Shown: piece by piece, positions 1 through 64,000 of the stretch
Layout: each line of letters begins with the position of its first letter
Position numbering within the stretch: the first letter of the stretch is position 1
Origin: Acidobacteriota bacterium
Lineage (GTDB): Bacteria; Acidobacteriota; UBA890; WLXD01
Direction of reading: 5' to 3'
Length of the DNA stretch: 64,000 nt
NCBI GenBank assembly: GCA_963666055.2
Contig: CAXWPH010000012.1
Location: 96,001 to 160,000 of the forward strand
Notes under the pieces: model-generated
The model's input: only the letters and a program-made list of their open reading frames with translations
Told to the model about the DNA's origin: nothing
Databases searched by the model: none
Position numbers and translations under genes: made by a program

Positions 1-61
1 CCCGGCTCGGTGTCTTGGCGCTCGGGGCGAGCTCCATGTCGACCGTTGGAGGAGGAAAGAG

Positions 62-838
62 GTGCGTATCGCGGTGTGCATGAAGGCAGTGGTCGATCCG
101 CAGGCACGCATCGAGCTTGACGCGGACGGGCGGCTCCGCGCCGACAACCTGCACTACGAGGTCAACGAATATGACCTCTACGCCGTTGAGGAAGCGATTC
201 GCCTCGCCGAGGCGAGCGAGGGTGAGGTCACGGCCATCACACTCGGCACCACGGGCGCCATGCAGGGACTTCGCAAGGGCCTGGCGATGGGGGCCGAGGC
301 GGCCATCCACGTGGATTGCGACACGGATCGACTCGACGCCCACGGAACCGCGACGCTCCTGGCCGCCGCACTTGCGGGGGGCAATTTCGACCTCGTGTTG
401 GCAGGAGTCGAATCGGACGACGTTGGCACCTCGCAGGTAGGGGTGCTGCTGGCGGAGGCGCTGGGCTTCGCATCCACCACACTGGTCGTCGGCACCTCGC
501 CGATCGTAGACGGGAAAATGTCGGTACGGCGGGAGCTCGAAGCCGGCGACCACGCTCAGATCGAAATCGAGCTGCCCGCAGTGCTCACCATCCAAACAGG
601 CATCAACGAGCCGCGCTATCCCAGCCTCAGGGGCATCATGGCAGCCAAGCGCAAGGAGCTTAGGGTGGTTACACCATCCGACCTCGCGGTCTCGGACGCG
701 GCGCTAGCGCCGCGCGTAGAAACGCTGCACCTGACGACACCACCAGCGCGGCAGCGCGCCCGCCTAATCGAGGGCACGGCTGCCGAAGCGGCGGCCGAGT
801 TGGTTCGTATCTTGCGCCAAGAGGAGAAGGTGCTGTGA
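62..838 (+). CDS. etfB: Electron transfer flavoprotein beta subunit (EtfB/FixA family)
   Basis: N-terminal MRIAVCMKAV, NEYDLYAVEEA, LAMGAE, INEPRYPSLRGIMAAKRK motifs; GGAGGAGG RBS upstream of the GTG start. Confidence 0.95.
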   Translation: MRIAVCMKAVVDPQARIELDADGRLRADNLHYEVNEYDLYAVEEAIRLAEASEGEVTAITLGTTGAMQGLRKGLAMGAEAAIHVDCDTDRLDAHGTATLLAAALAGGNFDLVLAGVESDDVGTSQVGVLLAEALGFASTTLVVGTSPIVDGKMSVRRELEAGDHAQIEIELPAVLTIQTGINEPRYPSLRGIMAAKRKELRVVTPSDLAVSDAALAPRVETLHLTTPPARQRARLIEGTAAEAAAELVRILRQEEKVL

Positions 839-1791
839 GCCGGACCGTCTGGATCATCGCCGAGCATCAGGAAGGCCGGCTACATCGTGGCGCAGCGGAG
901 CTCTCAACGGCCGGCCGCGCCGTCGGAGATGAGGTCGTGGCCGTCGTTTGTGCCGGCGTAGAGAGCGGCATTGCCGAGCAGGTGGCGCCCTTCGTCGACC
1001 GCGTGCTGTTGATCGAAGACGACGCGCTTGAGGACTACACGGCAGGAGGCTACGCGCAGACCATCGTGACGTTGGCGGAGACGCATTCGCCGGCCGTGAT
1101 TCTGTTACCTCACGCCCCACTCGGACGTGACCTCGGACCGATGCTCGCCGCCCGTCTGTTGACCGGGATGATCAGTGACTGCTTCGCGCTCGAGTGGGAC
1201 GCCGGGCTGGTGGGAACTCGATCCGTATACCGCCGCAAGCTCGTGTCACGCGAGCGCGTCACCACACCTGGAACGGCGGTCGCCACGGTCCAGCGCGGAG
1301 CATTCCTAGCTGCGCCTGCGGGCGACGCCGCACCCGTACAACGTGTCGATGGCGCCATGGATGGCTCCGCGGTACGCACCCGGCTGGTGTCGTTGGATCA
1401 CGCAGCGCCCAGCGAGGAGGACATCACCGACGCCAAGATCGTCGTGGCCGGCGGTCGCGGCCTCGGCGATGCTGACAAGTTCCCTCTGGTGCGGGAGCTG
1501 GCGGAGGCAATCGGCGGCGTCATGGCAGCTTCGCGTCCGGTGGTCGACCAGGGCTGGGTACCGCATGACCGTCAGGTCGGTTCCTCCGGCACGACGGTAC
1601 GACCGCAGCTCTACATCGCGCTGGGGATCTCCGGGGCCATCCAGCACATCGTCGGCATGCGGGAGAGCGACGTGATCGTCGCCATCAACAAGGACGGCCA
1701 GGCTCCCATCTTCGAGTACGCGCACTACGGCATCGTCGATGACCTTTTCAAGGTGGTACCGGCGCTGATCGAGGCACTCAAGGCGGACTAG
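835..1791 (+). CDS. etfA: Electron transfer flavoprotein alpha subunit (EtfA/FixB family)
   Basis: IVVAGGRG, ASRPVVD, QVGSSG, GISGAIQH, AINKD motifs; GTGA overlap with etfB. Confidence 0.95.
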   Translation: MSRTVWIIAEHQEGRLHRGAAELSTAGRAVGDEVVAVVCAGVESGIAEQVAPFVDRVLLIEDDALEDYTAGGYAQTIVTLAETHSPAVILLPHAPLGRDLGPMLAARLLTGMISDCFALEWDAGLVGTRSVYRRKLVSRERVTTPGTAVATVQRGAFLAAPAGDAAPVQRVDGAMDGSAVRTRLVSLDHAAPSEEDITDAKIVVAGGRGLGDADKFPLVRELAEAIGGVMAASRPVVDQGWVPHDRQVGSSGTTVRPQLYIALGISGAIQHIVGMRESDVIVAINKDGQAPIFEYAHYGIVDDLFKVVPALIEALKAD

Positions 1792-1796
1792 CGCGG

Positions 1797-2542
1797 TTAT
1801 CGCGTCACTGACGCCGGCGCTCGATCTCGCGCCGCACGGCGCTGAGCCCTTTCTGCACTCCATCGCGGGCCGTTGCGTACCAGCGGCCCGATAATCGGGC
1901 GCAATAGCAGTGGCCCGCGCCGCGTCAGTATGAGGCTCTCGTTTTCCATAAAGACACCGTCTTCGACCTGCTCGTAGCGCCAACCTGTTCGGATGCGCCA
2001 GAGATAGCCGTCACCCTCGGGCTTCTCGTGCTCGCCAGGCTTGTCGACATCACCGATCTCGCGTATCCGCGACGCGTGGGCCATCGAGAAGACGCGGGTC
2101 GGAGTCAGGCGCTCGTAGCGGACTTCGTGGTAGGTGTCGTAGGTCACGGTGATGATCTTCTTCTGGCGTACCCGCAAATGGACGAGCATCTCGTTGGCGG
2201 AGCGGCGTTCCACGATACGGGCACTCATCACATCGGGGGCAAAGATAGGCGCGTAGGCGTCGTAGTCCTGGGCGATAGCGAGTATCTCCTCGAGGCGTGC
2301 CGAGGGAACGAATGTCGTGCCGATCCAGTGGTGTACCCAGGCGTTCGGATGTTCAGAAAAACATCGGGATCGTTGAGTTCGACCGCTGCCGCATCTGCGG
2401 CAACGGCGGCGTAGCGCTCGAAGGCGGCGAGGGTCTCGCTCGGAATCTCCGCCAAACGCGCCCCCAGCGTCGCCGCTGAGAATGTGGCACCCGCGAAGGC
2501 CACAAGCCCGAGCGTCGCGGGTAAACCGATCCGTGCCGGCAC
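1797..2542 (-). pseudogene. Secreted hypothetical protein split by a frameshift/internal deletion near 2345-2355
   Basis: Frame 1 gives a signal peptide plus AEIPSETLAAFERY...DVFL; another frame continues PNAWVHHWIGTTFVP...QDYDAYAPIFAPDV directly into ORF 1797..2231. Confidence 0.6.
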
Positions 2543-2550
2543 GCCGACGC

Positions 2551-4176
2551 TCAGTCGAGTTCCAGGTTGTCGCCGCGGCTTTGATTGCACAGCTCTTCGA
2601 GCTCCTCGACCGTGCTGATATCGTCCGGCGTCAGATCGACTCTGAGTCTCACGATGCGTGGAAAGCGCAAGGCGAAGCCGCTCGGGTGGCGGCGACTCCG
2701 CCGGATCTCATCGAAGGCAACTTCGAGAACGACCTCCGGGACTAGGCGCCGGATCGAGCCGTCACCCGATAGCGTCTGCTTACGGAAGCGGCGAGTCAAT
2801 TCGCGTATGACGTCGTCTGTGAGGCCACTGTACGCGCGACCGGAATCGAGCAGGCCATCTTCGCCGCGTACCGCGAAGATCAAGTCAGACAGCATCCCGG
2901 CACGCTTGCCGCGCCCCCATTCGGCGCCCGTGACCACGACGTCGATCGTTCCCGCCGGTCGTTTCAGCTTCACCCAGGAGCGGCCGCGTCTGCCGGGCAC
3001 ATAGCGACTCGCGGGATCCTTGAACACCGCCCCTTCGTTGTTGCGCTCCACTGCGGCGGCGAACCACGCAGCGAGCTCACCTTCGGTGCGCAGCAGCTCC
3101 CAAGGGGCGCGCCGCACACATCCATCGATGGGCAGACTGTTCAACGCCTCCTTGCGATGCAACAACGGCGCATCGATCAGGTCCTCGCTGGCGGCGCGGA
3201 GCACGTCGAACGCAAGAAAGACAACCGGGGCGTCGAGCAGTAGGGTCAGTGGCACTTGGTTGCGACCCAGACGGCTTTGCAGCGTGGCAAACGAGAGGCA
3301 GCGATCGTCGAGCCAGGCGACAACCTCGCCGTCGAGGATCCACTCGCCCTCCAGGCCGTCGATCCCGCGGCGTAGCTCGGGGAAGAAATGGGTGAAATCT
3401 TCCAGGGTGCGCGAGTAGAGCCGCTGTTCTCTGGAAGAGACATGCAGCTGAGCGCGGATGCCGTCAAACTTGTCCTCTGCGACGACCGGCGGACTGAGGC
3501 TCTCGAGCACTGCGGCGACACTGTTACAGGGGTGCGCGAGCATGACCCGCACCGGGCGCTGGGCCTGCAAGGATACGGAATCGAGCGTCTCGGACGCGGC
3601 GTGCTCGGCGGCGAATCCGATATCCCCGAGCAGCATATGCGCCCGCCGCACCGCTGCAGCAGGCTGGTCGAATGCCAGTGCGATGGCTTCCTCGACGCGC
3701 GCCGCCTGCACACCGGTACGCAGCGACCCGAGGAGGAGCTTGACGAGGTACTTGGCTTCCAGCGAGGTGACGCGCGCCAGCAGGGCCTGTAATAGCTTTG
3801 TGCGCCGCGTCGCGCCTACCTCGCCGAGTTGTTGCAGCGCCTCGGCAACCTCCGCCAGCGTCAGACGAGGGCCGGCGCGCCGGTGCCCCTCGAGAAGCGC
3901 GCCCACCGCGATCCCAAGGTCGCCCTCCAGGGTTGCCCGCTGCAGCAACTCACGCCGGTCCTGGCCGGCGAAGGCGGCCACTAGATCGATCAGCGTCGAT
4001 CGGCCCACGCGCGTCGCCGGCGTACGAGGGGGTAGGGGAGCACCGGAAAGAAAGCGGGCGGCGGTGGCGACCCGTAGCGCGTCCTGGCTCGCCAGATACG
4101 CAGCCGCAGACCGTACCTTGGCGTCAGTCGAAGCGTGGCCGGAGATGGTTTCCAGCGTCAAAGCCAGAGCACGCAT
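2551..4176 (-). CDS. ATP-dependent DNA ligase (LigB type)
   Basis: Motif I EDKFDGIRAQ, LDGEVV, FDVL, EGAVFK, WVKLK and C-terminal OB-fold ALRFPRI. Confidence 0.95.
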   Translation of the reverse strand: MRALALTLETISGHASTDAKVRSAAAYLASQDALRVATAARFLSGAPLPPRTPATRVGRSTLIDLVAAFAGQDRRELLQRATLEGDLGIAVGALLEGHRRAGPRLTLAEVAEALQQLGEVGATRRTKLLQALLARVTSLEAKYLVKLLLGSLRTGVQAARVEEAIALAFDQPAAAVRRAHMLLGDIGFAAEHAASETLDSVSLQAQRPVRVMLAHPCNSVAAVLESLSPPVVAEDKFDGIRAQLHVSSREQRLYSRTLEDFTHFFPELRRGIDGLEGEWILDGEVVAWLDDRCLSFATLQSRLGRNQVPLTLLLDAPVVFLAFDVLRAASEDLIDAPLLHRKEALNSLPIDGCVRRAPWELLRTEGELAAWFAAAVERNNEGAVFKDPASRYVPGRRGRSWVKLKRPAGTIDVVVTGAEWGRGKRAGMLSDLIFAVRGEDGLLDSGRAYSGLTDDVIRELTRRFRKQTLSGDGSIRRLVPEVVLEVAFDEIRRSRRHPSGFALRFPRIVRLRVDLTPDDISTVEELEELCNQSRGDNLELD

Positions 4177-4295
4177 GGGCGCGCACTCTAACCAACCAAG
4201 GGAAACGCCGCAACAGAACCTCGTGCGCCGCCCCCGCCGAGAGTTAGCCCAGTCGCTGAACTACGCGTGCCGGCGGCGGCGCGCCGCGGTCCAGC

Positions 4296-5690
4296 TCAGG
4301 GGCCGCCGCCGCCGGCAACTACGGCGGTGCGGGCCGCCTGTCCGGCACGCAGCTTGTTGAACCAGCGATCGCGCTGTTCGACAAACCCATCCCAGTTAGC
4401 CGGAGGAATGGGATCAGCGGATGGTAGCTGAAGCCTCGCCGGATCAACGTAGCGGTCGCCCTGCTCGAGGCCGTAGTGCAGGTGATACCCCGTGGCGTTA
4501 CCGCTCCTGCCGACATATCCGATGGTCTGCCCCTGCTTGACCTGGACGCCCCGCTTGATGCCGCTGTGGATTCGCGACATGTGCATGTAGACCGAGCTGT
4601 ACGAGCCACCGTGTCTGATCTTCACGTAGCGGCCTGGCTCGCGGCCGTATGCGGCCTCCTGGATCACGCCGTCCGCGGTGGCAACGATTTCCGTCCCCGG
4701 ATCGGCGACATAGTCCACACCGCGGTGAGCGCGCGCCACGCCGGTAACCGGATGAACGCGTCGCAGGCTGAAGCGAGAGCTGATGCGTGTGAAGCGCACC
4801 GGAGACCGGAGGAACGCGCGGCGTAACGAGGCGCCCTCTGGCGTGAAGTACTGGTCGTTGCCTTCTGCACCGAGATATCGCACTACCGGGAGCGTACGAC
4901 CGCCGACCTTGAACTCCGACGCCAGAACTCGCCCATAGCCGAGGAACTGATCCTCCACGAAGCGCTCCTCGACGACCAGGTCGAGCCGGTCGCCGACTTG
5001 TAGGTCGTAGTTGAAGTCGACGTCCCATCCATAGAGGTCACCGATCTTCAGCAACAGGTCGTTGATCGAGCGTCCGGGCGGAGCGTTGTGAGCGAGCGCC
5101 GAGTGCAGGTTGTTGACGATCTCGGCGGTGACGAACGCCGGACGGATCTCCACGGGAATGACCACCTTGCTGGTTGTCCACTCCGGGCCTTCGCGCGCCA
5201 CGAACCAGGCCGTCTGGCGGTCGACTTGATAGCGCATTGCCGCCAGCTTGTCGTCGGCGTCGAAGTAAAGGTGGTACTCCTGACCTGGACGGATGCGACG
5301 CAGGTCGATCGAATCGGACGCCGCGCGCACCACCGCGGCCGAGGTATTGGCACTGACCCCGGCTCGCCGCAGCTCGCCATCGAGCGTGTTGCCGCTGGCG
5401 AACCGCTCGTGAACTACACGTTGAGCCGTGAGTGCCACCGACTGCGGCCATGGGCGTGGCACCTCGGGCGCCGGGAAGATGGCGCTGGTCAACGGCGCGT
5501 ATGGCGACGAGATCGGCTTCGCGGGCAGCACCAGCAGCGCTGCCCAGCCGAGAAGCACCGCCCCCAGCGTGGCGACCGGCCACCGTAACGCCAAGTCGTT
5601 GTCGGACTCGTAGGTCAGCCGCAGGCGCACAGATTTGAACGCATCGATGGTGAGGCGCAATTTCAGGCTCTGGCGCTGCGGTGAGGGCAA
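4296..5690 (-). CDS. M23 family peptidoglycan DD-metalloendopeptidase (MepM-like); start uncertain
   Basis: HRGVD and GYHLHY zinc motifs, N-terminal TM segment, ISSRFSLRRVHPV. Confidence 0.92.
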   Translation of the reverse strand: MPSPQRQSLKLRLTIDAFKSVRLRLTYESDNDLALRWPVATLGAVLLGWAALLVLPAKPISSPYAPLTSAIFPAPEVPRPWPQSVALTAQRVVHERFASGNTLDGELRRAGVSANTSAAVVRAASDSIDLRRIRPGQEYHLYFDADDKLAAMRYQVDRQTAWFVAREGPEWTTSKVVIPVEIRPAFVTAEIVNNLHSALAHNAPPGRSINDLLLKIGDLYGWDVDFNYDLQVGDRLDLVVEERFVEDQFLGYGRVLASEFKVGGRTLPVVRYLGAEGNDQYFTPEGASLRRAFLRSPVRFTRISSRFSLRRVHPVTGVARAHRGVDYVADPGTEIVATADGVIQEAAYGREPGRYVKIRHGGSYSSVYMHMSRIHSGIKRGVQVKQGQTIGYVGRSGNATGYHLHYGLEQGDRYVDPARLQLPSADPIPPANWDGFVEQRDRWFNKLRAGQAARTAVVAGGGGP

Positions 5691-5738
5691 ATGAACTCAG
5701 CCGATGCAAGGCGGTGGGGGTTGCGTTGCGAATCGCGG

Positions 5739-5771
5739 CACCAATTATATGGTGGCGCCCACGACACGCAA
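5739..5771 (-). promoter_or_regulatory. Putative sigma70 promoter of the M23 gene (TTGCGT-16-TATAAT) with the -10 inside an imperfect palindrome CACCA-N6-TGGTG
   Basis: Perfect TATAAT on the minus strand at 5744-5749, -35-like hexamer at 5766-5771, in a divergent intergenic region. Confidence 0.5.
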
Positions 5772-5904
5772 CTCTGGCAGAGCCGCACCGCGTAGTTGGT
5801 CGAGAGGGGGCGAAGGGCGCGAGGGGTATTGCTTCTCCTACGCCGGAGTTGCTTCAATGGCACATGTGACGGTGAGTTCTTCCTGCGAGTGAGAGGTTCA
5901 AGAC

Positions 5905-7116
5905 GTGTCAGCACGGAAAATAGCTCTGGCTGTGGCCGGCTTCGCGCTTACTTGCGGACTGCACGGCAGTGTCGCCGCGCAGCCGGCCTTGGTACAGGAG
6001 AGCGGCAACCGTTTCCAGGACCTGCTGCCGCTTGACGACTTCTCACCGGCCCTCCTCGGGATCTACCGCAAGATGATGGAGATCGAGGACGTGATCAAGG
6101 GGCACGCCGACCGCTACGGGGTTGACTACGAGCTCGCCCGCGCAACTTGCATGTATGAGTCGGGCGGTAACGCGAACCTGACCTCCTGGGCAGGCGCCAA
6201 AGGTTATTTCCAGGTGATGCCCGCGACCTTCCGCTCGCTTCGCGTGGAAACCAACATCGAGGCCGGCATCAAGTACATCGGCCAGATGGTGGAACGGTTC
6301 GATCGCGAGGACTACGCGCTGGCGGCCTACAACGGGGGCCCGACCAGCGTCGGTCGCAGTCGACCAATGCGACTCGAGTCGCTGCAGTACGTGCTCGGCG
6401 TCGGCTACTACCGCACCATGCTGAAGCTCCACGAGCGCTCAATTCGGCAACATGCCTCCGCATTGGGGCTCACTACTGTGGGGCAGGGGGAGGACTGGTG
6501 GGCGCTCTCGGAGCGACTCGGTCTCACCCTCCTGCAGTTGCGATTGCATAACCCGTACCTGGCACGGCGAACCCTGCGCGAAGGGCAGCTGATCGCCTAC
6601 CCGCCGGCACCTCGTAACAACCTTTATCGGGTCGACGGCACTTTCCTGGAGTACCGCTCGCGGCTCGGCGACAACTACTTCAACATCGCCTTCTCGCTCG
6701 ACATCGACCTCGATGAACTGCGGGCGGAGAACTCGCTCTGGCACCTGCAAACGCTTGCCGCCGGAACGTTGCTCAGGATCCCACTCAGCTGGGAGAGCGA
6801 TCACAAGATACGCGAGGTCAAACCGAACGAGACCTTGGCCGAGATCGCCGAGGACACGGACTCCAGCCCGTGGCGCTTGGTGCGCGACAACGGCCTGTGG
6901 AGCCAGACCGTCACCCCGGGCACGCTGTTGCGTGTGCGGACCGTTCCGGCGCGGCCCGCCTACGTCGTCCATCGCGTTACTCGGGGCGAGAATCTGACCA
7001 CCATCTCGCGGCGCTACGGGGCTACGATCGCCGCGATCCAAGGGGCTAACAACATGGGGCGCCGGACGGTTATCCGAATCGGCCAGCAGCTGCGGATTCC
7101 GAGTCGAGCGAGGTAG
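5905..7116 (+). CDS. Lytic transglycosylase (SLT domain) with multiple LysM domains
   Basis: Signal peptide; YESGG, GYFQVM, AYNGG SLT motifs; LysM repeats such as HRVTRGENLTTISRRYG...IGQQLRIP. Confidence 0.92.
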   Translation: MSARKIALAVAGFALTCGLHGSVAAQPALVQESGNRFQDLLPLDDFSPALLGIYRKMMEIEDVIKGHADRYGVDYELARATCMYESGGNANLTSWAGAKGYFQVMPATFRSLRVETNIEAGIKYIGQMVERFDREDYALAAYNGGPTSVGRSRPMRLESLQYVLGVGYYRTMLKLHERSIRQHASALGLTTVGQGEDWWALSERLGLTLLQLRLHNPYLARRTLREGQLIAYPPAPRNNLYRVDGTFLEYRSRLGDNYFNIAFSLDIDLDELRAENSLWHLQTLAAGTLLRIPLSWESDHKIREVKPNETLAEIAEDTDSSPWRLVRDNGLWSQTVTPGTLLRVRTVPARPAYVVHRVTRGENLTTISRRYGATIAAIQGANNMGRRTVIRIGQQLRIPSRAR

Positions 7117-7184
7117 GGATCTGCGCCTCGCTTTCGACGGCCACCTTGGCCCAGCATCGCCTTGGCCTGACAATCGCGGCCGTG

Positions 7185-7219
7185 GCCTCTTTCGGGGGCG
7201 CTCTTTCTCTTCTTGTTTT
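7185..7219 (+). terminator. Possible intrinsic terminator after the SLT-LysM gene
   Basis: Short GC hairpin GCCTC-TTTCG-GGGGC followed by a pyrimidine/T-rich tract. Confidence 0.35.
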
Positions 7220-8716
7220 ATGATAAAGAACCTTATGGAAACTAAACAACTCGACCCTGCACGCCGCTGCGGCCGACCGTCCTGCAGGTGGCGTCTCACC
7301 CTCATGACCGCCGCTACCCTGGTGCTCACAGGCCCCCTGGTGGCCCAGGAAGCGCCGCCGACGTTCTTTGGCGGCATCCAGGTCAACGAACCCGACCACG
7401 ATCGCTGGATGGCAGCGCTCGCCGACGCCGGCCTCGACTCTGTCCAGGTCACCCTTTACGCCCGCCACCAGCGCTGGGACGAGGCGGCGCTCTACTGGGA
7501 TCGTGAGGCTCCCTGGGTGGTTTCCGAAATCCGCGCCGCGAAACGCGCCGGGTTGCGGGTCATGTTGGTGATGCGCATCGCCCTCGAGCACGGCCTCGCC
7601 GCCAATCGCCATCTGTGGCACGGGATGATCTGGCCACGCCAGGATCAGCTACAGGCTTGGTTTGATAGCTATTCCGAGTTCGCGCTCTGGGGAGCCGGCA
7701 TCGCCGCGCAAGAGGATGTCGACCTGTTCGTGATCGGCAACGAGCTCAGCTCGCTGACCTCTACGACGCTGCTCGAGGCCCTCCCCGAGCTTTACGCATA
7801 TTTTCTCGACCCGGTCAGCGTGGGGGCCGTCCGCGACGATCTTCTTCGCTGCGCGGCGCGTGCTGAAGCGGGCGGGCTGGCGCATCTCGACGGGGGGCGC
7901 GCTGACGATCTCGAGACCGTTCTCCGAAACGAGGAGCGCGTGCGCCGCGCCTGGACGCTACAGACGCTCGGAGGCTCCGGCGTGGGTCTGGAGCGTCTGA
8001 ACTCCCGCCGGGCGCGCTACGAGGCCTTCTGGCGCGATCTCGTGACGCAGGTGCGCCGGCGCTACAACGGCTTGGTGAGTTACGGCGCCAACTTCGATCA
8101 GTTCCAGGAGGTCGGATTCTGGGACGTTCTCGACTTCGTAGCGGTCAACGCTTACTTCCCGCTGAGCGTCTATGGCCTCGAGCCTGAGGCACGCGTCGAC
8201 CGTATGGCGAGCGCCTGGCGCCGTATCGCCGCCGAGCTGGCGCTGGTTGGCGACTCCCGCCCCGTGGTCTTGGTCGAGCTGGGGTGGACCCGGCGGCTCG
8301 GCAGTACCGTCCGCCCGTACTCCTATGACCGCCTCGAGGTGCTCGAAACAGCGGGTACAGACGACAGGCGGACCTGCGTCTATTGGGACTCGCAGCCCAA
8401 CGACGCTGGCGAGCGCGTGGCGGCGTTGCAGGCGCTCGCCGACGTGGTGCGCTCCGGTGGCTTCCAGACTTTGCGCGGCTTCACACTCTGGAAGCTGACC
8501 ACGCGCGTCGAGGATCGCGCCATCGAGCCCTTCGCGGCCTTCTTGCAACCGGGGTCCGGCTACCCGCACATCGGATGGCGGGACTTGACCACGAGCCAAC
8601 ACGACGAGCTCGACGCCGCCTATGTGGGGCTCGCCGCCGCCATCGCCGGCGAGGTGCGAGGCCGCTCGGGTGGCTGGCATAATGACAATATCAATCTCGA
8701 AAACGGGCAGGAGTGA
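7220..8716 (+). CDS. Secreted TIM-barrel glycoside hydrolase-like protein (GH113/clan GH-A-like); start may be 7235 or 7304
   Basis: IRAAKRAGLRVML, IGNE (acid/base), SYGANFD, FWDVLDFVAVNAYFPL, LVELG (nucleophile). Confidence 0.7.
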   Translation: MIKNLMETKQLDPARRCGRPSCRWRLTLMTAATLVLTGPLVAQEAPPTFFGGIQVNEPDHDRWMAALADAGLDSVQVTLYARHQRWDEAALYWDREAPWVVSEIRAAKRAGLRVMLVMRIALEHGLAANRHLWHGMIWPRQDQLQAWFDSYSEFALWGAGIAAQEDVDLFVIGNELSSLTSTTLLEALPELYAYFLDPVSVGAVRDDLLRCAARAEAGGLAHLDGGRADDLETVLRNEERVRRAWTLQTLGGSGVGLERLNSRRARYEAFWRDLVTQVRRRYNGLVSYGANFDQFQEVGFWDVLDFVAVNAYFPLSVYGLEPEARVDRMASAWRRIAAELALVGDSRPVVLVELGWTRRLGSTVRPYSYDRLEVLETAGTDDRRTCVYWDSQPNDAGERVAALQALADVVRSGGFQTLRGFTLWKLTTRVEDRAIEPFAAFLQPGSGYPHIGWRDLTTSQHDELDAAYVGLAAAIAGEVRGRSGGWHNDNINLENGQE

Positions 8717-9144
8717 TGCGGTTGCGCAAAGGTCGAATGGTATTGATCGGTGTCGGAGGTTTCATCCTGCTAGCGGCTTCCACGCTGCTGCTGAGCGCCA
8801 ACAGCGAGACAGCGCCGCCGCGGCCTGTCACCCAGCAACAGGTCGATGCCCAGGTACTCGAGCTCGGCCGAGAGCTCTACACCGACCAGTGCCAGCCGTG
8901 TCACGGCGACGACGGCAAGGGCGCCGGCCCGGCGGCCCGGTTTCTGGCGACGCCGCCACGCGACCTCACCGCTGGCGTCTGGACCCATATGGAATCGACC
9001 ACCCTCGAAGAGATGATCGCGGCAACCGCGAAGGGTATCCCCGACACCGACATGGAACCCTTCGAGGAGCTGCTCACCGAGGACGAGATCTTCGCCGTCG
9101 CCGCCTACGTTCTGAAAGCCTTCACTGAGGAAGAGTCGCCCTAG
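8716..9144 (+). CDS. Membrane-anchored monoheme cytochrome c
   Basis: CQPCH heme motif, HGDDGKGAGP, PRDLT, GIPDTDMEPF with axial Met; TGATG overlap with the upstream gene. Confidence 0.92.
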   Translation: MRLRKGRMVLIGVGGFILLAASTLLLSANSETAPPRPVTQQQVDAQVLELGRELYTDQCQPCHGDDGKGAGPAARFLATPPRDLTAGVWTHMESTTLEEMIAATAKGIPDTDMEPFEELLTEDEIFAVAAYVLKAFTEEESP

Positions 9145-9316
9145 CAGGCCGTGGTGAAAGTGTGGTGGGTAACCCTTCGGGCGACAGGGGGTTGCGCGCG
9201 TATGCTGCGTCGTTCCTCGTCAACGATGGGGTAACCATCGCCTCCTCCTCTCTCCTTGCCTCCACTTCGCAAGACCCTGTCGCCAGACCCACCCCACTTT
9301 CACCAGGGCCTGCTAG
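9141..9316. mobile_element. 176-bp palindromic MITE/REP-like element with ~30-bp terminal inverted repeats bounded by CTAG
   Basis: 9141-9170 CTAGCAGGCCGTGGTGAAAGTGTGGTGGGT pairs with 9287-9316; inner IR 9180-9196/9268-9284; central hairpin CGATGG-GGTAA-CCATCG; no coding capacity. Confidence 0.75.
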
Positions 9317-9401
9317 CCGGCCCTGGTGAAGCACGGGCCAGACTGATCGTCTTGGCGCGTCACCGGGAGCTGGCCGTACTTGACCTCCCGACGATCGGGT
9401 C

Positions 9402-9431
9402 TTGACAGTCCCACATGGTGGCGAACACAAT
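9402..9431 (+). promoter_or_regulatory. Putative sigma70 promoter of rho (TTGACA-18-CACAAT)
   Basis: Consensus -35 at 9402-9407 and -10-like CACAAT at 9426-9431, about 170 nt before the rho ATG. Confidence 0.6.
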
Positions 9432-9598
9432 GGCCTCAATCGGCCAGGCGCCCAGGTTTCTCAACACGGTCGGCGCCGGCCCCTCCCGAGTCACTGCCCG
9501 CCCGGATCGAGTGTGTCCGAGCGCCATCGGGTCGCTGAGCTTTCCGCGAATCACGAGAGGAGCGCGATCCGACTTTCTCCCAACCGGGGCTTCACTCC

Positions 9599-11002
9599 AT
9601 GACAGAGCAGCAACAACGGCAGCGCCGGCGGCGCGGTCGGCGGCGCTCCCGCGGTGGCCGCGGAAGGCGTCGCGGCCAACCGAACCAGCCACAGAATTTC
9701 ACCCCGCCGCGCGACGAGGACACGGCGCTGCTGCTGCAGGACACGCATAGCGTCGACGATCTGATGGAGGCACGCCCGGCAGCGCTGCTAGAGATTGCCC
9801 GCGAGCTCAAGGTGGAGAATCCCACCGAGCTCGAGGCCGAGGCGCTGATCGAGGCCTGCCTGCGCGCCCAAGCCAAAGAGAACGGCCTGGTTTACAAGCA
9901 AGGGGTGCTTGAACGCCTGCCCGACGGCTACGGGTTCATCCGTTCCGCGGAGCACTCATACCTGCCCGGGCCCGAGGACGTCTACGTCTCCCCTACCCAG
10001 ATCCGGCGTTTCAATCTGCTCACCGGGGATACACTCGCCGGCAGCATCAGGCAACCGAAACAAGGTGAGAAGTACTTCGCGCTGGTGCAGATCGATTCCA
10101 TCAACTACGACACCCCGAACAAAGCGCTCGATCGCACCCTGTTCAAGAGCCTGACGCCCTATCACCCAGAGCGCCAAATCAAGGTCGAGATACCTGGCGA
10201 CGACCTCATCGGCCGCGTCATCGACCTGCTGAGCCCGCTGGGGTTCGGGCAGCGGGCGCTGATCGTCTCGCCGCCGCGTGCGGGCAAGACAATTCTGCTG
10301 CAGGCCATCGCCAAGGCGCTCGCACACAACCACCCCGACGTAAAGCTCATCGTCTTGCTGCTCGACGAGCGACCCGAAGAGGTCACCGACATGCGGCGGT
10401 CGGTACGCGGCGAGGTCGTATACTCGACGTTCGACGAGCCCGCCAGTCGTCACACGGCGGTTGGCGAGATCGTGCTCGAAAAGGCGCGCCGAATGGTTGA
10501 GAGCGGGCACGATGTGGTGATTCTCCTGGACTCGCTCACGCGGCTAGCCCGCGCCCACAACACCGTCACCCCATCGTCGGGTCGTGTGCTGACCGGCGGC
10601 GTCGATGCTAACGCTCTGGAGAAACCGAAGAAGTTCTTCGGGTCGGCCCGCGCGGTGGAGGAAGGGGGCTCGTTGACTATTGTCGCGACCGCGCTGATCG
10701 AAACCGGCAGCCGCATGGATGAGGTGATCTTCGAGGAGTTCAAGGGCACGGGTAACTCCGAGATCGTGTTGGACCGCAAGCTCGCCGACAAGCGCATCTT
10801 CCCGGCTATCGAGATCAACAAGTCAGGCACTCGCAAGGAAGAGCTGCTACTGGACCCTGTCGACCTGCAGCGCATCTGGATGCTGCGCAAGGCGCTGGCG
10901 GCGGTGCCGGCAGACGAGGCCATGGAGCTCCTGCTCAAGCGTCTGCGGCAGACCGAGAGCAATCGTGACTTCCTCGAGACCCTCCATGAGGGCATGGGCT
11001 GA
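9599..11002 (+). CDS. rho: Transcription termination factor Rho with Arg/Gly-rich N-terminal extension
   Basis: [51 protein letters not shown]. Confidence 0.98.
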
Positions 11003-11072
11003 GCGCTGAGCCTTCGCGATGAGGACAATCCCACCGCCTGGACTGAGCAAGCAATCCGGAGGGGACTGAGTC

Positions 11073-11639
11073 GTGCTGTGGGCGTTCGGCCTCCTCGCGG
11101 CCTTCCTGATAGCCGGGTCGGTAATTCTCTACAACCGCCTCGTCGGGCTGCAGAAGCGCGCCGAGGGCGCCTGGGCCGATATCGATGCCCAGCTCAAGCG
11201 TCGCCACGACGTCGTACCGGCACTGGTCGAAGTCGTGAAGGGTTACGCGGCGCACGAGAAGGGCACCCTCGAGGCGGTGACCCGAATGCGCACGGAGGCC
11301 CAGCAGGTCGAGGGACGACGCCTTCCTGACGCGGATGCATCGCAGATCGAGAACGGCCTCGTGGGGGCCCTGCGTGGCCTGTTCGCGCTCGCCGAGGCCT
11401 ACCCAGAGATCCAGGCCAACGAACGCTATGGAACGCTGCAGCGGCAACTCTCGGAGATCGAGGACGACTTGCAGTCGGCGCGACGCTACTACAACGCCGT
11501 GATTCGTGACCACAACACCGCGATCGCCAGCTTTCCGGCAATTCTGCTGGCTTCGCCCATGGGGTTCCCAGCACGCGAGTTTTTCGAAGTAGACAGCCCT
11601 CTCGAGCGCCAGGCGGTACGGGTGAATCTGGATGCGTAG
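11073..11639 (+). CDS. lemA: LemA family protein
   Basis: YNRLV...[26 protein letters not shown] motifs. Confidence 0.93.
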
Positions 11640-13362
11640 GCAGAGCGTGGCCCTGGCGGCGTTCCTCCTGGTGCTTACCTCGTGCATCGTACCGGGCGTG
11701 GTATCGGCTCAGGGTCGCCAATACTGGGTCGAGTCTTTCGAGGCCGACATCCGCGTCCTGGAGAACGGCCAGATCGATGTCACCGAGCGCCTCACGTTTC
11801 ATTTCGAGGGTTCGTTCAACGGTATTTATCGAGACATTCCGATCAAGTACGAAACGCCCTGGGGACTTGACTACAGGCTGCGCTTGGAGCCCTTGGCGGT
11901 CACCACACCGAACGGAGCTACTCTGCGCCACGAGGCAGGTGCCAGCGGCGACGACCTTCGCTTCAAAGTCTGGGTTCCAAATGCCAACAACGCCTCTCGC
12001 ACCGTAGTCCTGCGCTACCGGGTTAGTCGCGCACTGCGATTTCCAGATACGGAAGAGGGTTTCGAGTCGCACGACCAGCTCTACTGGAATGTGACCGGCA
12101 TGGGTTGGACGGTGCCTATCCTGTCGGCAACGGCACAGATCAGCCTGCCAGAGGGCCTCCGCCAACCGCCATGGACCCTGGCCCACACCGGTCCCTATGG
12201 AGCTCGAGCGCACGAGGCCGACATCGAGAACCTCGCCATCAATTCAGTGCGCATCAGCACTCGTGGCCGACTAGAGCCCGGCGAGGGACTTACCGTAGTC
12301 GTCGGCTGGCCGTCGGGGCTCATCTATCGGCCGACAGTCGTCGATCAGGCGCGCGATCTCTTGGCCGACAACTGGCCCCTCGGCCTGCCATTCCTGGCGT
12401 TCTTCGGGATGTTCCTGGTTCACCGGCGGCGCGGGCGCGACCCGCAGATCGGGCAATCGGTAATGGTTCGCTACGAGCCGCCAGAGGGCTTTCTGCCGGC
12501 CGAGCTAGGTACCCTGATCGACGAGAAGGTCGACCTGCGCGACATCGTGGCGACGGTCATCGATCTGGCGGTACGCGGCTACCTCAAGATCGAGGAGACC
12601 GACGAGCCCGGTTGGTTGAGCAATACCACCAAGACCACCTTCGAGCGCTTGAAGCCGGCCGACGAGGCGCTACGCGCGTATGAGAAGTCGGTGCTCGAGG
12701 GCCTCTTCGAGAGTGGCGAGCGCGTCGCCATGGAAGATCTGAAGAGCAGCTTCTACACCCGCATTGGCGACATCAAGAACGAACTCTACGGCAGCATGAC
12801 CGAACGTGGCCTGTTTCGGTCGCGACCTGATCGCGCGCGTACGAACTGGATTGTCCTGGCGGTGGTGTCGCTGTTGCCAATGATCCTGCTCGCCGTCTTG
12901 CTGCAGAAGCCGGCGATGGCAATCGCCGCACCGTTTGTGGCGCTGGCCATCGGGGTGTTCGCACCGTTCATGCCCGCCCGAACCGTGAAGGGGCGCAGGA
13001 CCTTCGTTGCACTGCAAGGCTTCGAGGAATTCCTCGGCCGTACCGAGGCCGACCGCTTCAAGGCCCACGGTATTTCCGAGACCGCCTTCGAGCGCTACCT
13101 TCCGTACGCCATGGCTTTCGGCGTCGCCGACCACTGGGCGAAGCTGTTCGAAGGAATTCTGCGCCAGCCGCCGACGTGGTACGCAGGCCCGACACCGCAT
13201 TTCAGCCCCTCGTTGTTCGGCGCGCGAATGGGGAGCATGGGATCAGCGCTGGGGACGGCGCTCGCCACCCAGCCCCGCAGCAGCAGCGGAAGCTCTGGCT
13301 TCTCCGGCGGCGGAGGGTTCTCGGGCGGTGGCTTCGGCGGAGGCGGCGGCGGCGCCTTCTAG
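11632..13362 (+). CDS. DUF2207 family membrane protein
   Basis: GIYRDIP, LYWNVTG, LPYAMAFG and Gly-rich C-terminus; usual lemA neighbour. Confidence 0.88.
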   Translation: MRRQSVALAAFLLVLTSCIVPGVVSAQGRQYWVESFEADIRVLENGQIDVTERLTFHFEGSFNGIYRDIPIKYETPWGLDYRLRLEPLAVTTPNGATLRHEAGASGDDLRFKVWVPNANNASRTVVLRYRVSRALRFPDTEEGFESHDQLYWNVTGMGWTVPILSATAQISLPEGLRQPPWTLAHTGPYGARAHEADIENLAINSVRISTRGRLEPGEGLTVVVGWPSGLIYRPTVVDQARDLLADNWPLGLPFLAFFGMFLVHRRRGRDPQIGQSVMVRYEPPEGFLPAELGTLIDEKVDLRDIVATVIDLAVRGYLKIEETDEPGWLSNTTKTTFERLKPADEALRAYEKSVLEGLFESGERVAMEDLKSSFYTRIGDIKNELYGSMTERGLFRSRPDRARTNWIVLAVVSLLPMILLAVLLQKPAMAIAAPFVALAIGVFAPFMPARTVKGRRTFVALQGFEEFLGRTEADRFKAHGISETAFERYLPYAMAFGVADHWAKLFEGILRQPPTWYAGPTPHFSPSLFGARMGSMGSALGTALATQPRSSSGSSGFSGGGGFSGGGFGGGGGGAF

Positions 13363-14480
13363 TGGCCTGAGTCAGGAATACCAGAGAGGCCTCTGCCGAC
13401 CTCGAAGGGCAATCGCGACGCCACCGAGTTGTCCGAGTGCACGCGACCCTCTCCTGGGGAGTGATACAAGTCGAGGTATAGCTGAAGGTCCGAGACGGTC
13501 CGCAGGCCGTGGCTTGCCTGCGTGCCGAAGAACACCGCATGCCGATACGCGGGCTTCACGAGAAAACAGTTGGCACCGTGACCGGCTGGTCGCAAGCCCA
13601 GCACCCGACGCCACGTGTCCAGCGTCTTCTCCAGGTCTCCGTTGAGATCGGGAACGTACACGTGCAGCTCGAACGGTAGCCGCCGTTGGTGTGGCTTCAG
13701 CTGCAAGGCGTGTACGGCCGACTCGAGGGTCAGCGCGTAGCGATCCGACAGGTCCGCGTCTACCGTCCGGAGACGCTGCAGGGCAGCTTCGGGATCCTGG
13801 TCGCGCAGCTGGTAAGGAAACACCTCGTTAGTCTCGAAGGCGTACTCGGCGAGCCAGGCGGCCAGCAACCGCTGCGGCCGCACTAGCCTCGAGCCGCCGC
13901 CACGCTGGCGCTCGATGTAGCCATCCGTGGCCATCTGTTGGAGGATCTGCGAAACCCAGCCGAGGCTCAGATCACCATGTTCGGCAATCTCGCGTGTGGT
14001 AAGCCAGTCACCGGGCCGCTGCATCATGACGCGCAGCGGGATCGTGGCCTTGTCGTGAAACAGCGTGCGGATCTGCTTGCGCTGCGTGAAACGATTACGG
14101 TTGCCGATGATCTGTACGAAGACGCTGTTGAACCGCAAGTACGCGTTGCCGGAGCAATCGAGGTACCCGATGCCCGCTTCTCGACACAGACGGGCGCCGG
14201 CTGCCCCCATATGCGGCACGATGACCCCGGCCCCGGTGCCCGGCTTGGCGGCAATGCGACGCACTCGGGGTAGCAACCCACGGAGCTGGCGAGGCTCGCC
14301 CGAGGCAAGCGGGAGGTATAGAAGTCTCCGGATCGCACCCGCCTGACCGAGAAGCTCCACCTCGATCATGCTTTGGTCTTCGGGCGCGGTCCCGACGCGC
14401 ACGCCGGTTACCAGAATCTCGGGGACGACCTCTCGCCAGTTGCCCAGGAAGTAGGAACGTACCTCGCTTGCATTCCTCAT
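13359..14480 (-). CDS. AbiEi-like (DUF2186-type) HTH protein, type IV toxin-antitoxin antitoxin-like
   Basis: GYLDCSGNAYL, central HTH (TTREIAEHGDLSLGWVSQIL), C-terminal VSDLQLYLDL. Confidence 0.7.
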   Translation of the reverse strand: MRNASEVRSYFLGNWREVVPEILVTGVRVGTAPEDQSMIEVELLGQAGAIRRLLYLPLASGEPRQLRGLLPRVRRIAAKPGTGAGVIVPHMGAAGARLCREAGIGYLDCSGNAYLRFNSVFVQIIGNRNRFTQRKQIRTLFHDKATIPLRVMMQRPGDWLTTREIAEHGDLSLGWVSQILQQMATDGYIERQRGGGSRLVRPQRLLAAWLAEYAFETNEVFPYQLRDQDPEAALQRLRTVDADLSDRYALTLESAVHALQLKPHQRRLPFELHVYVPDLNGDLEKTLDTWRRVLGLRPAGHGANCFLVKPAYRHAVFFGTQASHGLRTVSDLQLYLDLYHSPGEGRVHSDNSVASRLPFEVGRGLSGIPDSGH

Positions 14481-14635
14481 CGGGCGGTGGATCCGGGAGC
14501 AGAACGGTCAGTAACACGAGATGAACGGCGTGCCGACATAGAGGCGCGTTTATAGCAAGAAGCGCCAGCGGCCGCCAGCCGACTTATGGCTCTGGCGAGG
14601 GTTCGAGGCCAGATGAGGTCGAATTTCTCGTTTTG

Positions 14636-15103
14636 CTACGGCTGTCGGCGAGACGCAGGTGGGCTCGGCAGCAATCGAAACCGAAACGACACCACGTTGG
14701 CAGCGCCAGCGAAGGGCATCGAACCCTCTTGCTCGAGGGTTACGACCTCGCCCGCCACCACCGTCACTGTTCCGGTGTCGGTGTGCAGCACGCCGTCGTC
14801 GTCGTCGAGTAAATCGATCGCCACCTCGACGTCGAACGCGCGGGTCCTGTCGTTGATGACCTCGGCAGACCAACGGAAGTGAACGCGCTCTTGCTCGACC
14901 GTACTCCAATCGAATTCGTGCTCACCCAGCCGAAGAAGCTGTGCCGCCAGGACCGATCCACCCAGTGGCGTTAGAAGCGCGGCGAGCACCAACACGCCTG
15001 CGAGTCGTGTCCGGGAGCGGCGCGTCACGCGTGCCAACGCTCGTCGAGCCACCCGGCCCTGCGCAACGGAGAACCGATTACCCTCATTGATCGAAGCTAG
15101 CAT
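14636..15103 (-). CDS. Secreted beta-rich hypothetical protein; start uncertain
   Basis: Signal-peptide-like segment followed by an alternating beta-strand pattern; GC-biased codon usage. Confidence 0.6.
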   Translation of the reverse strand: MLASINEGNRFSVAQGRVARRALARVTRRSRTRLAGVLVLAALLTPLGGSVLAAQLLRLGEHEFDWSTVEQERVHFRWSAEVINDRTRAFDVEVAIDLLDDDDGVLHTDTGTVTVVAGEVVTLEQEGSMPFAGAANVVSFRFRLLPSPPASRRQP

Positions 15104-15174
15104 GGTCGCTGTCCGAGGGTCAAAGCACCGCCGGAACCTTGCGCGAGAGCCGCTGGCGGCCGACCCAGCCGGAC

Positions 15175-17280
15175 TCATTGCGGGTAGTCTTCGTCGTTCC
15201 ACAATGGATCGACGTTGGGGTCGTACTCATCGCTGACCGTCGTGGCCACGGAGTCCGAAAAAACGGGCGCGCTCTGGCTGGTGTCGTCTGCCTCGAACAG
15301 CTCCCATGGCTCCAATAGCTTGCGCGGCAACTCCTGAAGGAACCGTGAAGGCTGCTGCAGCAACGCACCGCCCACTCCGCCCGGTTGCACGATCGGATAA
15401 CTGAGATACAGCTCGTCGCGGGCTCGCGTCATGGCGACGTAGAAAATGCGACGCTCCTCCTCCTCCCCACCCACCTCGTCCAGCGATCGCCGGCTCGGCA
15501 GGGCACCCTCGACCAGGTGGATGGCGAACACCACGTCCCACTCAAGCCCTTTGGCTTGATGAACGGTCGACAGCACCACCCGCTCGTCGGCCGAGTCGCC
15601 GTCGCTGCCCACATCTTGTCCGTAGAGCTCCCCGAGCAGGACCAGCTCCTCCAGGAACGCGCCGATCGACTCGTACTGCGCCGCGAACACGGCCAGCTGC
15701 TCGAGGTCCTCGACTCGCGACTCGTAGTTGGTGAACTGGGTAGCCGCGATATCGTCGTAGCCACCCTCGATCACAGCACGAATAGCCGCCTCTGGCTCGG
15801 CCAGGTACGCGGCCACTGCCTGCAGCAGTGCAACGAAAGCGCCCCAGGCGTCGTGCGCGCGTCGCTGCAGCAGGTGACGAATGCGCTCCGAACAGAGCTG
15901 GACAATCAGCTCGTCGGCCGAGCTCGCCATTGTCAGCGCCTCCCACAAGCGGCGGGCGGTGACGTTGCCGATTCCTCGTTGGAGCATGAGCGCACGCCGA
16001 AACGCAATCTCGTCGCGCGGGTTATCGACCAGCCGCAGGTAGGCGGTGACGTCCTTGACATGCGCCTGCTCGAAGAAGCGCAAACCGCCACGAACGTCAT
16101 ACGGGATGTCGTAGCGGAGCAGTGTGGTCTCGACAGAAAGTCTGTGCGAATGCGCCCTATACAGCACCGCGATGCGGTTGAGCGGCGTCCCCTCATCGCG
16201 TAGCTGCAGGATACGTTCCGCCACGAAGGCGGCCTCCTGCTCGGCATAGTTGCACGGCACCAGCGCGGGCTGTTGGCCCGACTGGCGACGTGCCCGTAGC
16301 TCCTTCTGATATTGGCCGGTATTGAAGCCGATGCTGGCGTTGGTCAGCTGTAGGATCTCCGGGGTCGAGCGGTAGTTGATCTCCAGCTTGAACACCTCGG
16401 CGTTCGGATGACGTTCCGCGAAGCCGAGGATATTGTCGTAGTGAGCGCCGCGGAAGGAGTAGATACTCTGGCAATCGTCGCCCACGACCATCAGGTTGCC
16501 GCCGTTGGCGCGCGCCAGCGTCTCTACAAGCTCACCCTGGATCAGGTTGGTGTCTTGGTACTCGTCGACGAGTACGTATCGCAGCTGCTCGCCGTAACGG
16601 CGGCACACTTCTGGTACCTCACGGAGTAGGCGCAGCCACATCACCAGAAGGTCGTCATAATCCATCGCGTTCGCCGCCAGCTTGCGCTCTGCGTACCTTC
16701 GAGAGACCGCCGCGATCTGCTCTTCCCAGTCCAGGAAGCGCGGAAAACGCGTTGCCAACAGATCAGCGAACTCCGTGCGTGAGTTAACGTGCAGCGAAAT
16801 CAGCGATGCCAGCACCTTCGGAGATGGAAAGCGTCGCCGCTCGACTTCCACACCGACGTCCGTGATGCAGAGCCGGATGAGGTCGCGCTGGTCACCCGCG
16901 TCGAGGATCGAGAACGAGTCGGTGAAGCCGAGCAACGCCCCATGCCGCCGCAGAACTCTTGCTCCCACGGCGTGGAACGTCCCGCCCCACAGGCGGTCGG
17001 TCTCCACGTTTGTCAACTCGCGGGCCCGGCCCACCATCTCGCGTGCGGCCTTGTTGGTGAACGTGACAAGAAGGATCGCATCGGCGGGCACACCGCGACT
17101 AAGCAGCCAGGCTACGCGATAGGTCAGCGTCCGCGTCTTACCCGTGCCGGCGCCGGCGATTACCAGCTTTTCACCGTCCCCACAGCTTACGGCGCCGTAC
17201 TGCTGCTCGTTGAGGTCGCCCTCGAAGTCCACATCGAGCGCCGGGCCAGCGCGGCGTGGGATGAGGAACTTCCGCGCCAT
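15175..17280 (-). CDS. UvrD/PcrA-family SF1 DNA helicase
   Basis: AGAGTGKT, VTFTNKAA, VDEYQD, VGDDCQSIYSFRGA, STVHQAKGLEW, FYVAMTRA. Confidence 0.95.
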   Translation of the reverse strand: MARKFLIPRRAGPALDVDFEGDLNEQQYGAVSCGDGEKLVIAGAGTGKTRTLTYRVAWLLSRGVPADAILLVTFTNKAAREMVGRARELTNVETDRLWGGTFHAVGARVLRRHGALLGFTDSFSILDAGDQRDLIRLCITDVGVEVERRRFPSPKVLASLISLHVNSRTEFADLLATRFPRFLDWEEQIAAVSRRYAERKLAANAMDYDDLLVMWLRLLREVPEVCRRYGEQLRYVLVDEYQDTNLIQGELVETLARANGGNLMVVGDDCQSIYSFRGAHYDNILGFAERHPNAEVFKLEINYRSTPEILQLTNASIGFNTGQYQKELRARRQSGQQPALVPCNYAEQEAAFVAERILQLRDEGTPLNRIAVLYRAHSHRLSVETTLLRYDIPYDVRGGLRFFEQAHVKDVTAYLRLVDNPRDEIAFRRALMLQRGIGNVTARRLWEALTMASSADELIVQLCSERIRHLLQRRAHDAWGAFVALLQAVAAYLAEPEAAIRAVIEGGYDDIAATQFTNYESRVEDLEQLAVFAAQYESIGAFLEELVLLGELYGQDVGSDGDSADERVVLSTVHQAKGLEWDVVFAIHLVEGALPSRRSLDEVGGEEEERRIFYVAMTRARDELYLSYPIVQPGGVGGALLQQPSRFLQELPRKLLEPWELFEADDTSQSAPVFSDSVATTVSDEYDPNVDPLWNDEDYPQ

Positions 17281-17284
17281 CGCG

Positions 17285-19054
17285 TCAGTGGGCCGGCGCT
17301 GGAACGGGTCCGTCGATCAGCGCCCAACGCGCGCTGCCCGAGCTCATCAAGCGCAGCAACGCCACTCGGCGGGCCAGGGCGGTGGGATCTGGGATAACAC
17401 CAGAGATATCATCGACCGTCCAAATCGGCGCCGCCGCCGCGCTAGCGCCGGTCAGAAGGCCGCTGATTTGCTCGAACATGGTGCGTTGTCGCGGATACAG
17501 CCGCACGTTCACTTCGGTACGAGCGTCGATGCCGGCCGCGCGCCGTGCGGCGCTGAGGGCGGCGCGCAGTCCGCCGATCTCGTCGACCAGACCCACTTCC
17601 AGAGCCTGCTCACCGGTCCACACCCGCCCAGCGGCCAACCGTTCAACCTCCGCCAAGCTCAGATCACGGGCGTCAGCTACTTTCTCGAGAAAAGTGCGGT
17701 AGGTCTCCGCGATGGAGGCCTCGATAACCTCGCGCTCCGACGGCGACAGCCTCTGCGAATCGAGAAAAAGGCCGGCGTTAGCACCCCGTGTGACGGCATC
17801 GTTGGCGATGCCGAGCTTCTCGTAGGCACCCGCCAAGTTGTAACGACCCATGGTCACGCCGATCGAACCGGTATAGGTGGCACCGTCGGCAAGCACGCGA
17901 GTTCCGGCGGTGGCAATCCAGTACCCGCCCGACGCGGCGACGTCGGACATGCTCACGATAACCGGCATGGACTCCGCCGCCAGCGCTACCTCACGCCAGA
18001 TCACATCCGACGCCGTGACCGCCCCCCCCGGACTGTCAACGCGCACGACGATAGCGCGCACGCGAGCGCTCTGACGCGCCGTCCGGATGGCCCGGGCGAT
18101 CGTATCGCCGCCGGCAACAGCACCACCGAACGGATCGTTGGAGACGTCACCCGGCAGGATCAGCCCGTCGACGTGAACCAGCGCGATGGCCGGACGCCCC
18201 AGGCTCCAGCCGCTGGGTCCGGCAAGCTCCCAGTAATCGCGAACGCCGACGCGTTGAGCATCGCCGCCACCCCCGAGGACCTCGGCGAGGCTGTCGTGGA
18301 AGCCGAGCTCGTCGACGAGGCCAAGCTCCTGAGCTGCGGCTGCGGGGAGGATGCCGCGGTCGATCGCCGCCTGCACTGTCTCGCGGTCAAGATCTCGATC
18401 CTCGGCGATGCCGTCGACGATCTGCCCATAGATGCTATCGAGCAAGCTCTCCAACACCAGCCGCTCTTCGTCGCTCATGCCGGTCTTCGTATACGGATTC
18501 ATCGCCGACTTGTAAGGCCCGGTGGCGAACGTCTCGAACTCTATCCCGAGCTTGTCGAGCAGCTCTCGGTAGTACTGCGTGCGGGCGGCCAGTCCCAGGA
18601 CGAAGCTACCGGTGGGCACCTGAACCAGTGTGTCCGCAGCCGAAGCAACGTACAGATCGATCAGCGTGCCGAGCTCGAGCATCGCCACCACCGGCTTGCC
18701 CGAATCGCGGAACGCATGCACGGCGGAACGGATCTCTTGCGCTTTCGCGAAGCCGCCAAGCATCGGACCTACGCACAGCACGGCGGCGGAGACGCGCGGG
18801 TCATCGGCCGCTCGGCGCAGCGCGTTGTCGATCTCTCGAACCGACAGCGGACCGATCGAGCGGTTGCCCCAGAGGTAAGCTGGTCGCTCCACCACCTGCC
18901 CCACCAGGCTGACCTCTAGCACATTGTCTGTGCCGAGACTCCCCCGCTGTCCGAGGACGGCGCGATTGAGGAACTGGGTTGCCCACCAGAACAGCAATAT
19001 CAACAACAGGAACCCCAGGATTACCCAGGTCCAGGAACTCCGCCGTTGCGCCAT
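17285..19054 (-). CDS. sppA: Signal peptide peptidase SppA (long form)
   Basis: RVDSPGG, AASGGYWI, TGSIGV, GPYKSA, GRVWTG. Confidence 0.95.
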   Translation of the reverse strand: MAQRRSSWTWVILGFLLLILLFWWATQFLNRAVLGQRGSLGTDNVLEVSLVGQVVERPAYLWGNRSIGPLSVREIDNALRRAADDPRVSAAVLCVGPMLGGFAKAQEIRSAVHAFRDSGKPVVAMLELGTLIDLYVASAADTLVQVPTGSFVLGLAARTQYYRELLDKLGIEFETFATGPYKSAMNPYTKTGMSDEERLVLESLLDSIYGQIVDGIAEDRDLDRETVQAAIDRGILPAAAAQELGLVDELGFHDSLAEVLGGGGDAQRVGVRDYWELAGPSGWSLGRPAIALVHVDGLILPGDVSNDPFGGAVAGGDTIARAIRTARQSARVRAIVVRVDSPGGAVTASDVIWREVALAAESMPVIVSMSDVAASGGYWIATAGTRVLADGATYTGSIGVTMGRYNLAGAYEKLGIANDAVTRGANAGLFLDSQRLSPSEREVIEASIAETYRTFLEKVADARDLSLAEVERLAAGRVWTGEQALEVGLVDEIGGLRAALSAARRAAGIDARTEVNVRLYPRQRTMFEQISGLLTGASAAAAPIWTVDDISGVIPDPTALARRVALLRLMSSGSARWALIDGPVPAPAH

Positions 19055-19086
19055 CCGCCCGCCCCCGCCTTACCTTCGTCCAGGAC

Positions 19087-19371
19087 TCAAAATACGACGT
19101 CGAAACTGCTCGCCAGCGCAGCCTCGTCAGGCTCGTCGCTCACTTCGAGCCGATCCACCCGTGCGGTCGGCGAGCCTTGATGGCACCACGCAATGAAGTG
19201 CTCCACTGTCGCCGGTGGTCCCTCCACGACAGCTTCCACGGCCCCGTCGTCGCAGTTGCGAACCCACCCCCGCAGACCGAGTCGTGTCGCTGCGGTGCGC
19301 GCGTGGGCGCGGTAATACACTCCCTGGACCCGCCCTCGGATTCGCAGGCGAACGCGTTGAACCGTGCTCAT
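19087..19371 (-). CDS. acyP: Acylphosphatase
   Basis: GRVQGVYYR and GWVRN motifs; the true start is the ATG at 19371 inside the longer ORF. Confidence 0.93.
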
Positions 19372-19505
19372 CAACCACCATTCTACCGACAATGGCACGT
19401 TGGCGGCGCTAATATCGAGCTTCATCAGGAGGTATAGCCATTCGACTCCCCGCGTTTGCCAGCTCACGCATCGGTCGCGATCCCTGGGGCCAGTTCTTTC
19501 TCGGC

Positions 19506-20753
19506 ATGGCCCTGCTGTGGTCGCTGGCAATTCCGCTTTCCATTGCCGTGGCGGAGATTGCGCTGTGGACGTCTCTGGTCCTGTGGTGCGCCAATTGGCT
19601 TCGGTTGGAGCTAGCACGCGCCGGTTCGGTACCTGAGCCGCCGGCCCGCGGCCCCGCCGGCGACGTCTTCTCGCTTGTCGGCACCCCTCTGATGGCGTTC
19701 TGGGGGGTCTCGATGATCTCGGCGCTCGCGTCGCGCGCACCGGTCGAGAGCCTCTGGTCCTTGCGTGAGGTATTCCTGTTCGCGGCCCCGATGGTCACCT
19801 ACCTTGCTTACCGGCACCCATCGATGCGCCGGCTCGGATTGCGTGCCCTCGGAATCGGCGTGTTGATAGCGATCATCGTCGGGCTGTTGGGCACCGTGCT
19901 GGCGGTTCAAAGAGGCGCGTTCCCGGGAGCGTATCGTCCAGATGGCACGCTCGGGCACTACATGACGTATGCGGGAGCACTGATGTTGGCGATTCCGATG
20001 CTGCTGGTGCTGCGCGACGGATGGGTCGGCATGCTCCACCGTGCGCTGGCCCTGGGAGCGCTCGTGGTCATCGGGCTCACGATGACCCGTTCTGCCTGGA
20101 TCGGTTGCGTGGTCGGCCTCGCACTTTGGTTCGGCTTGCGGTTCGTGCCCAGCCGCTCAGCCGGCGGCGGCCCGCCGCCTCGCCGATGGGCCGCATACGT
20201 AGTGCTGCTGCTCATCGGCGTCGTCGTCGGAGGCGTGGTGTTGTTGACGCTCGCCGGCCCGGAAGCGCTGTACGAGCGCGGCGCGAGCATCTTCTCTCTA
20301 GACAACCCGACGAACCTCGATCGCCTGGCTATGGCAGCTACCGGGTTGCGCATCATCCAGGCGCATCCTCTCCTCGGTGTCGGGCCGGGGCTGATTCCCC
20401 GCGTCTACCCGGCCTGGCGGGTGGAATGGGCCGTGAAAGAGACCAACCCCCACTTGCACAACGATGCGCTACACCTAGCGGCCGAGCGCGGCTTGCTTGG
20501 ACTGGCAACGTGGCTGTGGCTAATGGCCGCTTTCGCCGTGGGCGCCTGGCGAGTTCTACGCTACACGGGCCCCTTCGCGGAAGGCGGACCGGAGGCCCGC
20601 GCCGCCCTGGCCGCCCTCGGGGCATTCCTCACGATGGGGCTGTTCGAGTACAACTTTTCTGACTCGGAAGTACTCATGGTTCTGCTCTTCGCCACCACAT
20701 TGCCGTTCGCCGCCAGCGCCGGATTGGTACTCGGAAGAGATCGCGAAAGCTGA
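19506..20753 (+). CDS. O-antigen ligase family (Wzy_C) membrane protein; start may be upstream
   Basis: Multiple TM segments, [35 protein letters not shown]. Confidence 0.88.
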
Positions 20754-20780
20754 CGGCGCCGCCTACTCTGGTGGCCTGAC

Positions 20781-21347
20781 TCAGCACCCTGCTAGGCCGA
20801 GCTCGGGGGCGATGGAGCGCAGCGACTCAACGATGCAGGCCACGTGCTCCTTCATGTCAACACCAAGCTCGGCGGCGCCGGCGCGCAGATGCTCGCGATC
20901 GATGGCGCGACAGAACGCCTTGTCCTTGAGCTTCTTGATGATCGACTTCACCGGAAGATCGACCACCGACTTGCTCGGACGCACCAGCGCCACCGCGACG
21001 ATGAGCCCTACGAGCTCGTCCACGGCGTAGAGCGTCTGGTCGAGGCGGCTCGTACGCTCGACGCCGGTATGATCGGAGTGCCCCAGAATCGCGTGAACGA
21101 TCTCCTCCGCGTAACCGAGCTCGCGTAGGATCCTGGCACCCACGTAGGGGTGCTCCTCCAAAGAAGGGTGCTCCTCGTAATCGAAGTCGTGCAGCAGCCC
21201 GACAACCCCCCACAACTCCTCGTCCTCTTGGAAGCGCCGCGCGTAGCCGCGCATGGCAGCTTCCACGCCAAGGGCGTGCTTGACGAGATTGGCGTTCTGC
21301 GTGTGCTCGCTGAGCAACGCCCAGGCCTGCTGCCGCGTCGGGACCAT
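20781..21347 (-). CDS. HD(IG)-domain phosphohydrolase
   Basis: KHALGVE, GLLHDFDYE, AILGH, AVDEL. Confidence 0.9.
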   Translation of the reverse strand: MVPTRQQAWALLSEHTQNANLVKHALGVEAAMRGYARRFQEDEELWGVVGLLHDFDYEEHPSLEEHPYVGARILRELGYAEEIVHAILGHSDHTGVERTSRLDQTLYAVDELVGLIVAVALVRPSKSVVDLPVKSIIKKLKDKAFCRAIDREHLRAGAAELGVDMKEHVACIVESLRSIAPELGLAGC

Positions 21348-21363
21348 CGCGGTCGAGGTAAGG

Positions 21364-22458
21364 CTACTGGATGGCGCCGAAGCCGCCGAGCGGGTTCTCG
21401 AGGCTCACGACTGTGGTGCCGTCGCGCGACAGAAGAGCATAGCCGTCCATGACCACCTGGATATTGTCGTCGGACTCGAGTTGTCGTAGATCACTTGGGG
21501 TGAATGGACGCAGCGTACCGCGAGCCACGACGTCCTGGCCACCCAGGCGATCGAGCGCCCAATACCATTCCGACAGCAAGCGCGAATTGAAGAAAATCTG
21601 CGCCCTCCGGCCTTCCCCGTCCTCGACAACAAAGTACGGAGCACGCTCGACGAAACGCTTCTCAGTGAGTCGCACGTCGTACAGATCGACGGTGCCACCG
21701 GCCAACCGCTGAACGGTCTGAATATAAGTGGTGTCGTTCGCCAACTCCTCGAGGGCCGCCGGCATGCCCAACGGATGCACGCTGGCGGCGAAGCGCAGCT
21801 CATCTGCCGGAATGTACGGCATCAGGATTTCGTTGCCATCCACGAGCACGCGCATGAACTCGAGAGCGTCGAGCTCCTCCTTCGTAAACAGCTCCTCGTC
21901 GTTGCGATCGAGTGCCGGATTCTGCGGTACCCATCCAAGTGGGCTCTCGTAGAGGCCATTGACCCGGAGATCGATAGTCTGCCCGACCGTTATGGCAAGC
22001 AGATCGAGGTTCTCTCCGGGAATGATGATTTGCCCGGCAGGGGGCGGCCCTTCTTGCTGAAACGTGAGCGTCGGCTCGGCATCGGCGGCACCTTGATCCT
22101 CAGCGGCGCTCTCGTCGCCAGCCCCTTCATCCCCGGTCGCCGCCGGGACCGCGACCGGCGTCGTCGCCGGCGCTGCGGTGTCGGCGTCCACCAGCATGAT
22201 CGAGTCCTGGTCAATGTGCTCGACCCGCAGCCCGGTGACCACGACCTCGATGCTCGGCGGCGGGGCACTCAGCGCGTGCAGCATGAACGGCCGCGGATGG
22301 CTCGGGCTTGCAAGATACTCGGCCAAGGTCAGCTGCTGCGGTGACTTCAAGTAGAAGTTGGTGAAGTACGGTACCGCGAAGATGTAGTAGCCGAAGGCCA
22401 CCGCTAGTAAGAGCAGGAGCCAGTTGAGGGGATCTGTGACGAATGTTTTGAGCGCCAT
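21364..22458 (-). CDS. Membrane-anchored acidic hypothetical protein
   Basis: 364-aa ORF with an N-terminal TM helix and GC-biased codon usage, co-oriented with its neighbours. Confidence 0.7.
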   Translation of the reverse strand: MALKTFVTDPLNWLLLLLAVAFGYYIFAVPYFTNFYLKSPQQLTLAEYLASPSHPRPFMLHALSAPPPSIEVVVTGLRVEHIDQDSIMLVDADTAAPATTPVAVPAATGDEGAGDESAAEDQGAADAEPTLTFQQEGPPPAGQIIIPGENLDLLAITVGQTIDLRVNGLYESPLGWVPQNPALDRNDEELFTKEELDALEFMRVLVDGNEILMPYIPADELRFAASVHPLGMPAALEELANDTTYIQTVQRLAGGTVDLYDVRLTEKRFVERAPYFVVEDGEGRRAQIFFNSRLLSEWYWALDRLGGQDVVARGTLRPFTPSDLRQLESDDNIQVVMDGYALLSRDGTTVVSLENPLGGFGAIQ

Positions 22459-22603
22459 CGGGCCGTTCCGCAGGACGTGATGCTGGGTTTCGTGGGATTG
22501 CTAGCTTTGGTCTTCCCTGGCAGAGACGCCAGCGGGGTGTTTCGAGGCTGGCGCATTATAAGCGCCGATACGGAGGCGTGTCGAGTTGCGGATAGCAATC
22601 ACC

Positions 22604-23676
22604 TCACGCGGAACGCGCGAAGCGGATGACATCGTTCCGCTTGCCCAGGATGATCAGAGTTGAGCCCACCTCCAAACAATAATCGGGCGACGGATCGAAC
22701 AAGAAATCGCCGTCAGTGTTCAGAATGCCCACAACGATCACACCGAAGTCGTGCCGCAGGTTGCAATCCAGGATGGATTTGCCGATCAACCCGAGCCGGT
22801 CGAGATACTGAGCTCCTCGAGCTGCAGGTCCAGTCCGAAGCTGGCGGTGACGATCTCGGTGAAATCCACCGTGTGAGGGCGCGTCACGGAGTTCGACATC
22901 GACCGGGCGCCAATACGCTCTGGCGACACCACTCGATCAGCTCCTGCGGCAAGCAGCCGTCGCTCACCCTGCTCGGTGACACTGCGCGCGATGATCTGCA
23001 GTCCGACGCAAAGATCGCGCGCCAGGAGGGTCACGTAAACGTTGTCGGCCTCGTGCGAGAGGGTTAGCAACAAGCCCGCTGCTCGCTCGATCCCTGCTGC
23101 TCGCAACACGCTCTCCTCCACGGCGTCGCCGCGCAAGTGTGGCACGCCAGTGGCGTCGAGATCGCCGAGAGCTTCCTCATTGATGTCGACCACCAACACG
23201 GGGACCCCGTCTGCCAAGAGGTGTCGACACGCCTCACGCCCGACTCGGCCATAGCCGCAGATAATGTGGTGGTTGGCGATGCGCGAGATCTCCTTGTCCA
23301 TCCTTCTCCTCCCGACCACACGGCGCAGATCCCCTTCGATCGCCAGGCGCGAGAACATCGCGGCGACGTACAGAAAGGCACTCGCTCCGGTAAGGATCAA
23401 GACCATGGTGAGGACCCGCCCCCCGGTGCTCAGTGGCCGCACCTCCTGGAAGCCGACGGTGCTCAACGTCAAGATGACCATGTACAAGCTGTCGACGAGC
23501 GTCCAGCCCTCGACGAGCACGTAACCGACGGTACCGGCGATCAGGATGAAGGCGATCACCGCAAGGCCTAGGCGCGCTGCTTGCAGGCGCCGACGGTACT
23601 CTACGTCGCTGCTACCGTACGGCGGCCGGCCACCGGGGGACGCGGTTGAATCCAAGCGTTCAGCCGGGCTCACCAT
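22604..23676 (-). pseudogene. TrkA/RCK-gated potassium channel (MthK-like) interrupted by a 1-nt frameshift near 22790
   Basis: Two TM helices with TLSTVGF filter and GYGRVG RCK_N; RCK_C (LIGKSILDCNLRHDFGVIVVGI) continues in another frame as 22604..22789. Confidence 0.8.
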
Positions 23677-24142
23677 CGTGGATCGTGCGGAAACTCAGAA
23701 CCTCGTAGTTGCGGCTGCCCCTGGGTGTTTGAACCGTGATCTCGTCGCCGTCCACCTTGCCGGCAAGCGCTTGGCCGATTGGTGAGGTGATCGAGATACG
23801 GCCCGCTTTCGGGTCGGTCTCGTCGCCGGAAACGAGCGCGTACGAGATCTCTTCGTCGTTGTCGAGGTCAAGCAACTCCACCGTCGAGCCGAAACCGATC
23901 GTGTCGCGAGAAATCATCTCGGTGTTCATGTTCGAGATGGCCTGCCGTTTTTGGTAAAGGCGCAGGAGCAGGGCGGTGACCGTGTCCTTACGATCCTTCG
24001 CCGCTTCATGCTCAGCGTTCTCGCTCAGATCACCGTGCGCGGCGGCTTCGGCCAGCTGGCGCGGCAACTCGACCTTGAGCTCGCGCTCCAAGGCGCTGAT
24101 TTCGACGGCGAGGTTCTTCAGTAGGTCTTCACGAATGCCCAT
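23660..24142 (-). CDS. greA: Transcription elongation factor GreA/GreB family
   Basis: HGDLSENAEH and ISITSPIGQAL motifs. Confidence 0.93.
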   Translation of the reverse strand: MGIREDLLKNLAVEISALERELKVELPRQLAEAAAHGDLSENAEHEAAKDRKDTVTALLLRLYQKRQAISNMNTEMISRDTIGFGSTVELLDLDNDEEISYALVSGDETDPKAGRISITSPIGQALAGKVDGDEITVQTPRGSRNYEVLSFRTIHDGEPG

Positions 24143-24220
24143 CGGCGGGTCCTGATTTGGCTAGAAGGTTGCGGATTTGGCAGCTCGATCGCCAGCCGCA
24201 AGGTTGGCAGACCGGCGCGC

Positions 24221-25276
24221 TCAGCGTCGGACGCGCGCCAAGGCGACGACGACAGCCGGCAAGGTGTTGTCGAGGTGAAGGGCTTGCCTGTAGGCCGTCT
24301 CCGCACCAGCTAACCGGTCCTGCATTTCCAGCGACAGGCCGAGGTTATACCAAGCACCAGCATCTCGGGCACGGTGTTCGATCACATGGCGGAAAACCCG
24401 TTCGGCGGTCTCGTAGTCTTGCAACAGAAGCGCCGTGGTACCGCTGGTGACCCAGCCATCCAGATCATCGGGGTGGCGGCTCAGGTGCTCAGCCAGCACC
24501 TCGGCGGCCCTCGCTGGCTGATCGTTCGCGATAAGGGCCCGCGCCAAGTCATAGCGTGCATATCGGTAGTCTGGCTGAAGATCCAGAGCGTGGCGGAATT
24601 CGCCAATCGCATCCGCGTAGCGCTCGTCCAAGTACGCCGTGATGCCGCGATGTGTCCAGTACGCCGGATTGTCGGGCTCCGGCGCGCCGACACGCACCGT
24701 CGAGCCCACAAGATACCCATGCTGCGGTTGATCCTCCGGCAAGGACTCGGGCGGAGCCTCTGTGTAGAGCGTGTCGATTCCGTCGATGAGCGCTGGTTGG
24801 AGCACGCGCACGAACACTTCGGTCAGAAACAGCTGGTAGCGGCCGGCCTGTGCAACTCCGAGACCAACGTGCGTAAACGCCGGATCAAGACGATTCAGGC
24901 GATGTCCGTCGCTCGCCTGCAGAGCCGTATTCAACGCCTCGACGGTCCCGTCGAGAGCAACGTTCTCGCCGAACTGAAACACGCGTGGAAACGCCAATTT
25001 GACGCGCGTCTCAGTACTCACTCCGTAGCGATGTGAGTAGTGGGTCACGACACCGCTGGCCGCCATCTCTCGGCTGTGCTGGTACGCCAACAGGTCCAGA
25101 TCCGGGTGACCCTGCAGCTCGGTAACAGCCGCGGCGGTGCGCGCCACGTTCAACAGCTCTAGCAGCTCGCGACCTAGCCGACTCTCGTTCTCTGTTGGAT
25201 ACGCCACCTCGCTCGTCTGCGCAGAGATCGCCGTGCAGGCGATCGTAGCGCACACGCAAGCGGCCAGGCAGGTCAT
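24221..25276 (-). CDS. Secreted CAP (SCP) domain plus TPR protein
   Basis: LNVAR, HSREMA, GENVA, SDGHRLN, HVGLG CAP motifs; C-terminal TPRs (AWYNLG). Confidence 0.82.
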   Translation of the reverse strand: MTCLAACVCATIACTAISAQTSEVAYPTENESRLGRELLELLNVARTAAAVTELQGHPDLDLLAYQHSREMAASGVVTHYSHRYGVSTETRVKLAFPRVFQFGENVALDGTVEALNTALQASDGHRLNRLDPAFTHVGLGVAQAGRYQLFLTEVFVRVLQPALIDGIDTLYTEAPPESLPEDQPQHGYLVGSTVRVGAPEPDNPAYWTHRGITAYLDERYADAIGEFRHALDLQPDYRYARYDLARALIANDQPARAAEVLAEHLSRHPDDLDGWVTSGTTALLLQDYETAERVFRHVIEHRARDAGAWYNLGLSLEMQDRLAGAETAYRQALHLDNTLPAVVVALARVRR

Positions 25277-25725
25277 GAGAAAAACAGCGCCACGCAACCG
25301 CAGGCGAGGTTGAATTGCATGCTCAGCACGGAAGCGCGATGCAGCTGGTTAAACTGCCGACTATCGGCAGCATGGCCCTCTTCACGCAGGCGGCGGATGC
25401 GCGGCGAGACGACGCGGGCGGAATAGAAGGCGCTAGCGCTCATCATGGCGATGCAAACGTACTCGATGGCGTACCAGGGAGACAGCCGGCCAAACCAGAC
25501 CACCAACAATGGGCTGGTAATCAACAACAGCAGTATGCACCCCATCACGACGACGTCGAAACGACGAAACACCGCCGCCATGATGCGACCAGCCTCCGGG
25601 CGGCTCGAGGCGTCGCGAAATACCGCCGGCGCAGCAACAGCACCGAGGGTGACAATCCCACCGATCCAGACGCCGAGAGCGGCGGTATGCAAGAAATGGA
25701 GTATGAGGTAGGTCCAGTTCGGCAT
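25273..25725 (-). CDS. DUF4149-like membrane protein
   Basis: Four TM segments, WIGG, VAAPAVF, FNQLHRAS. Confidence 0.75.
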   Translation of the reverse strand: MPNWTYLILHFLHTAALGVWIGGIVTLGAVAAPAVFRDASSRPEAGRIMAAVFRRFDVVVMGCILLLLITSPLLVVWFGRLSPWYAIEYVCIAMMSASAFYSARVVSPRIRRLREEGHAADSRQFNQLHRASVLSMQFNLACGCVALFFS

Positions 25726-25774
25726 CGTCTCGTACCTCCGATGGGCGCCGCAGGCCCCGGTGACCGGCGCAGCT

Positions 25775-27490
25775 TCAGCCAGTCGAGCCTATCAGCGCCA
25801 AGAACTCATCGACGTTCCGCGTATTCGCCACCTGTTGTGCGGTCAGCCCCGCACGACGCGCCGTCGCCACCCCCAACCGCATGTGACCCAACCCGGCGAC
25901 GTCGTGGGCATCCGTGGATATCACCACGTCGGCACCGACCTCGACTGCTCGGCGGAGGTGATCGTCGCAGAGGTCGAGACGCTGCGGGTGGGCGTTGCAC
26001 TCGAGTAGTACGCCGCGATCGCGGGCGGCGACGAAGACACGCTCCAAGGATATGGCGTACGGCTCACGACGCAGCAGGCGGCGTCCGGTCGGGTGAGCCA
26101 AGATGTGTACGTTGCGGTTGTCGAGCGCTCGCAGCAATCGCGCCGTCATCTCCTCGCGCTCCTGATCCATTTGCGAATGCACCGCAGCAACGACGATCTC
26201 GGCATCCGCAAGACAAGCGCCGTCGAGATCGAGTGTACCGTCATCGAGAATATCGACCTCTACCCCGCGCAAGAGGCGGAACGCTCCGAGCCGGCTGTTT
26301 AGTTGCTCCACCTCGGCCCACTGGCGGGCAAGTCGACCCGCGTCCAGTCCCCCGGGCATTCGCCTTGAATGGTCGGTGACCGCGGCGTACTGGTAGCCTC
26401 GTTGCACTGCGGCCGAGACCATGGCCGCCAAATCAGCGCGCCCGTCGCTCGCGGTGGTGTGCATTTGGCAATCGCCATGCACATCGTCAAGCTCCACGAG
26501 CGCCGCAAGACCGCCAGCCGCCGCTGCCTCCAGAGTGCCCACTTGGTCGCGGAGCTCCGGCGGGATCACCGGCAAGCCGGCGGCCGCATAAACGCACTCC
26601 TCGGTTGCCGCTTCGCCTGGTTCGGCGCTGCCGGCCGCTGGGTCGGTGTTGTCGGCTGTGCGGACGAGGCGCTGCTCTGCGAGGCGACGTACGGCGCGAG
26701 TGTGTTCGTCGGAGCCGGTAGCCAAGTGCCAAAGGCTTCCGAAGGACGCCGGCCCGGCGACGCGAAGGTCGACGACTGTTCCGTCGCCGAGCCGCACACG
26801 CGCCCGGTCGCTGTCGTGCGACAAGACCTGCTCGACGTCGGAACGACTCACGAACCGGTGGACGATCTCGGCCGGCCGGCTCGATGCCGCCACCAGGTCG
26901 ACGCCCACGACGGTCTCCAGGCGACGTCGCACACTACCGGCAATCTCGACGCGCTGCACGCCCGGGAGCTTCGAGAGTTCCTGCTGTAGAGCTTCTGCTC
27001 GCGGCAGCGCATCACCGAGCAGGATGCGTCCATGCTCGTTGCGGCGGCGGTGGAGCGCCCGAAGGATACGCGCCTGCGTTTTCGTGCCGAGTCCTGGTAC
27101 GTCGCGCAGGGCGCCGCTCGCAGCGGCCATCTCGAGACCTTCAAGAGACGCGATGTCCAGCGTGTCAGCTATCGCGCGAGCCCGCTTGGGGCCGATGCCC
27201 GGCAGCCGCACCATCTCCACCAGGCCACCCTCACGACTGGCGAGCAGCTCCGTGTGCTCTCGGCAAACACCAGTGTCGAGCAGCTCCTCGATCTTCGCGG
27301 CGATGCTCTTGCCGACGTGAGGTAGTTCGGCAACGGGGTGGATCTGACGCAGCGATTCGAGAGGCTGGCCGAGCCCGCGGACGGTCTCCCCGGCGAGGCG
27401 GTAGGCACGGACGCGGAACGAGTTAGCGCCCTGGATCTCACGGATGTCGGCGATCTCATCGAGAACGCGGGCGATATCCGCGTTGTGCAG
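25775..27490 (-). CDS. polX: Family X DNA polymerase / PHP nuclease; reading frame open upstream of the listed ORF to a non-canonical start (CTG 27490 or 27508)
   Basis: HNADIA...FRVRAYR, HhH motifs (LPGIGPK), GSVRR, PHP motifs QMHT, TDHS, HPTG, STDAH. Confidence 0.9.
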   Translation of the reverse strand: MHNADIARVLDEIADIREIQGANSFRVRAYRLAGETVRGLGQPLESLRQIHPVAELPHVGKSIAAKIEELLDTGVCREHTELLASREGGLVEMVRLPGIGPKRARAIADTLDIASLEGLEMAAASGALRDVPGLGTKTQARILRALHRRRNEHGRILLGDALPRAEALQQELSKLPGVQRVEIAGSVRRRLETVVGVDLVAASSRPAEIVHRFVSRSDVEQVLSHDSDRARVRLGDGTVVDLRVAGPASFGSLWHLATGSDEHTRAVRRLAEQRLVRTADNTDPAAGSAEPGEAATEECVYAAAGLPVIPPELRDQVGTLEAAAAGGLAALVELDDVHGDCQMHTTASDGRADLAAMVSAAVQRGYQYAAVTDHSRRMPGGLDAGRLARQWAEVEQLNSRLGAFRLLRGVEVDILDDGTLDLDGACLADAEIVVAAVHSQMDQEREEMTARLLRALDNRNVHILAHPTGRRLLRREPYAISLERVFVAARDRGVLLECNAHPQRLDLCDDHLRRAVEVGADVVISTDAHDVAGLGHMRLGVATARRAGLTAQQVANTRNVDEFLALIGSTG

Positions 27491-27504
27491 AATCCCGCGG
27501 CCGG

Positions 27505-30306
27505 TCAGCGGCCGTCGGGCTCAACGCCGTAGTAACCCTCGCGCACCTGTACCCAGACTCCCGGCCTTCCCTTGACCTCAACACGCAACCTTCGCCAGTT
27601 GCCATCGTAGCGGCTATTGGTGGGGTAGTACGAGAGCGCGTACTGGCTGTTGAGCTCGTCGGCGATGAGACCGTAGATCTCCTCGAGTTCTTGGAGGGCG
27701 ATGGGGAAATAGGAGGCGCCGCCGGTAGCATCGGCGATTGCCCGCAGCTGTTCGACTCCCCGCTTCACTGCGCCGCTCGCATCGCCGAACGCGGTGCCCT
27801 CCTGCATCAGCTGAAGGCCGATGGTATAGACGAGAACATCCGATTGGCGAAGGAACTCCAGCACATCCGCGTAGGCCATCTTGCTGTTGGTGTCGAGCCC
27901 GTCCGACAACACCACCAACGCGCGCTTTCCGGTGCGCCGATCGAGCTTGCGAATCGACTCGGCCAGCGTATCGAAGAGCGCCGTGCTTCCATCCGGGTCG
28001 ATTGCCTCCAGCGCCGCTATCAACGCGTCCTTGTCATGCGTGAAATCAGCGTAGAGCCAAAGACGGTCATTGAAACCAAGAATCATGGCCCGGTTGATGT
28101 CGCTCACCAGGGCTTCGACAAGGCGTAGCCCGCCGGCCCGCTCGGCGCGCACGCCGCCGCCCAGCATGCTGCTGCTCTGATCGAGCGAGATGGCCGCCGA
28201 AACTGGAACTTCGCCGAAATCGAACTGCACGATCTTCTGGTCCGCCCCGTCTTCCGTCAGCCGGAAATCCTCCGGTGTCAGGTCGCGCACGAGACGGCCT
28301 GCGGAGTCGCGCACGGTAGCGTGTAGGGTCACCAGGTTGACGGTCGCGCCGAAGGAGACCGTGGCCCGATCGAGCACCACATCGTCGCTGGCGACGCGGT
28401 CGCCGGCTACCGCAACCGCCCGTATGACAAAAACCTCTTCGTCGTCGGGAAAGCTCCACGAAACTCGGAAAGGCTCGTCCTCCGCGGATCCGACACGCCG
28501 GTCGTTGACATAGAAGTCGACTCGCTCGGCCGGCCGGTTTCCGAGCACATCGGCGACGAGCTCGACGTCCCCGATGGGCAACGTGCCCGGTGCAGGAGAC
28601 CGGATCCGGACGCGGAACGTATCTCCCTCGGTGGCTATTTCTTCGACCGCCGCGCCGCCCGCGCCGTCGACGCCCGCGCCATTCGACGGCGTGCCCAACC
28701 CGCTCGAGAACCGGGTCACCGCTGCTGTGGACCGCTCCTCGGGCTCGTCGCTCAAGATGGCAGTAGTCTCGGCGATGGTCGGCGGGAGACGGTAGATGCC
28801 ACGTCGGGCCCGACGTGGCGCCTCCGGTGCATCGCGCACCACGACGTAGGAGTTGATGGCGCCGGGTGGGCGCGCCACGATCCGGTCCGTCAGGTCCTCG
28901 ACGCTGCCCGCTTCCCAAAACCTCGCCACCACCCGCGCGTGGCCGGTGCCGCGATTCGGGTATCCGAGCGACTCGTCGAGCAGGCGCGTTTCGCGCGGGC
29001 CCAGGTTCACGAAGTAGGCGCGCTGCACGCGCTCCGGACGATGGAACCATTCGGCACTAATCAACACGCCGACACCGGTGGCTCGATCGGTACGATTCGT
29101 GATCCTCAACTGAAACGGCTCGATTCGTTGCTGTGCCTCGTCCAGCACCATCGCGGCGGAGAACCGCAACTCCCCGACCGTGAAGCGCTCGTCGAAGGCG
29201 AAGAACCGACGGATCTTGTCGGCATCGCCAAAGCCGTGGCTGTTGTTGGAGCGGTTCACATCGGGGATCAGGCGGTTCGGATCGACGGCCACACTGACCG
29301 GAACACAGGGCAACTCCATCTCGAACGACTCGTCGTCCATACCTGCCGCCACAGATTCCGTGATCACCTGACCGTCCGGACAGCGCACCTGAACTGTTAG
29401 GGGCACCGGGAACGGCACCTCGCGCAGCAGCCGGGCGCGCAGCCGGGTATCACCTTCTCGAAGGCTGACCCGGTCGATGCCCACATCGAAGGTCACCGTT
29501 GGCTTGAGCCAGTCGCGCACCACGACATCCGGGTCGGGCTGACGCTCGCGGCCAATGGCGTCGATGATCGCCGCCAAGTTCACCGAGGGTCGGGAAACCA
29601 TCTGGCCGATCGCAGAAGTGACCGCATCGGCACCGTACAGTCCCTCCAGCAGCTTGAAGGTGGCGTAGGCCTTGCCCCGCGCGGCGTCGGTGAGCACCCT
29701 CTCCGACAGATCAACCGGGCGCCGACTCTGGGCAGCGCGTGTGAAGTTCGCCTCGATGCCATATAGCACCGGAGTGGTCGACTTGAGATCACGGTAGATC
29801 CGGTCGGTGAGGTACAGCGCCGCGCCTTCGGTCCACCATGGCGCATCACTGCCCGGCGCTCCCATGGCAACTCGCGCCACCACGTAGGCGCCGAGCCAGC
29901 GTGCGTAGCCGAGGGCGTGGGCAGCACCGAAGTCCTGCAGCAACAGGGGTACGTTGGTGTGCATGACGACGACCGCCTCCCGGCCTTCGCCGCGCACCTC
30001 CACGACCCCGTCGGCGCTACTGCCCGGCCCGGAAGCCGTCGGCTCCCAGCGGATCGTGCCCGCCGGCACGGGCACCCCGGTCAGCTCCGCGATGCGGGTT
30101 GCCGCCACGTCGGCGAACGATGCCAGGTTGATCGCCCAGTCGCGCCACGGCTCGGGATACTCGAACCGAATCGGCGCGTTGGACAGGTACAGGGTCGCCG
30201 CCTGCGCCGCTGATGGCGCTGCCGCCCCCGAGATACTAGGCGCCGATATCGCCACCAGCGCTGCACACGCGACGGCGCGGCAAAACTCCTTGCGGATATC
30301 CATCAT
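27505..30306 (-). CDS. Large secreted protein: M1-peptidase-like N-terminal region, Ig-like domain and VWA (VWFA Acidobacterial-type) domain
   Basis: Signal peptide; WWTEGAALY; VDPNRLIPDVNRSNN; VNLVTLHATVRD..GR, MIDAS DQSSS, TALFD, LSDG, QYALSY, VREGYY. Confidence 0.85.
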   Translation of the reverse strand: MMDIRKEFCRAVACAALVAISAPSISGAAAPSAAQAATLYLSNAPIRFEYPEPWRDWAINLASFADVAATRIAELTGVPVPAGTIRWEPTASGPGSSADGVVEVRGEGREAVVVMHTNVPLLLQDFGAAHALGYARWLGAYVVARVAMGAPGSDAPWWTEGAALYLTDRIYRDLKSTTPVLYGIEANFTRAAQSRRPVDLSERVLTDAARGKAYATFKLLEGLYGADAVTSAIGQMVSRPSVNLAAIIDAIGRERQPDPDVVVRDWLKPTVTFDVGIDRVSLREGDTRLRARLLREVPFPVPLTVQVRCPDGQVITESVAAGMDDESFEMELPCVPVSVAVDPNRLIPDVNRSNNSHGFGDADKIRRFFAFDERFTVGELRFSAAMVLDEAQQRIEPFQLRITNRTDRATGVGVLISAEWFHRPERVQRAYFVNLGPRETRLLDESLGYPNRGTGHARVVARFWEAGSVEDLTDRIVARPPGAINSYVVVRDAPEAPRRARRGIYRLPPTIAETTAILSDEPEERSTAAVTRFSSGLGTPSNGAGVDGAGGAAVEEIATEGDTFRVRIRSPAPGTLPIGDVELVADVLGNRPAERVDFYVNDRRVGSAEDEPFRVSWSFPDDEEVFVIRAVAVAGDRVASDDVVLDRATVSFGATVNLVTLHATVRDSAGRLVRDLTPEDFRLTEDGADQKIVQFDFGEVPVSAAISLDQSSSMLGGGVRAERAGGLRLVEALVSDINRAMILGFNDRLWLYADFTHDKDALIAALEAIDPDGSTALFDTLAESIRKLDRRTGKRALVVLSDGLDTNSKMAYADVLEFLRQSDVLVYTIGLQLMQEGTAFGDASGAVKRGVEQLRAIADATGGASYFPIALQELEEIYGLIADELNSQYALSYYPTNSRYDGNWRRLRVEVKGRPGVWVQVREGYYGVEPDGR

Positions 30307-30508
30307 GCGTTCGAGTATAGCATCGGGCCGAAGTGCCAAACCGGGCTTGCGGAAGCGCTCGCGCCCTCACAGGGCTTGCCGCGATACGTCGTATCTTACT
30401 GAAAATAAACGCTTTCCAAAATAGCGCGGATACCTCAGAGGCCCAGCCAGGATGTTGCACGCTTTGCAGCAGCGTCGCCTGCCCGACAGCCGGAACGGAA
30501 TCTGAACG

Positions 30509-31813
30509 ATGTCGGACGAACGCTTCGAGGTAGTGATCGTCGGGGCCGGCCCGGCCGGCGCTGCTGCAGCGCTGACGCTGGCGCGCAATGGTGTCGAAGT
30601 GCTCGTCCTCGAGCGTGGGGATTATCCGGGCGCCAAGAATCTGTTTGGCGGCATCTTGTATACCAGCGTAGTCAACGAGCTCATCCCAGAGTTCTGGAAC
30701 GACGCGCCGATCGAGCGACACATCATCAACCGCCGCTGGCTGGTGCTCGATGACGACACGCAGGTAGGCCTCGATCTGAAGAGCGCCAAGTTCGACGTCC
30801 CGCCTTACAACAACACGTTCACGGCGTTGCGCTCCAAATGGGACCGGTGGTTCGCCGACCAGGCCGAGCAAGCCGGGGCGATGATCATCTGCGAAACGAA
30901 CGTAGAGGATCTGATCGTCGATCGCGGCAGGGTTCGTGGTGTCCGCACCGGCCGGGATGACGGCGATGTCGAAGCAGATTGCGTCATCCTCGCCGAGGGC
31001 GCGAACGCTCTGCTGTCGGAGCGCGCCGGTTTCCGGCCGAAGATGAGCCCGACCAACCGGGTCAACGCCGTCAAAGAAGTAATCGCGTTGCCGCCGGAGA
31101 TCATCGAGGATCGATTCCATCTCGAGGGCAAACAGGGTGCCGCGATCGAGTACTTCGGCGGCGCGGTGAAAGGCACCGTTGGCTCGGCGTTCATATACAC
31201 CAATTACGACAGCCTCTCGGTCGGCGTCGGTAGCATCATCGCCGAGTACCTACGGCTGCGGCTCGCTCCCTACGAGATGCTCGATTCGTTCAAGGCGCAT
31301 CCGATGGTCAGACCGCTGCTGCGTGGCGGCGAGACGGTCGAATACGCCACCAAGATGATTCCTGAGGACTCGTATGACCACCTGTCCGATCTTTATGAGG
31401 ACGGGCTTCTACTCATCGGGGATTGTGCCGGCCTGGTGAATCCGTCGATTCATCATGAGGGCACGAACTTGGCGATGGCATCCGGCGTGGCAGCGGCGGA
31501 GGCGGTGCTCGAGGCACGTAAAAAAAACGACTTCTCGAAAGCGGCGCTGGCAACCTATCGCGAGCGTCTCGAGCACTCCTGGGTCATGAAGGACCTGAAG
31601 CGTTACCGCGACACGGTTCATTTCTTGCTGGAGAACCGAGAGTTCGTGAACGATTATCCGGACCTGACCGTGCGCCTGATCCGGCGCTACTTCACCATCG
31701 ACGACACGCCGAAGGACGACGTGATTCGAGAGCTCTGGCGGGTCATCCGCGACGAAGTCAGCTTCTTCAAGGCGGCGCGACAAATGTGGCGCGCCCGCAA
31801 AACCATGCTGTGA
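30509..31813 (+). CDS. fixC: FixC-family FAD-dependent ETF:quinone oxidoreductase
   Basis: GAGPAG, ERGDYPGAKN, LAEGAN, GDCAG, EGTNLAMASG. Confidence 0.9.
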   Translation: MSDERFEVVIVGAGPAGAAAALTLARNGVEVLVLERGDYPGAKNLFGGILYTSVVNELIPEFWNDAPIERHIINRRWLVLDDDTQVGLDLKSAKFDVPPYNNTFTALRSKWDRWFADQAEQAGAMIICETNVEDLIVDRGRVRGVRTGRDDGDVEADCVILAEGANALLSERAGFRPKMSPTNRVNAVKEVIALPPEIIEDRFHLEGKQGAAIEYFGGAVKGTVGSAFIYTNYDSLSVGVGSIIAEYLRLRLAPYEMLDSFKAHPMVRPLLRGGETVEYATKMIPEDSYDHLSDLYEDGLLLIGDCAGLVNPSIHHEGTNLAMASGVAAAEAVLEARKKNDFSKAALATYRERLEHSWVMKDLKRYRDTVHFLLENREFVNDYPDLTVRLIRRYFTIDDTPKDDVIRELWRVIRDEVSFFKAARQMWRARKTML

Positions 31814-31820
31814 GGTATTC

Positions 31821-32132
31821 ATGGCAATCGACGTTCGCGAGTACTTGACGCCCCACAAGTCGCTGTCGATGGCTCAGCGCCTCGACCTCGTAAAGCGGCG
31901 GTTCGCTGACGAGAGCCATATCCACGTAGATCAAGATGCGTTCCGTCAGGACTCCGACCAGGCGCTCCTGTTTATCTGCCCGGCCCAGGTATTCAAGCTC
32001 AACGCCGAAGACTCGAGCTGCATTGTCAACTACGAGGATTGCCTCGAGTGCGGCACCTGTCAGGTGGCGCGCCGCTACACGACGTGGAACAACCCGCAGG
32101 GCGGCTACGGGGTCACGTACCACTACGGTTGA
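31821..32132 (+). CDS. fixX: FixX-family ferredoxin
   Basis: CPA...CLECGTC...WNNPQGGYGVTYHYG directly after fixC. Confidence 0.9.
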   Translation: MAIDVREYLTPHKSLSMAQRLDLVKRRFADESHIHVDQDAFRQDSDQALLFICPAQVFKLNAEDSSCIVNYEDCLECGTCQVARRYTTWNNPQGGYGVTYHYG

Positions 32133-32166
32133 GCGGTGGTGTCCTTCATGGGCCGAGCGTGTCGTG

Positions 32167-32484
32167 CTAGCTGCGTCGAATGAAGACCCGCAGGAAGGTG
32201 TCTTCACGCACTAGGCCCAGGTACTCGTTGCCGGTGCTCATGCACCAGGCGGGCAGGTCCAACTCAACGCCGGCGTCGTCGGCTAGCAGCATGGCCGTCT
32301 GGCCGATGCACATCGCGCGGGCCGCCTCCTGTACGCGAATCACGGGCTCCGGGCAGAACGTGCCCCGCGCGTCTACCGCAACCTCGGCGACTTCGATCAG
32401 CGAGCGCAGCTGGTCGTCGGTGGCGCTACCGTTCACCTGCCGGCGAAACCGCGCCTTCCGACGGTACGGCGCGTGGCGCAGCAT
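32167..32484 (-). CDS. tusA: TusA-family sulfur carrier; start may be GTG 32436
   Basis: DARGTFCPEPV, ADD, DLPAWC. Confidence 0.85.
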   Translation of the reverse strand: MLRHAPYRRKARFRRQVNGSATDDQLRSLIEVAEVAVDARGTFCPEPVIRVQEAARAMCIGQTAMLLADDAGVELDLPAWCMSTGNEYLGLVREDTFLRVFIRRS

Positions 32485-32502
32485 GTTCAGCTCACCAACA
32501 TC

Positions 32503-33549
32503 TCAGATCCGTATCTCGTCGAGGAAACCATCCTCACGCACGGGCTCGACCAGCAAGCGCCCCGCATGATCGTCGAGGCGCCAGTGCACCGGTACCTCGT
32601 TCTCGGCACGACCAGCGCAGTATCTCGCAGTGATCTTGCAGGCGAGCTCGAGCTGCTCGGCCGACGGAGCCCCCTCGATGAGGGTTAGCGGTGAGCTGAA
32701 CTCCTCAACCCACACCGCTCCTCGCCCGACGCGGAACCGTTCGAGAAAGTCATTCTCCGCCTCGTGGCGTCCGACGATGATCTTGACGCCATCGCCAAGG
32801 CGAAAATGGCGGCCGACCTTGAGCAGCATCATGTCGTCCGGGTCGACTACGTTGCCACGGTCAATAAGCAGGTCACGAAGCTTACGTGCGAAGTTCTCGT
32901 CGGGTAGGAAGCAGCATCCGCCGGCCGGCTGCGGGTAGTCGACCAGGCCGAACTCGTCCGCCAAGCGCATCTGCTCGTGTCGCGAGCGGCCTGAGATCGC
33001 ATACAGATCGTCACGACGCACCCAATCCTTCTGCTCCGCAATCGTCGGCGACAACAGCTTCGCGGACAATGGGCGTAGCAGCAGTCCCTCGAGCTCCGTC
33101 TCCTGCTCGATCGCCTGCATCGACGGTCGCCGCTGACTCATCGGGCGCTGCCCGAGCACCTCGCCGGTGAAGATAAAGTCGTAGCCGCCTTCCTCCAGCA
33201 TCACCTTGGCACGCTTGAGCATGAAGATGCGGCAATCGATACACGGGTTCATTCCTGAGCCATAGCCATGCTTGGGATTCAGCACGACCTGCTGAAGGTA
33301 GTCGTCCTTGATATCGATGATCTCTACGGGGATTTGAAGTTGCCCGCCGGCATGGAGCGCATCGTTGCGGTACGGCTTGTTCCGGTTGTTCGCGTTGCCC
33401 ATGATGCGATGGCGATCGGCGACGCAGAATCCGGTCGAGAAGTGCAACCCGAGTACCTCAACACCGAGGCGCTGAAGGATGCTCGCGGCGAGCGTCGAGT
33501 CGAGTCCTCCGGACATCAGCCCGAGTGCACGGATGGGTCGCTGGCTCAT
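32503..33549 (-). CDS. tRNA thiouridine synthase-like PP-loop ATPase (ThiI/MnmA-like)
   Basis: SGGLDS PP-loop, NPCIDCR, TGEVLGQRPMSQ, PAGGC, VGRHFRL. Confidence 0.85.
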   Translation of the reverse strand: MSQRPIRALGLMSGGLDSTLAASILQRLGVEVLGLHFSTGFCVADRHRIMGNANNRNKPYRNDALHAGGQLQIPVEIIDIKDDYLQQVVLNPKHGYGSGMNPCIDCRIFMLKRAKVMLEEGGYDFIFTGEVLGQRPMSQRRPSMQAIEQETELEGLLLRPLSAKLLSPTIAEQKDWVRRDDLYAISGRSRHEQMRLADEFGLVDYPQPAGGCCFLPDENFARKLRDLLIDRGNVVDPDDMMLLKVGRHFRLGDGVKIIVGRHEAENDFLERFRVGRGAVWVEEFSSPLTLIEGAPSAEQLELACKITARYCAGRAENEVPVHWRLDDHAGRLLVEPVREDGFLDEIRI

Positions 33550-33700
33550 CGTTCGCGAAAGCTCGTGGGCGCCTGTTCGTGGATGCGGTCGAGGCACGCT
33601 CGACCGGCTCGTAGCGGTCTACGGCCGTGCGGTGGCGGGCGACGCGTAGCGAGCCAAGTGTAGCATAGCGGTCTGCTCACAGAGGCTCTTCGCCAGCCTC

Positions 33701-34297
33701 CTATGGCGCCGCGACCTTAGCTCCGTGCCCCCAGTCCAGGAACGGGATCCACTCGTCGTACGGAGCGATCGCGGGCAGCAGCGAGGTCGCCGGGTGCCAG
33801 GCCGGCTGCCGAGGTTCACGGAGCAGTTCCATGCCGGCTTCCTCCGGACTTCGATTGGCTTTCCGGGCGTTGCATCGGAAGCACGAGACGACGATGTTGC
33901 GCCACGTGGTGCGGCCACCGCGCGACCGTGGGTGGATATGATCCAGCGTCAGTTGCGAGGGCCGTGTGACGCGGCCGCAATACTGACACTGGTTGTGGTC
34001 GCGCAGGTACACGTTGGCGCGGGTGAACTTCACCCGTGGGCGAGGCACCCGGTCGTACTCGAGCAGCTGAATGATGCGCGGCACGACGACGCGCAACGAC
34101 GGTCCCGAAATGCAGTTGGCCAGATCCTCGGACGCTAGCACGGAGGCCTCCGTCCAACTCTCCCAGGTGTAGGTAGCGAAGTCGTCGGCGACGACCTTCC
34201 CTCGCCCCACGTAGAGCAGCGTGATTGCACGTCGCGCGTTGACCACGTTGACCACCTGCCAAAGGCGGTTCAGAACGAGGACGCTGGCGTTCAACAC
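33701..34297 (-). CDS. HNH endonuclease (McrA-like)
   Basis: VLVLN N-terminus, RDHNQCQYCG, TLDHIHPRSRGG, CFRCNARK. Confidence 0.92.
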   Translation of the reverse strand: MLNASVLVLNRLWQVVNVVNARRAITLLYVGRGKVVADDFATYTWESWTEASVLASEDLANCISGPSLRVVVPRIIQLLEYDRVPRPRVKFTRANVYLRDHNQCQYCGRVTRPSQLTLDHIHPRSRGGRTTWRNIVVSCFRCNARKANRSPEEAGMELLREPRQPAWHPATSLLPAIAPYDEWIPFLDWGHGAKVAAP

Positions 34298-34344
34298 ATC
34301 TTGCTCCCGGCTGCGAGGCGGTCGCGAAAACAGACCATCTACAT

Positions 34345-34405
34345 TAGCAGGCGTGGCCGGGCGGTGGCCTGCCTAGCAGGCCACACTTCCACCACGGCCT
34401 GCTAG
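34345..34405. repeat. Solo terminal repeat of the 9141 element plus nested hairpins
   Basis: Reverse complement of 34381-34405 is CTAGCAGGCCGTGGTGGAAGTGTGG (24/25 to 9141-9165); hairpins GTGGCCTGC-CTA-GCAGGCCAC and CTAGCAGGCC-N13-GGCCTGCTAG. Confidence 0.75.
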
Positions 34406-35586
34406 CGCTGTTCCACGACGCCGTGCTCTCTGAGGATGTCGAGCGTCCTCTGTAAAGGCAGCGCCTCTATGGTGCCTCGAGCGCCGACGGTGGTACGCGC
34501 CTGAAACAGGCTGTTGTAGATCGATTCCTCGGTGGCCTCGATGGCAGCCAAGAACAGCGGCGATAGGCGCTCGGCGGCCAGCGGGGTGGTGCGTCGGCGC
34601 GCCTCGCCATCCGGTCCGGAGCGCAGTCCGGAATGAGTCGAGAAGGCGATTACATAGTCGCCGCTACCGTTCGATCCCGACGCCCCGGTGCGCGCCATGC
34701 CCATGAAAGCACGCAGCGCCAGGCGTTCAAGATTGGCGGCATCTACCGGTGCGTCGGTAGCGATCACGATCATGCAGGATCCGTCGGCTGCGTCGCTCTC
34801 ATCGGCCGAACCCGTCAACATATCGCGCAGGTAGTAGCGTCCGAGCTCCACGCCGACCGGTGCTCCGGCGATAGTGAGCACGCCTCCGAAGTTCGTCTGC
34901 ACCAGGGCACCGACTGTCCAGCCACCCACACGCTCAGGTAGTCGCCTCGATGAGGTGCCGATGCCGCCCTTGAACCCAAACGCGATCGTCCCGCTTCCCG
35001 CTCCCACGTTGCCCTCCACAACGGCGCCGGAACTGGCGGACTCGATCGCCTCGCGTACATGCTCAGGCCGGATCGGGCGGGCGCGAATGTCGCTCAGGTA
35101 GCCGTCGTTAGTCTCGCCCACGACCGGATTGATTGAGCGAACATCCTCGTTGCCCGGTAGGCCGAGCATGTACGAGATCAACCCGTCTGCGGCGCGCGGA
35201 ACACTGAGCGTACCGGTGAGCAGGATGGGCGTCTCGATGGTTCCGAGCTCGCGAATCTGGCTGATGCCGATCAACTTCCCGAAGCCGTTGGCCACGAAGA
35301 CCGCACCGGGGACCTTGTCGCGGAAGACGTTCCCGGAATGGGGCAGAATCGCCGTCACCCCGGTGTTGGTGGTGGGCGGTACAACGATCGTGACGTGGCC
35401 AACCAGGACGCCGGCCACGTCGGTAATGGCGTTCAGCGGCCCAGGAGCAAGAACGCCTGGCGCAATCCCGAAGACGCGAGCGCGGCCGCGCCTCTCCGGG
35501 GCTTGCGGCGCCGCGGCCAGAGCAGTCGCCGTGAGCAGAATGAGCGCAATGCTTGCCGCAATACGCGGGCACCAGAAGGTCCTCAC
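34402..35586 (-). CDS. P1 family (DmpA-like) aminopeptidase with signal peptide
   Basis: NAITDVAGVLVGH, NGFGK, PVVGETNDG, FKGGIGTSSR, SNGSGD autoprocessing site. Confidence 0.92.
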   Translation of the reverse strand: MRTFWCPRIAASIALILLTATALAAAPQAPERRGRARVFGIAPGVLAPGPLNAITDVAGVLVGHVTIVVPPTTNTGVTAILPHSGNVFRDKVPGAVFVANGFGKLIGISQIRELGTIETPILLTGTLSVPRAADGLISYMLGLPGNEDVRSINPVVGETNDGYLSDIRARPIRPEHVREAIESASSGAVVEGNVGAGSGTIAFGFKGGIGTSSRRLPERVGGWTVGALVQTNFGGVLTIAGAPVGVELGRYYLRDMLTGSADESDAADGSCMIVIATDAPVDAANLERLALRAFMGMARTGASGSNGSGDYVIAFSTHSGLRSGPDGEARRRTTPLAAERLSPLFLAAIEATEESIYNSLFQARTTVGARGTIEALPLQRTLDILREHGVVEQR

Positions 35587-36233
35587 TCCACGCCTCCGTC
35601 AGCGCCGAAGACAGCTCGACGCAAATCCTCGACTGCGAAGCTCTCCATGCCACGCTGCCGGCGCTCTTCTTCGAGGCGTTCCATGCGCGCCAGCAGTTCG
35701 TCGACGCACGGCCGCTTCTCTGGATGCCGCAGTGCCTCCAGCGGGCTCATCCCTCCGAGACGCGAGTGGGGTTGCTGCGCCCAGCGCGCCGCGAACGAAG
35801 CGTAGAACTCGGCCAATACGCGCGCCTCGTGCTCGGCGCTCCACGTTTCCGGTCGGTCTGCGGAGTGCTGTCGCCGGCCCGGCACGAAGCGCGACAAGTC
35901 GTCGCGCGCGGCGACCCGAGCCCGAGCGTACGGTCGCAATCGCTGATCCAGCACACGCCAACCGCGGCCCACCGACCCCGCAGTCGCTCCTTCCAGCACC
36001 AGCCGGGCGGGACGCAGACGGATCAGGAAGGCGTCGTAGCTACTATCGCCATCGTCCGGCTCGCCGTGCCACCAATACCAACGGTCGGCGGCAGCGTCAC
36101 CTGACGGCTCCGACAACTCCTGCGCTCCCAGGCTGAGCAGGCGTTCATGCGTCGCCGCGCTGTCGGTAACCTCGAAAAACGCCTTGCAGAAACGAAGGCT
36201 CGAGCGTTGCGGCATCGTCTGCGGGACGTTCAT
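35583..36233 (-). CDS. Hypothetical protein with a C-terminal Xre/MbcA/ParS-antitoxin-like motif
   Basis: WAQQPHSRLGGMSPLEA fits the W-xx(x)-P-xxx-LGG-xx-P pattern; GTGA overlap with the DmpA gene. Confidence 0.55.
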   Translation of the reverse strand: MNVPQTMPQRSSLRFCKAFFEVTDSAATHERLLSLGAQELSEPSGDAAADRWYWWHGEPDDGDSSYDAFLIRLRPARLVLEGATAGSVGRGWRVLDQRLRPYARARVAARDDLSRFVPGRRQHSADRPETWSAEHEARVLAEFYASFAARWAQQPHSRLGGMSPLEALRHPEKRPCVDELLARMERLEEERRQRGMESFAVEDLRRAVFGADGGVE

Positions 36234-36264
36234 GCGGCGGATTATACGCACTTCCGTCTCGTTC

Positions 36265-36431
36265 CATTGATATAGTTATCGTATTAAAATCGTATTAACG
36301 ATTATCTACAGTTTTTCCACAGCTCCGCCAGCCTGGTGTTTCCTCCTCTGTTATGCCGAAAGCCCCTGTACACAGGCGCCTCACCCTCGCCGCGGCGCAA
36401 GATGTGCTGCTCCTACCACGGATTATCCACA
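36265..36431. promoter_or_regulatory. AT-rich tract with a DnaA-box cluster (candidate replication origin or DnaA-binding region)
   Basis: TTATCTACA 36302-36310, TTTTCCACA 36313-36321, perfect TTATCCACA 36423-36431; tandem ATCGTATTAA at 36278 and 36289. Confidence 0.55.
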
Positions 36432-36524
36432 GCAACCCCTGACGGCAAGGTGCACGACGATGACATTCGTAGAAGGTAGCGCAGGTGTAGTCACTTCTTC
36501 GGGGGACCGAGACGGGATGGAGCG

Positions 36525-37085
36525 TTGAGCGAGCCACGCGATCCAGCTTCGACACCGGCACCTGGCGCCGAGAGCGAGTCCGCAGAGGCCGGCCAGCACG
36601 CCGGCGGCGACCTATCCGACGAAGTAGATCGCGTCCTCTCATTGATTGCCATCGTGGAGAAACGGGTCCCCGAGGCCTATCGGGTCGAAATTGTCCGGGT
36701 TCTCCTCCCCCGCGCGATTGGAAAGTCGGAACGTGAGCTGGGGACGACGGTGCCCCCGCACGCTGAGGCCGGCACCTCGCGATTGCGGCTGGCACGGTAC
36801 GTGCCGGTTCTGGCGGCGTCTGGAAAGATGCTTCTAAAGGCGCTGGTCGCCCTCGAGGCCACGAGCTTGCAGCTGGGGATCGAATGGATGACCCCGAGCG
36901 AGATCGAGCGCTTCCTGGCGGAGCGTGGCCGCGTGCGGTCCGTCTACCGTACAAACGTGAGCAACGCGCTACGTGCGGCGCGAGATCTAGTCGACCGAAG
37001 GCGCCGTGGTCGCGCCTACGAGTACCGGATCACCGAACGCGGACGCGCTGCGCTTGACCGTGACCTCGCAATTGCCGGGTCCTAG
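36525..37085 (+). CDS. Hypothetical protein with a C-terminal winged-helix-like DNA-binding domain
   Basis: MTPSEIERFL...TNVSNAL...RRRGRAYEYRITERG helix-turn-helix plus wing pattern; GGAG upstream of the TTG. Confidence 0.65.
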   Translation: MSEPRDPASTPAPGAESESAEAGQHAGGDLSDEVDRVLSLIAIVEKRVPEAYRVEIVRVLLPRAIGKSERELGTTVPPHAEAGTSRLRLARYVPVLAASGKMLLKALVALEATSLQLGIEWMTPSEIERFLAERGRVRSVYRTNVSNALRAARDLVDRRRRGRAYEYRITERGRAALDRDLAIAGS

Positions 37086-37372
37086 GAGCACCGCTGCCCC
37101 AACGCGTTGGACCAAGCAGGCATCCAGCCGGTGCCGCGATCGACCCCGGCCAGACAAACGGCGCCACCTCGATACCCTGGGCGTGCCACCGGCCGGATGC
37201 CGGGCCGCCTTGGAGAAGAAGGACCTGATCGGGTGGCGCGCAGAGATCGCGGCGGCGCGTACGGTCGTCCGCTACACACTGAGCTTGACGGTGGCTCCCC
37301 TGATCCCGGATGCCAGCAAACATCTCACCCCCCAGCCGTGCAAAGGAAGCGGGCTGCCTCCGCAACGAGCTC

Positions 37373-37396
37373 CGAATGTCGGCGCGCCGACATTCG
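37373..37396. promoter_or_regulatory. Perfect 24-bp loopless palindrome CGAATGTCGGCGCGCCGACATTCG (candidate non-canonical parS)
   Basis: Exact self-complement, intergenic, about 130 bp downstream of the parB stop; 16-bp core TGTCGGCGCGCCGACA. Confidence 0.55.
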
Positions 37397-37528
37397 CTGA
37401 GATGTTACTTCAGGTTGAAGTCGTCCGGCCGAGGCAGCGTGTTGCACCGGGGCGATTCAGACCGACGCGGCCTCCGCGATCCGGGGCACCGCCGATTTGT
37501 ATCGCGCGACGAAGGAGAGCGCTCGTGC

Positions 37529-38392
37529 CTAACTTGCGGGGATGCCGTTGGATCTCAGGCTGCGGATCGCCTCGAGCAGGGAGCGCTCGACGTCGGCTAG
37601 CGAGACCTCGTCGTTTCCCAGGAACACGGTCACGGTCACTCCTCCCTTGGACCGGAAGGTGATCCGTCGAGGCGGCCGCCGTTTCGTAGTGCTGGCCGTC
37701 TCTTCGGCTGCCGCTGCTTTTTGTGCGGCCCGCCGCATCTTGCGAAGATCATCTCGCGTCAGGCCCTCGCTGATGACGCGCTGTGCGAGCGTTGCCATTT
37801 CCTCAACCGTGTCGCAACGGCAGATCTCGAGCAGCAGTGACTTACCACGGATCCTTGCCTCCTCCAGCTGCGCGCGAACCTCGCGTGGCATGGCCAGCAG
37901 GCTTAGAGACTCGGTGACGCTCGAACGCGACTTGCTGATCCGCTCCGCGACATCGTCGTGGGTGAATCCGAACTGGTCGATGAGCGCCTGCAGCGCTTCA
38001 GACTCCTCGAAAGCTGATAGATCCTGGCGCTGCAGGTTCTCGATCAGCGCGATTTCGAGCGCGCGCGCGTCATCAACATCGAGGACTATGCAGGGAACCT
38101 CCTCGAGCTGAGCAGCGCGGGCCGCCCGGTAGCGACGCTCGCCCGATACAATCTCGTAGCCACTTGCGGCTCGTCGGACCAGCAATGGCTCCAGTATGCC
38201 GACGCGCTGAATGGAGGCAACGAGTTCCTCGAGTCGCTCAAACGTTTGCCGCGGCTGGTTAGGGTTAGGCCGTATCAAGTCCAATGCCAGGAATTGCCCA
38301 ATCGCACGGGTATGCTCGGCCGCCAACTCCTCTACAAAATGAGCGTCATGCCGCATTCGTGTCTTGACCGGCAGCCCAAGTCGCTTAGACAC
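37529..38392 (-). CDS. parB: ParB/Spo0J family partition CTPase
   Basis: PNPNQPR, GILEPLLVR, SGERRYRAA, ENLQRQDL, HTH; GTG start overlapping the parA end. Confidence 0.92.
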   Translation of the reverse strand: MSKRLGLPVKTRMRHDAHFVEELAAEHTRAIGQFLALDLIRPNPNQPRQTFERLEELVASIQRVGILEPLLVRRAASGYEIVSGERRYRAARAAQLEEVPCIVLDVDDARALEIALIENLQRQDLSAFEESEALQALIDQFGFTHDDVAERISKSRSSVTESLSLLAMPREVRAQLEEARIRGKSLLLEICRCDTVEEMATLAQRVISEGLTRDDLRKMRRAAQKAAAAEETASTTKRRPPRRITFRSKGGVTVTVFLGNDEVSLADVERSLLEAIRSLRSNGIPAS

Positions 38393-39140
38393 GCGCCAAT
38401 ACCTCCTCTCCAAGCTTCGCGTATTGTTCCGCGCCCGTCGACGACGGCGCATGTGTGAAGATCGCTTCTTTGTATGCAGGGCTCTCTTCCAGCCTTACAT
38501 TTCGGCTGATCACCGTATCGAACACCTTGTCACCAAAGACGCGCCGCACCTGCTCGACAATATCACGTCCCAGAACCGTGCGGCGATCGAGCATCGTGAT
38601 CAACACTCCGAGCAGCTCCAATTTCGGGTTTACTCGCTGCCGGACGCGCTGCACCGTGTCGAGCAAGTCGTCTGTGCCTTCCATCGCCAGATACGACGAC
38701 TGTATGGGAATAAGCACGTGCGAAGACGCAACAAGCGCGTTAATCGTGAGCAATCCTAGTGTCGGAGGCGTATCAATGATCACGAAACGATAAGTATCGT
38801 TAATAGTAGCCAGTTGGTCGCGCAGTCGATAGTGACCATCAAACTCGCCCGATAGCTTGATCTCGAGCTTGGCCAGCGAAATTCGAGCCGGAGCCACGTC
38901 GAGATTTTCGAGCTGCGTCGAGCAGACGATTCGTTCGAGGCCGAGGCTTGTCTCCATCAGAGCGTCGTAAATCGTCAACTCGAACTCACTCGGGTCGACG
39001 TAGGAAATCGTGCTGTGTCCCTGCGGGTCCAAGTCGACGAGCAACGTGCGGTGCCCTTTTAGCGCCAGTGCCGCCGCCAGGTTCACCGCGGTCGTGGTCT
39101 TTCCCACGCCACCTTTCTGGTTCGCCACGGAGACGATCAT
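38385..39140 (-). CDS. parA: ParA/Soj family ATPase
   Basis: ANQKGGVGKTT, DLDPQG, IDTPP, RNVRLEESP. Confidence 0.95.
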   Translation of the reverse strand: MIVSVANQKGGVGKTTTAVNLAAALALKGHRTLLVDLDPQGHSTISYVDPSEFELTIYDALMETSLGLERIVCSTQLENLDVAPARISLAKLEIKLSGEFDGHYRLRDQLATINDTYRFVIIDTPPTLGLLTINALVASSHVLIPIQSSYLAMEGTDDLLDTVQRVRQRVNPKLELLGVLITMLDRRTVLGRDIVEQVRRVFGDKVFDTVISRNVRLEESPAYKEAIFTHAPSSTGAEQYAKLGEEVLARV

Positions 39141-39424
39141 CGTCGGGCGACCGGCTTTCTTTGTCTTACGGCCGTTCCCAGATACCACCCTGAGCAAGTC
39201 CTTCCGCGCCGGCGCCGGCACCCGCCCTCGCCCCCGACGAGGCCATCCCGAGGCGACTGCTTTCCCGGCTGCCAGGGTTCTATGCCCGCCCACCATGCGC
39301 CTCGCTCGCCTCAACTCGTGCGCGGCGCATCCCCCGAACGGCTGCGAACCCGTCGTTGTCCGCGGGACGACCCATCATGCAGGAGGACCCCAGAGAGCGC
39401 AACCGAATGTGGCCGTGAAGACGC

Positions 39425-39910
39425 CTACATCTCGTATTTTGAGAACTCGTCGGGGTCCAAGTTCTCAAACCAGCGTCGCAGCCTCTCCGAAGTCGACGGG
39501 TCTCGGTCGTCGTCGACGGAGCGCGCCTGATTGAGCACCGCCTCTTCGACGAAGATCGGCGCCTCGGTTCGAAGGGCCAATGCGAGCGCATCGCTCGGCC
39601 TCGAGTCGACCGTGATCTCGCTGTCTTCGATCTTCATGTGGATCTTTGCGAAATACGTGTTCTCGCGAAGCTCGGTGACTACGATCTTGTCGACTCGGGC
39701 ACCGAACGCTCCGACCATGTTGTATAGCAGGTCGTGCGTCATCGGCCTCGGCGTATCGATCGCCTCGACCTTCAAGGCGATGGCGTTGGCTTCGAAGATT
39801 CCCACCCAGATCGGCAGGACGTGGTTTTCCGACTCATCCTTGAGGATGACGATCGGCATATTCGTCACCGGGTCAACCATCAACCCTTTGACCTTCATCT
39901 CCACCTGCAT
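39425..39910 (-). CDS. Bifunctional nuclease family (DUF151) protein
   Basis: LPIWVGIFEA, RPMTHDL, DSRPSDALALALR. Confidence 0.92.
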   Translation of the reverse strand: MQVEMKVKGLMVDPVTNMPIVILKDESENHVLPIWVGIFEANAIALKVEAIDTPRPMTHDLLYNMVGAFGARVDKIVVTELRENTYFAKIHMKIEDSEITVDSRPSDALALALRTEAPIFVEEAVLNQARSVDDDRDPSTSERLRRWFENLDPDEFSKYEM

Positions 39911-39991
39911 GCGGCGCTCCTCGCTATGTAATACGACTATATCCGTGCGTCGGAGATCGGATCAAGCATGGCGCTGCACCTGACCGGATCG

Positions 39992-41413
39992 TCACTGTGG
40001 ATCGCTGACCACGCGGCCGTAGAGGCTGTGCGCCGCGTACGATGTGACCTTCACGTCGACCAGTCTACCGATTAGCCGGTGGCCGCCGGGCATGTTGACG
40101 ATGTGGTTCGAGGAGGTGCGGCCCGACACATCCTCAGTCGTACGCTTGCTGATGGAGTCGACTAGCACCTCCGTACGGCGGCCCAGCCACGACGCGTTGT
40201 GCTGCTGTTGAATCTCGCGGCCGACGTCTTGGAGCTCCAGGAGGCGGTCGCGCTTGACCCTCGCGGACACGTCGTCCTTATAGTTGAGCGCCGCCGTGTC
40301 GGGACGCTGCGAGTATTCGAACGAGTAAAAAGAGTCGTACTCGACCTCGCGTACGAGACCGAGGGTGGCCTCGAAGTCGGCGTCGGTCTCGCCCGGGAAT
40401 CCGACGATGATATCGGTCGACAGCCCGACCTCCGGTATCCGACGGCGGAGCTCTTCGATCTGCCCGCGATACGAATCGACCGTGTAGTGGCGGTTCATCT
40501 GATGGAGGATGCGGTCGGAACCTGATTGCACCGGCAGGTGGATATGGTCGGCCACGGTCGGGCACTCGGCCATCGCCTCGATGAGGCGCGGCGACAAGTC
40601 CTTGGGGTGTGACGTCAGAAAACGAACGCGCTCGACGCGCGGCTCCGCGCTCGGAGTCGACCGCAGCATGTCGTCGATCGCTGCGAGGAGGCCGGGGAAG
40701 TCCATCCCGGTTTCGGGGTCGACCCACGAATTGACGTTCTGCCCCAGCAGAGTCGCCTCACGATAGCCGCGCAATCCAAGGCCGCGAATCTCGTTCACGA
40801 TCGCGTGCGCCGGCCGATAGATCTCCAAGCCGCGGGTGCTCGGAACGATGCAGAAGGAGCAATAGTTGTTGCATCCCTCCATGATGGTCACGAAGGCGCG
40901 AACGCGGTCTGCTCGGTGGACTTCTGGAGTTTCGAACTGAACCTTGTCCTCGGTATTGACCTGCGGGCCGAGGCCAGCCTGTACCCGGCCCAGAACACTC
41001 TCCAGGCTATGTATAGCCCGTGTGCCGATGACGAAGTCGACGCTGGGTTGGCGATCGATGATCTCCTCGCCACGCTGCTGCGCGATGCAACCAGTAACAC
41101 CGACCAGCAACTCGCGCGGCTGGCCGCCTCGGCCGCCCTCGCGCGACAACACATCCTTGATCTGACGCAGCCTGCCGAGCTGCGAGAAGAGCTTGTCTTC
41201 CGCACGTTCGCGCACCGAGCAGGTGTTTACCAGCACGAGATCGGCATCGGATGCCTGCTCGGCGGCTTCGTACCCCATGCCGTCGAGAAGGCCTGCGTAG
41301 ATCTCCGAATCGTGCACGTTCATCTGACAGCCGAACGTCTTGATCCAATAACGCGGCTTGCGTAACGGGCTCACATTCGTCTCAGACGTACGCAGGCTGT
41401 CGAGATCGGTCAT
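39992..41413 (-). CDS. miaB: tRNA methylthiotransferase MiaB
   Basis: TFGCQMN, NTCSVRE, GCIAQ, CNNYCSFC radical-SAM motif, C-terminal TRAM domain. Confidence 0.95.
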   Translation of the reverse strand: MTDLDSLRTSETNVSPLRKPRYWIKTFGCQMNVHDSEIYAGLLDGMGYEAAEQASDADLVLVNTCSVRERAEDKLFSQLGRLRQIKDVLSREGGRGGQPRELLVGVTGCIAQQRGEEIIDRQPSVDFVIGTRAIHSLESVLGRVQAGLGPQVNTEDKVQFETPEVHRADRVRAFVTIMEGCNNYCSFCIVPSTRGLEIYRPAHAIVNEIRGLGLRGYREATLLGQNVNSWVDPETGMDFPGLLAAIDDMLRSTPSAEPRVERVRFLTSHPKDLSPRLIEAMAECPTVADHIHLPVQSGSDRILHQMNRHYTVDSYRGQIEELRRRIPEVGLSTDIIVGFPGETDADFEATLGLVREVEYDSFYSFEYSQRPDTAALNYKDDVSARVKRDRLLELQDVGREIQQQHNASWLGRRTEVLVDSISKRTTEDVSGRTSSNHIVNMPGGHRLIGRLVDVKVTSYAAHSLYGRVVSDPQ

Positions 41414-41490
41414 TCGAAGGGCTGTCCGGTGCGGCTCGGTCTGAAGGACTCCGCGATTGGAACCGCGTACACGGCGCCGCGGAGGACCGA

Positions 41491-42126
41491 TTATACCAGT
41501 CGTGCGCCCAAGAACTGCCGCAGCTCCGACTCGTCCAGCGCCCCGTGGCGGACGATTCGAGCTGGTGCCTGGGTGATATCGAGCAAAGTAGAAGGCTTGC
41601 CTCCCGCGGTCCGTCCGGCGTCGACGATCCCGGCGAGCGCGGCGTGGTCAACCGCTAACGTCTCGAGGTCCTGAGCCGGCGCCTCGCCGGTTCGGTTCGC
41701 CGATGTACCGGTCACGCCACCCACCCGAGCGGCGATCCGCCGCGACGTCCGGTTACTGGGTACCCGCACGGCAACCGCCCTCGTTGAGCTGACGAGAGGC
41801 CCGGCCAAGTCATCTCGTGCTGGCAGAAGAAGCGTCAGTCGACCCGGCCAAAAACGCGTCGCAAGCTCTTCGAGCAATGGCGGCGAGGCCGGTGCTAGCT
41901 CCCTTGCGGCGGATGTGGTGGCCACCAGAACCAGCAAGGGCTTCTCCAGGCCCCTTCCCTTGAGCCGTTGCACTCGGTTGAGCGCCTCGCCACAACGCAC
42001 GTCGGCTGCGAGCGCATAGAAGCTGCCGGTGGGCACAACGATGATCCCACCTTCTTCGAGGGCGGCGGTGATGGCCCCAAGCTCCAGATCGAGGTCGGCA
42101 TCCGAATGAATCACCCAGCGCTGCAT
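41491..42126 (-). CDS. tsaC: L-threonylcarbamoyladenylate synthase (TsaC/YrdC)
   Basis: KGRGLEKPL, FWPG, AVRVP, TSAN, PST. Confidence 0.9.
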   Translation of the reverse strand: MQRWVIHSDADLDLELGAITAALEEGGIIVVPTGSFYALAADVRCGEALNRVQRLKGRGLEKPLLVLVATTSAARELAPASPPLLEELATRFWPGRLTLLLPARDDLAGPLVSSTRAVAVRVPSNRTSRRIAARVGGVTGTSANRTGEAPAQDLETLAVDHAALAGIVDAGRTAGGKPSTLLDITQAPARIVRHGALDESELRQFLGARLV

Positions 42127-42245
42127 CTGGCCTCCGGCCCAGGCGGGCCGTTTCAGGATAACCTGAGCTGCGCGACCTCTTGCCCATCATCGTTCCACGT
42201 TGCCATGATCAGCTTCTCTTAGATCGAGTCGCCGTTAATCTCGAT

Positions 42246-43625
42246 ATGCCAGACGCCGCATCCGGAGACCTGTTTGGCCCCCCTGACGGGCCGTCGATGA
42301 CTGCCGAGGTCGATCCGAGCTCGCCCCTCGCCGAGCGTATGCGTCCGCGCACTATCGAGGAGGTTCTCGGTCAGGAGCATCTGCTCGGTGAGGGCCGGCT
42401 TCTGAGCCAGCTAGTAGCGTCAGGGCATCCGACGTCGCTGATCCTGTGGGGCCCGGCGGGGGTGGGAAAGACGACCCTGGCACGCATCATCGGCGTCGCT
42501 ACCGGCAGCCGGCTGGTGGCGCTATCCGCAACCTCTTCGGGCGTCAAGCAGGTACGCGAGGCCGCCGACCAAGCATCTCGCCTCCGCCAGCATTCTGGCG
42601 GCCGCACGGTCATGTTCATCGACGAGATCCATCGTTTCCACAAGGGTCAGCAGGACGCTCTTCTGCCCTGGGTTGAGGACGGGTCGATCGTCCTTATCGG
42701 CGCCACGACGGAGAACCCGTCGTTCGAGGTTATTCCACCGTTGTTGTCGCGCTGTCGCGTCCTTCGCCTCGAGGCCCTGACTCCGGAGCACCTGGAGCTA
42801 CTGCTGCGGCGCGCCCTCGATACATCGCTGCCGCGCGGGTTGGCAGCCTCGGCGATCGAGTTTCCCGAACGGCTGCTGCGTCAGATCGCTGCTCTCGCGG
42901 ACGGCGACGCCCGTGCCGCGCTGTCAGCACTGGAGCTCGCCGTGAGCCTGGCTCGCCAACGGGGTGGGCGACCGCTTTCGGTGAGCGACGACGATGTCAA
43001 AGAGGCGCTCCAACGCCCCCACCTCCGCTACGATCGCGAGGAGCACTTCAACCAGATCTCGGCGCTACAGAAAAGCGTCCGCAACAGCAACCCCGATGCG
43101 GCGCTTTACTGGCTGGCGCGTATGCTCGAAGCGGGCGAGGCACCCTTGTACGTGGCGCGACGGCTGGTGCGCATGGCGAGCGAGGACATCGGCCTGGCCG
43201 ACCCCGGAGCGCTACCGCTCGCCGTTGCCGGCATGCAGACCATGCACGCTATCGGCATGCCCGAGGGTGCCCTGGCGCTGGCCGAGGTCGCCATCTACTT
43301 AGCCGCAGCTCCCAAGAGCAATAGCATCCTTACCGCCTACCGCGCTGCGGTCGATGAGACTCAGGCGAGCGGCAACCTCGCCGTACCGATGCAGCTACGC
43401 AACGCTCCGACCCGGCTGATGAAGGAGGAGGGCTACGGGGCGGGCTATGTCTATGCGCACGATCTCGATGACGGGGTCGCCGCGATGGACTGCCTCCCTG
43501 CGGAGATCAGTGATCGACGCTTCTACGTCGCCGGCGAGCGCGGTGCCGAGATCGGGATAGCCAAGCGACTTCGAGACTTCGCGAGAGGCCGCCGCCCACG
43601 CGGCGCACCCGATCTCGCCGACTAG
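42246..43625 (+). CDS. rarA: Replication-associated recombination protein A (RarA/MgsA)
   Basis: PLAERMRP, GPAGVGKTT, DEIHRF, GATTENPSF, SEDIGLADP. Confidence 0.95.
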   Translation: MPDAASGDLFGPPDGPSMTAEVDPSSPLAERMRPRTIEEVLGQEHLLGEGRLLSQLVASGHPTSLILWGPAGVGKTTLARIIGVATGSRLVALSATSSGVKQVREAADQASRLRQHSGGRTVMFIDEIHRFHKGQQDALLPWVEDGSIVLIGATTENPSFEVIPPLLSRCRVLRLEALTPEHLELLLRRALDTSLPRGLAASAIEFPERLLRQIAALADGDARAALSALELAVSLARQRGGRPLSVSDDDVKEALQRPHLRYDREEHFNQISALQKSVRNSNPDAALYWLARMLEAGEAPLYVARRLVRMASEDIGLADPGALPLAVAGMQTMHAIGMPEGALALAEVAIYLAAAPKSNSILTAYRAAVDETQASGNLAVPMQLRNAPTRLMKEEGYGAGYVYAHDLDDGVAAMDCLPAEISDRRFYVAGERGAEIGIAKRLRDFARGRRPRGAPDLAD

Positions 43626-46117
43626 CCCATACCTGCCGGACGTCGTCGAGCTGCCTTCTTTTTGCGTCGAGGTGGTCGTTTGATCGCCGCTTTTCGCGGC
43701 GCCGGCGGCGGAGACGTCAGCGCGTGCTCCAGTGCCTCCTCGACCCGATCGATGAACAGGAACTCCAAGCCCCGCCGCGCCTTCTCCGGAATCTCTTCGA
43801 GATCCTTCTCGTTCTTGCGCGGCATGACGACTCGCTTGAGCCCGGCTCGGTGGGCGGCCAGGACTTTGTTCTTGATACCACCCACTGGGAGCGCCAACCC
43901 CCGCAAGGTCAGCTCGCCGGTGAGGCCCAGATCGCTGGCGACTCGCCGCCCGGTGAATAACGAGGCCAATGCTACGAGCATCGCAATCCCGGCAGACGGA
44001 CCATCTTTGGGAGTGGCGCCGGCCGGCACATGGAGGTGCACGTCGTGGTTCTTGAACGCGCTGTCCGCGATACCCAGATCGGCGGCGTGACCGCGCAGGT
44101 ACGACATCGCGGCCTGCGCAGATTCCTTCATCACATCACCGAGCTGACCGGTCAGGCGCAGCTCGCCCTTGCCCTTCATTCGCGTCGCCTCGATGAACAG
44201 GATGTCGCCGCCCGTGACCGTCCAAGCGAGGCCCACCGCGACTCCCGAAACAGCGGTTCGCTCCGCCAGGTCGGAGAAGAACTTTATCGGGCCCAGGAAG
44301 CGATGGAGGTGCGCCACGGTCACATCGAGTGCCTCCGCCGGGCTGGCGTCGGGGTCATCGATTTGCTCCGCCACCAGCCTGGCCTGGGCACGGCAAATCG
44401 CCGCGATCTCGCGCTCTAGCCCGCGCAATCCGGCCTCCTCCGTATAGTCGCGGACGATCGCACCGATGGCGTCGCTGGCAAAGCTGAGTTGCTCGGGAGT
44501 GAGCCCGTGATCGTCGAGTTGTCGTGGCACCAAATAGCGTTGTGCGATCTCGACTTTCTCCTCGGCGGTGTAGCCGGGCAGCTCGAGAACTTCCATGCGA
44601 TCGCGCAAGACGGCAGGGATACCCTCGGGCGTGTTCCCCGTAGCGATAAACAGCACGCGCGAGAGATCGAAGGCGACTTCGAGATAGTGGTCCGAGAACG
44701 TGTCGTTTTGTTCCGGATCAAGCACCTCGAGCAAGGCGGCAGAAGGGTCGCCCCTGAAGTCTTGGCCGATCTTGTCGATCTCGTCCAGCATGAACACCGG
44801 GTTCATCGATCCGGCCCGCTTGATGCATTGGATTATGCGGCCGGGCAGGGCACCCACATACGTACGACGATGACCCCGAATCTCCGCCTCGTCGTGCACT
44901 CCGCCTAGCGATAGGCGCACGAATTTCCGTCCGAGGGCGGCGGCGATGGAGCGACCCAAGGACGTCTTCCCTACCCCTGGAGGTCCAATGAAGCACAGGA
45001 TCGGGCCCCGTTTGTCGGGCTTGAGCTTGCGCACCGCCAGGTATTCGATGATCCGCTTCTTCACCTTCTCCAGGTCGTAGTGGTCCTTGTCGAGAAGCTC
45101 TGCCGCGATCTTGAGGTCGAGGTTGTCCTCGGTATAGACACCCCATGGCATGTCGAGGATCCACTCGATGTACGTGCGTAGCACGTGATGCTCCGCTGCC
45201 GCGGGCGACATCCGGGAAAGCCGATCGAGCTCCTGGGTTGTTGTCTTACGAACGTCGTCGGGCATCGCGGCCTCGCTGATTCGCCGCCCAAGCGCCTCGA
45301 TCTCAGCGTTGTCCTCTTCCTCGCCGAGCTCGCGCTTGATGGCCCGCAAGCGTTCGCGCAAGTACATTTCACGCTGCCCGCGGTCGATCTCCCCCTGGAC
45401 TTCAGACTCGATCTTCTGTGACAGCTCGAGCACCTGAACCTGCTGCGTGAGCAGCCCCAGGAGCACGGTGAGCCGCTCGCTTGGCGACAACGTCTCGAGC
45501 ACCCGCTGCTTGTCTTCGACCGCGGTGGCAATATGCGCCGCGATGATGTCGACCATAGCGCCGGGCCGCGTCGCCGCACGTGCCAGCCCTTCCAGCTCGG
45601 CGGGCAGATCGGCCGACAGCTCGATGAGCTGTCGCAACAGGCGCAATGCACTGACTCGCTTGGCCTCGATCTCGACGTTGGCCACCGCAGCCTGCTCGGG
45701 GATGTCCTTCCAGGTGGCGTGAATGTAGGGGTCGGTGGAGGTGACCGCGTCGAGACGCAGCCTTTGAATGCCTTGAACAATCACGTTGAGATTACCGTTA
45801 GGCAGACTCAGAACCTTCACCAGTCGCGCCAGCGTGGCGATCTCGTGCAGATCGTCGGCCTTAGGCTCTTCGATCTCGGCGTTGCGCAACGCTACGACAG
45901 CCACCAGCCGATCGGCATCCATCGTCTCGACTACCAGCTGCTGGGAGGCCTTCCGCCCCACCAGCACCGGCATGACCACCCCGGGAAACAGCACAGACCC
46001 GCGCAGCGGTAACACCGGTAGCGTCGCTGGGAACTCGAGCTCCCCTCCTGCCTCGCGGCCAAGCTCCTGCTGAATCTCGGCGTCGAGGTGAGCGTGGAAC
46101 GGATCGGATTCAGGCAT
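43622..46117 (-). CDS. lon: ATP-dependent protease La (Lon)
   Basis: LON N-domain, GPPGVGKTS, RGHRRTYVGA, PKDGPSAG catalytic Ser. Confidence 0.97.
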   Translation of the reverse strand: MPESDPFHAHLDAEIQQELGREAGGELEFPATLPVLPLRGSVLFPGVVMPVLVGRKASQQLVVETMDADRLVAVVALRNAEIEEPKADDLHEIATLARLVKVLSLPNGNLNVIVQGIQRLRLDAVTSTDPYIHATWKDIPEQAAVANVEIEAKRVSALRLLRQLIELSADLPAELEGLARAATRPGAMVDIIAAHIATAVEDKQRVLETLSPSERLTVLLGLLTQQVQVLELSQKIESEVQGEIDRGQREMYLRERLRAIKRELGEEEDNAEIEALGRRISEAAMPDDVRKTTTQELDRLSRMSPAAAEHHVLRTYIEWILDMPWGVYTEDNLDLKIAAELLDKDHYDLEKVKKRIIEYLAVRKLKPDKRGPILCFIGPPGVGKTSLGRSIAAALGRKFVRLSLGGVHDEAEIRGHRRTYVGALPGRIIQCIKRAGSMNPVFMLDEIDKIGQDFRGDPSAALLEVLDPEQNDTFSDHYLEVAFDLSRVLFIATGNTPEGIPAVLRDRMEVLELPGYTAEEKVEIAQRYLVPRQLDDHGLTPEQLSFASDAIGAIVRDYTEEAGLRGLEREIAAICRAQARLVAEQIDDPDASPAEALDVTVAHLHRFLGPIKFFSDLAERTAVSGVAVGLAWTVTGGDILFIEATRMKGKGELRLTGQLGDVMKESAQAAMSYLRGHAADLGIADSAFKNHDVHLHVPAGATPKDGPSAGIAMLVALASLFTGRRVASDLGLTGELTLRGLALPVGGIKNKVLAAHRAGLKRVVMPRKNEKDLEEIPEKARRGLEFLFIDRVEEALEHALTSPPPAPRKAAIKRPPRRKKKAARRRPAGMG

Positions 46118-46225
46118 GTGTGTTCGGTTGCTCTTTGAGTAAGTTGCAGCGCATTCGCCTTCGCGTATGGTACCGCGCCCCCATCGGCCGCATGACGCAG
46201 CCCAACAGGCGCCACGCTTCGGGGC

Positions 46226-47152
46226 TCACTCGTTCTCCTGGCGTGGATCGTACGGATGCTGATCGCGTATCTGTCGCAAGATCTCCACCATTGGATCGGC
46301 GAGCTGTTTCGGCAGCTCGATCGCCACCTTCGCCATCAAGTCCCCTGCGCCGCCCGCCTTGCGTGCGGCGCCCTTGCCGCGCAGGCGGAACACCTGCCCG
46401 TTCGACGTGCCGGCTGGCAAGCTGATCGTCGTCGTCCCGGAGAGCGTCGGCACCTGCACGCGGCCACCGAGCGCCGCCTCATAAATGGTGATCGGCACGT
46501 TGGTGTGCAGATCGTCGCCGACGAGCCGGAACCGCGGGTGCGCCGCAATATCGACCACGACATACAGGTCGCCGCGGGCGCCGCCATTGAGTCCCGCGGA
46601 ACCCTTCCCTCGAACCCGAACCTTGCTCCCTTGCCGCACCCCGGCGGGGATTCGCACGCGGGTACGCTGCACGTCGCCGTTCTCGCCGCGGTAACTGATC
46701 AGGCGCTCAGCTCCGTTTACCGCCTCCTCGAGCCCGAGCTCGACACGAATACGTATGTCGCGCCCTCGCGACGGCGGCTGACGAACATGCGGGCGGCCAC
46801 CGAACCGGCTACCAGCGCCGAACCCACCGAGGAGCTCCTCGATGTTGAACCCACCGACCGAGAAGCCGCCGCCGCCGCCGAACAAGTTGCCGAACTGCTC
46901 GGAGAACGCCGATCCGTCGAAGTCGCGAGCGAACGCCTCAGGGCCCACCTGATCGTATTTCTTGCGCCGCTCGAGATCGCCGAGCACGTGGTAGGCCTCG
47001 GAGATCTCCTTGAACCTCTCCTCGGCCTTAGCATCGCCGGAATTGACATCCGGGTGCCACTTCCGGGCGAGCTTACGGTAGGCGCGCTTGATCTCGTCCG
47101 CCGCGGCTGCCTTCGCGACGCCGAGAACGGCATAGTAGTCGTGGCGCGGCAT
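46226..47152 (-). CDS. Class B J-domain protein (DnaJ/CbpA-like, no zinc finger)
   Basis: J domain with HPD, G/F-rich linker, C-terminal substrate-binding domain, no CxxCxGxG repeats. Confidence 0.92.
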   Translation of the reverse strand: MPRHDYYAVLGVAKAAAADEIKRAYRKLARKWHPDVNSGDAKAEERFKEISEAYHVLGDLERRKKYDQVGPEAFARDFDGSAFSEQFGNLFGGGGGFSVGGFNIEELLGGFGAGSRFGGRPHVRQPPSRGRDIRIRVELGLEEAVNGAERLISYRGENGDVQRTRVRIPAGVRQGSKVRVRGKGSAGLNGGARGDLYVVVDIAAHPRFRLVGDDLHTNVPITIYEAALGGRVQVPTLSGTTTISLPAGTSNGQVFRLRGKGAARKAGGAGDLMAKVAIELPKQLADPMVEILRQIRDQHPYDPRQENE

Positions 47153-47177
47153 CTAGCAGGCCGTGGTGGAAATGTGG
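47153..47177. repeat. Solo terminal repeat of the 9141 element abutting the J-protein start codon
   Basis: CTAGCAGGCCGTGGTGGAAATGTGG, 24/25 identical to the 34381-34405 copy. Confidence 0.75.
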
Positions 47178-47205
47178 GTCGTCAGGGCCGCCATTCTAGG
47201 GCTGT

Positions 47206-49824
47206 TCATGTCACCTCGGCCTCGGCAGTCACTCGAGTACCGCGGAACGTCAGCACGGAGCTAGTGGGATCCGTGTCCACGCGGATGTGGTCGCCGTCGA
47301 CGAACTCACCTGACAAGATCGCCCGCGCTAGAGGATTCTCGACCAGCTGGCGGATGAGGCGCTTGAGCGGGCGGGCGCCATAGACCGGGTCGTAGCCTTG
47401 CTCCGCCAGTAGCTGCTCAGCAGCCTCGCTGAACTCGATCTCGAGGTTACGATCGGCGACGCGTTCGGCCACTTGGCTTAGCTGGATGCGCACGATCTCT
47501 TGCAATTGTGCCACCGACAAGGACGAGAAGACGATCGTCTCGTCGATGCGGTTCACGAACTCCGGACGGAAGGTGCGGCGCACGGCGTCCAGCACTGCCG
47601 CTTCGATGCCCTCCGGCCCGATCTCGTCCAGCCGCTGCATATGCTCGCTGCCGAGGTTCGATGTCATGATCACGATGCTGTTGGAGAAGTCGACCGTGCG
47701 CCCCTTGCCGTCAGTAAGGCGCCCATCGTCGAGGATTTGCAGCAGGATGTTGAAGACATCGGGATGCGCCTTTTCGATCTCGTCGAGGAGGATGACCGAG
47801 TAAGGGCGCCGGCGCACAGCCTCGGTAAGGAAACCACCTTCTTCGTGGCCAACGTAACCGGGCGGTGCACCGATCATGCGCGCCACCGCGTGGCGCTCCA
47901 TATACTCCGTCATGTCGAGACGAATCATCGCCTCTTCGCTGTCGAACATGAACTCCGCCAGGGCCTTCGCCAACTCGGTTTTCCCTACGCCGGTCGGACC
48001 AAGGAACATGAACGAGCCGTAGGGACGGCCGGGCTCTTGCAGTCCGGCACGGGCCCTGCGGATGGCATCGGAGATGGCCCGCACCGCTGGCTCCTGGCCG
48101 ACGACGCGCTGGTGTAGCCGGGACTCCATTGCCAGCAGCTTGTCGATTTCCCCTTCGATGAGCTTGCTGACCGGAATGCCTGTCCACCGCGACACCACGG
48201 CGGCCACGTCTTCGGCGTCGACCTCCTCCTTGAGCATGGCGTTGCCGTCACCGTTAAGCTCCTCCAGGCGCTGGCGTGAGGTTTCGAGCTCTGCCTGGCG
48301 CTCACGGATAACGCCGTACCGTAGCTCCGCGGCGCGCGCCAGGTCACCGTCGCGCTCGGCGCGCTCGGCATCGATGCCCGCCTCCTCGATCTGGCGCTTG
48401 AGCTCCAGAATGCCACGCACGTGCCGAACTTCCTCCTCCCACCGCGCCTTCAGGCGCTCATGCTCTACGACCAGCGCGCTGAGGTCCTCCTCGAGCGTCT
48501 CCAGTCGATCCCTTGAGGCGCTGTCGTCTTCCTTGCGTAGCGCCTCGCGCTCGATCTCCATCTGGCGGCGGCGCCGTTCGATCTCGTCGAGAGGTGCCGG
48601 CTTGCTATCGATCTCGACTCGCAATCGCGCCCCCGCCTCATCCATCAGATCGATCGCTTTGTCAGGCAAGAACCGGTCGGTGATATAGCGGTGAGAGAGT
48701 GTCGCGGCTGCGATCAGCGCAGCGTCACGGATGCGTACCCCGTGGTGCACCTCGTAGCGTTCCTTGAGACCGCGCAGGATCGAGATGGTTTCCTCTACCG
48801 CCGGCTCTTGTACCCGCACCGGTTGGAAGCGGCGCTCGAGCGCTGGGTCTTTCTCGATGTACTTGCGAAACTCGTTCAGGGTGGTGGCACCGATCGCGTG
48901 CAGCTCGCCGCGCGCCAGCGCCGGCTTGAGCATGTTGGACGCGTCGACGGCGCCCTCGGCAGCACCGGCGCCGACAACAGTATGCAGCTCATCGATAAAC
49001 AGGATCACGTCGCCTGTCTCGGTGACCTCGCGCAAGAATGCCTTGAGCCGATCCTCGAACTCGCCCCGATATTTGGCCCCGGCCAGCATGGCGCCGAGGT
49101 CCAGGCTGATCACACGGCGGTTCTTCAGCGTCTCCGGCACATCACCGTTGATGACGCGCTGCGCCAACCCCTCGACAATGGCCGTCTTGCCCACACCCGG
49201 CTCACCGAGCAGCAGCGGGTTGTTCTTGGTCCGCCGCGACAGGACCTGTACAACCCTCCGGATCTCTTCGTCCCGGCCGATCACCGGGTCCAGCTTGCCG
49301 CGGCGGGCACGCTCGGTAAGGTCAACCCCGTACTGGTCGATGGCGTTGTACTTGTCCTCCGGGTTGGGATCGGTGACCCGCATGCCGCCACGCACCTTCT
49401 GCAACGCGGCGAAGAGGTCGTCGCGGCCTACGCGATGGCTGACGAGCAGCTCGGCTGCTCTGGCGCCCGATCCCAGCAACCCCAGCAGCAAGTGCTCGGT
49501 GGAGACGAATCGATCCTCCAGCTGATCGGCCTCGGTATGAGCCGTCTCGAAGGCCGACTTGGCGCTCGCCTCCAGATAGGGCTCGAGGTTTCCACCACTC
49601 ACCTTCGGACGTTGCTCGGCCTCCGCACGGAGGGCCTGGAGCAGGGCATCCGGATCGCTTCCGAGCCGCTGGAGAACGGTGCGCACGACGCCGTCGGCCG
49701 GCTCGAGCAACGCCATCAACAAGTGGACGCCCGCGAGGCCTTGGTGTCTAAGCGATTGCGCTAACGCCTGGGCGCGCTGGACCGCCTCCTGCGCCTTCAC
49801 GGTGAATCTGTCGAAGCGGATCAT
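47206..49824 (-). CDS. clpB: Disaggregase ClpB
   Basis: Two AAA+ modules ([16 protein letters not shown]) and a long coiled-coil middle domain. Confidence 0.96.
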
Positions 49825-50474
49825 CTGGCTGTCCCTCCCCATCCGGGCGAATGTCGTCCTTCGAGTGTCAATGAGAATGGGTGCTGGTTCAGATCACGAA
49901 TCACCGACGCCACGCGCCCCACCACCTCTACTTCGGCGCTGGCGTCGAATCGCCCCGCCAACGGCACCGCCGTTCGGTCATCCGCGGCCATCTTCATCAA
50001 CAGAACTCTGCGTGACTGCAGGCCGAGCAACAGATCTCCGCGGCGCGCCTCGGCATCGCAATCGACTACCAGGAGGTCACCCTGCAGGATCCCGTGGGCG
50101 CCCAGCGAGGTTGAGCGCACCTGCACAGCGATCGCGTTGGGCCCCACCAGCCTGCCATCGACGTATACCTCACGCGTCCGCGCCTTCGAGAGGCCGCGCG
50201 CCGAGGGCACCCCGGCAACCACCGGCACGCCAATCGACCGGCGTCCAGCCCGAGGGCGTGCCATGCGAGCCAACTCGATGCCACGTGAGGCGCCTGGACG
50301 GCGGCGAATAAAACCCTTGCGCTCGATCGCTTTGAGGTGATCGGAGATCCCCGCGGCAGAGCTGAGGCCGAACGCGTCGGCGATCTCCATAAGGGTTGGC
50401 GGGATGCCGTCGAGGCTGACCTGTCCGACGATAAAGTCGTAGATCGCTCTCTGGCGGCGGGTCAGGGTCGTCAT
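49821..50474 (-). CDS. LexA-like transcriptional repressor with a degenerate S24 autopeptidase domain
   Basis: LTRRQ...PPTLMEIA...HLKAIERKG...SRGI LexA DNA-binding domain; C-domain keeps GI..GDLLVV and VVGRV but lacks VAAG and TVK. Confidence 0.88.
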
Positions 50475-50544
50475 CTCATCAGGCCTCGCGGTGCGCAACG
50501 GACTTGCCGACGGGCGTTTGTTTCCGTCAGTGAAATCGAGGCCG

Positions 50545-50573
50545 AGTATACCAAATAAATTTATGGTACACAA
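50545..50573 (-). promoter_or_regulatory. sigma70 promoter (TTGTGT-17-TATACT) overlaid by inverted repeat GTATACCA-N10-TGGTACAC
   Basis: -35 at 50568-50573 and -10 at 50545-50550 on the minus strand; AT-rich island about 70 bp upstream of the lexA-like ATG. Confidence 0.7.
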
Positions 50574-50611
50574 TTTCTGGTATCCGGTCGCCGCCTTCAA
50601 AGGATCTCCGC

Positions 50612-51268
50612 CTATGCGGAGTCCACCTGATCCCGCGGCCAAGGACACAGATCGGCCAGTGCACAGCCCGCACACGCCGGCGTGCGCGCCTTACATGTGT
50701 AGCGGCCATGCCAGACATAGAGACGCGAGATGTCCGCCCAGCGAACCTCCGGATATAGATCGCCGAGGCAGCGCTCGATCTTCACCGGATCCGCGTCGGT
50801 GGTCAGGCCGAGGCGCTGGCTGACGCGCCGACAGTGGGTGTCAACCGCTATGCCCGGCAAGCCGAAGGCTCCGGCGCGGACAACGTTTGCGGTCTTGCGC
50901 CCCACTCCAGGCAACGCGGTCAGCTCGTCCATGCCGCGCGGTACCTCACCGCCGTGGAGCTCAACCAGCATGGCGCAGCAACCTTGCACGCTCTTGGCTT
51001 TTTGGCGGAAGAAGCCCGTGCTGCGCAGCTCCTCCTCGAGCTTGTCACGGGGCGCCGCCGCCAACGCCTTGGCGTCGGGGTACTTGCGAAACAGCTCCGG
51101 CGTTACCTGGTTGACCCGTTTGTCAGTCGATTGTGCCGACAGGATCGTGGCGATGAGCAGCTGTAGCGGCCCATCAAAATCAAGCTCGATCCGGGCCTCT
51201 GGATAACGATGCGCGAGTCGATCGAGGATCTCCGCAGCGCGCACTTCAGTTTCTCGCTGCCCCATCAT
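50612..51268 (-). CDS. nth: Endonuclease III
   Basis: LSAQSTD, LPGVGRKTAN HhH, VDTH, C-terminal CKARTPACAGCALADLC Fe-S motif. Confidence 0.95.
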   Translation of the reverse strand: MMGQRETEVRAAEILDRLAHRYPEARIELDFDGPLQLLIATILSAQSTDKRVNQVTPELFRKYPDAKALAAAPRDKLEEELRSTGFFRQKAKSVQGCCAMLVELHGGEVPRGMDELTALPGVGRKTANVVRAGAFGLPGIAVDTHCRRVSQRLGLTTDADPVKIERCLGDLYPEVRWADISRLYVWHGRYTCKARTPACAGCALADLCPWPRDQVDSA

Positions 51269-52128
51269 CCGACCGCTCCGGCGGGTCCGTCTGGCGAGTT
51301 CCGATCCGCCATGGCGCCGTCGATGCCCCCGACCGACGACACCGATTCACCCTGGCTGGACTCCACAACCTTCACGGCGGTGGTCAGCAGCTGAGTGTGA
51401 CCCACCATTCGATGGCCTGGCCGTGTCTTGCCGGGACGGGCGAGGATCTCGCGCACCAGGATCTCGATGGTCTCGACCACGGCGAACCCGCAGCCAGGCA
51501 GGGCGCCGGCCAAACGTTCCGCTTGGTTGAACGTCGGCGTACCGGCGGCGAACCTACCGCTGCCGCGCAACGCTTCGGCGATGGCATCGAGCTCGGCCCA
51601 GGGCTCAGGAACGTCGGTAAATACGGCGTCGACTCCAGGTTCGAGCGGGTCGCCGACTTCGCGCAAGCGAAACTCCAGGCCTTCCTCGATTCCCGCCGCC
51701 GCCGTGTTGTCGCGCGCCAGCTCGAGGAACTCCGGGCGCCGATCATACGAGTAGACCTTTCCACCCGGCAACACCGCGCAGCTCAGGGCTATCGTCATGG
51801 CTCCCGACCCGGAACCGATCTCGACTACTCTTGCTCCGGATCGCAGGCCGAGGGCAGCGATCAAGAAACTTGCGTCCTTCGGGTACATGATGTTCGTGCG
51901 GCGGTGCACCTTCATCATGCGATCGATCCATCGGGGTCGCAGCAGGAAGATACGCGCCCCGGTATTCGTGATGAGCACCTCCCCCCAGGACCGTCCGATG
52001 GCGTCGTCGTGGTCCATCACGCCCTTGTGCGTCGAGTGCCTTTGGCCCGCCCGCAGGCGAATCAGGAACGTCTTCCCGTCCTCGAGAGTCACGAGCACCT
52101 GGTCGCCCGGACAGATCGTGTCACCCAC
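51265..52128 (-). CDS. trmI: tRNA (adenine-N1)-methyltransferase TrmI
   Basis: IMYPKD, EIGSGSG, DVPEPW, RPGHRMVGHT; AGGAG RBS before GTG 52128. Confidence 0.92.
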   Translation of the reverse strand: MGDTICPGDQVLVTLEDGKTFLIRLRAGQRHSTHKGVMDHDDAIGRSWGEVLITNTGARIFLLRPRWIDRMMKVHRRTNIMYPKDASFLIAALGLRSGARVVEIGSGSGAMTIALSCAVLPGGKVYSYDRRPEFLELARDNTAAAGIEEGLEFRLREVGDPLEPGVDAVFTDVPEPWAELDAIAEALRGSGRFAAGTPTFNQAERLAGALPGCGFAVVETIEILVREILARPGKTRPGHRMVGHTQLLTTAVKVVESSQGESVSSVGGIDGAMADRNSPDGPAGAVG

Positions 52129-52323
52129 GGGTTGAGTCTCCTGATACGCGGCGCTTCGCCGCACGCGAGAGAAGCGGCCGCGGCGCGAGACGGGCGCTGT
52201 GCGCACACCGAGAAGGCGATGGGGCGGCTACTGTAGCACGCTGTCTCGGCGGCCAGAGGGCGCCGGAGACGGTGCTGCGGGTGGTATGCTCGACGGCGCT
52301 TACCACCCTATTCGGAGATCGGA

Positions 52324-53610
52324 ATGTCCGACTTGGTCGCCCCGCTTGGCGGCCTGATCCTGCTGCTGGCCTTGTCGGGGTTTTTCTCCAGCGCCGAGAC
52401 GGCCCTGATGGCCGTCAGCCGCTATCGCCTGCGCTATCTCGAGCGGCGCGGGGTGCGCAACGCACAGATCGTGCGACGCCTGATCGAAGCCCCCGAGAGC
52501 CTGCTGTCGGCCATCCTGCTAGGCAACAACTTCGTGAATATTGCGGCGTCATCGTTGGCTGCCGCCATCGCCATCCGCGCTGCCGGTGAAAACGGCCTCT
52601 GGGTGGCAACGGTCGTGATGACCGCGGCGATCCTCATCTTCTCCGAGATCGCGCCGAAGACGATCGCCGCCCGTAACCCGGAACAATTAGCGCTGCTCGT
52701 AGCGCGCCCGATTCAGCTGACAGTTCGGCTCCTGCATCCCTTCGCGAGTTGCGCCGCCGGCATCGCGGGCCTGCTGATCCGACCCATCGTGGGCACTGCG
52801 ACGGGCCCTCCGCGCGTCTCCGAGGAGGAGATCCGGGGCATGCTCGAGGTCGGCGAGGAGGAGCGCGTTATTGCCCGCGAGAAGCGCCGCATGCTGTCGA
52901 GCATCTTCCGTCTCACCGAGACCACGATCGAAGACGTGATGATCCCTCGCACGCAGGTGAAGTCCGTCGCCCTCGACGCAACCTCGGAGGAGGTGCTGCA
53001 CGCACTACGGGACTCCGGCGCAACTCGATTGCCGGTGTATCGCGACAACCTCGACGACATCGTCGGCATCTTGCACTCGAAAGACGTCTTTCGATATTGG
53101 GAGAACATCGCCGATCTCGACATCGCGGCGATCATGCGTAAGCCGGTCTACGTGCCCGAGACGGCAACGCTCGAGAGACTGCTACGACTATTCCGCCACC
53201 ATCGCCAGCACATGGCGCTGGTCATCGACGAGTACGGCGGAGTGGAGGGCATCGTCTCCTTGGAGGATCTGCTCGAGGAGATCGTCGGCGACATCGAAGA
53301 TGAGCACGATGAGCCGCCAGAGCCCGAGCTGTTAGAGCTTGACGACGGTACCCTGCTGGTCGTGGGCACCTGCCCGATAAGCATTCTGAACCAACGCTAC
53401 AGCCTCGACCTGAACGCTCGCGATAGCACCACGCTGGCCGGTCTGCTGATGGAGTGGAGCGGTGGCATCCCACAGCCCGGTAAGCGTCTTACGCACGGAG
53501 ATCTGACCTTCCACATCCGGCGGGCAAGCCGCAACCGGATCGATCTCGTACGAATCGAAGGCGTATACGCCGACCCGGCCAACCCCGCCGATTCAACGGA
53601 TCCGGCGTAG
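52324..53610 (+). CDS. HlyC/CorC (CNNM-CBS-CorC) family metal transporter
   Basis: [24 protein letters not shown] pair, IDEYGG. Confidence 0.92.
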
Positions 53611-53645
53611 ACCACAGCCCGTCCTCCGGGCATTCGGATTGGTGG

Positions 53646-54860
53646 TCAGAACAACGACACCTCGACTTCTGCGGCCGCGGCAACGCACGTGATATCGGGG
53701 TCGATCTCGATCCAGCCGCTCGCCTGCGCCATGCTGCTGACCGCACTGGAAAACCTGAACGAAGGCGTTGCAACGTGCCCCTCTACGATGACGGGCAACA
53801 ACTGCGTCATGCCAGCGGGCGACCGCACCTCTTCGCCGAGGTCACAGATACGAGTATTGGGCCCCTCCGGTTGGTGACCGATGCGCCGCACGACCGGATC
53901 GACAAGCGCGTGCGCCTGCATCATGCAAGTCGTAGGAAATCCCGGTAGGCCGATAACCGGGCGCCCGCCTACCCGACCCACCAGCAGAGGCTTGCCGGGC
54001 CGCACCGCGACGCCGTGGACCAGGACCTGGCCGAGGTCCCCGACCACATCCGCGATGAGGTCGCGCCGGCCAACCGAGGTGCCTCCGATGGTCACCACGA
54101 GGTCGAAGCCAGGCCGCTGCAATACCTCGGCGAGGGCGTCCGGGTGATCAACGACGATGTCGGCACGGTCTACCTCCGCTCCGGCGCGGGTAAGCAGAGC
54201 TTGCAGCCCGGCGGCGTTGGAGTCGTATACCTGACCCGGCTTCAACTCAGTGCCGAGCGGCACGACCTCATCACCGGTCGGCGTCACCAACACACGCGGC
54301 CGAGCCCACACCTCGACCTCTTGCAGACCTCCTGCGACACACGCCGCCAGAAAGGCGGCATGAACGATCTGTCCCGCGTTCCCGATGGCACGGCCGACGA
54401 GCAGATCCTCGCCGCGGCGCGAGACATGCTGATCCGCTTCGACGGCGACGCCGATTCTCATCTTGTCTCCGTCGCGCGTCGTGTGCTCGACCGGCACAAC
54501 CGCATCGGCACCGGACGGCAGGGGGGCGCCCGTAGCGATCTCAACGCACGTACCCGGCTCGACCTCGATTTCAGCGGGCTGTCCGGCGGCAATCCGTCCG
54601 CGGCAGACGAGAACGTCGCCCTCCGTCGCACCGTCCGCAGCGCGTAGAGCGAAACCGTCCATCGCTGCCCGGTCGGCGGTCGGGACGTCGACGGCGGCGA
54701 CCGCCGGACTCGCCAACACGCGGCCGACAGCGCTCACGAGCGAGATCTTCTCGGTGCGGTCGATGGGGATCGCCAGCTTCGCCGCCGCGGCTCGAACCTC
54801 GGAATAGCTGGCCAGGGTCGCGAAGGGACGCATCGCGGCGCGTTCAGTGTCGGCGCTCAT
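53646..54860 (-). CDS. moeA: Molybdopterin molybdotransferase (MoeA/gephyrin-like)
   Basis: AMDGFA, IATGAPLP, TGDEV, GGTSVG, RPGKP, LPGFP. Confidence 0.92.
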   Translation of the reverse strand: MSADTERAAMRPFATLASYSEVRAAAAKLAIPIDRTEKISLVSAVGRVLASPAVAAVDVPTADRAAMDGFALRAADGATEGDVLVCRGRIAAGQPAEIEVEPGTCVEIATGAPLPSGADAVVPVEHTTRDGDKMRIGVAVEADQHVSRRGEDLLVGRAIGNAGQIVHAAFLAACVAGGLQEVEVWARPRVLVTPTGDEVVPLGTELKPGQVYDSNAAGLQALLTRAGAEVDRADIVVDHPDALAEVLQRPGFDLVVTIGGTSVGRRDLIADVVGDLGQVLVHGVAVRPGKPLLVGRVGGRPVIGLPGFPTTCMMQAHALVDPVVRRIGHQPEGPNTRICDLGEEVRSPAGMTQLLPVIVEGHVATPSFRFSSAVSSMAQASGWIEIDPDITCVAAAAEVEVSLF

Positions 54861-54894
54861 CGGGGTGCAGTGTAACAGGCTAGACTCGCTCTCC

Positions 54895-56028
54895 ATGGAA
54901 GCCCGCGCGCGCCTGACCGACGCCATTCGCGAGGCCGCCAGCGACGAAGGATTCGATCGCTGCGCCGCCGCTCCGGTGGCGGCACTCGACGCCGCGCCAC
55001 GCCTCCGGGAGTGGTTACGTCAAGGACTCCACGGCGAGATGGCGTGGTTGGAACGAAATGTCGATCGTCGCTGTGAGCCCGGTGTCGTCGTTCCGGGGGC
55101 CCGCTCTGTGTTGATGTTGGCGCGCGACTATCGAACCCACCACGCGGCCACCGAGGACCCTCGACTTGGCCGGCTGTCGCGCTACGCGTGGGGCGACGAG
55201 TACCACGAAGTGCTCGGTGCCGCCATACGGCGCCTCTACGGCCGCATCCAGCGACTCTGTCCAGAGGCCGTAGGACGCTACTACGTCGATACCGGTCCGG
55301 TCATGGAGAAGGCCTGGGCCGAGCTGGCCGGGCTCGGGTGGATCGGCAAGCACACCAACCTGCTCGGCACCCGCACGGGCTCCTGGTTCTTCCTGGCTGC
55401 GATCATCCTGAATGTCGACCTCGACTACGGCACGCCCGAGCGCGACCGCTGCGGCACCTGTCGGGCGTGCATGGACGTGTGCCCGACGCAGGCGATCGTT
55501 GCTCCCTACGTGCTCGATGCGCGTCGTTGCATCTCGTACTTGACCATCGAGCACCGCGGACCGATCCCGCGCTCGTTGCGTGAGCCGATCGGCAACCGCA
55601 TCTTCGGCTGCGACGACTGCCAGGATGTATGTCCGTGGAACCGCTTTGCACGCATGACGGAAGATCCGATGTTTGCGCCGCGCCCGGACAACGAGGCGCC
55701 CAGCCTACGCGAGCTCATGCGTCTCGACCCGGAAGGCTTCCGCCGTCGCTTCCGCCACAGCCCGGTGCGGCGGGCCAAGTACGCAGGATTCCTCCGCAAC
55801 GTCGCGGTGGCGCTCGGCAACTCCGGTGACCCAGCCTCGGCTCCTGTGCTCGCCGAGCGTCTGCGCGATGACGAGCCGCTGATCCGCGGCCATTGCGCTT
55901 GGGCCCTGGGCCGCCTCGGTGGCCAGACGGCGCGCGATTCGCTAACCGCGGCACGCGCGGCGGAAACCGACGTATGGGTTCGCGAGGAGATCGAGCTCGC
56001 GTTGCAGTCGTGTGCCGTGGACGCCTAG
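54895..56028 (+). CDS. queG: Epoxyqueuosine reductase
   Basis: VDTGPVMEK, CGTCRACMDVCP, RCISYLTIE, GCDDCQDVCPWN, HEAT-like tail. Confidence 0.95.
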   Translation: MEARARLTDAIREAASDEGFDRCAAAPVAALDAAPRLREWLRQGLHGEMAWLERNVDRRCEPGVVVPGARSVLMLARDYRTHHAATEDPRLGRLSRYAWGDEYHEVLGAAIRRLYGRIQRLCPEAVGRYYVDTGPVMEKAWAELAGLGWIGKHTNLLGTRTGSWFFLAAIILNVDLDYGTPERDRCGTCRACMDVCPTQAIVAPYVLDARRCISYLTIEHRGPIPRSLREPIGNRIFGCDDCQDVCPWNRFARMTEDPMFAPRPDNEAPSLRELMRLDPEGFRRRFRHSPVRRAKYAGFLRNVAVALGNSGDPASAPVLAERLRDDEPLIRGHCAWALGRLGGQTARDSLTAARAAETDVWVREEIELALQSCAVDA

Positions 56029-56047
56029 CCAGACCGTGGTGGAAAGG
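56025..56047. repeat. Degenerate copy of the element terminal repeat at the queG stop codon
   Basis: CTAGCCAGACCGTGGTGGAAAGG versus consensus CTAGCAGGCCGTGGTGGAAA. Confidence 0.5.
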
Positions 56048-56103
56048 GCACCCGTCCGGGCAGGTTTCTGTGGCATTCTCTAGGCTGCACCAACGGAGGC
56101 TCG

Positions 56104-56958
56104 ATGCGGCTCACCAGGAAGGCTAGCTTGACGGGTATGACGGCGCTGGCCCTTTCCTGCCTGCTGGCTTGGGCGCACGAGCCGCCGCCGACCCTCGTCT
56201 ATCCGGTCGATCTGGTGGCCGACGACGACGGATGGGTAATCGCCGACTTCAAGGCACACGGCTTGTTGCGACTGACGCAGGCCGGCGAGGCCAGGCCCAT
56301 CTACCAGGGGTCGGGAATGCCCCGCTCGCCGTTGTACGGCACGCGCTCGGTGGTTGCTTCACCGGACGGCGACGGCTGGGTCGTCGCCGATCCGGGCACG
56401 TTCGGGCTGTACCGTGTGAGTGCCGGTGGTGAGCTATCGACCATCACGACGGAGCTCGACATTCCGCAGGGTCTGGCCAGGTTCGATGATCAATCGGTGC
56501 TCGTGTCGGATCTGCGCAGCGGCATCGGGGCAGTGCACCGCGTCACCCTCGACGGTCGGGTAACTCTCCTCGCTGACGTCGACAGCCCCAAGGGCATCGT
56601 CGCTGATGGCGCCGACGCCTTTGCAGTCGTGTCGCATGGGGCGCGAGCGCTGTTCCGCATAACGCGGGCAGGCCGGGTTTCTACGATCGCGGCTGGCGAA
56701 CCGTTCGACTTCCCGCACGATCTGGTACGCGACCCGGACGGCAGCTTCGTGGTGACCGACGGTTACGCTGCTGCCCTTTTTCGCGTCTCGCCGGACGGTG
56801 ACGTCAGCGTGCTAGCCCAGGGAGACCCGCTGATAAACCCGCAAGGAATCGTGCGCGACGACGATGGCTACGTGGTGACCGATCCGCAGGCCGGCGCCGT
56901 GTTTCGGATCTCCGTCGACGGCACGGTTCGCCGCATCTTCACAGTCGCCGTTCAATAA
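56104..56958 (+). CDS. Secreted NHL-repeat-like beta-propeller protein
   Basis: Signal peptide and about six repeats of P(Q/K/H)(G/D)(L/I)...VVTD...LFRV...G. Confidence 0.8.
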   Translation: MRLTRKASLTGMTALALSCLLAWAHEPPPTLVYPVDLVADDDGWVIADFKAHGLLRLTQAGEARPIYQGSGMPRSPLYGTRSVVASPDGDGWVVADPGTFGLYRVSAGGELSTITTELDIPQGLARFDDQSVLVSDLRSGIGAVHRVTLDGRVTLLADVDSPKGIVADGADAFAVVSHGARALFRITRAGRVSTIAAGEPFDFPHDLVRDPDGSFVVTDGYAAALFRVSPDGDVSVLAQGDPLINPQGIVRDDDGYVVTDPQAGAVFRISVDGTVRRIFTVAVQ

Positions 56959-56967
56959 CACACCATT

Positions 56968-57528
56968 TCAGCCAGTAACCACCTGGTAGATTGCCTCGCC
57001 CTTGTTGCGCAGCTCCTCGTCGGACAGGCCCTCGAGCTCGTGCGGGAATACGATCCATTCATCGGTCTCGACCTGCCAATAGTCCGGCCGAATTCCGGTC
57101 TCGTTGCGCAGAGGCTTGTAGTACACGGTTGCGACGCGTAGCTCCGGGGCGTTGCGACGCGCCCGTCGACGGATCTGCTCGAGGATCGCCGCCATCGTAT
57201 GACCGGTGTCGAACACGTCGTCGATGAGCAACACGCGGTTGTCAGCCTCGATCACGTTGATGATGTGCTCGAGCCCCTTGATCTCCACCCCCGAGTCACC
57301 GCGCTGCATCCCCTCGTAGGACTGCGTCTTGATGGTGGTGTGGTACGGGTCCAGGCCGCGCAGCCGGAAGTACTCGTGAATGAGGATCCCCGGAGGCGTG
57401 CCGCCGCGCCAGATCGCTATGAGAAAGTCAGGGCGGAAGCCATCGTCCCAGATCTCACGTGCCAGGCGCACCGATTCCAACATCAGGGTGCGCGCATCGA
57501 TGAAGATCTTCGGGATCGTTTTACCCAA
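56968..57528 (-). CDS. Type I (purine) phosphoribosyltransferase
   Basis: IWRGG, PRPP loop VLLIDDVFDTGHT, WIVFPHE. Confidence 0.9.
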   Translation of the reverse strand: MGKTIPKIFIDARTLMLESVRLAREIWDDGFRPDFLIAIWRGGTPPGILIHEYFRLRGLDPYHTTIKTQSYEGMQRGDSGVEIKGLEHIINVIEADNRVLLIDDVFDTGHTMAAILEQIRRRARRNAPELRVATVYYKPLRNETGIRPDYWQVETDEWIVFPHELEGLSDEELRNKGEAIYQVVTG

Positions 57529-57590
57529 GGCCGCCGGCTCCGCTCAGCAGGGCTGACCAGAGCCAGAACGCTAGCAGACTTGGGCGTGGC

Positions 57591-57606
57591 GGGCATGCAT
57601 TTTGCA
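57591..57606 (+). promoter_or_regulatory. Putative sigma54 (-24/-12) promoter upstream of glnA
   Basis: GGGCATGCATTTTGCA matches TGGCACG-N4-TTGCW with correct GG-N10-GC spacing. Confidence 0.5.
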
Positions 57607-57841
57607 CCGTGCTCGATCGGCAGTCCCTCGCCTGGCGGTCGAAAGGTGTCGGCAACGCTCAGGTTGGTTGACGGCCGCCAGGGGCGTGGATAGGCTGACC
57701 ACTTCAGGGGCCTCCCCAGCGGCGTGCGGTGGCCGCGTGGATCGGGGGCGAGCATGGGGGCTCGGGGGTTCTTCCTTGCACCAGCGCTAGCCCGATCTGT
57801 TGCCGTACCCGTCTGGGAATCGACTGTATGGAGAGCGTTGT

Positions 57842-59278
57842 ATGGGGTTTGTCGGGCACCAATTTATCCAGCAGGTTCAGGAATTTTCCGACCAGATGGT
57901 GCGCTATACGTCCAAGCATTTGGACGTCGTCGCGGGCGTACCGCGGGGGCTGAGCCTGTCGAGCGTCGACGAGGTGCTGGCGTTCGTTCGAGAGCACCAG
58001 ATCACATCGATCCGTCTGTGGTTCACTGATATCCTCGGGTTCCTCAAGACCTTCGAGATCACCCAACACGAGCTCGAAGGCGCCTTCGAAGAAGGCATGG
58101 GATTCGACGGTTCGTCGATCCATGGATATCAGCGCATTCAAGAGAGCGACATGGTTGCGGTGCCTATCCCGGAAACGGCTCAGTTCATTCCGTTCCAGAT
58201 CGGCCCTTCGCGCTGTATCCGCATGTTTGCCGAGGTGCGCAACCCTGACGGCCGCCCCTACGCAGGCGATCCACGCTATATCCTCAAGCGCCAGCTCGAC
58301 CGCTTGACTGCCCTCGACTTCTCCCACATGAACATCGGACCCGAAGCGGAGTACTTCTACTTCCGCGACGGGCACTCGACCGATGGCCTCGATCAGGCTG
58401 GGTACTTCGACCTGGTACCGACCGATGCTGGCGATGACCTGCGCGAGGCAACGGTGTTCGCGCTCGAAGCCATGGGCATCCAGGTCGAGTACACGCATCA
58501 CGAGGTAGCGCCGTCGCAGCACGAGATCGACCTGAAGTACGACGAGGCGCTGCGGATGGCCGACAAGCTGCAGACCTACAAGTGGCTGGTCAAGGAGGTC
58601 GCACGGCGCAACGGCGTACACGCGACCTTCATGCCCAAGCCGCTGGCGGGCCAAAATGGTAGCGGCATGCACACCCACCTGTCGATCTTCAGCGGCGACA
58701 GCAACGCTTTCTATTCTGCCGACGACGAGCACCATCTGTCGGCCACCTCAAAGTGTTTCCTTGCAGGAGTGCTGGCTCACGCGAAGGGAATCTGCCTGCT
58801 TACCAACCAGTGGTACAACTCGTACAAGCGGCTCGTCCCGGGCTACGAGGCCCCGGTGTACATCGCCTGGGCGGTGCGCAACCGATCGGCTCTGGTGCGC
58901 ATCCCCCAATACAAGCCCGGCAAGGAGGTGGCGACCCGCATAGAGATGCGATTCCCGGACGCCGCGTGCAACCCGTACTTGGCATTCGCCGGCATGCTGG
59001 CGGCAGGGCTCGATGGTCTGGAGCGCGAGTTGCCGCTACGCGACCAGAGCCCCGAGGATCTGTACCACCTGTCCGCCGTGGATCGCGTCGAGAAAGGCAT
59101 CGAGGCGCTGCCACACGATCTGTTCGACGCCGTCGAGTGTGCGCGCCAGTCCGACTTGCTGCGAGAAACCCTGGGCGAGAAGGTCGTCGACAAGTTGGTC
59201 GAAACCAAGATCGCCGAGTACGACGGCTACCGACTCCATGTCTCCAATCGCGAGCTCGAAGAGAGCTTGAAACTCTAG
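57842..59278 (+). CDS. glnA: Glutamine synthetase type I; start uncertain
   Basis: FTDILG, FDGSSI, HHEVAPSQHEI, ATFMPKP, GSGMH, KRLVPGYEAP, NRS, NPYL. Confidence 0.95.
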   Translation: MGFVGHQFIQQVQEFSDQMVRYTSKHLDVVAGVPRGLSLSSVDEVLAFVREHQITSIRLWFTDILGFLKTFEITQHELEGAFEEGMGFDGSSIHGYQRIQESDMVAVPIPETAQFIPFQIGPSRCIRMFAEVRNPDGRPYAGDPRYILKRQLDRLTALDFSHMNIGPEAEYFYFRDGHSTDGLDQAGYFDLVPTDAGDDLREATVFALEAMGIQVEYTHHEVAPSQHEIDLKYDEALRMADKLQTYKWLVKEVARRNGVHATFMPKPLAGQNGSGMHTHLSIFSGDSNAFYSADDEHHLSATSKCFLAGVLAHAKGICLLTNQWYNSYKRLVPGYEAPVYIAWAVRNRSALVRIPQYKPGKEVATRIEMRFPDAACNPYLAFAGMLAAGLDGLERELPLRDQSPEDLYHLSAVDRVEKGIEALPHDLFDAVECARQSDLLRETLGEKVVDKLVETKIAEYDGYRLHVSNRELEESLKL

Positions 59279-59315
59279 TGTCTGGTAACCGGGAGGCACG
59301 GAACAGCGACCTCCA

Positions 59316-60017
59316 GTGAGGCGAGCAGCGGCTGTCGCCGGCTATGTCGCGATCATGGTCGCCGTGGCCCTGGCCTACGAGACGTTCACCGGCAGTCTGA
59401 CCCCGGCGACTTTCCTGACCATCGCCGGGTTCTATATTGCTACCTCGGGCATCATCACCACCTTCGCAGTGTGGACGGCGGACGAGATCGGCCTGCCGAG
59501 CCTGCTGATCCTGTCTCCGTTGCCAGCGCGAACGCTCTGGAGGCGGTGGGCCATCTACGGTGTCGGCGTTGGGCTGCTGCTGTGTATGGGCAGCATCGTG
59601 CTGTCCAGCGGAGAGGGGGTGGCTCTTCGTCCCTGGTTCTGGAGGCGCATCCAGACACCCCTGGGAACGGTGCTATTCTCGGCGCGCGCAGCGTTGCTCG
59701 AGGAGACGTTCTTCAGGTTGTTCATGATCCCGTTCCTCGTCTCGATCGTCGTGAGGATGAGGCCGCGACAACACCGCCTGCGACTGGAGGGCGGCGCCGC
59801 CCGAGCCATCACGACCCAACCGCAGCCGAGCCGCTGGATGGTTGCCGCGGCAGTGCTCATCTCATCTGTGCTGTTCGGGCTCGCCCATCCGTTCAGCCCG
59901 GTGCCGGCGATAGTGTTGTCTCCGTTGCTGGCGGTTAGCTACCTACGCGGTGGCTGGGAGTCGGCAGTGACTGCCCACTTTGTCGCCAACGTAATCGTGT
60001 TCTCGGTGTACTTCTGA
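59316..60017 (+). CDS. CPBP/Abi (CAAX) family intramembrane protease
   Basis: EETFFR, FGLAH, AHFVAN motifs. Confidence 0.85.
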   Translation: MRRAAAVAGYVAIMVAVALAYETFTGSLTPATFLTIAGFYIATSGIITTFAVWTADEIGLPSLLILSPLPARTLWRRWAIYGVGVGLLLCMGSIVLSSGEGVALRPWFWRRIQTPLGTVLFSARAALLEETFFRLFMIPFLVSIVVRMRPRQHRLRLEGGAARAITTQPQPSRWMVAAAVLISSVLFGLAHPFSPVPAIVLSPLLAVSYLRGGWESAVTAHFVANVIVFSVYF

Positions 60018-60086
60018 CGAACACCGAAACCGATCGTCGAGGTTGGCGTATAGAGAACCGAGGCTCCGGGGCAACAGGAGAAGATC

Positions 60087-60410
60087 GTGGAAGTCATTGG
60101 TGTTCTGATCGGCTTGATCGCCGTGATCGCGGTCGGAGCTGTGCTCGTGGTGCTCCTCGGCGTGCTGCTACTGCCGTTGGTCGTGCTCATGAAGCTGATC
60201 GGCTTTGGTGTGCAGGTGGCCTTCTCGACTATCGGCTGGGTGTTCGGCGGCCTGTTGTTGTTGCCGGTGATGGTGCTGATGCTGCCGGTGGCCCTACTGC
60301 TCGGAACCCTACTGCTGCTGAAGCTCGTGATCCTGGCGGTGCCGCTGCTATTGCTGGGGCTGGTGGTTTGGGCTCTCGTTACGATGATCCGCAGGCCGGC
60401 GACCGCATGA
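60087..60410 (+). CDS. Small hydrophobic membrane protein
   Basis: AGGAG RBS and 107 aa that are almost entirely hydrophobic. Confidence 0.7.
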   Translation: MEVIGVLIGLIAVIAVGAVLVVLLGVLLLPLVVLMKLIGFGVQVAFSTIGWVFGGLLLLPVMVLMLPVALLLGTLLLLKLVILAVPLLLLGLVVWALVTMIRRPATA

Positions 60411-60487
60411 CACTGTCGATCGGCGTCGCGCTACCTCCACGAGGTCGAGCTACCCGTCGTTGACTCGCAGCTGAGCGCGCACCCGAG

Positions 60488-61282
60488 TCACTTCTTGCGT
60501 CCGTCAAACACAGGTACGCGTTTGTCGCGGAACGCCCTCAGTCCCTCGGCTAGGTCATCGCTGGTAAACAGATCTTCCTGAGCTTCGGTCTCGGCCGCCA
60601 AGCTGGCCTCCAGCGAGCCTTCCAATCCACGCCGCAACAGGTACTTGGTCTGGCGGACCATTTCGTGGGCCGTGCCACGCTGAGCCAGCACCGCCGCACG
60701 CTTGCGAACCTCGCCGGGGGGCACCACATCGTGTACCAACCCGAGCTGTAGCGCCTCGGCGCTATCTACCCAACGGCCGCTGATCACTAACTCGAGGGCT
60801 CGCGAGTAGCCGACCAGTTGCGGCAGCCAGAAACTCGCGCCCCAGTCGGGCGTCAGGCCGATGTTGCCCCAGCTGGCGGTGAGTCGGGCACTGTCAGCAG
60901 CAACTCGCAAGTCACAATTGAGTGCCAGCGCGAACCCGGCGCCCGCTGCCACCCCGTTAATCGCAGCCACCGTCAATCCGGGAAACGCTTGGAGCGCGAG
61001 AACGCACTCCACACTCGCATGGAGGATCTGGTGGAACCCGCGATGGTCGTTCGCATCGCGAAGCTCTGCTATTACGTCGACATCGCCACCGGCGCAGAAG
61101 GCGTTGCCCCCGCCAGTGATCACCAGCGCGGCGATTCGCTCGTCGCGAGCTGCCTCGACTATGCGATCGTGCAGCTGCTCGCGCATGTCATCGGCCAGTG
61201 CGTTGAGTTTCTCGGCCCGCGACAACGTAACCTCGGCCACCGCACCGTGGCGCTGCATGGTTACCAACAGCGGCGCGCTCAC
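60488..61282 (-). CDS. Enoyl-CoA hydratase/isomerase family protein
   Basis: FCAGGDV, AAINGVAAGAG, GLTPDWG, EGLRAFRDKRVPVF; GTGA overlap with the thiolase gene. Confidence 0.92.
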   Translation of the reverse strand: MSAPLLVTMQRHGAVAEVTLSRAEKLNALADDMREQLHDRIVEAARDERIAALVITGGGNAFCAGGDVDVIAELRDANDHRGFHQILHASVECVLALQAFPGLTVAAINGVAAGAGFALALNCDLRVAADSARLTASWGNIGLTPDWGASFWLPQLVGYSRALELVISGRWVDSAEALQLGLVHDVVPPGEVRKRAAVLAQRGTAHEMVRQTKYLLRRGLEGSLEASLAAETEAQEDLFTSDDLAEGLRAFRDKRVPVFDGRKK

Positions 61283-62487
61283 CCGCTGTCTCCCAGTCTC
61301 TCCACGAGAATGCTGGTGCCCATCCCGCCCGAGACGCAAAGAGTCGCCAGGCCGCGGTGCTCGTCGCGGCGACGTAGAGCGTGCAGCAAAGTGACCACGA
61401 TGCGTGACCCGGTGCAGCCAATCGGGTGGCCGAGCGAGATCGCCCCGCCGTCGCTGTTGAGCCGCGCGTGGTCAAAGCCCAGGTCACGATCCACCGCCAG
61501 CACCTGGGCCGCGAAAGCCTCGTTGAGCTCCACCCGGTCAATGTCGGCCAGGCTCATGTCGGTCCGTTCGAGCAGCTCGCGAACCGCCGGAACAGGCCCG
61601 ATGCCCATGACCGCCGGATCTACGCCCGCTTGCGTAGCGACGAGTAGCCGTCCCTCGGGCTCCACTCCATGCTTCTCCGCCGCCGCCTCCGACATCATCA
61701 CAAGGGCCGCCGCGCCGTCTGTAACACCGCTGCTATTGCCCGGATGAACCGTGCCGCCTTTCTTGAACACCGGGGTCAGCCGCGCCAAGCTCTCGGGGGT
61801 CACATCGTCGCGTGGGTGCTCATCGCGGGTCACGACCGTCGTGCCACGCCGGCCCGGTACCTCCAGCGGAACGATCTCAGCATCGAACGCGCCGGCGGCG
61901 CGCGCCGCCTGCGCGCGTTGCTGGCTGCGCGCCGCGTACTCATCCTGCTCGGTGCGGGAGATCTCGTATCGCTCGGCGAGACGCTCGGCAGTAAGTCCCA
62001 TCAGATCGCCACACAGCGGACACATGAAGCCGTCCTGGAACTGCCCATCGAGAAGCTGCGCGTGCCCCAGCCGCGCCCCCCAACGCGCCGTCGGCAACAG
62101 GTACGGCGTGTTGCTCATGCTCTCCATGCCACCCGCAATAACAACGTCGGAGACCCCGAGGGAGATCGACTGCGCCGCCAAGATGATCGACTTCATACCC
62201 GAGGCACAGGCCTGGTTGACGGTGAACGCTGGAGTAGTGACGGGAATACCGCTGCCGACAGCGACTTGCCGGGCGGTGTTTGGCCCGCAACCCGCCTGGC
62301 GAGAATGCCCCATGATGACTTCATCGATGGCAGTCGGCTCGACGCCGGCGCGTTGCATGGCCCAGGTCACGGCGTGCGTGCCCAGATCCACCGCGCTCAA
62401 GGGGCGCAGGGCGCCGCCGAACGCACCGATCGGGGTGCGTACCGCGCCAGCAATCAAAACGCGCCGACCATCGCGCAGATCGAGCAT
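61279..62487 (-). CDS. Acetyl-CoA C-acyltransferase (thiolase)
   Basis: RTPIG, NQACASG, GGMESMS, NEAFA, GHPIGCTG, LCVSGGMG. Confidence 0.95.
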   Translation of the reverse strand: MLDLRDGRRVLIAGAVRTPIGAFGGALRPLSAVDLGTHAVTWAMQRAGVEPTAIDEVIMGHSRQAGCGPNTARQVAVGSGIPVTTPAFTVNQACASGMKSIILAAQSISLGVSDVVIAGGMESMSNTPYLLPTARWGARLGHAQLLDGQFQDGFMCPLCGDLMGLTAERLAERYEISRTEQDEYAARSQQRAQAARAAGAFDAEIVPLEVPGRRGTTVVTRDEHPRDDVTPESLARLTPVFKKGGTVHPGNSSGVTDGAAALVMMSEAAAEKHGVEPEGRLLVATQAGVDPAVMGIGPVPAVRELLERTDMSLADIDRVELNEAFAAQVLAVDRDLGFDHARLNSDGGAISLGHPIGCTGSRIVVTLLHALRRRDEHRGLATLCVSGGMGTSILVERLGDSG

Positions 62488-62503
62488 GCCGCTCCCTCTT
62501 GGC

Positions 62504-62794
62504 TCAGCGACGTTGGAAATCTGGATCCCGTCGAGCAGCGTACGCCTTGATGCCTTCCTGGCCGCCCGCTGAGGTATAGCGGGCGAGCAGGTTGAGGTCG
62601 GCCCCGGCCGAGAAGAACTTGTCACCGCCGCCGGCTGGCACCATTACGCGCACGGCCGAGTCGTGCCGGACGTCCTCGACAGCCTCCGCTAGCTCGTGCA
62701 GGAGGTCGGAGTTGTAGCTGCTAGCGGGATCGCGGGTCACCGTGGCGAGCGCTACCCCGTCTTGCTTCTCGAGACTGAAAATCGTCCAGGCCAT
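62504..62794 (-). pseudogene. Internally deleted enoyl-CoA hydratase (N-terminus fused in frame to C-terminus)
   Basis: 96 aa: crotonase N-terminus up to FFSAGADL, then directly the C-terminal EGIKAYAARRDPDF. Confidence 0.7.
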
Positions 62795-63098
62795 AGACCT
62801 ACTCCAGCGAGGCAGGGAGGAAACAGACTACTCCCGTCGAACCGAAAGAGGACACGCGCCGGGCGGCGAGGAGGAGCGCAGGGCGCACCCGGCAGGCGCG
62901 TTGAGCGTACCATCGGCCTGGGTGCCCAGCAAACGATCCGGAAGTCGGAAACGCCCCGAGAATGCTACACTTGTGGGTAGTGTGCCTGTCGTCGCGAGAT
63001 CATGCACGACGCGCGTTTTCGGAGGCGTGACGCGACGAAATGGGGTGGCTTGACGCCCGGTCCGACGGGGCGTCCTTGGTCGGGAGCAAAGAAGTCAG

Positions 63099-63347
63099 AT
63101 GCGCGTCAAGGTTGTTCGTACGCCAGGGGAGCTACGCGACGAGATCGGTCACAAGATCATGATTTGCAAGGATTGGCTCGGCACAGTGCAGCGGGAGCTC
63201 AGCGACAAGGAGCTCGCCGATGCCGGCTTCCACCCGAAACGCAGTGAACGGGTCTACGCAGTGCTCTTCGACAAGTGGGGTCAGGCTGTCGCGGTGCCCG
63301 CAGTCAACCTCGTGGAGGTCAACGAAGACAACGAGACCATGCAATAG
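63099..63347 (+). CDS. Small hypothetical protein
   Basis: 82 aa, GGAG upstream, globular composition, occupies an otherwise gene-free gap. Confidence 0.6.
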   Translation: MRVKVVRTPGELRDEIGHKIMICKDWLGTVQRELSDKELADAGFHPKRSERVYAVLFDKWGQAVAVPAVNLVEVNEDNETMQ

Positions 63348-63375
63348 GGGATGCCGACACGACCCTCGGCACCGA

Positions 63376-64000
63376 CTAGCGGCCCTCCACAATCCGCTCG
63401 TGCTCACGGATTACGAAGCGATCCGTCATGCCGGCAACGTAGTCACCGATGGCGATACGCGTGCCGACGCGGTCCGCCCGCAGCCTATGGCGCTCAGGTA
63501 GCAATTCGGGATTGTCCAGGTAGGCGTGGAACAGTCGCTCCATCGTCAGGCGGGCGCTCTCCATCTGCTCCCGCACCAACGGACTCTGGTAGAGACGTTG
63601 CGAGAGCACCTCGCCCAGGACCGCCATGTCCGCTTCGACTTCCTCCGAATGGCAGGCCAGATTCGCCGGCAGGGCGCGAATCTCGGCCAGGCTGCGTACT
63701 CCGCTCGCCGCGATTGCCTCGCGGCTACTCTCGATCAGATCGGTTGCGAGACTGTCTACCATCCGCCGGATGGTCTCGTTGAACAGCTCGCGTCGGGAGG
63801 CACCCGCAAGCTCGGCGCTCATCTTTGTATAGATGCGTCCGAACAGTGGAGCATCCGCGACCAGCTCATCAACCGACAGCACATGCGCCTCGACGCCGTC
63901 GTCGATGTCATGCACGTTGTACGCGAGATCGTCCACTAGATCGATGATCTGGGCTTCGAGCGGCGGACGTTCGTGCGGTCGAAACTCCCGCATCTCCTCG
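63376..64000 (-). CDS. dgt: dGTP triphosphohydrolase family protein (3' part; runs off the window)
   Basis: LEAQIIDLVDDLAYNVHDIDDG and DYVAGMTDRF motifs. Confidence 0.9.
   Translation of the reverse strand, partial: EEMREFRPHERPPLEAQIIDLVDDLAYNVHDIDDGVEAHVLSVDELVADAPLFGRIYTKMSAELAGASRRELFNETIRRMVDSLATDLIESSREAIAASGVRSLAEIRALPANLACHSEEVEADMAVLGEVLSQRLYQSPLVREQMESARLTMERLFHAYLDNPELLPERHRLRADRVGTRIAIGDYVAGMTDRFVIREHERIVEGR

Follow-up and report, generated by a model that had tools for sequence, protein, structure and literature searches.

Sequence comparisons across the phylum Acidobacteriota identify a genuine, phylum-wide variant of the ParABS partition system that is linked to the replication terminus and has a new predicted DNA site. 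The 64,000-nucleotide stretch of an Acidobacteriota genome that we analyzed (the window) carries what these comparisons support as a complete second ParABS-type set – an ATPase (ParA2), a DNA-binding partner (ParB2), and a 16-bp palindrome (parS2). An earlier note on this DNA had proposed a second, lineage-specific ParABS or Noc-like system that recognizes a new site.

ParABS is described as an origin machine, with parS placed near the origin, in the part of PMC7333895 covered here. The part covered of PMC5098823, which concerns the origin system, gives P. aeruginosa parS as functional only within about 650 kb of oriC. We found no report of a ParABS with a terminus role, or of the parS2 sequence, in the literature searched, in which subscription papers are thinly covered; nor is the system described in the parts covered of PMC13342612 and bioRxiv 10.64898/2026.09.14.751567.

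The parA2–parB2 operon and its products

parA2 (38385..39140, minus strand) encodes a Soj-type Walker-A ATPase of 251 amino acids, and its end overlaps the start of parB2 (37529..38392, minus strand; 287 amino acids) by eight bases. The parA2 start, an ATG at 39140, is provisional and leaves room for a start further upstream. For parB2, orthologue comparison places the start 12 codons upstream of the one chosen in the earlier note, at a GTG at 38392 that overlaps the parA2 stop and has a strong ribosome site (GGAGAGGAGG) ahead of it; the protein read from this codon begins MSKRLGLPVKTRMRHD and has the N-terminus MSKRLGLPVKTRMRHDAHFVEEL. Domain matches identify both gene calls as genuine (AAA_31 for ParA; ParB_N and HTH_ParB for ParB), and the GERRYRA, RGKSLLLEI, and MRHDAHFVEEL stretches picked out earlier are all present in the ParB protein. 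Two RNA runs cover the region with short, shallow contigs only – a 199-base piece in parB2 and a 257-base piece over the parA2 start. A DNA run covers the stretch as a single identical piece and may be the origin of this sequence.

A 186-amino-acid gene without Pfam or NCBIfam matches (36525–37085, plus strand) converges on parB2; among the loci compared, only those from the same order as the window have it beside parB2. Ahead of parA2, on the same strand, lie two genes (39425–41413, minus strand), of which one encodes a bifunctional nuclease (DUF151) and the other a probable MiaB-like radical-SAM protein. In one related locus (L021, on contig C20 of genome G003), parB2 is split over two frames with its site intact, which reflects either a frameshift or a sequencing error.

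ParA2 has the intact motifs of a Walker-A ParA/Soj ATPase: KGGVGKT, DxDPQ, R187, and R216 are invariant in 40 ParA2 proteins, and matches to Soj-type structures have E values of 1e-59 and 8e-57. Two of its arginines align with the DNA-binding arginines of Soj. The gene is directly upstream of parB2 in 76/76 named loci, and ParA identity runs from 54 to 100% over many classes.

ParB2 has the parts by which a ParB is recognized – a CTP-binding N-domain (ParB_N), an HTH, and a C-terminal domain, here of strands plus a helix. These are preceded by an N-terminal RxGLP..MRHDxHFVEEL peptide, where canonical ParB has LGRGL. QPR, GERR, and ENxQR are invariant in 24 ParB2 proteins, and the predicted model (pLDDT 84), in which a helix at residues 19–26 falls in a low-confidence stretch, matches ParB, Spo0J, and Noc structures. 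Six genomes encode a ParB2 that lacks the peptide (G032, G082, G101, G164, G047, and G060), and none of the six has a neighboring parA2. Because peptide and parA2 are lost together, the comparison suggests that the RxGLP..MRHD peptide is the contact with ParA2.

Within the HTH, the specificity residues are changed (E161, K184, and L187). In the numbering of Jalal et al. (PMC7383237, in the part covered), R173 is kept (R156 in ParB2) and N178 is replaced by an invariant E161, while G201 and R204 become K184 and L187 by ungapped count and by Spo0J alignment, an M. xanthus alignment putting the counterparts of these last two one gap off. The same part of that paper gives G201 as conserved in all parS-binding orthologues. 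Of the two residues that read canonical parS (TGTTYCACGTGRAACA), R173 and G201, ParB2 keeps only the arginine, and, judged from these residues, its binding to canonical parS is unlikely because K184 stands in the place of G201.

The parS2 palindrome and its distribution

parS2 (37377..37392), the predicted loading site of ParB2, is a 16-bp core, TGTCGGCGCGCCGACA, within the 24-bp perfect palindrome CGAATGTCGGCGCGCCGACATTCG (37373–37396), 132 bases past the parB2 stop (37529). The earlier note had singled out this palindrome, and we agree with its description of a core that has the length and the TGT..ACA ends of canonical parS and a different interior. It had also noticed no canonical parS in the window, and we found none on the window's whole contig (C12). 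The 24-bp length was discarded as a signal: the flanks vary among loci, and the length is no argument for function because the genome contains 15 perfect palindromes of at least 24 bp. Only the 16-bp core is conserved, with a family consensus of TGTCGGC-NN-GCCGACA; among 71 distinct sites, the arms do not change, whereas the central dinucleotide does (GC 39, CA 11, CG 10, AG 6, AC 5). A second short element, [TC]ACTTYARGTT, lies at 37406–37416 (plus strand), 12–13 bases from the palindrome end, and was read by eye in most loci of the window's family (L001–L004, L006, L007, and L009).

The core recurs beside orthologous parB genes, where the earlier note had suggested looking for it: with at most two mismatches, it is present in 26 of 30 ParB2 loci from near and far relatives. 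Fourteen fixed bases are expected by chance about 1.4e-4 times per 4-kb locus and 0.2 times per genome, and the conservation of the core beside orthologous parB genes is beyond chance. Among 151 sampled genomes with a completeness of at least 95%, a profile built from 24 ParB2 proteins defined 86 ParB2-positive genomes (E below 1e-70), the other 65 having weaker canonical-type matches or none. The exact pattern is found in 67/86 ParB2-positive and 1/65 ParB2-negative genomes, and a reversed-pattern control in 1/151; these tallies take in one unpublished genome (G045), related genomes are non-independent samples, and some loci of our locus set may duplicate sampled genomes. In these comparative data the site tracks ParB2 phylum-wide, which upholds the proposal of a new DNA site for the second ParABS-type system. 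The description of the system as lineage-specific did not hold, since ParAB2 is phylum-wide in Acidobacteriota rather than narrow. By their record titles, related ParB2 loci come from several classes of the phylum; ParB2 is absent from 65 of the 151 genomes sampled (about 43%).

The position of the site varies. It can follow parB2, as it does in the window's order, precede parA2, or fall within the parB2 coding sequence, in which case it translates as C-R-x-A-D-I. This peptide is encoded by 35 genes, a few of which are close kin, and in 31 of them the codon choice reproduces the site exactly, where the codon usage of these genes would predict about 1.6%. For three of the other four, there is an intergenic copy upstream of parA2. 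The site inside parB2 is kept by selection at the DNA level. In two loci (L353 and L354, from G047 and G060), the site extends over the start codon of a parB2 that has dif next to it and lacks both the peptide and a neighboring parA2.

The earlier note had named clustering near the locus as a further point of support, and relatives bear this out: one genome (G111) has seven sites within 875–1005 kb of its 6.49-Mb chromosome and another (G150) has five within 1260–1341 kb of its 2.66-Mb chromosome, in both cases around parB2. In the 5.73-Mb genome of the window (G000), the exact 16-bp core occurs once, and this occurrence is the one in the window. It is the only strong site in that genome, which has no genome-wide array (next-best profile score 20 vs 32). 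On these comparisons, parS2 is very probably read by ParB2.

Some ParB2 genomes lack the site. The exact pattern is absent from 19 of the 86, and when five of these 19 were searched at one mismatch, two gave no match and three gave one match each, on a contig other than that of parB2. Of 102 loci, 49 have no 14-bp core in the DNA retrieved (1.5 to 10 kb on either side), and a search of these 49 for a substitute palindrome returned nothing convincing. Distant sites were found for some core-less loci, at 5 kb in one genome (G040) and at 45–52 kb in family f32, and in another genome (G038) three copies are on a contig other than that of parB2. In family f29 (L144–L150), parAB2 is mostly beside dif, and the parS2 and canonical parS patterns are each found in 1/9 genomes; both sites may have changed in this family. 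A core match in a viral locus (L306) was rejected as chance, as it sits inside an unrelated long ParB.

Position at the terminus and coexistence with a canonical system

ParAB2 is located at the replication terminus, a placement that we regard as virtually certain. The distance of parB2 from dnaA is 0.47–0.55 of the chromosome in 8/8 near-complete genomes, the chromosome total of one of them (G007) being the sum of two contigs. An exception is found in G101, whose parB2, lacking both the peptide and parA2, is 63 kb away from dnaA.

A 28-mer resembling dif was first met 38 bases behind parB2 in one locus (L022) and recurs in many loci. Matches to the dif pattern are present in 59 of the 86 ParB2 genomes, in 55 of them on the parB2 contig; the match is within 2.5 kb of parB2 in 49 of the 59 and within 500 bp in 40. 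In the DNA fetched for 75 named loci, 23 have a dif score of at least 20 and 17 of these have it within 1.5 kb, with a profile whose training set was drawn partly from the same 75 loci.

The predicted XerCD dif of the window's chromosome is an intergenic TTTTATGATAA AGAACC TTATGGAAACT at 7216..7243 (plus strand; C12:103,216), 30 kb from parS2. It has the genome's best dif score and the features of a XerCD dif – two 11-bp arms, a 6-bp spacer, a skew switch (the maximum of the cumulative GC skew on C12, at 102.5 kb, falls at about 6500 in the window), and conservation in kin, with the TTATGGAAACT arm also present 32–39 kb from parB2 in three genomes (G002, G007, and G011). The score is low (13.7, against at least 34.9 for training sites), and the runner-up, at another skew switch on contig C2, scores 13.0. 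KOPS counts on C12 were too few to give a polarity, and we found no match to MatP in the genome. On C2, a stretch of inverted GC skew at about 300–380 kb starts at a half dif-like site with a good XerC-type arm (C2:302,587), and this stretch is possibly an element integrated by Xer recombination.

A canonical parABS lies separately beside dnaA in the same genome, so the locus in the window is indeed a second system, as proposed. The canonical parAB is on contig C15, with two canonical parS directly upstream and dnaA 5 kb off, and its ParB has LGRGL, ANYLRLL, and MGHARAL. ParAB2 does not have the location near oriC and dnaA of an origin system. Nor does it belong to a separate replicon, as the ParABS of plasmids and chromids do: it is on the same contig as dnaA in the eight near-complete genomes. 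In the 15-contig assembly of the window's genome, ParAB2 and dnaA are on different contigs.

ParAB2 resembles chromosomal ParABS (Soj/Spo0J–parS; the structures compared were T. thermophilus 1wcv/1vz0, M. xanthus 7bnk, and C. crescentus 6t1f) in its parA–parB operon, Soj-type ATPase, CTP-binding ParB fold, 16-bp palindrome with TGT..ACA ends, and small site clusters near the genes. Unlike those systems, it lies at the terminus beside dif rather than near oriC, coexists with a canonical system, uses a different site, and has E, K, and L in place of N178, G201, and R204.

Origin, proposed function, and rival readings

Like type Ia ParABS, ParAB2 has a palindromic cis site linked to its cognate parB, and the closest named relatives of ParB2 are plasmid and chromid ParBs of this type, from Nitrosococcus (NC_007483.1, NC_014316.1, and NC_013958.1), Azospirillum, and Skermanella replicons. 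In a quick, unrooted tree of 76 rows, the ParB2 sequences group on a single branch (SH-aLRT 99), separate from that of canonical ParB (96). ParB2 and its plasmid and chromid kin have in common an S-[KR]-S-x-L-x-E stretch after the HTH and 16-bp palindromes in or beside parB. They differ in that identity is only 34% and that the kin work for separate replicons, ParAB2 being part of the main chromosome that carries dnaA.

More distant ParBs are likewise basic at the position of G201, and their counterpart of the ParB2 stretch C-R-x-A-D is C-R-T-S-D. The C-R-T-S-D relatives were predicted to have TCGGA-NN-TCCGA, and the prediction was borne out, as Nitrosococcus plasmid parB genes carry this pattern twice each. 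In the three Nitrosococcus plasmids, AGTCGGACGTCCGACT, whose main difference from parS2 is a single base in each arm, is inside parB at the same place as the in-gene parS2 and again just downstream; the in-gene place, −329 to −332 from the stop, is also that of the A. thermophilum palindrome. Azospirillum and Skermanella replicons have other 16-bp palindromes in or beside parB, and no such site was found on one Planctomycete plasmid and one Myxococcus plasmid. The predicted parS sites of the Nitrosococcus, Azospirillum, and Skermanella replicons are AGTCGGACGTCCGACT, TATGCGACGTCGCATA, TGTGGGACGTCCCACA, and TATTCGACGTCGAATA, from loci L184 (NC_007483.1), L346, L347, L348, L349, and L350. parS sites of Azospirillum replicons are predicted in the part covered of bioRxiv 10.64898/2026.09.14.751567.

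The sister palindromes of the plasmid and chromid kin, together with the separate branch formed by ParB2, make a plasmid-type origin likely. On this sequence evidence, a plasmid or chromid is the likely source of the cassette, which would have become fixed early in the phylum's history. Among the matches listed there is no close plasmid or phage copy of ParB2, the best plasmid match being below 45% identity, and the ParB2 N-terminus was found in 0/80 phage loci.

From its gene content and position, we think that ParAB2–parS2 is probably a terminus centromere, with active positioning or segregation of the terminus as its main job. Points against this reading are the ParB2 genomes without the site, the ParA-less lineages, the share of the sampled phylum that has no ParB2, the single strong site and the low dif score in the window's genome, and the P. 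aeruginosa limit on parS distance from oriC. ParB2 clamps might instead be a landmark or scaffold of the terminus rather than a cargo – aiding FtsK–XerCD at dif, tying the terminus to the divisome as MatP does, or controlling SMC loading or unloading, with ParA2 accessory. We consider this rather unlikely, given that an intact ParA2 is in the operon at most loci (76/76 named) and that its catalytic residues are invariant, although several observations lean towards it. dif is often within 500 bp of parB2 (40/55), and parB2 is still beside dif where the site was not found (seven loci of family f29) and where parA2 and the peptide have been lost (G047, G060, and G164); further, XerD drives SMC unloading at dif in B. 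subtilis (cited in the part covered of PMC13342612). Since G047 and G060 keep parB2, site, and dif together without parA2, part of ParB2's job may need no motor. By analogy of role only, ParB2 would resemble MatP–matS of enterobacteria and Vibrio as a sequence-specific organizer of the terminus region; it differs in being an unrelated protein that is predicted to form a CTP clamp and has an ATPase as its partner. ZapT of Caulobacter is a further sequence-specific terminus organizer. It is improbable that the terminus complex places or times division, with ParA2 acting on FtsZ like MipZ or PomZ and ParB2–parS2 as a mid-cell cue. Most bacteria have their terminus at mid-cell when they divide (PMC4177673, in the part covered) and ParA2 has a weak match to the MipZ profile (E 1.8e-11), but ParA2 is far closer to the Soj-type structures (1e-59 and 8e-57) and no PomX/PomY-like neighbor was seen among the window's open reading frames.

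The plasmid and chromid affinities of ParB2, a dif adjacency that fits Xer-mediated integration, and sites that often precede parA2 or cover the start codon of parB2 would also suit the remnant of a plasmid integrated at dif, whose palindrome is now only an operator through which ParB2 represses its own operon. Such a history may explain the origin of the locus but not its upkeep, and we rate it very improbable as an account of present function: the genes are kept over many classes (ParA identity 54–100%) with intact active sites, ParB2 has no close match among the plasmid matches listed and none to its N-terminus in the phage loci, the site is downstream of the operon in the window's order, and extra sites extend over 80–130 kb around the terminus. 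The Noc-like option of the earlier note, in which ParB2 would use its N-terminal peptide to tether DNA to the membrane and would block division over unsegregated DNA, is one we do not favor and give only a slim chance. The top NCBIfam score of ParB2 is indeed to the Noc model, at 165 of 315 bits and far under the cut-off, and, like Noc, ParB2 is basic at the position of G201. Noc has numerous sites, which stay clear of the terminus, whereas those of ParB2 number one to seven and lie only there. ParB2 also has its own ParA, its peptide is lost together with parA2, and of the Noc set Q173/K179/K184/R201 it lacks the first three, with R-S/T-x-K where Noc has Q-K-K-R. The likeness to Noc–NBS of Bacillota is that of a ParB paralogue with switched DNA specificity in cells that keep the canonical ParB (PMC7383237, in the part covered). 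Finally, we looked at the two possibilities that the earlier note had named as refuting it – that the palindrome is an RNA hairpin (terminator) or an operator of the convergent winged-helix gene (36525–37085) – and strongly disfavor both, with hardly any probability left to them. The site is between two convergent genes here and can fold, with an unremarkable z of −1.77; against this, no terminator was called at the site, the arms show no compensatory change and only the center varies, the site is also found ahead of parA2 and as part of the parB2 reading frame, and the neighboring gene is confined to loci of the window's order while the site is far wider.

Returning to the terminus centromere, we lean towards a fuller picture in which many Acidobacteriota would have two orthogonal centromeres per circular chromosome. 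The canonical ParABS would move the origin, and the plasmid-derived ParAB2–parS2 at dif would position and then split the terminus, coupled to dimer resolution and division and replacing MatP-type organizers. From what is known of the protein family, a rewritten helix (E161 and K184 for N178 and G201) would let ParB2 dimers recognize TGTCGGC-NN-GCCGACA. The dimers would bind CTP, close to sliding clamps, and spread from parS2 over the dif region, and their N-terminal peptide would stimulate ParA2 on the nucleoid to hydrolyze ATP. One ParB2 focus would be centered at mid-nucleoid, like a low-copy plasmid, bringing dif to the septum for FtsK–XerCD; after replication and dimer resolution, ParA2 would separate two ParB2 foci. 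The distinct site and peptide would prevent interference with the origin system.

Terminus handling in bacteria without MatP is an open question. If our reading is true, a native, widespread ParABS at dif would give one chromosome two non-interfering centromeres and would offer a direct route to testing active terminus positioning. parS2 would be a third natural DNA specificity in the chromosomal ParB/Noc series and, with ParB2, a new pair for labeling loci. Sister plasmid pairs are at hand for comparing residues with bases, the predicted parS of Nitrosococcus, Azospirillum, and Skermanella forming a natural series for ParB specificity. More broadly, the analysis suggests that an abundant phylum has domesticated a plasmid partition cassette to serve at the core of its cell cycle.

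Follow-up and report, generated by a model that had tools for sequence, protein, structure and literature searches.

Heat-shock repression in bacteria has been attributed to a handful of repressor families, and the genes for HrcA and CtsR stand first in their own chaperone or Clp operons. PMC7053576 gives the general logic of these two, with an operator lying over the promoter. HspR, of the MerR type, represses dnaK, clpB and lon in the heat-shock response (clpB and lon as targets in PMC2687793). HdiR from Lactococcus and Streptococcus, a repressor of the S24 family, reacts to heat shock (PMC8565304); it undergoes cleavage with RecA, clusters with phage repressors and has mutagenesis genes, but no chaperone genes, as targets. 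Sll1626 from Synechocystis PCC 6803, a LexA without Ala-Gly and Ser, acts on crhR under redox control according to PMC1524924. In the literature searched, which covered main texts and few subscription journals, no description of a clpB operon headed by a LexA was found.

Gene order and distribution of the locus

We analyzed a locus within the window, i.e. the whole 64,000-nt stretch of DNA under study, in which a lexA-like gene (49821..50474) is followed by clpB (47206..49824), a J-protein gene (46226..47152) and lon (43622..46117), all on the minus strand. ORF and profile checks confirmed what an earlier note on this DNA had given as coordinates, strand and gene order, including the ATGA overlap of the lexA-like stop with the clpB start. 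The gaps along the operon are −4 nt (lexA-like/clpB), 53 nt (clpB/J gene; 47153..47205, where an abundant short repeat element has one of its ends) and 108 nt (J gene/lon), and the four genes are predicted to form one transcript. The ClpB disaggregase (TIGR03346, 1308.7 bits, above cut-off) has intact Walker motifs and Lon (TIGR00763, 929 bits, above cut-off) intact catalytic motifs; this lon is the second, accessory one of the two copies in genome G000, with a housekeeping-type lon located elsewhere in the genome. The gene that the earlier note had called dnaJ does encode a J protein but not a full DnaJ, as it is a CbpA-like class II protein (PF00226 DnaJ and PF01556 DnaJ_C, HPD present, zinc-finger motif absent). 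On the other side nth, encoding endonuclease III (50612..51268, minus strand), is the upstream neighbour in 18/19 relatives, with insertions parting it from the lexA-like gene in some genomes; as it lies upstream of the promoter described below it is not predicted to be under the operator. Four RNA runs compared at 80% likeness gave matches to short conserved pieces from other organisms only.

The lexA–clpB synteny raised in the earlier note is conserved in the order, which is known here from assembled genomes only: in 22/22 clpB-bearing genomes the gene directly upstream of clpB is the lexA-like one, which at a contig edge is represented by its 3' end. Of 20 fetched loci 19 are included, the last one being a partial and unrelated hit, together with two loci at contig edges (G001 and G021) and the window. 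The gap to clpB is −4 nt in 9/20 and at most 15 nt in 17/20, a 303-nt element separates the two genes in G007, and G014 has kept the repressor, clpB and the J gene without a downstream lon. No lexA-like gene was found in the four clpB-less genomes of the order, which have one lon each, nor in 375 other Acidobacteriota. By genome comparison the lexA-like gene is shown to be tightly linked to, and lost together with, clpB and the second lon.

Fold, self-cleavage residues and origin of the LexA-like protein

The 217-aa protein possesses an intact winged-helix DNA-binding domain (residues 1–68; PF01726, 78.6 bits, cut-off 23.7), an S24-like C-terminal domain scoring below the cut-off (PF00717, 18.3 bits, cut-off 23.3) and a variable tail behind it; the TIGR00498 score of 96.7 bits is also below its cut-off of 110.95. 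The best structural match of the predicted model (pLDDT 86) is LexA 3JSO with a Z of 14.5, its C domain matches LexA C domains with a Z of 10.5–11.1 and an rmsd of about 3 Å over about 108 residues, and a search of the ESM Atlas with the C domain retrieved Peptidase_S24 clusters only (0.92). No match to HrcA, HspR or CtsR family domains was obtained with Pfam and NCBIfam. As judged from dN/dS values of 0.03–0.22 (N domain) and 0.09–0.29 (C domain) in 11 non-independent orthologue pairs, purifying selection is shown to act on both domains, which rules out a pseudogene. The tails of the orthologues are conserved neither in length nor in sequence (dN/dS 0.11–1.74) and are disordered and often basic in many of them, and no conserved cleft residue or degron hinting at a specific sensing mechanism was found among the orthologues.

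Residues were placed by a profile alignment with LexA chains of E. coli and by hhalign against the canonical LexA of the same genome. In this register Ala84-Gly85 correspond to Ser91-Ala92, Ser119 to Ser123, Glu152 to Arg156 and Lys156 to Met160, in agreement with the earlier assignments of Ser-Ala, Arg and Met. Both the scissile Ala-Gly and the catalytic Lys are found in 0/20 genomic orthologues and 0/50 homologues, the Glu152 equivalent is kept in 0/20 genomic orthologues and the catalytic Ser occurs in 12/50 homologues, while A, G, S and K are all present in 66/66 canonical LexAs of the same alignment. The absence of Ala-Gly and Lys from all 20 genomic orthologues supports the earlier description of a non-cleavable LexA derivative; of the claim that the DNA-binding domain and the nucleophile were retained the former part stands, whereas Ser is kept here but in only 5/20 genomic orthologues. 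The earlier note had also cautioned that an Ala-Gly and a Lys nearby made the register matter. Ala87-Gly88 falls on the strand position occupied by Gly-Arg in canonical LexAs and is found in 3/50 homologues, Lys161 in 1/50; as neither is conserved, a shifted register does not rescue cleavage. F111 and L113 are among the positions of the LexA pocket for RecA-F203 named in bioRxiv 10.1101/2023.10.30.564768. The former is kept in 2/20 and the latter in 0/20 orthologues, compared to F/Y and L in 66/66 canonical LexAs, and the altered positions are still hydrophobic. It is very probable that the LexA-like protein is insensitive to RecA.

G000 contains three LexA copies, among them the separate canonical and cleavable one that the earlier note had suggested looking for, and therefore the LexA-like protein is neither a sole nor a replacement LexA. 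In family f1 two of the three LexA copies are without the catalytic Lys; the native lexA lacks it in 10/10 of the f1 genomes that carry this gene, so that decay of cleavability may be a trend of the lineage. An AU test (54 taxa, quick trees, 2000 replicates) disfavoured a duplicate of the order's native lexA with p=0.019, and the tree topologies suggest that the lexA-like gene was probably acquired laterally; Binatia-like, L092 and Ignavibacteria-like sisters were not rejected as donor placement.

Promoter, candidate operator and predicted regulon

Just beyond the range covered by the earlier note, at 50573–50545, we identified a sigma70-type promoter with the −35 hexamer TTGTGT (50568..50573, minus strand) and the −10 hexamer TATACT (50545..50550, minus strand; script pattern search), the spacer of which is filled by a 20-bp palindromic operator candidate, TACCATAAATTTATTTGGTA (50549..50568). 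This conserved palindrome in the promoter spacer of the lexA-like gene is new. With the clade consensus TACCGTAAATATTTACGGTA it was found computationally in 20/20 upstream regions, and TTGnnn-17-TAnnnT frames it in 18/20 by script and in a 19th by eye; a generic promoter scanner that demands 4/6 hexamer matches missed the promoter. When left out of the training of the matrix, the own-promoter site still reaches 28.2 bits, compared to 18.9 bits for the next best site in the genome. In 7/20 upstream regions a further copy, shifted upstream by exactly 20 bp, exceeds 5 bits.

All 20 orthologues share the recognition-helix pattern S.[NTAS]G[VI].DHL, and among 66 canonical LexAs, whose kin are not independent, a box of at least 18 bits is present in 7/8 with this pattern versus 3/58 without it. 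The box is nearly confined to the lexA-like gene (13/14 pattern matches inside the order), and the two other LexAs differ both in recognition helix and upstream motif. As a control, the different box of the canonical LexA was recovered exactly, both at its own promoter and at the distal end of its mutagenesis cassette. It is highly likely that the LexA-like protein binds the palindrome and represses the operon, and a dedicated candidate autoregulatory operator fits its co-option as regulator of clpB-J-lon. No CIRCE (at least seven mismatches) or HAIR (at least five mismatches) was found in the 20 lexA-like promoters on comparison with the consensus motifs.

The other sites in the genome are at background level, with six above 13 bits versus one to eight for 20 column-shuffled matrices. 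In the genome scan the box was strong only at its own promoter and absent from the promoters of recA, other repair genes, dnaK and groE, and upstream of hsp20 no score exceeded 6.2 bits (19/21 loci with enough DNA). A global heat-shock regulon is thereby ruled out and the predicted regulon is the clpB-J-lon operon alone. A conserved pair of weak sites near an SRPBCC-like gene (G000 C15:353214 and 353259), perhaps identical to a pattern match in G002, is within background and was not counted.

A search for the classical repressors, also proposed in the earlier note, revealed HrcA with CIRCE sites, separate from the clpB operon, and an HspR-like gene behind dnaK-dnaJ that is present in 24/26 genomes of the order; CtsR was not found in G000. 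With both genes present a replacement of HspR or HrcA can be ruled out and, as a cleavable LexA exists as well, the LexA-like protein appears as a third, single-operon repressor module and not as a global regulator. The heat-shock regulator postulated earlier is acceptable as a probable dedicated operon regulator, but it has not replaced the classical repressors and its predicted regulon does not extend beyond one operon.

Proposed mechanism, alternatives and known systems

A LexA that has lost its cleavage residues and heads a clpB-J-lon operon behind a conserved palindrome is likely a repressor answering protein damage, not DNA damage. As a whole we consider it moderately likely that the cleavage-dead LexA represses its own operon until heat or misfolded proteins, and not RecA, inactivate it. 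A predicted dimer would bind the palindrome in its own promoter spacer and shut off the lexA-like, clpB, J-protein and lon genes together; from the operon content alone, induction by proteotoxic stress seems fairly likely. Release would most plausibly follow the logic of HrcA and HspR, with the dead C-terminal domain being no more than a marginally stable dimerisation module that might unfold or become starved of chaperones under stress. ClpB and the J protein, together with DnaK, would restore the repressor and close a negative loop. Lon, although an improbable switch, may remove the repressor once it has been inactivated. Regarding its history, the ancestor of the order may have gained a canonical LexA plus its box, and the acquired lexA would have been fused ahead of clpB-cbpA-lon with the catalytic residues decaying afterwards.

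Lon is reportedly activated by unfolded substrates in Caulobacter, which would suit a switch by regulated proteolysis, in which unfolded proteins would stimulate Lon from the operon (or ClpXP) to degrade the intact autorepressor. The second lon belongs to the module and is lost along with it, many tails have the disordered and often basic character mentioned above, and HdiR requires Clp for full derepression (PMC8565304). We nevertheless regard this as unlikely: the unconserved tails leave Lon turnover without sequence support, plain turnover by the operon's own Lon would create a positive loop and thus the wrong feedback sign, damaged proteins that titrate Lon would make the repressor more stable, and G014 retains repressor and clpB without the downstream lon. 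Quite unlikely, too, is a constitutive governor, i.e. an autorepressor that is either non-inducible and fixes the clpB-cbpA-lon level or responds to another kind of signal than protein damage, such as a metabolite, redox state or growth phase. It would agree with the lack of an identified sensing feature, the single-operon regulon, the presence of HspR and HrcA in these genomes and the redox control linked to the non-cleavable Synechocystis LexA (PMC1524924). Elsewhere, however, repressors keep clpB and lon under heat-inducible control (PMC2687793), and a near-consensus promoter that one or two operators block has the architecture of an inducible switch. As the promoter carries neither CIRCE nor HAIR, a constitutive governor would also mean that heat control had been lost altogether.

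A tie to DNA damage might persist if activated RecA or an antirepressor sequestered the protein without cleavage and the operon were induced with SOS, as the LexA fold of both domains, the hydrophobic pocket positions, the conserved neighbour nth as a DNA-repair gene and the resemblance of the box to classical SOS boxes could suggest. We judge this very improbable, since the invariant F111 and L113 of canonical LexAs are replaced, no box is found at recA or other repair genes, and the promoter sits between nth and the lexA-like gene, which insertions separate in some genomes. That the palindrome belongs to another regulator, with the LexA-like protein acting elsewhere or being a passenger, is hardly credible in view of the helix–box correspondence in canonical LexAs, the near exclusiveness of the box, the different helices and upstream motifs of the two remaining LexAs and the dN/dS values.

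By heading clpB-cbpA-lon with a defined operator, a LexA-fold repressor would add one family to those of the heat-shock repressors and would provide a clean example from nature of how a DNA-damage switch can be rewired towards proteostasis. As protein, operator and promoter are all specified, the switching-off of a non-cleavable LexA can be tested in E. coli with a 30-bp reporter. Annotations as 'lexA' and SOS-like boxes are no proof of SOS control.

With canonical LexA of the E. coli type (TIGR00498, PF01726 and PF00717; PDB 3JSO) the protein shares the two-domain fold, a similar recognition helix and a 20-bp palindromic operator, a candidate here, over its own promoter and often in tandem. 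It differs in the missing Ala-Gly and Lys base, the mostly lost Ser, the scores below the TIGR00498 and PF00717 cut-offs, the absence of its box from recA and repair genes and its position at the head of a chaperone/protease operon. Like Sll1626 it has lost self-cleavage residues, kept a DNA-binding domain under selection and is connected to non-SOS genes; the differences from Sll1626 are that Ala-Gly and Lys are the missing residues, that the genome also encodes a cleavable LexA and that the gene heads a compact proteostasis operon. The trees took in no cyanobacterial sequence and an independent origin of the two is assumed. HdiR is also of the S24 type, but is cleaved and has no chaperone targets. 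HspR has the same kind of targets (clpB and lon), and another Acidobacteriota genome (G033) shows the arrangement hspR-cbpA-clpB, but its fold and operator are unrelated and no HAIR is present at the lexA-like promoter; as the HspR-like gene coexists in nearly all genomes of the order, HspR can have ceded no more than its clpB and lon targets. HrcA and CtsR are unrelated in sequence, yet the lexA-like gene likewise comes first in a chaperone/protease operon with a candidate operator overlapping the promoter. With evenly divided confidence we propose a further class of heat-shock repressor beside HrcA, HspR, CtsR and RheA, in which an SOS repressor captured with its operator and stripped of its protease would sense protein damage and would have taken clpB and lon from HspR, resulting in three parallel circuits of HrcA (groE, grpE-dnaJ), HspR (dnaK, hsp20) and the dead LexA (clpB-cbpA-lon).

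The LexA-like protein and its operon

The LexA-like ORF (217 aa, minus strand, 50474-49821) overlaps the start of clpB with its stop as ATGA. Behind clpB come the gene of a CbpA-like J protein, which lacks a zinc finger, and then lon; the three successive gaps measure -4, 53 and 108 nt, and all is placed as the earlier note had proposed. The stops of lon and the convergent rarA overlap by 4 nt (43622-43625), an arrangement with no space for a terminator between the two genes. A short repeat element with the ends CTAGCAGGCCGTGGTG occurs 267 times in the genome holding the window (G000; ends counted on both strands); one such end sits between clpB and cbpA (47153-47205), and in the relative G007 (locus L047) a complete inverted-repeat copy, roughly 300 nt long, separates the repressor from clpB.

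The protein carries a strong PF01726 LexA DNA-binding domain (78.6 bits), while PF00717 and TIGR00498 score under their cut-offs, and LexA is the best match to both domains of its AlphaFold model (pLDDT 86). We set the residue register by profile alignment to E. coli LexA and by hhalign to the canonical LexA of G000. In both, Ala84-Gly85 corresponds to Ser91-Ala92, Lys156 to Met160 and Ser119 to Ser123, which bears out the replacements by Ser-Ala and Met read earlier. The accompanying caveat that a nearby Ala-Gly or Lys could change the register did not hold, as these occur off-register in only 3 and 1 of 50 database homologues, respectively; in register the same 50 have no Ala-Gly, no Lys and 12 Ser. 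The nucleophile Ser, described as retained, is present in the window copy but not across the clade: the 20 genomic orthologues show Ala-Gly in none, Lys in none and Ser in five, and all four catalytic residues are kept in 66/66 canonical LexAs of the same alignment. A pseudogene could be ruled out from dN/dS over 11 pairs (N domain 0.03-0.22, C domain 0.09-0.29, tail 0.11-1.74). Judged from its sequence, the LexA-like protein is a dead protease fold maintained by selection.

G000 encodes three LexAs, namely this protein, a native copy without the Lys and, answering the search for a second canonical lexA, a cleavable LexA heading an imuA-type mutagenesis cassette, which alone looks cleavable. 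The native Acidobacteriota-type lexA (L002, G000:C12:77254-77841; L243-L250, L034) has Lys replaced by Gly or Ala in 10/10 carriers of family f1, often with loss of Ala-Gly or Ser too; most copies of family f2 are intact, and four g9 copies show Ala-Ala and Lys-to-Arg. By these residues the f1 native lexA is a second, independent dead LexA. Proteins P0080, P0081, P0082, P0084, P0095 and P0101 are tandem pairs of LexA DNA-binding domains without peptidase domain, and P0058, P0061 and P0072, some labelled Planctomycetia, form a separate LexA-like group without cleavage residues.

Distribution and descent

The LexA-like homologues form a compact, monophyletic clade on a long branch (support 1.0; 4 of 125 rows were left out of the tree), and the named close relatives carry an Acidobacteriota label. 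The full gene is present in 20/26 genomes of the order, and in two others a contig edge cuts it, leaving its 3' end immediately ahead of clpB; the lexA-clpB synteny is thus conserved in 22/22 clpB-bearing genomes. The four genomes lacking clpB (one genus, 55-88% complete) also miss the LexA-like gene and have a single lon each. In relatives' loci lon follows in 16/17 with enough DNA and nth precedes in 18/19. A clade-profile search of 375 other Acidobacteriota, with few candidates scored per genome, matched two genomes, both through canonical LexAs without nearby clpB, and lexA is upstream of clpB in 0/14 neighbourhoods taken from other families, one of which shows hspR-cbpA-clpB. At L167 (G033:C92:121000-141000), from another Acidobacteriota family, a canonical lexA with nth lies about 12 kb downstream of hspR-cbpA-clpB. 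In a topology test, a sister relationship to the native lexA was rejected (p=0.019); the test favours, without deciding, a Binatia-like donor with the same recognition helix and box.

A candidate operator and the other heat-shock regulators

A palindrome with the consensus TACCGTAAATATTTACGGTA is common to 20/20 upstream regions and occupies the 17 bp that separate the TTGnnn and TAnnnT elements of a promoter (18/20 by script, 19 by eye). In the window this candidate operator (50568-50549) lies between a -35 hexamer at 50573-50568 and a -10 hexamer at 50550-50545, both on the minus strand; in 7/20 regions the palindrome occurs again at precisely 20 bp upstream. With a matrix trained without it, the window site scores 28.2 bits, the next-best in the 5.7-Mb genome 18.9 bits; six sites exceed 13 bits, compared to 1-8 for 20 shuffled matrices. 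Within the order, 13/14 pattern matches in relatives fall at the promoter of the LexA-like gene. The recognition helix S.[NTAS]G[VI].DHL is shared by all 20 orthologues. Of the 66 canonical LexAs of other phyla, 8 have this helix and 58 do not; the box precedes 7/8 of the former and 3/58 of the latter, a count that is not independent, as six of those seven are closely related. Since helix and box covary, we infer that the palindrome is the box of the LexA-like protein. Upstream of the canonical LexAs L123, L134, L137, L145, L153, L156 and L092 (Binatia-like and related) we observed CTG(A/T)AAATATTT(T/A)CAG, a candidate LexA box for these groups. As a control, we recovered AGACAAATGTCT, the candidate box of the imuA-linked LexA (L001), exactly in two places, the promoter of this LexA and the opposite end of its cassette (G000:C5:147105, 154408); none was found at recA of G000.

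The check for other heat-shock regulators in G000 revealed hrcA in an hrcA-grpE-dnaJ cluster whose CIRCE is perfect, CIRCE sites also at two groE operons, a HAIR-like site at hsp20 and, behind dnaK-dnaJ, an HspR-like gene (99.1 bits vs a cut-off of 105); CtsR was not found. Because CIRCE and HAIR are both missing from the clpB promoter in 20/20 genomes, and the new box from hsp20 promoters (19/21 loci scorable), the proteostasis genes appear to be split among three repressors. The dnaK-dnaJ-hspR-like genes are convergent with hrcA-grpE-dnaJ (G000:C11:217277-225594), and the dnaK promoter has no CIRCE and carries repeats of CTAACTAA, perhaps a divergent HspR site. The two groES-groEL operons (G000:C12:318550-320187 and C15:549266-550903) are near-identical with the same CIRCE, reflecting a recent duplication or an assembly artefact.

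Proposed mechanism and known systems

Most likely, a dimer of the LexA-like protein would sit on the promoter spacer, block RNA polymerase and thereby repress all four genes. Self-cleavage would be impossible as a means of release. We favour a repressor that is inactivated by heat or by titration of chaperones and restored by the products of its own operon, because of the analogy with HrcA, HspR and CtsR (PMC7053576) and because clpB and lon are HspR targets (PMC2687793). As rivals, the repressor might be switched by regulated proteolysis through Lon, encoded in the same operon, or act as a fixed-level governor or answer another signal. RecA might also sequester it; against this, two RecA-F203 pocket positions, named in bioRxiv 10.1101/2023.10.30.564768 and invariant in canonical LexAs, are replaced in the LexA-like protein.

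An identity with HrcA, HspR, CtsR or HdiR was rejected, for HdiR by reference to PMC8565304. Our literature search, covering sources in part, found no report of a LexA heading a clpB operon, and PMC3789691 was irrelevant as far as its excerpt goes. By its catalytic and regulon features, which define the family, the protein stands outside canonical SOS LexA, although it is descended from it. The non-cleavable, repurposed LexA of Synechocystis is a precedent (PMC1524924).
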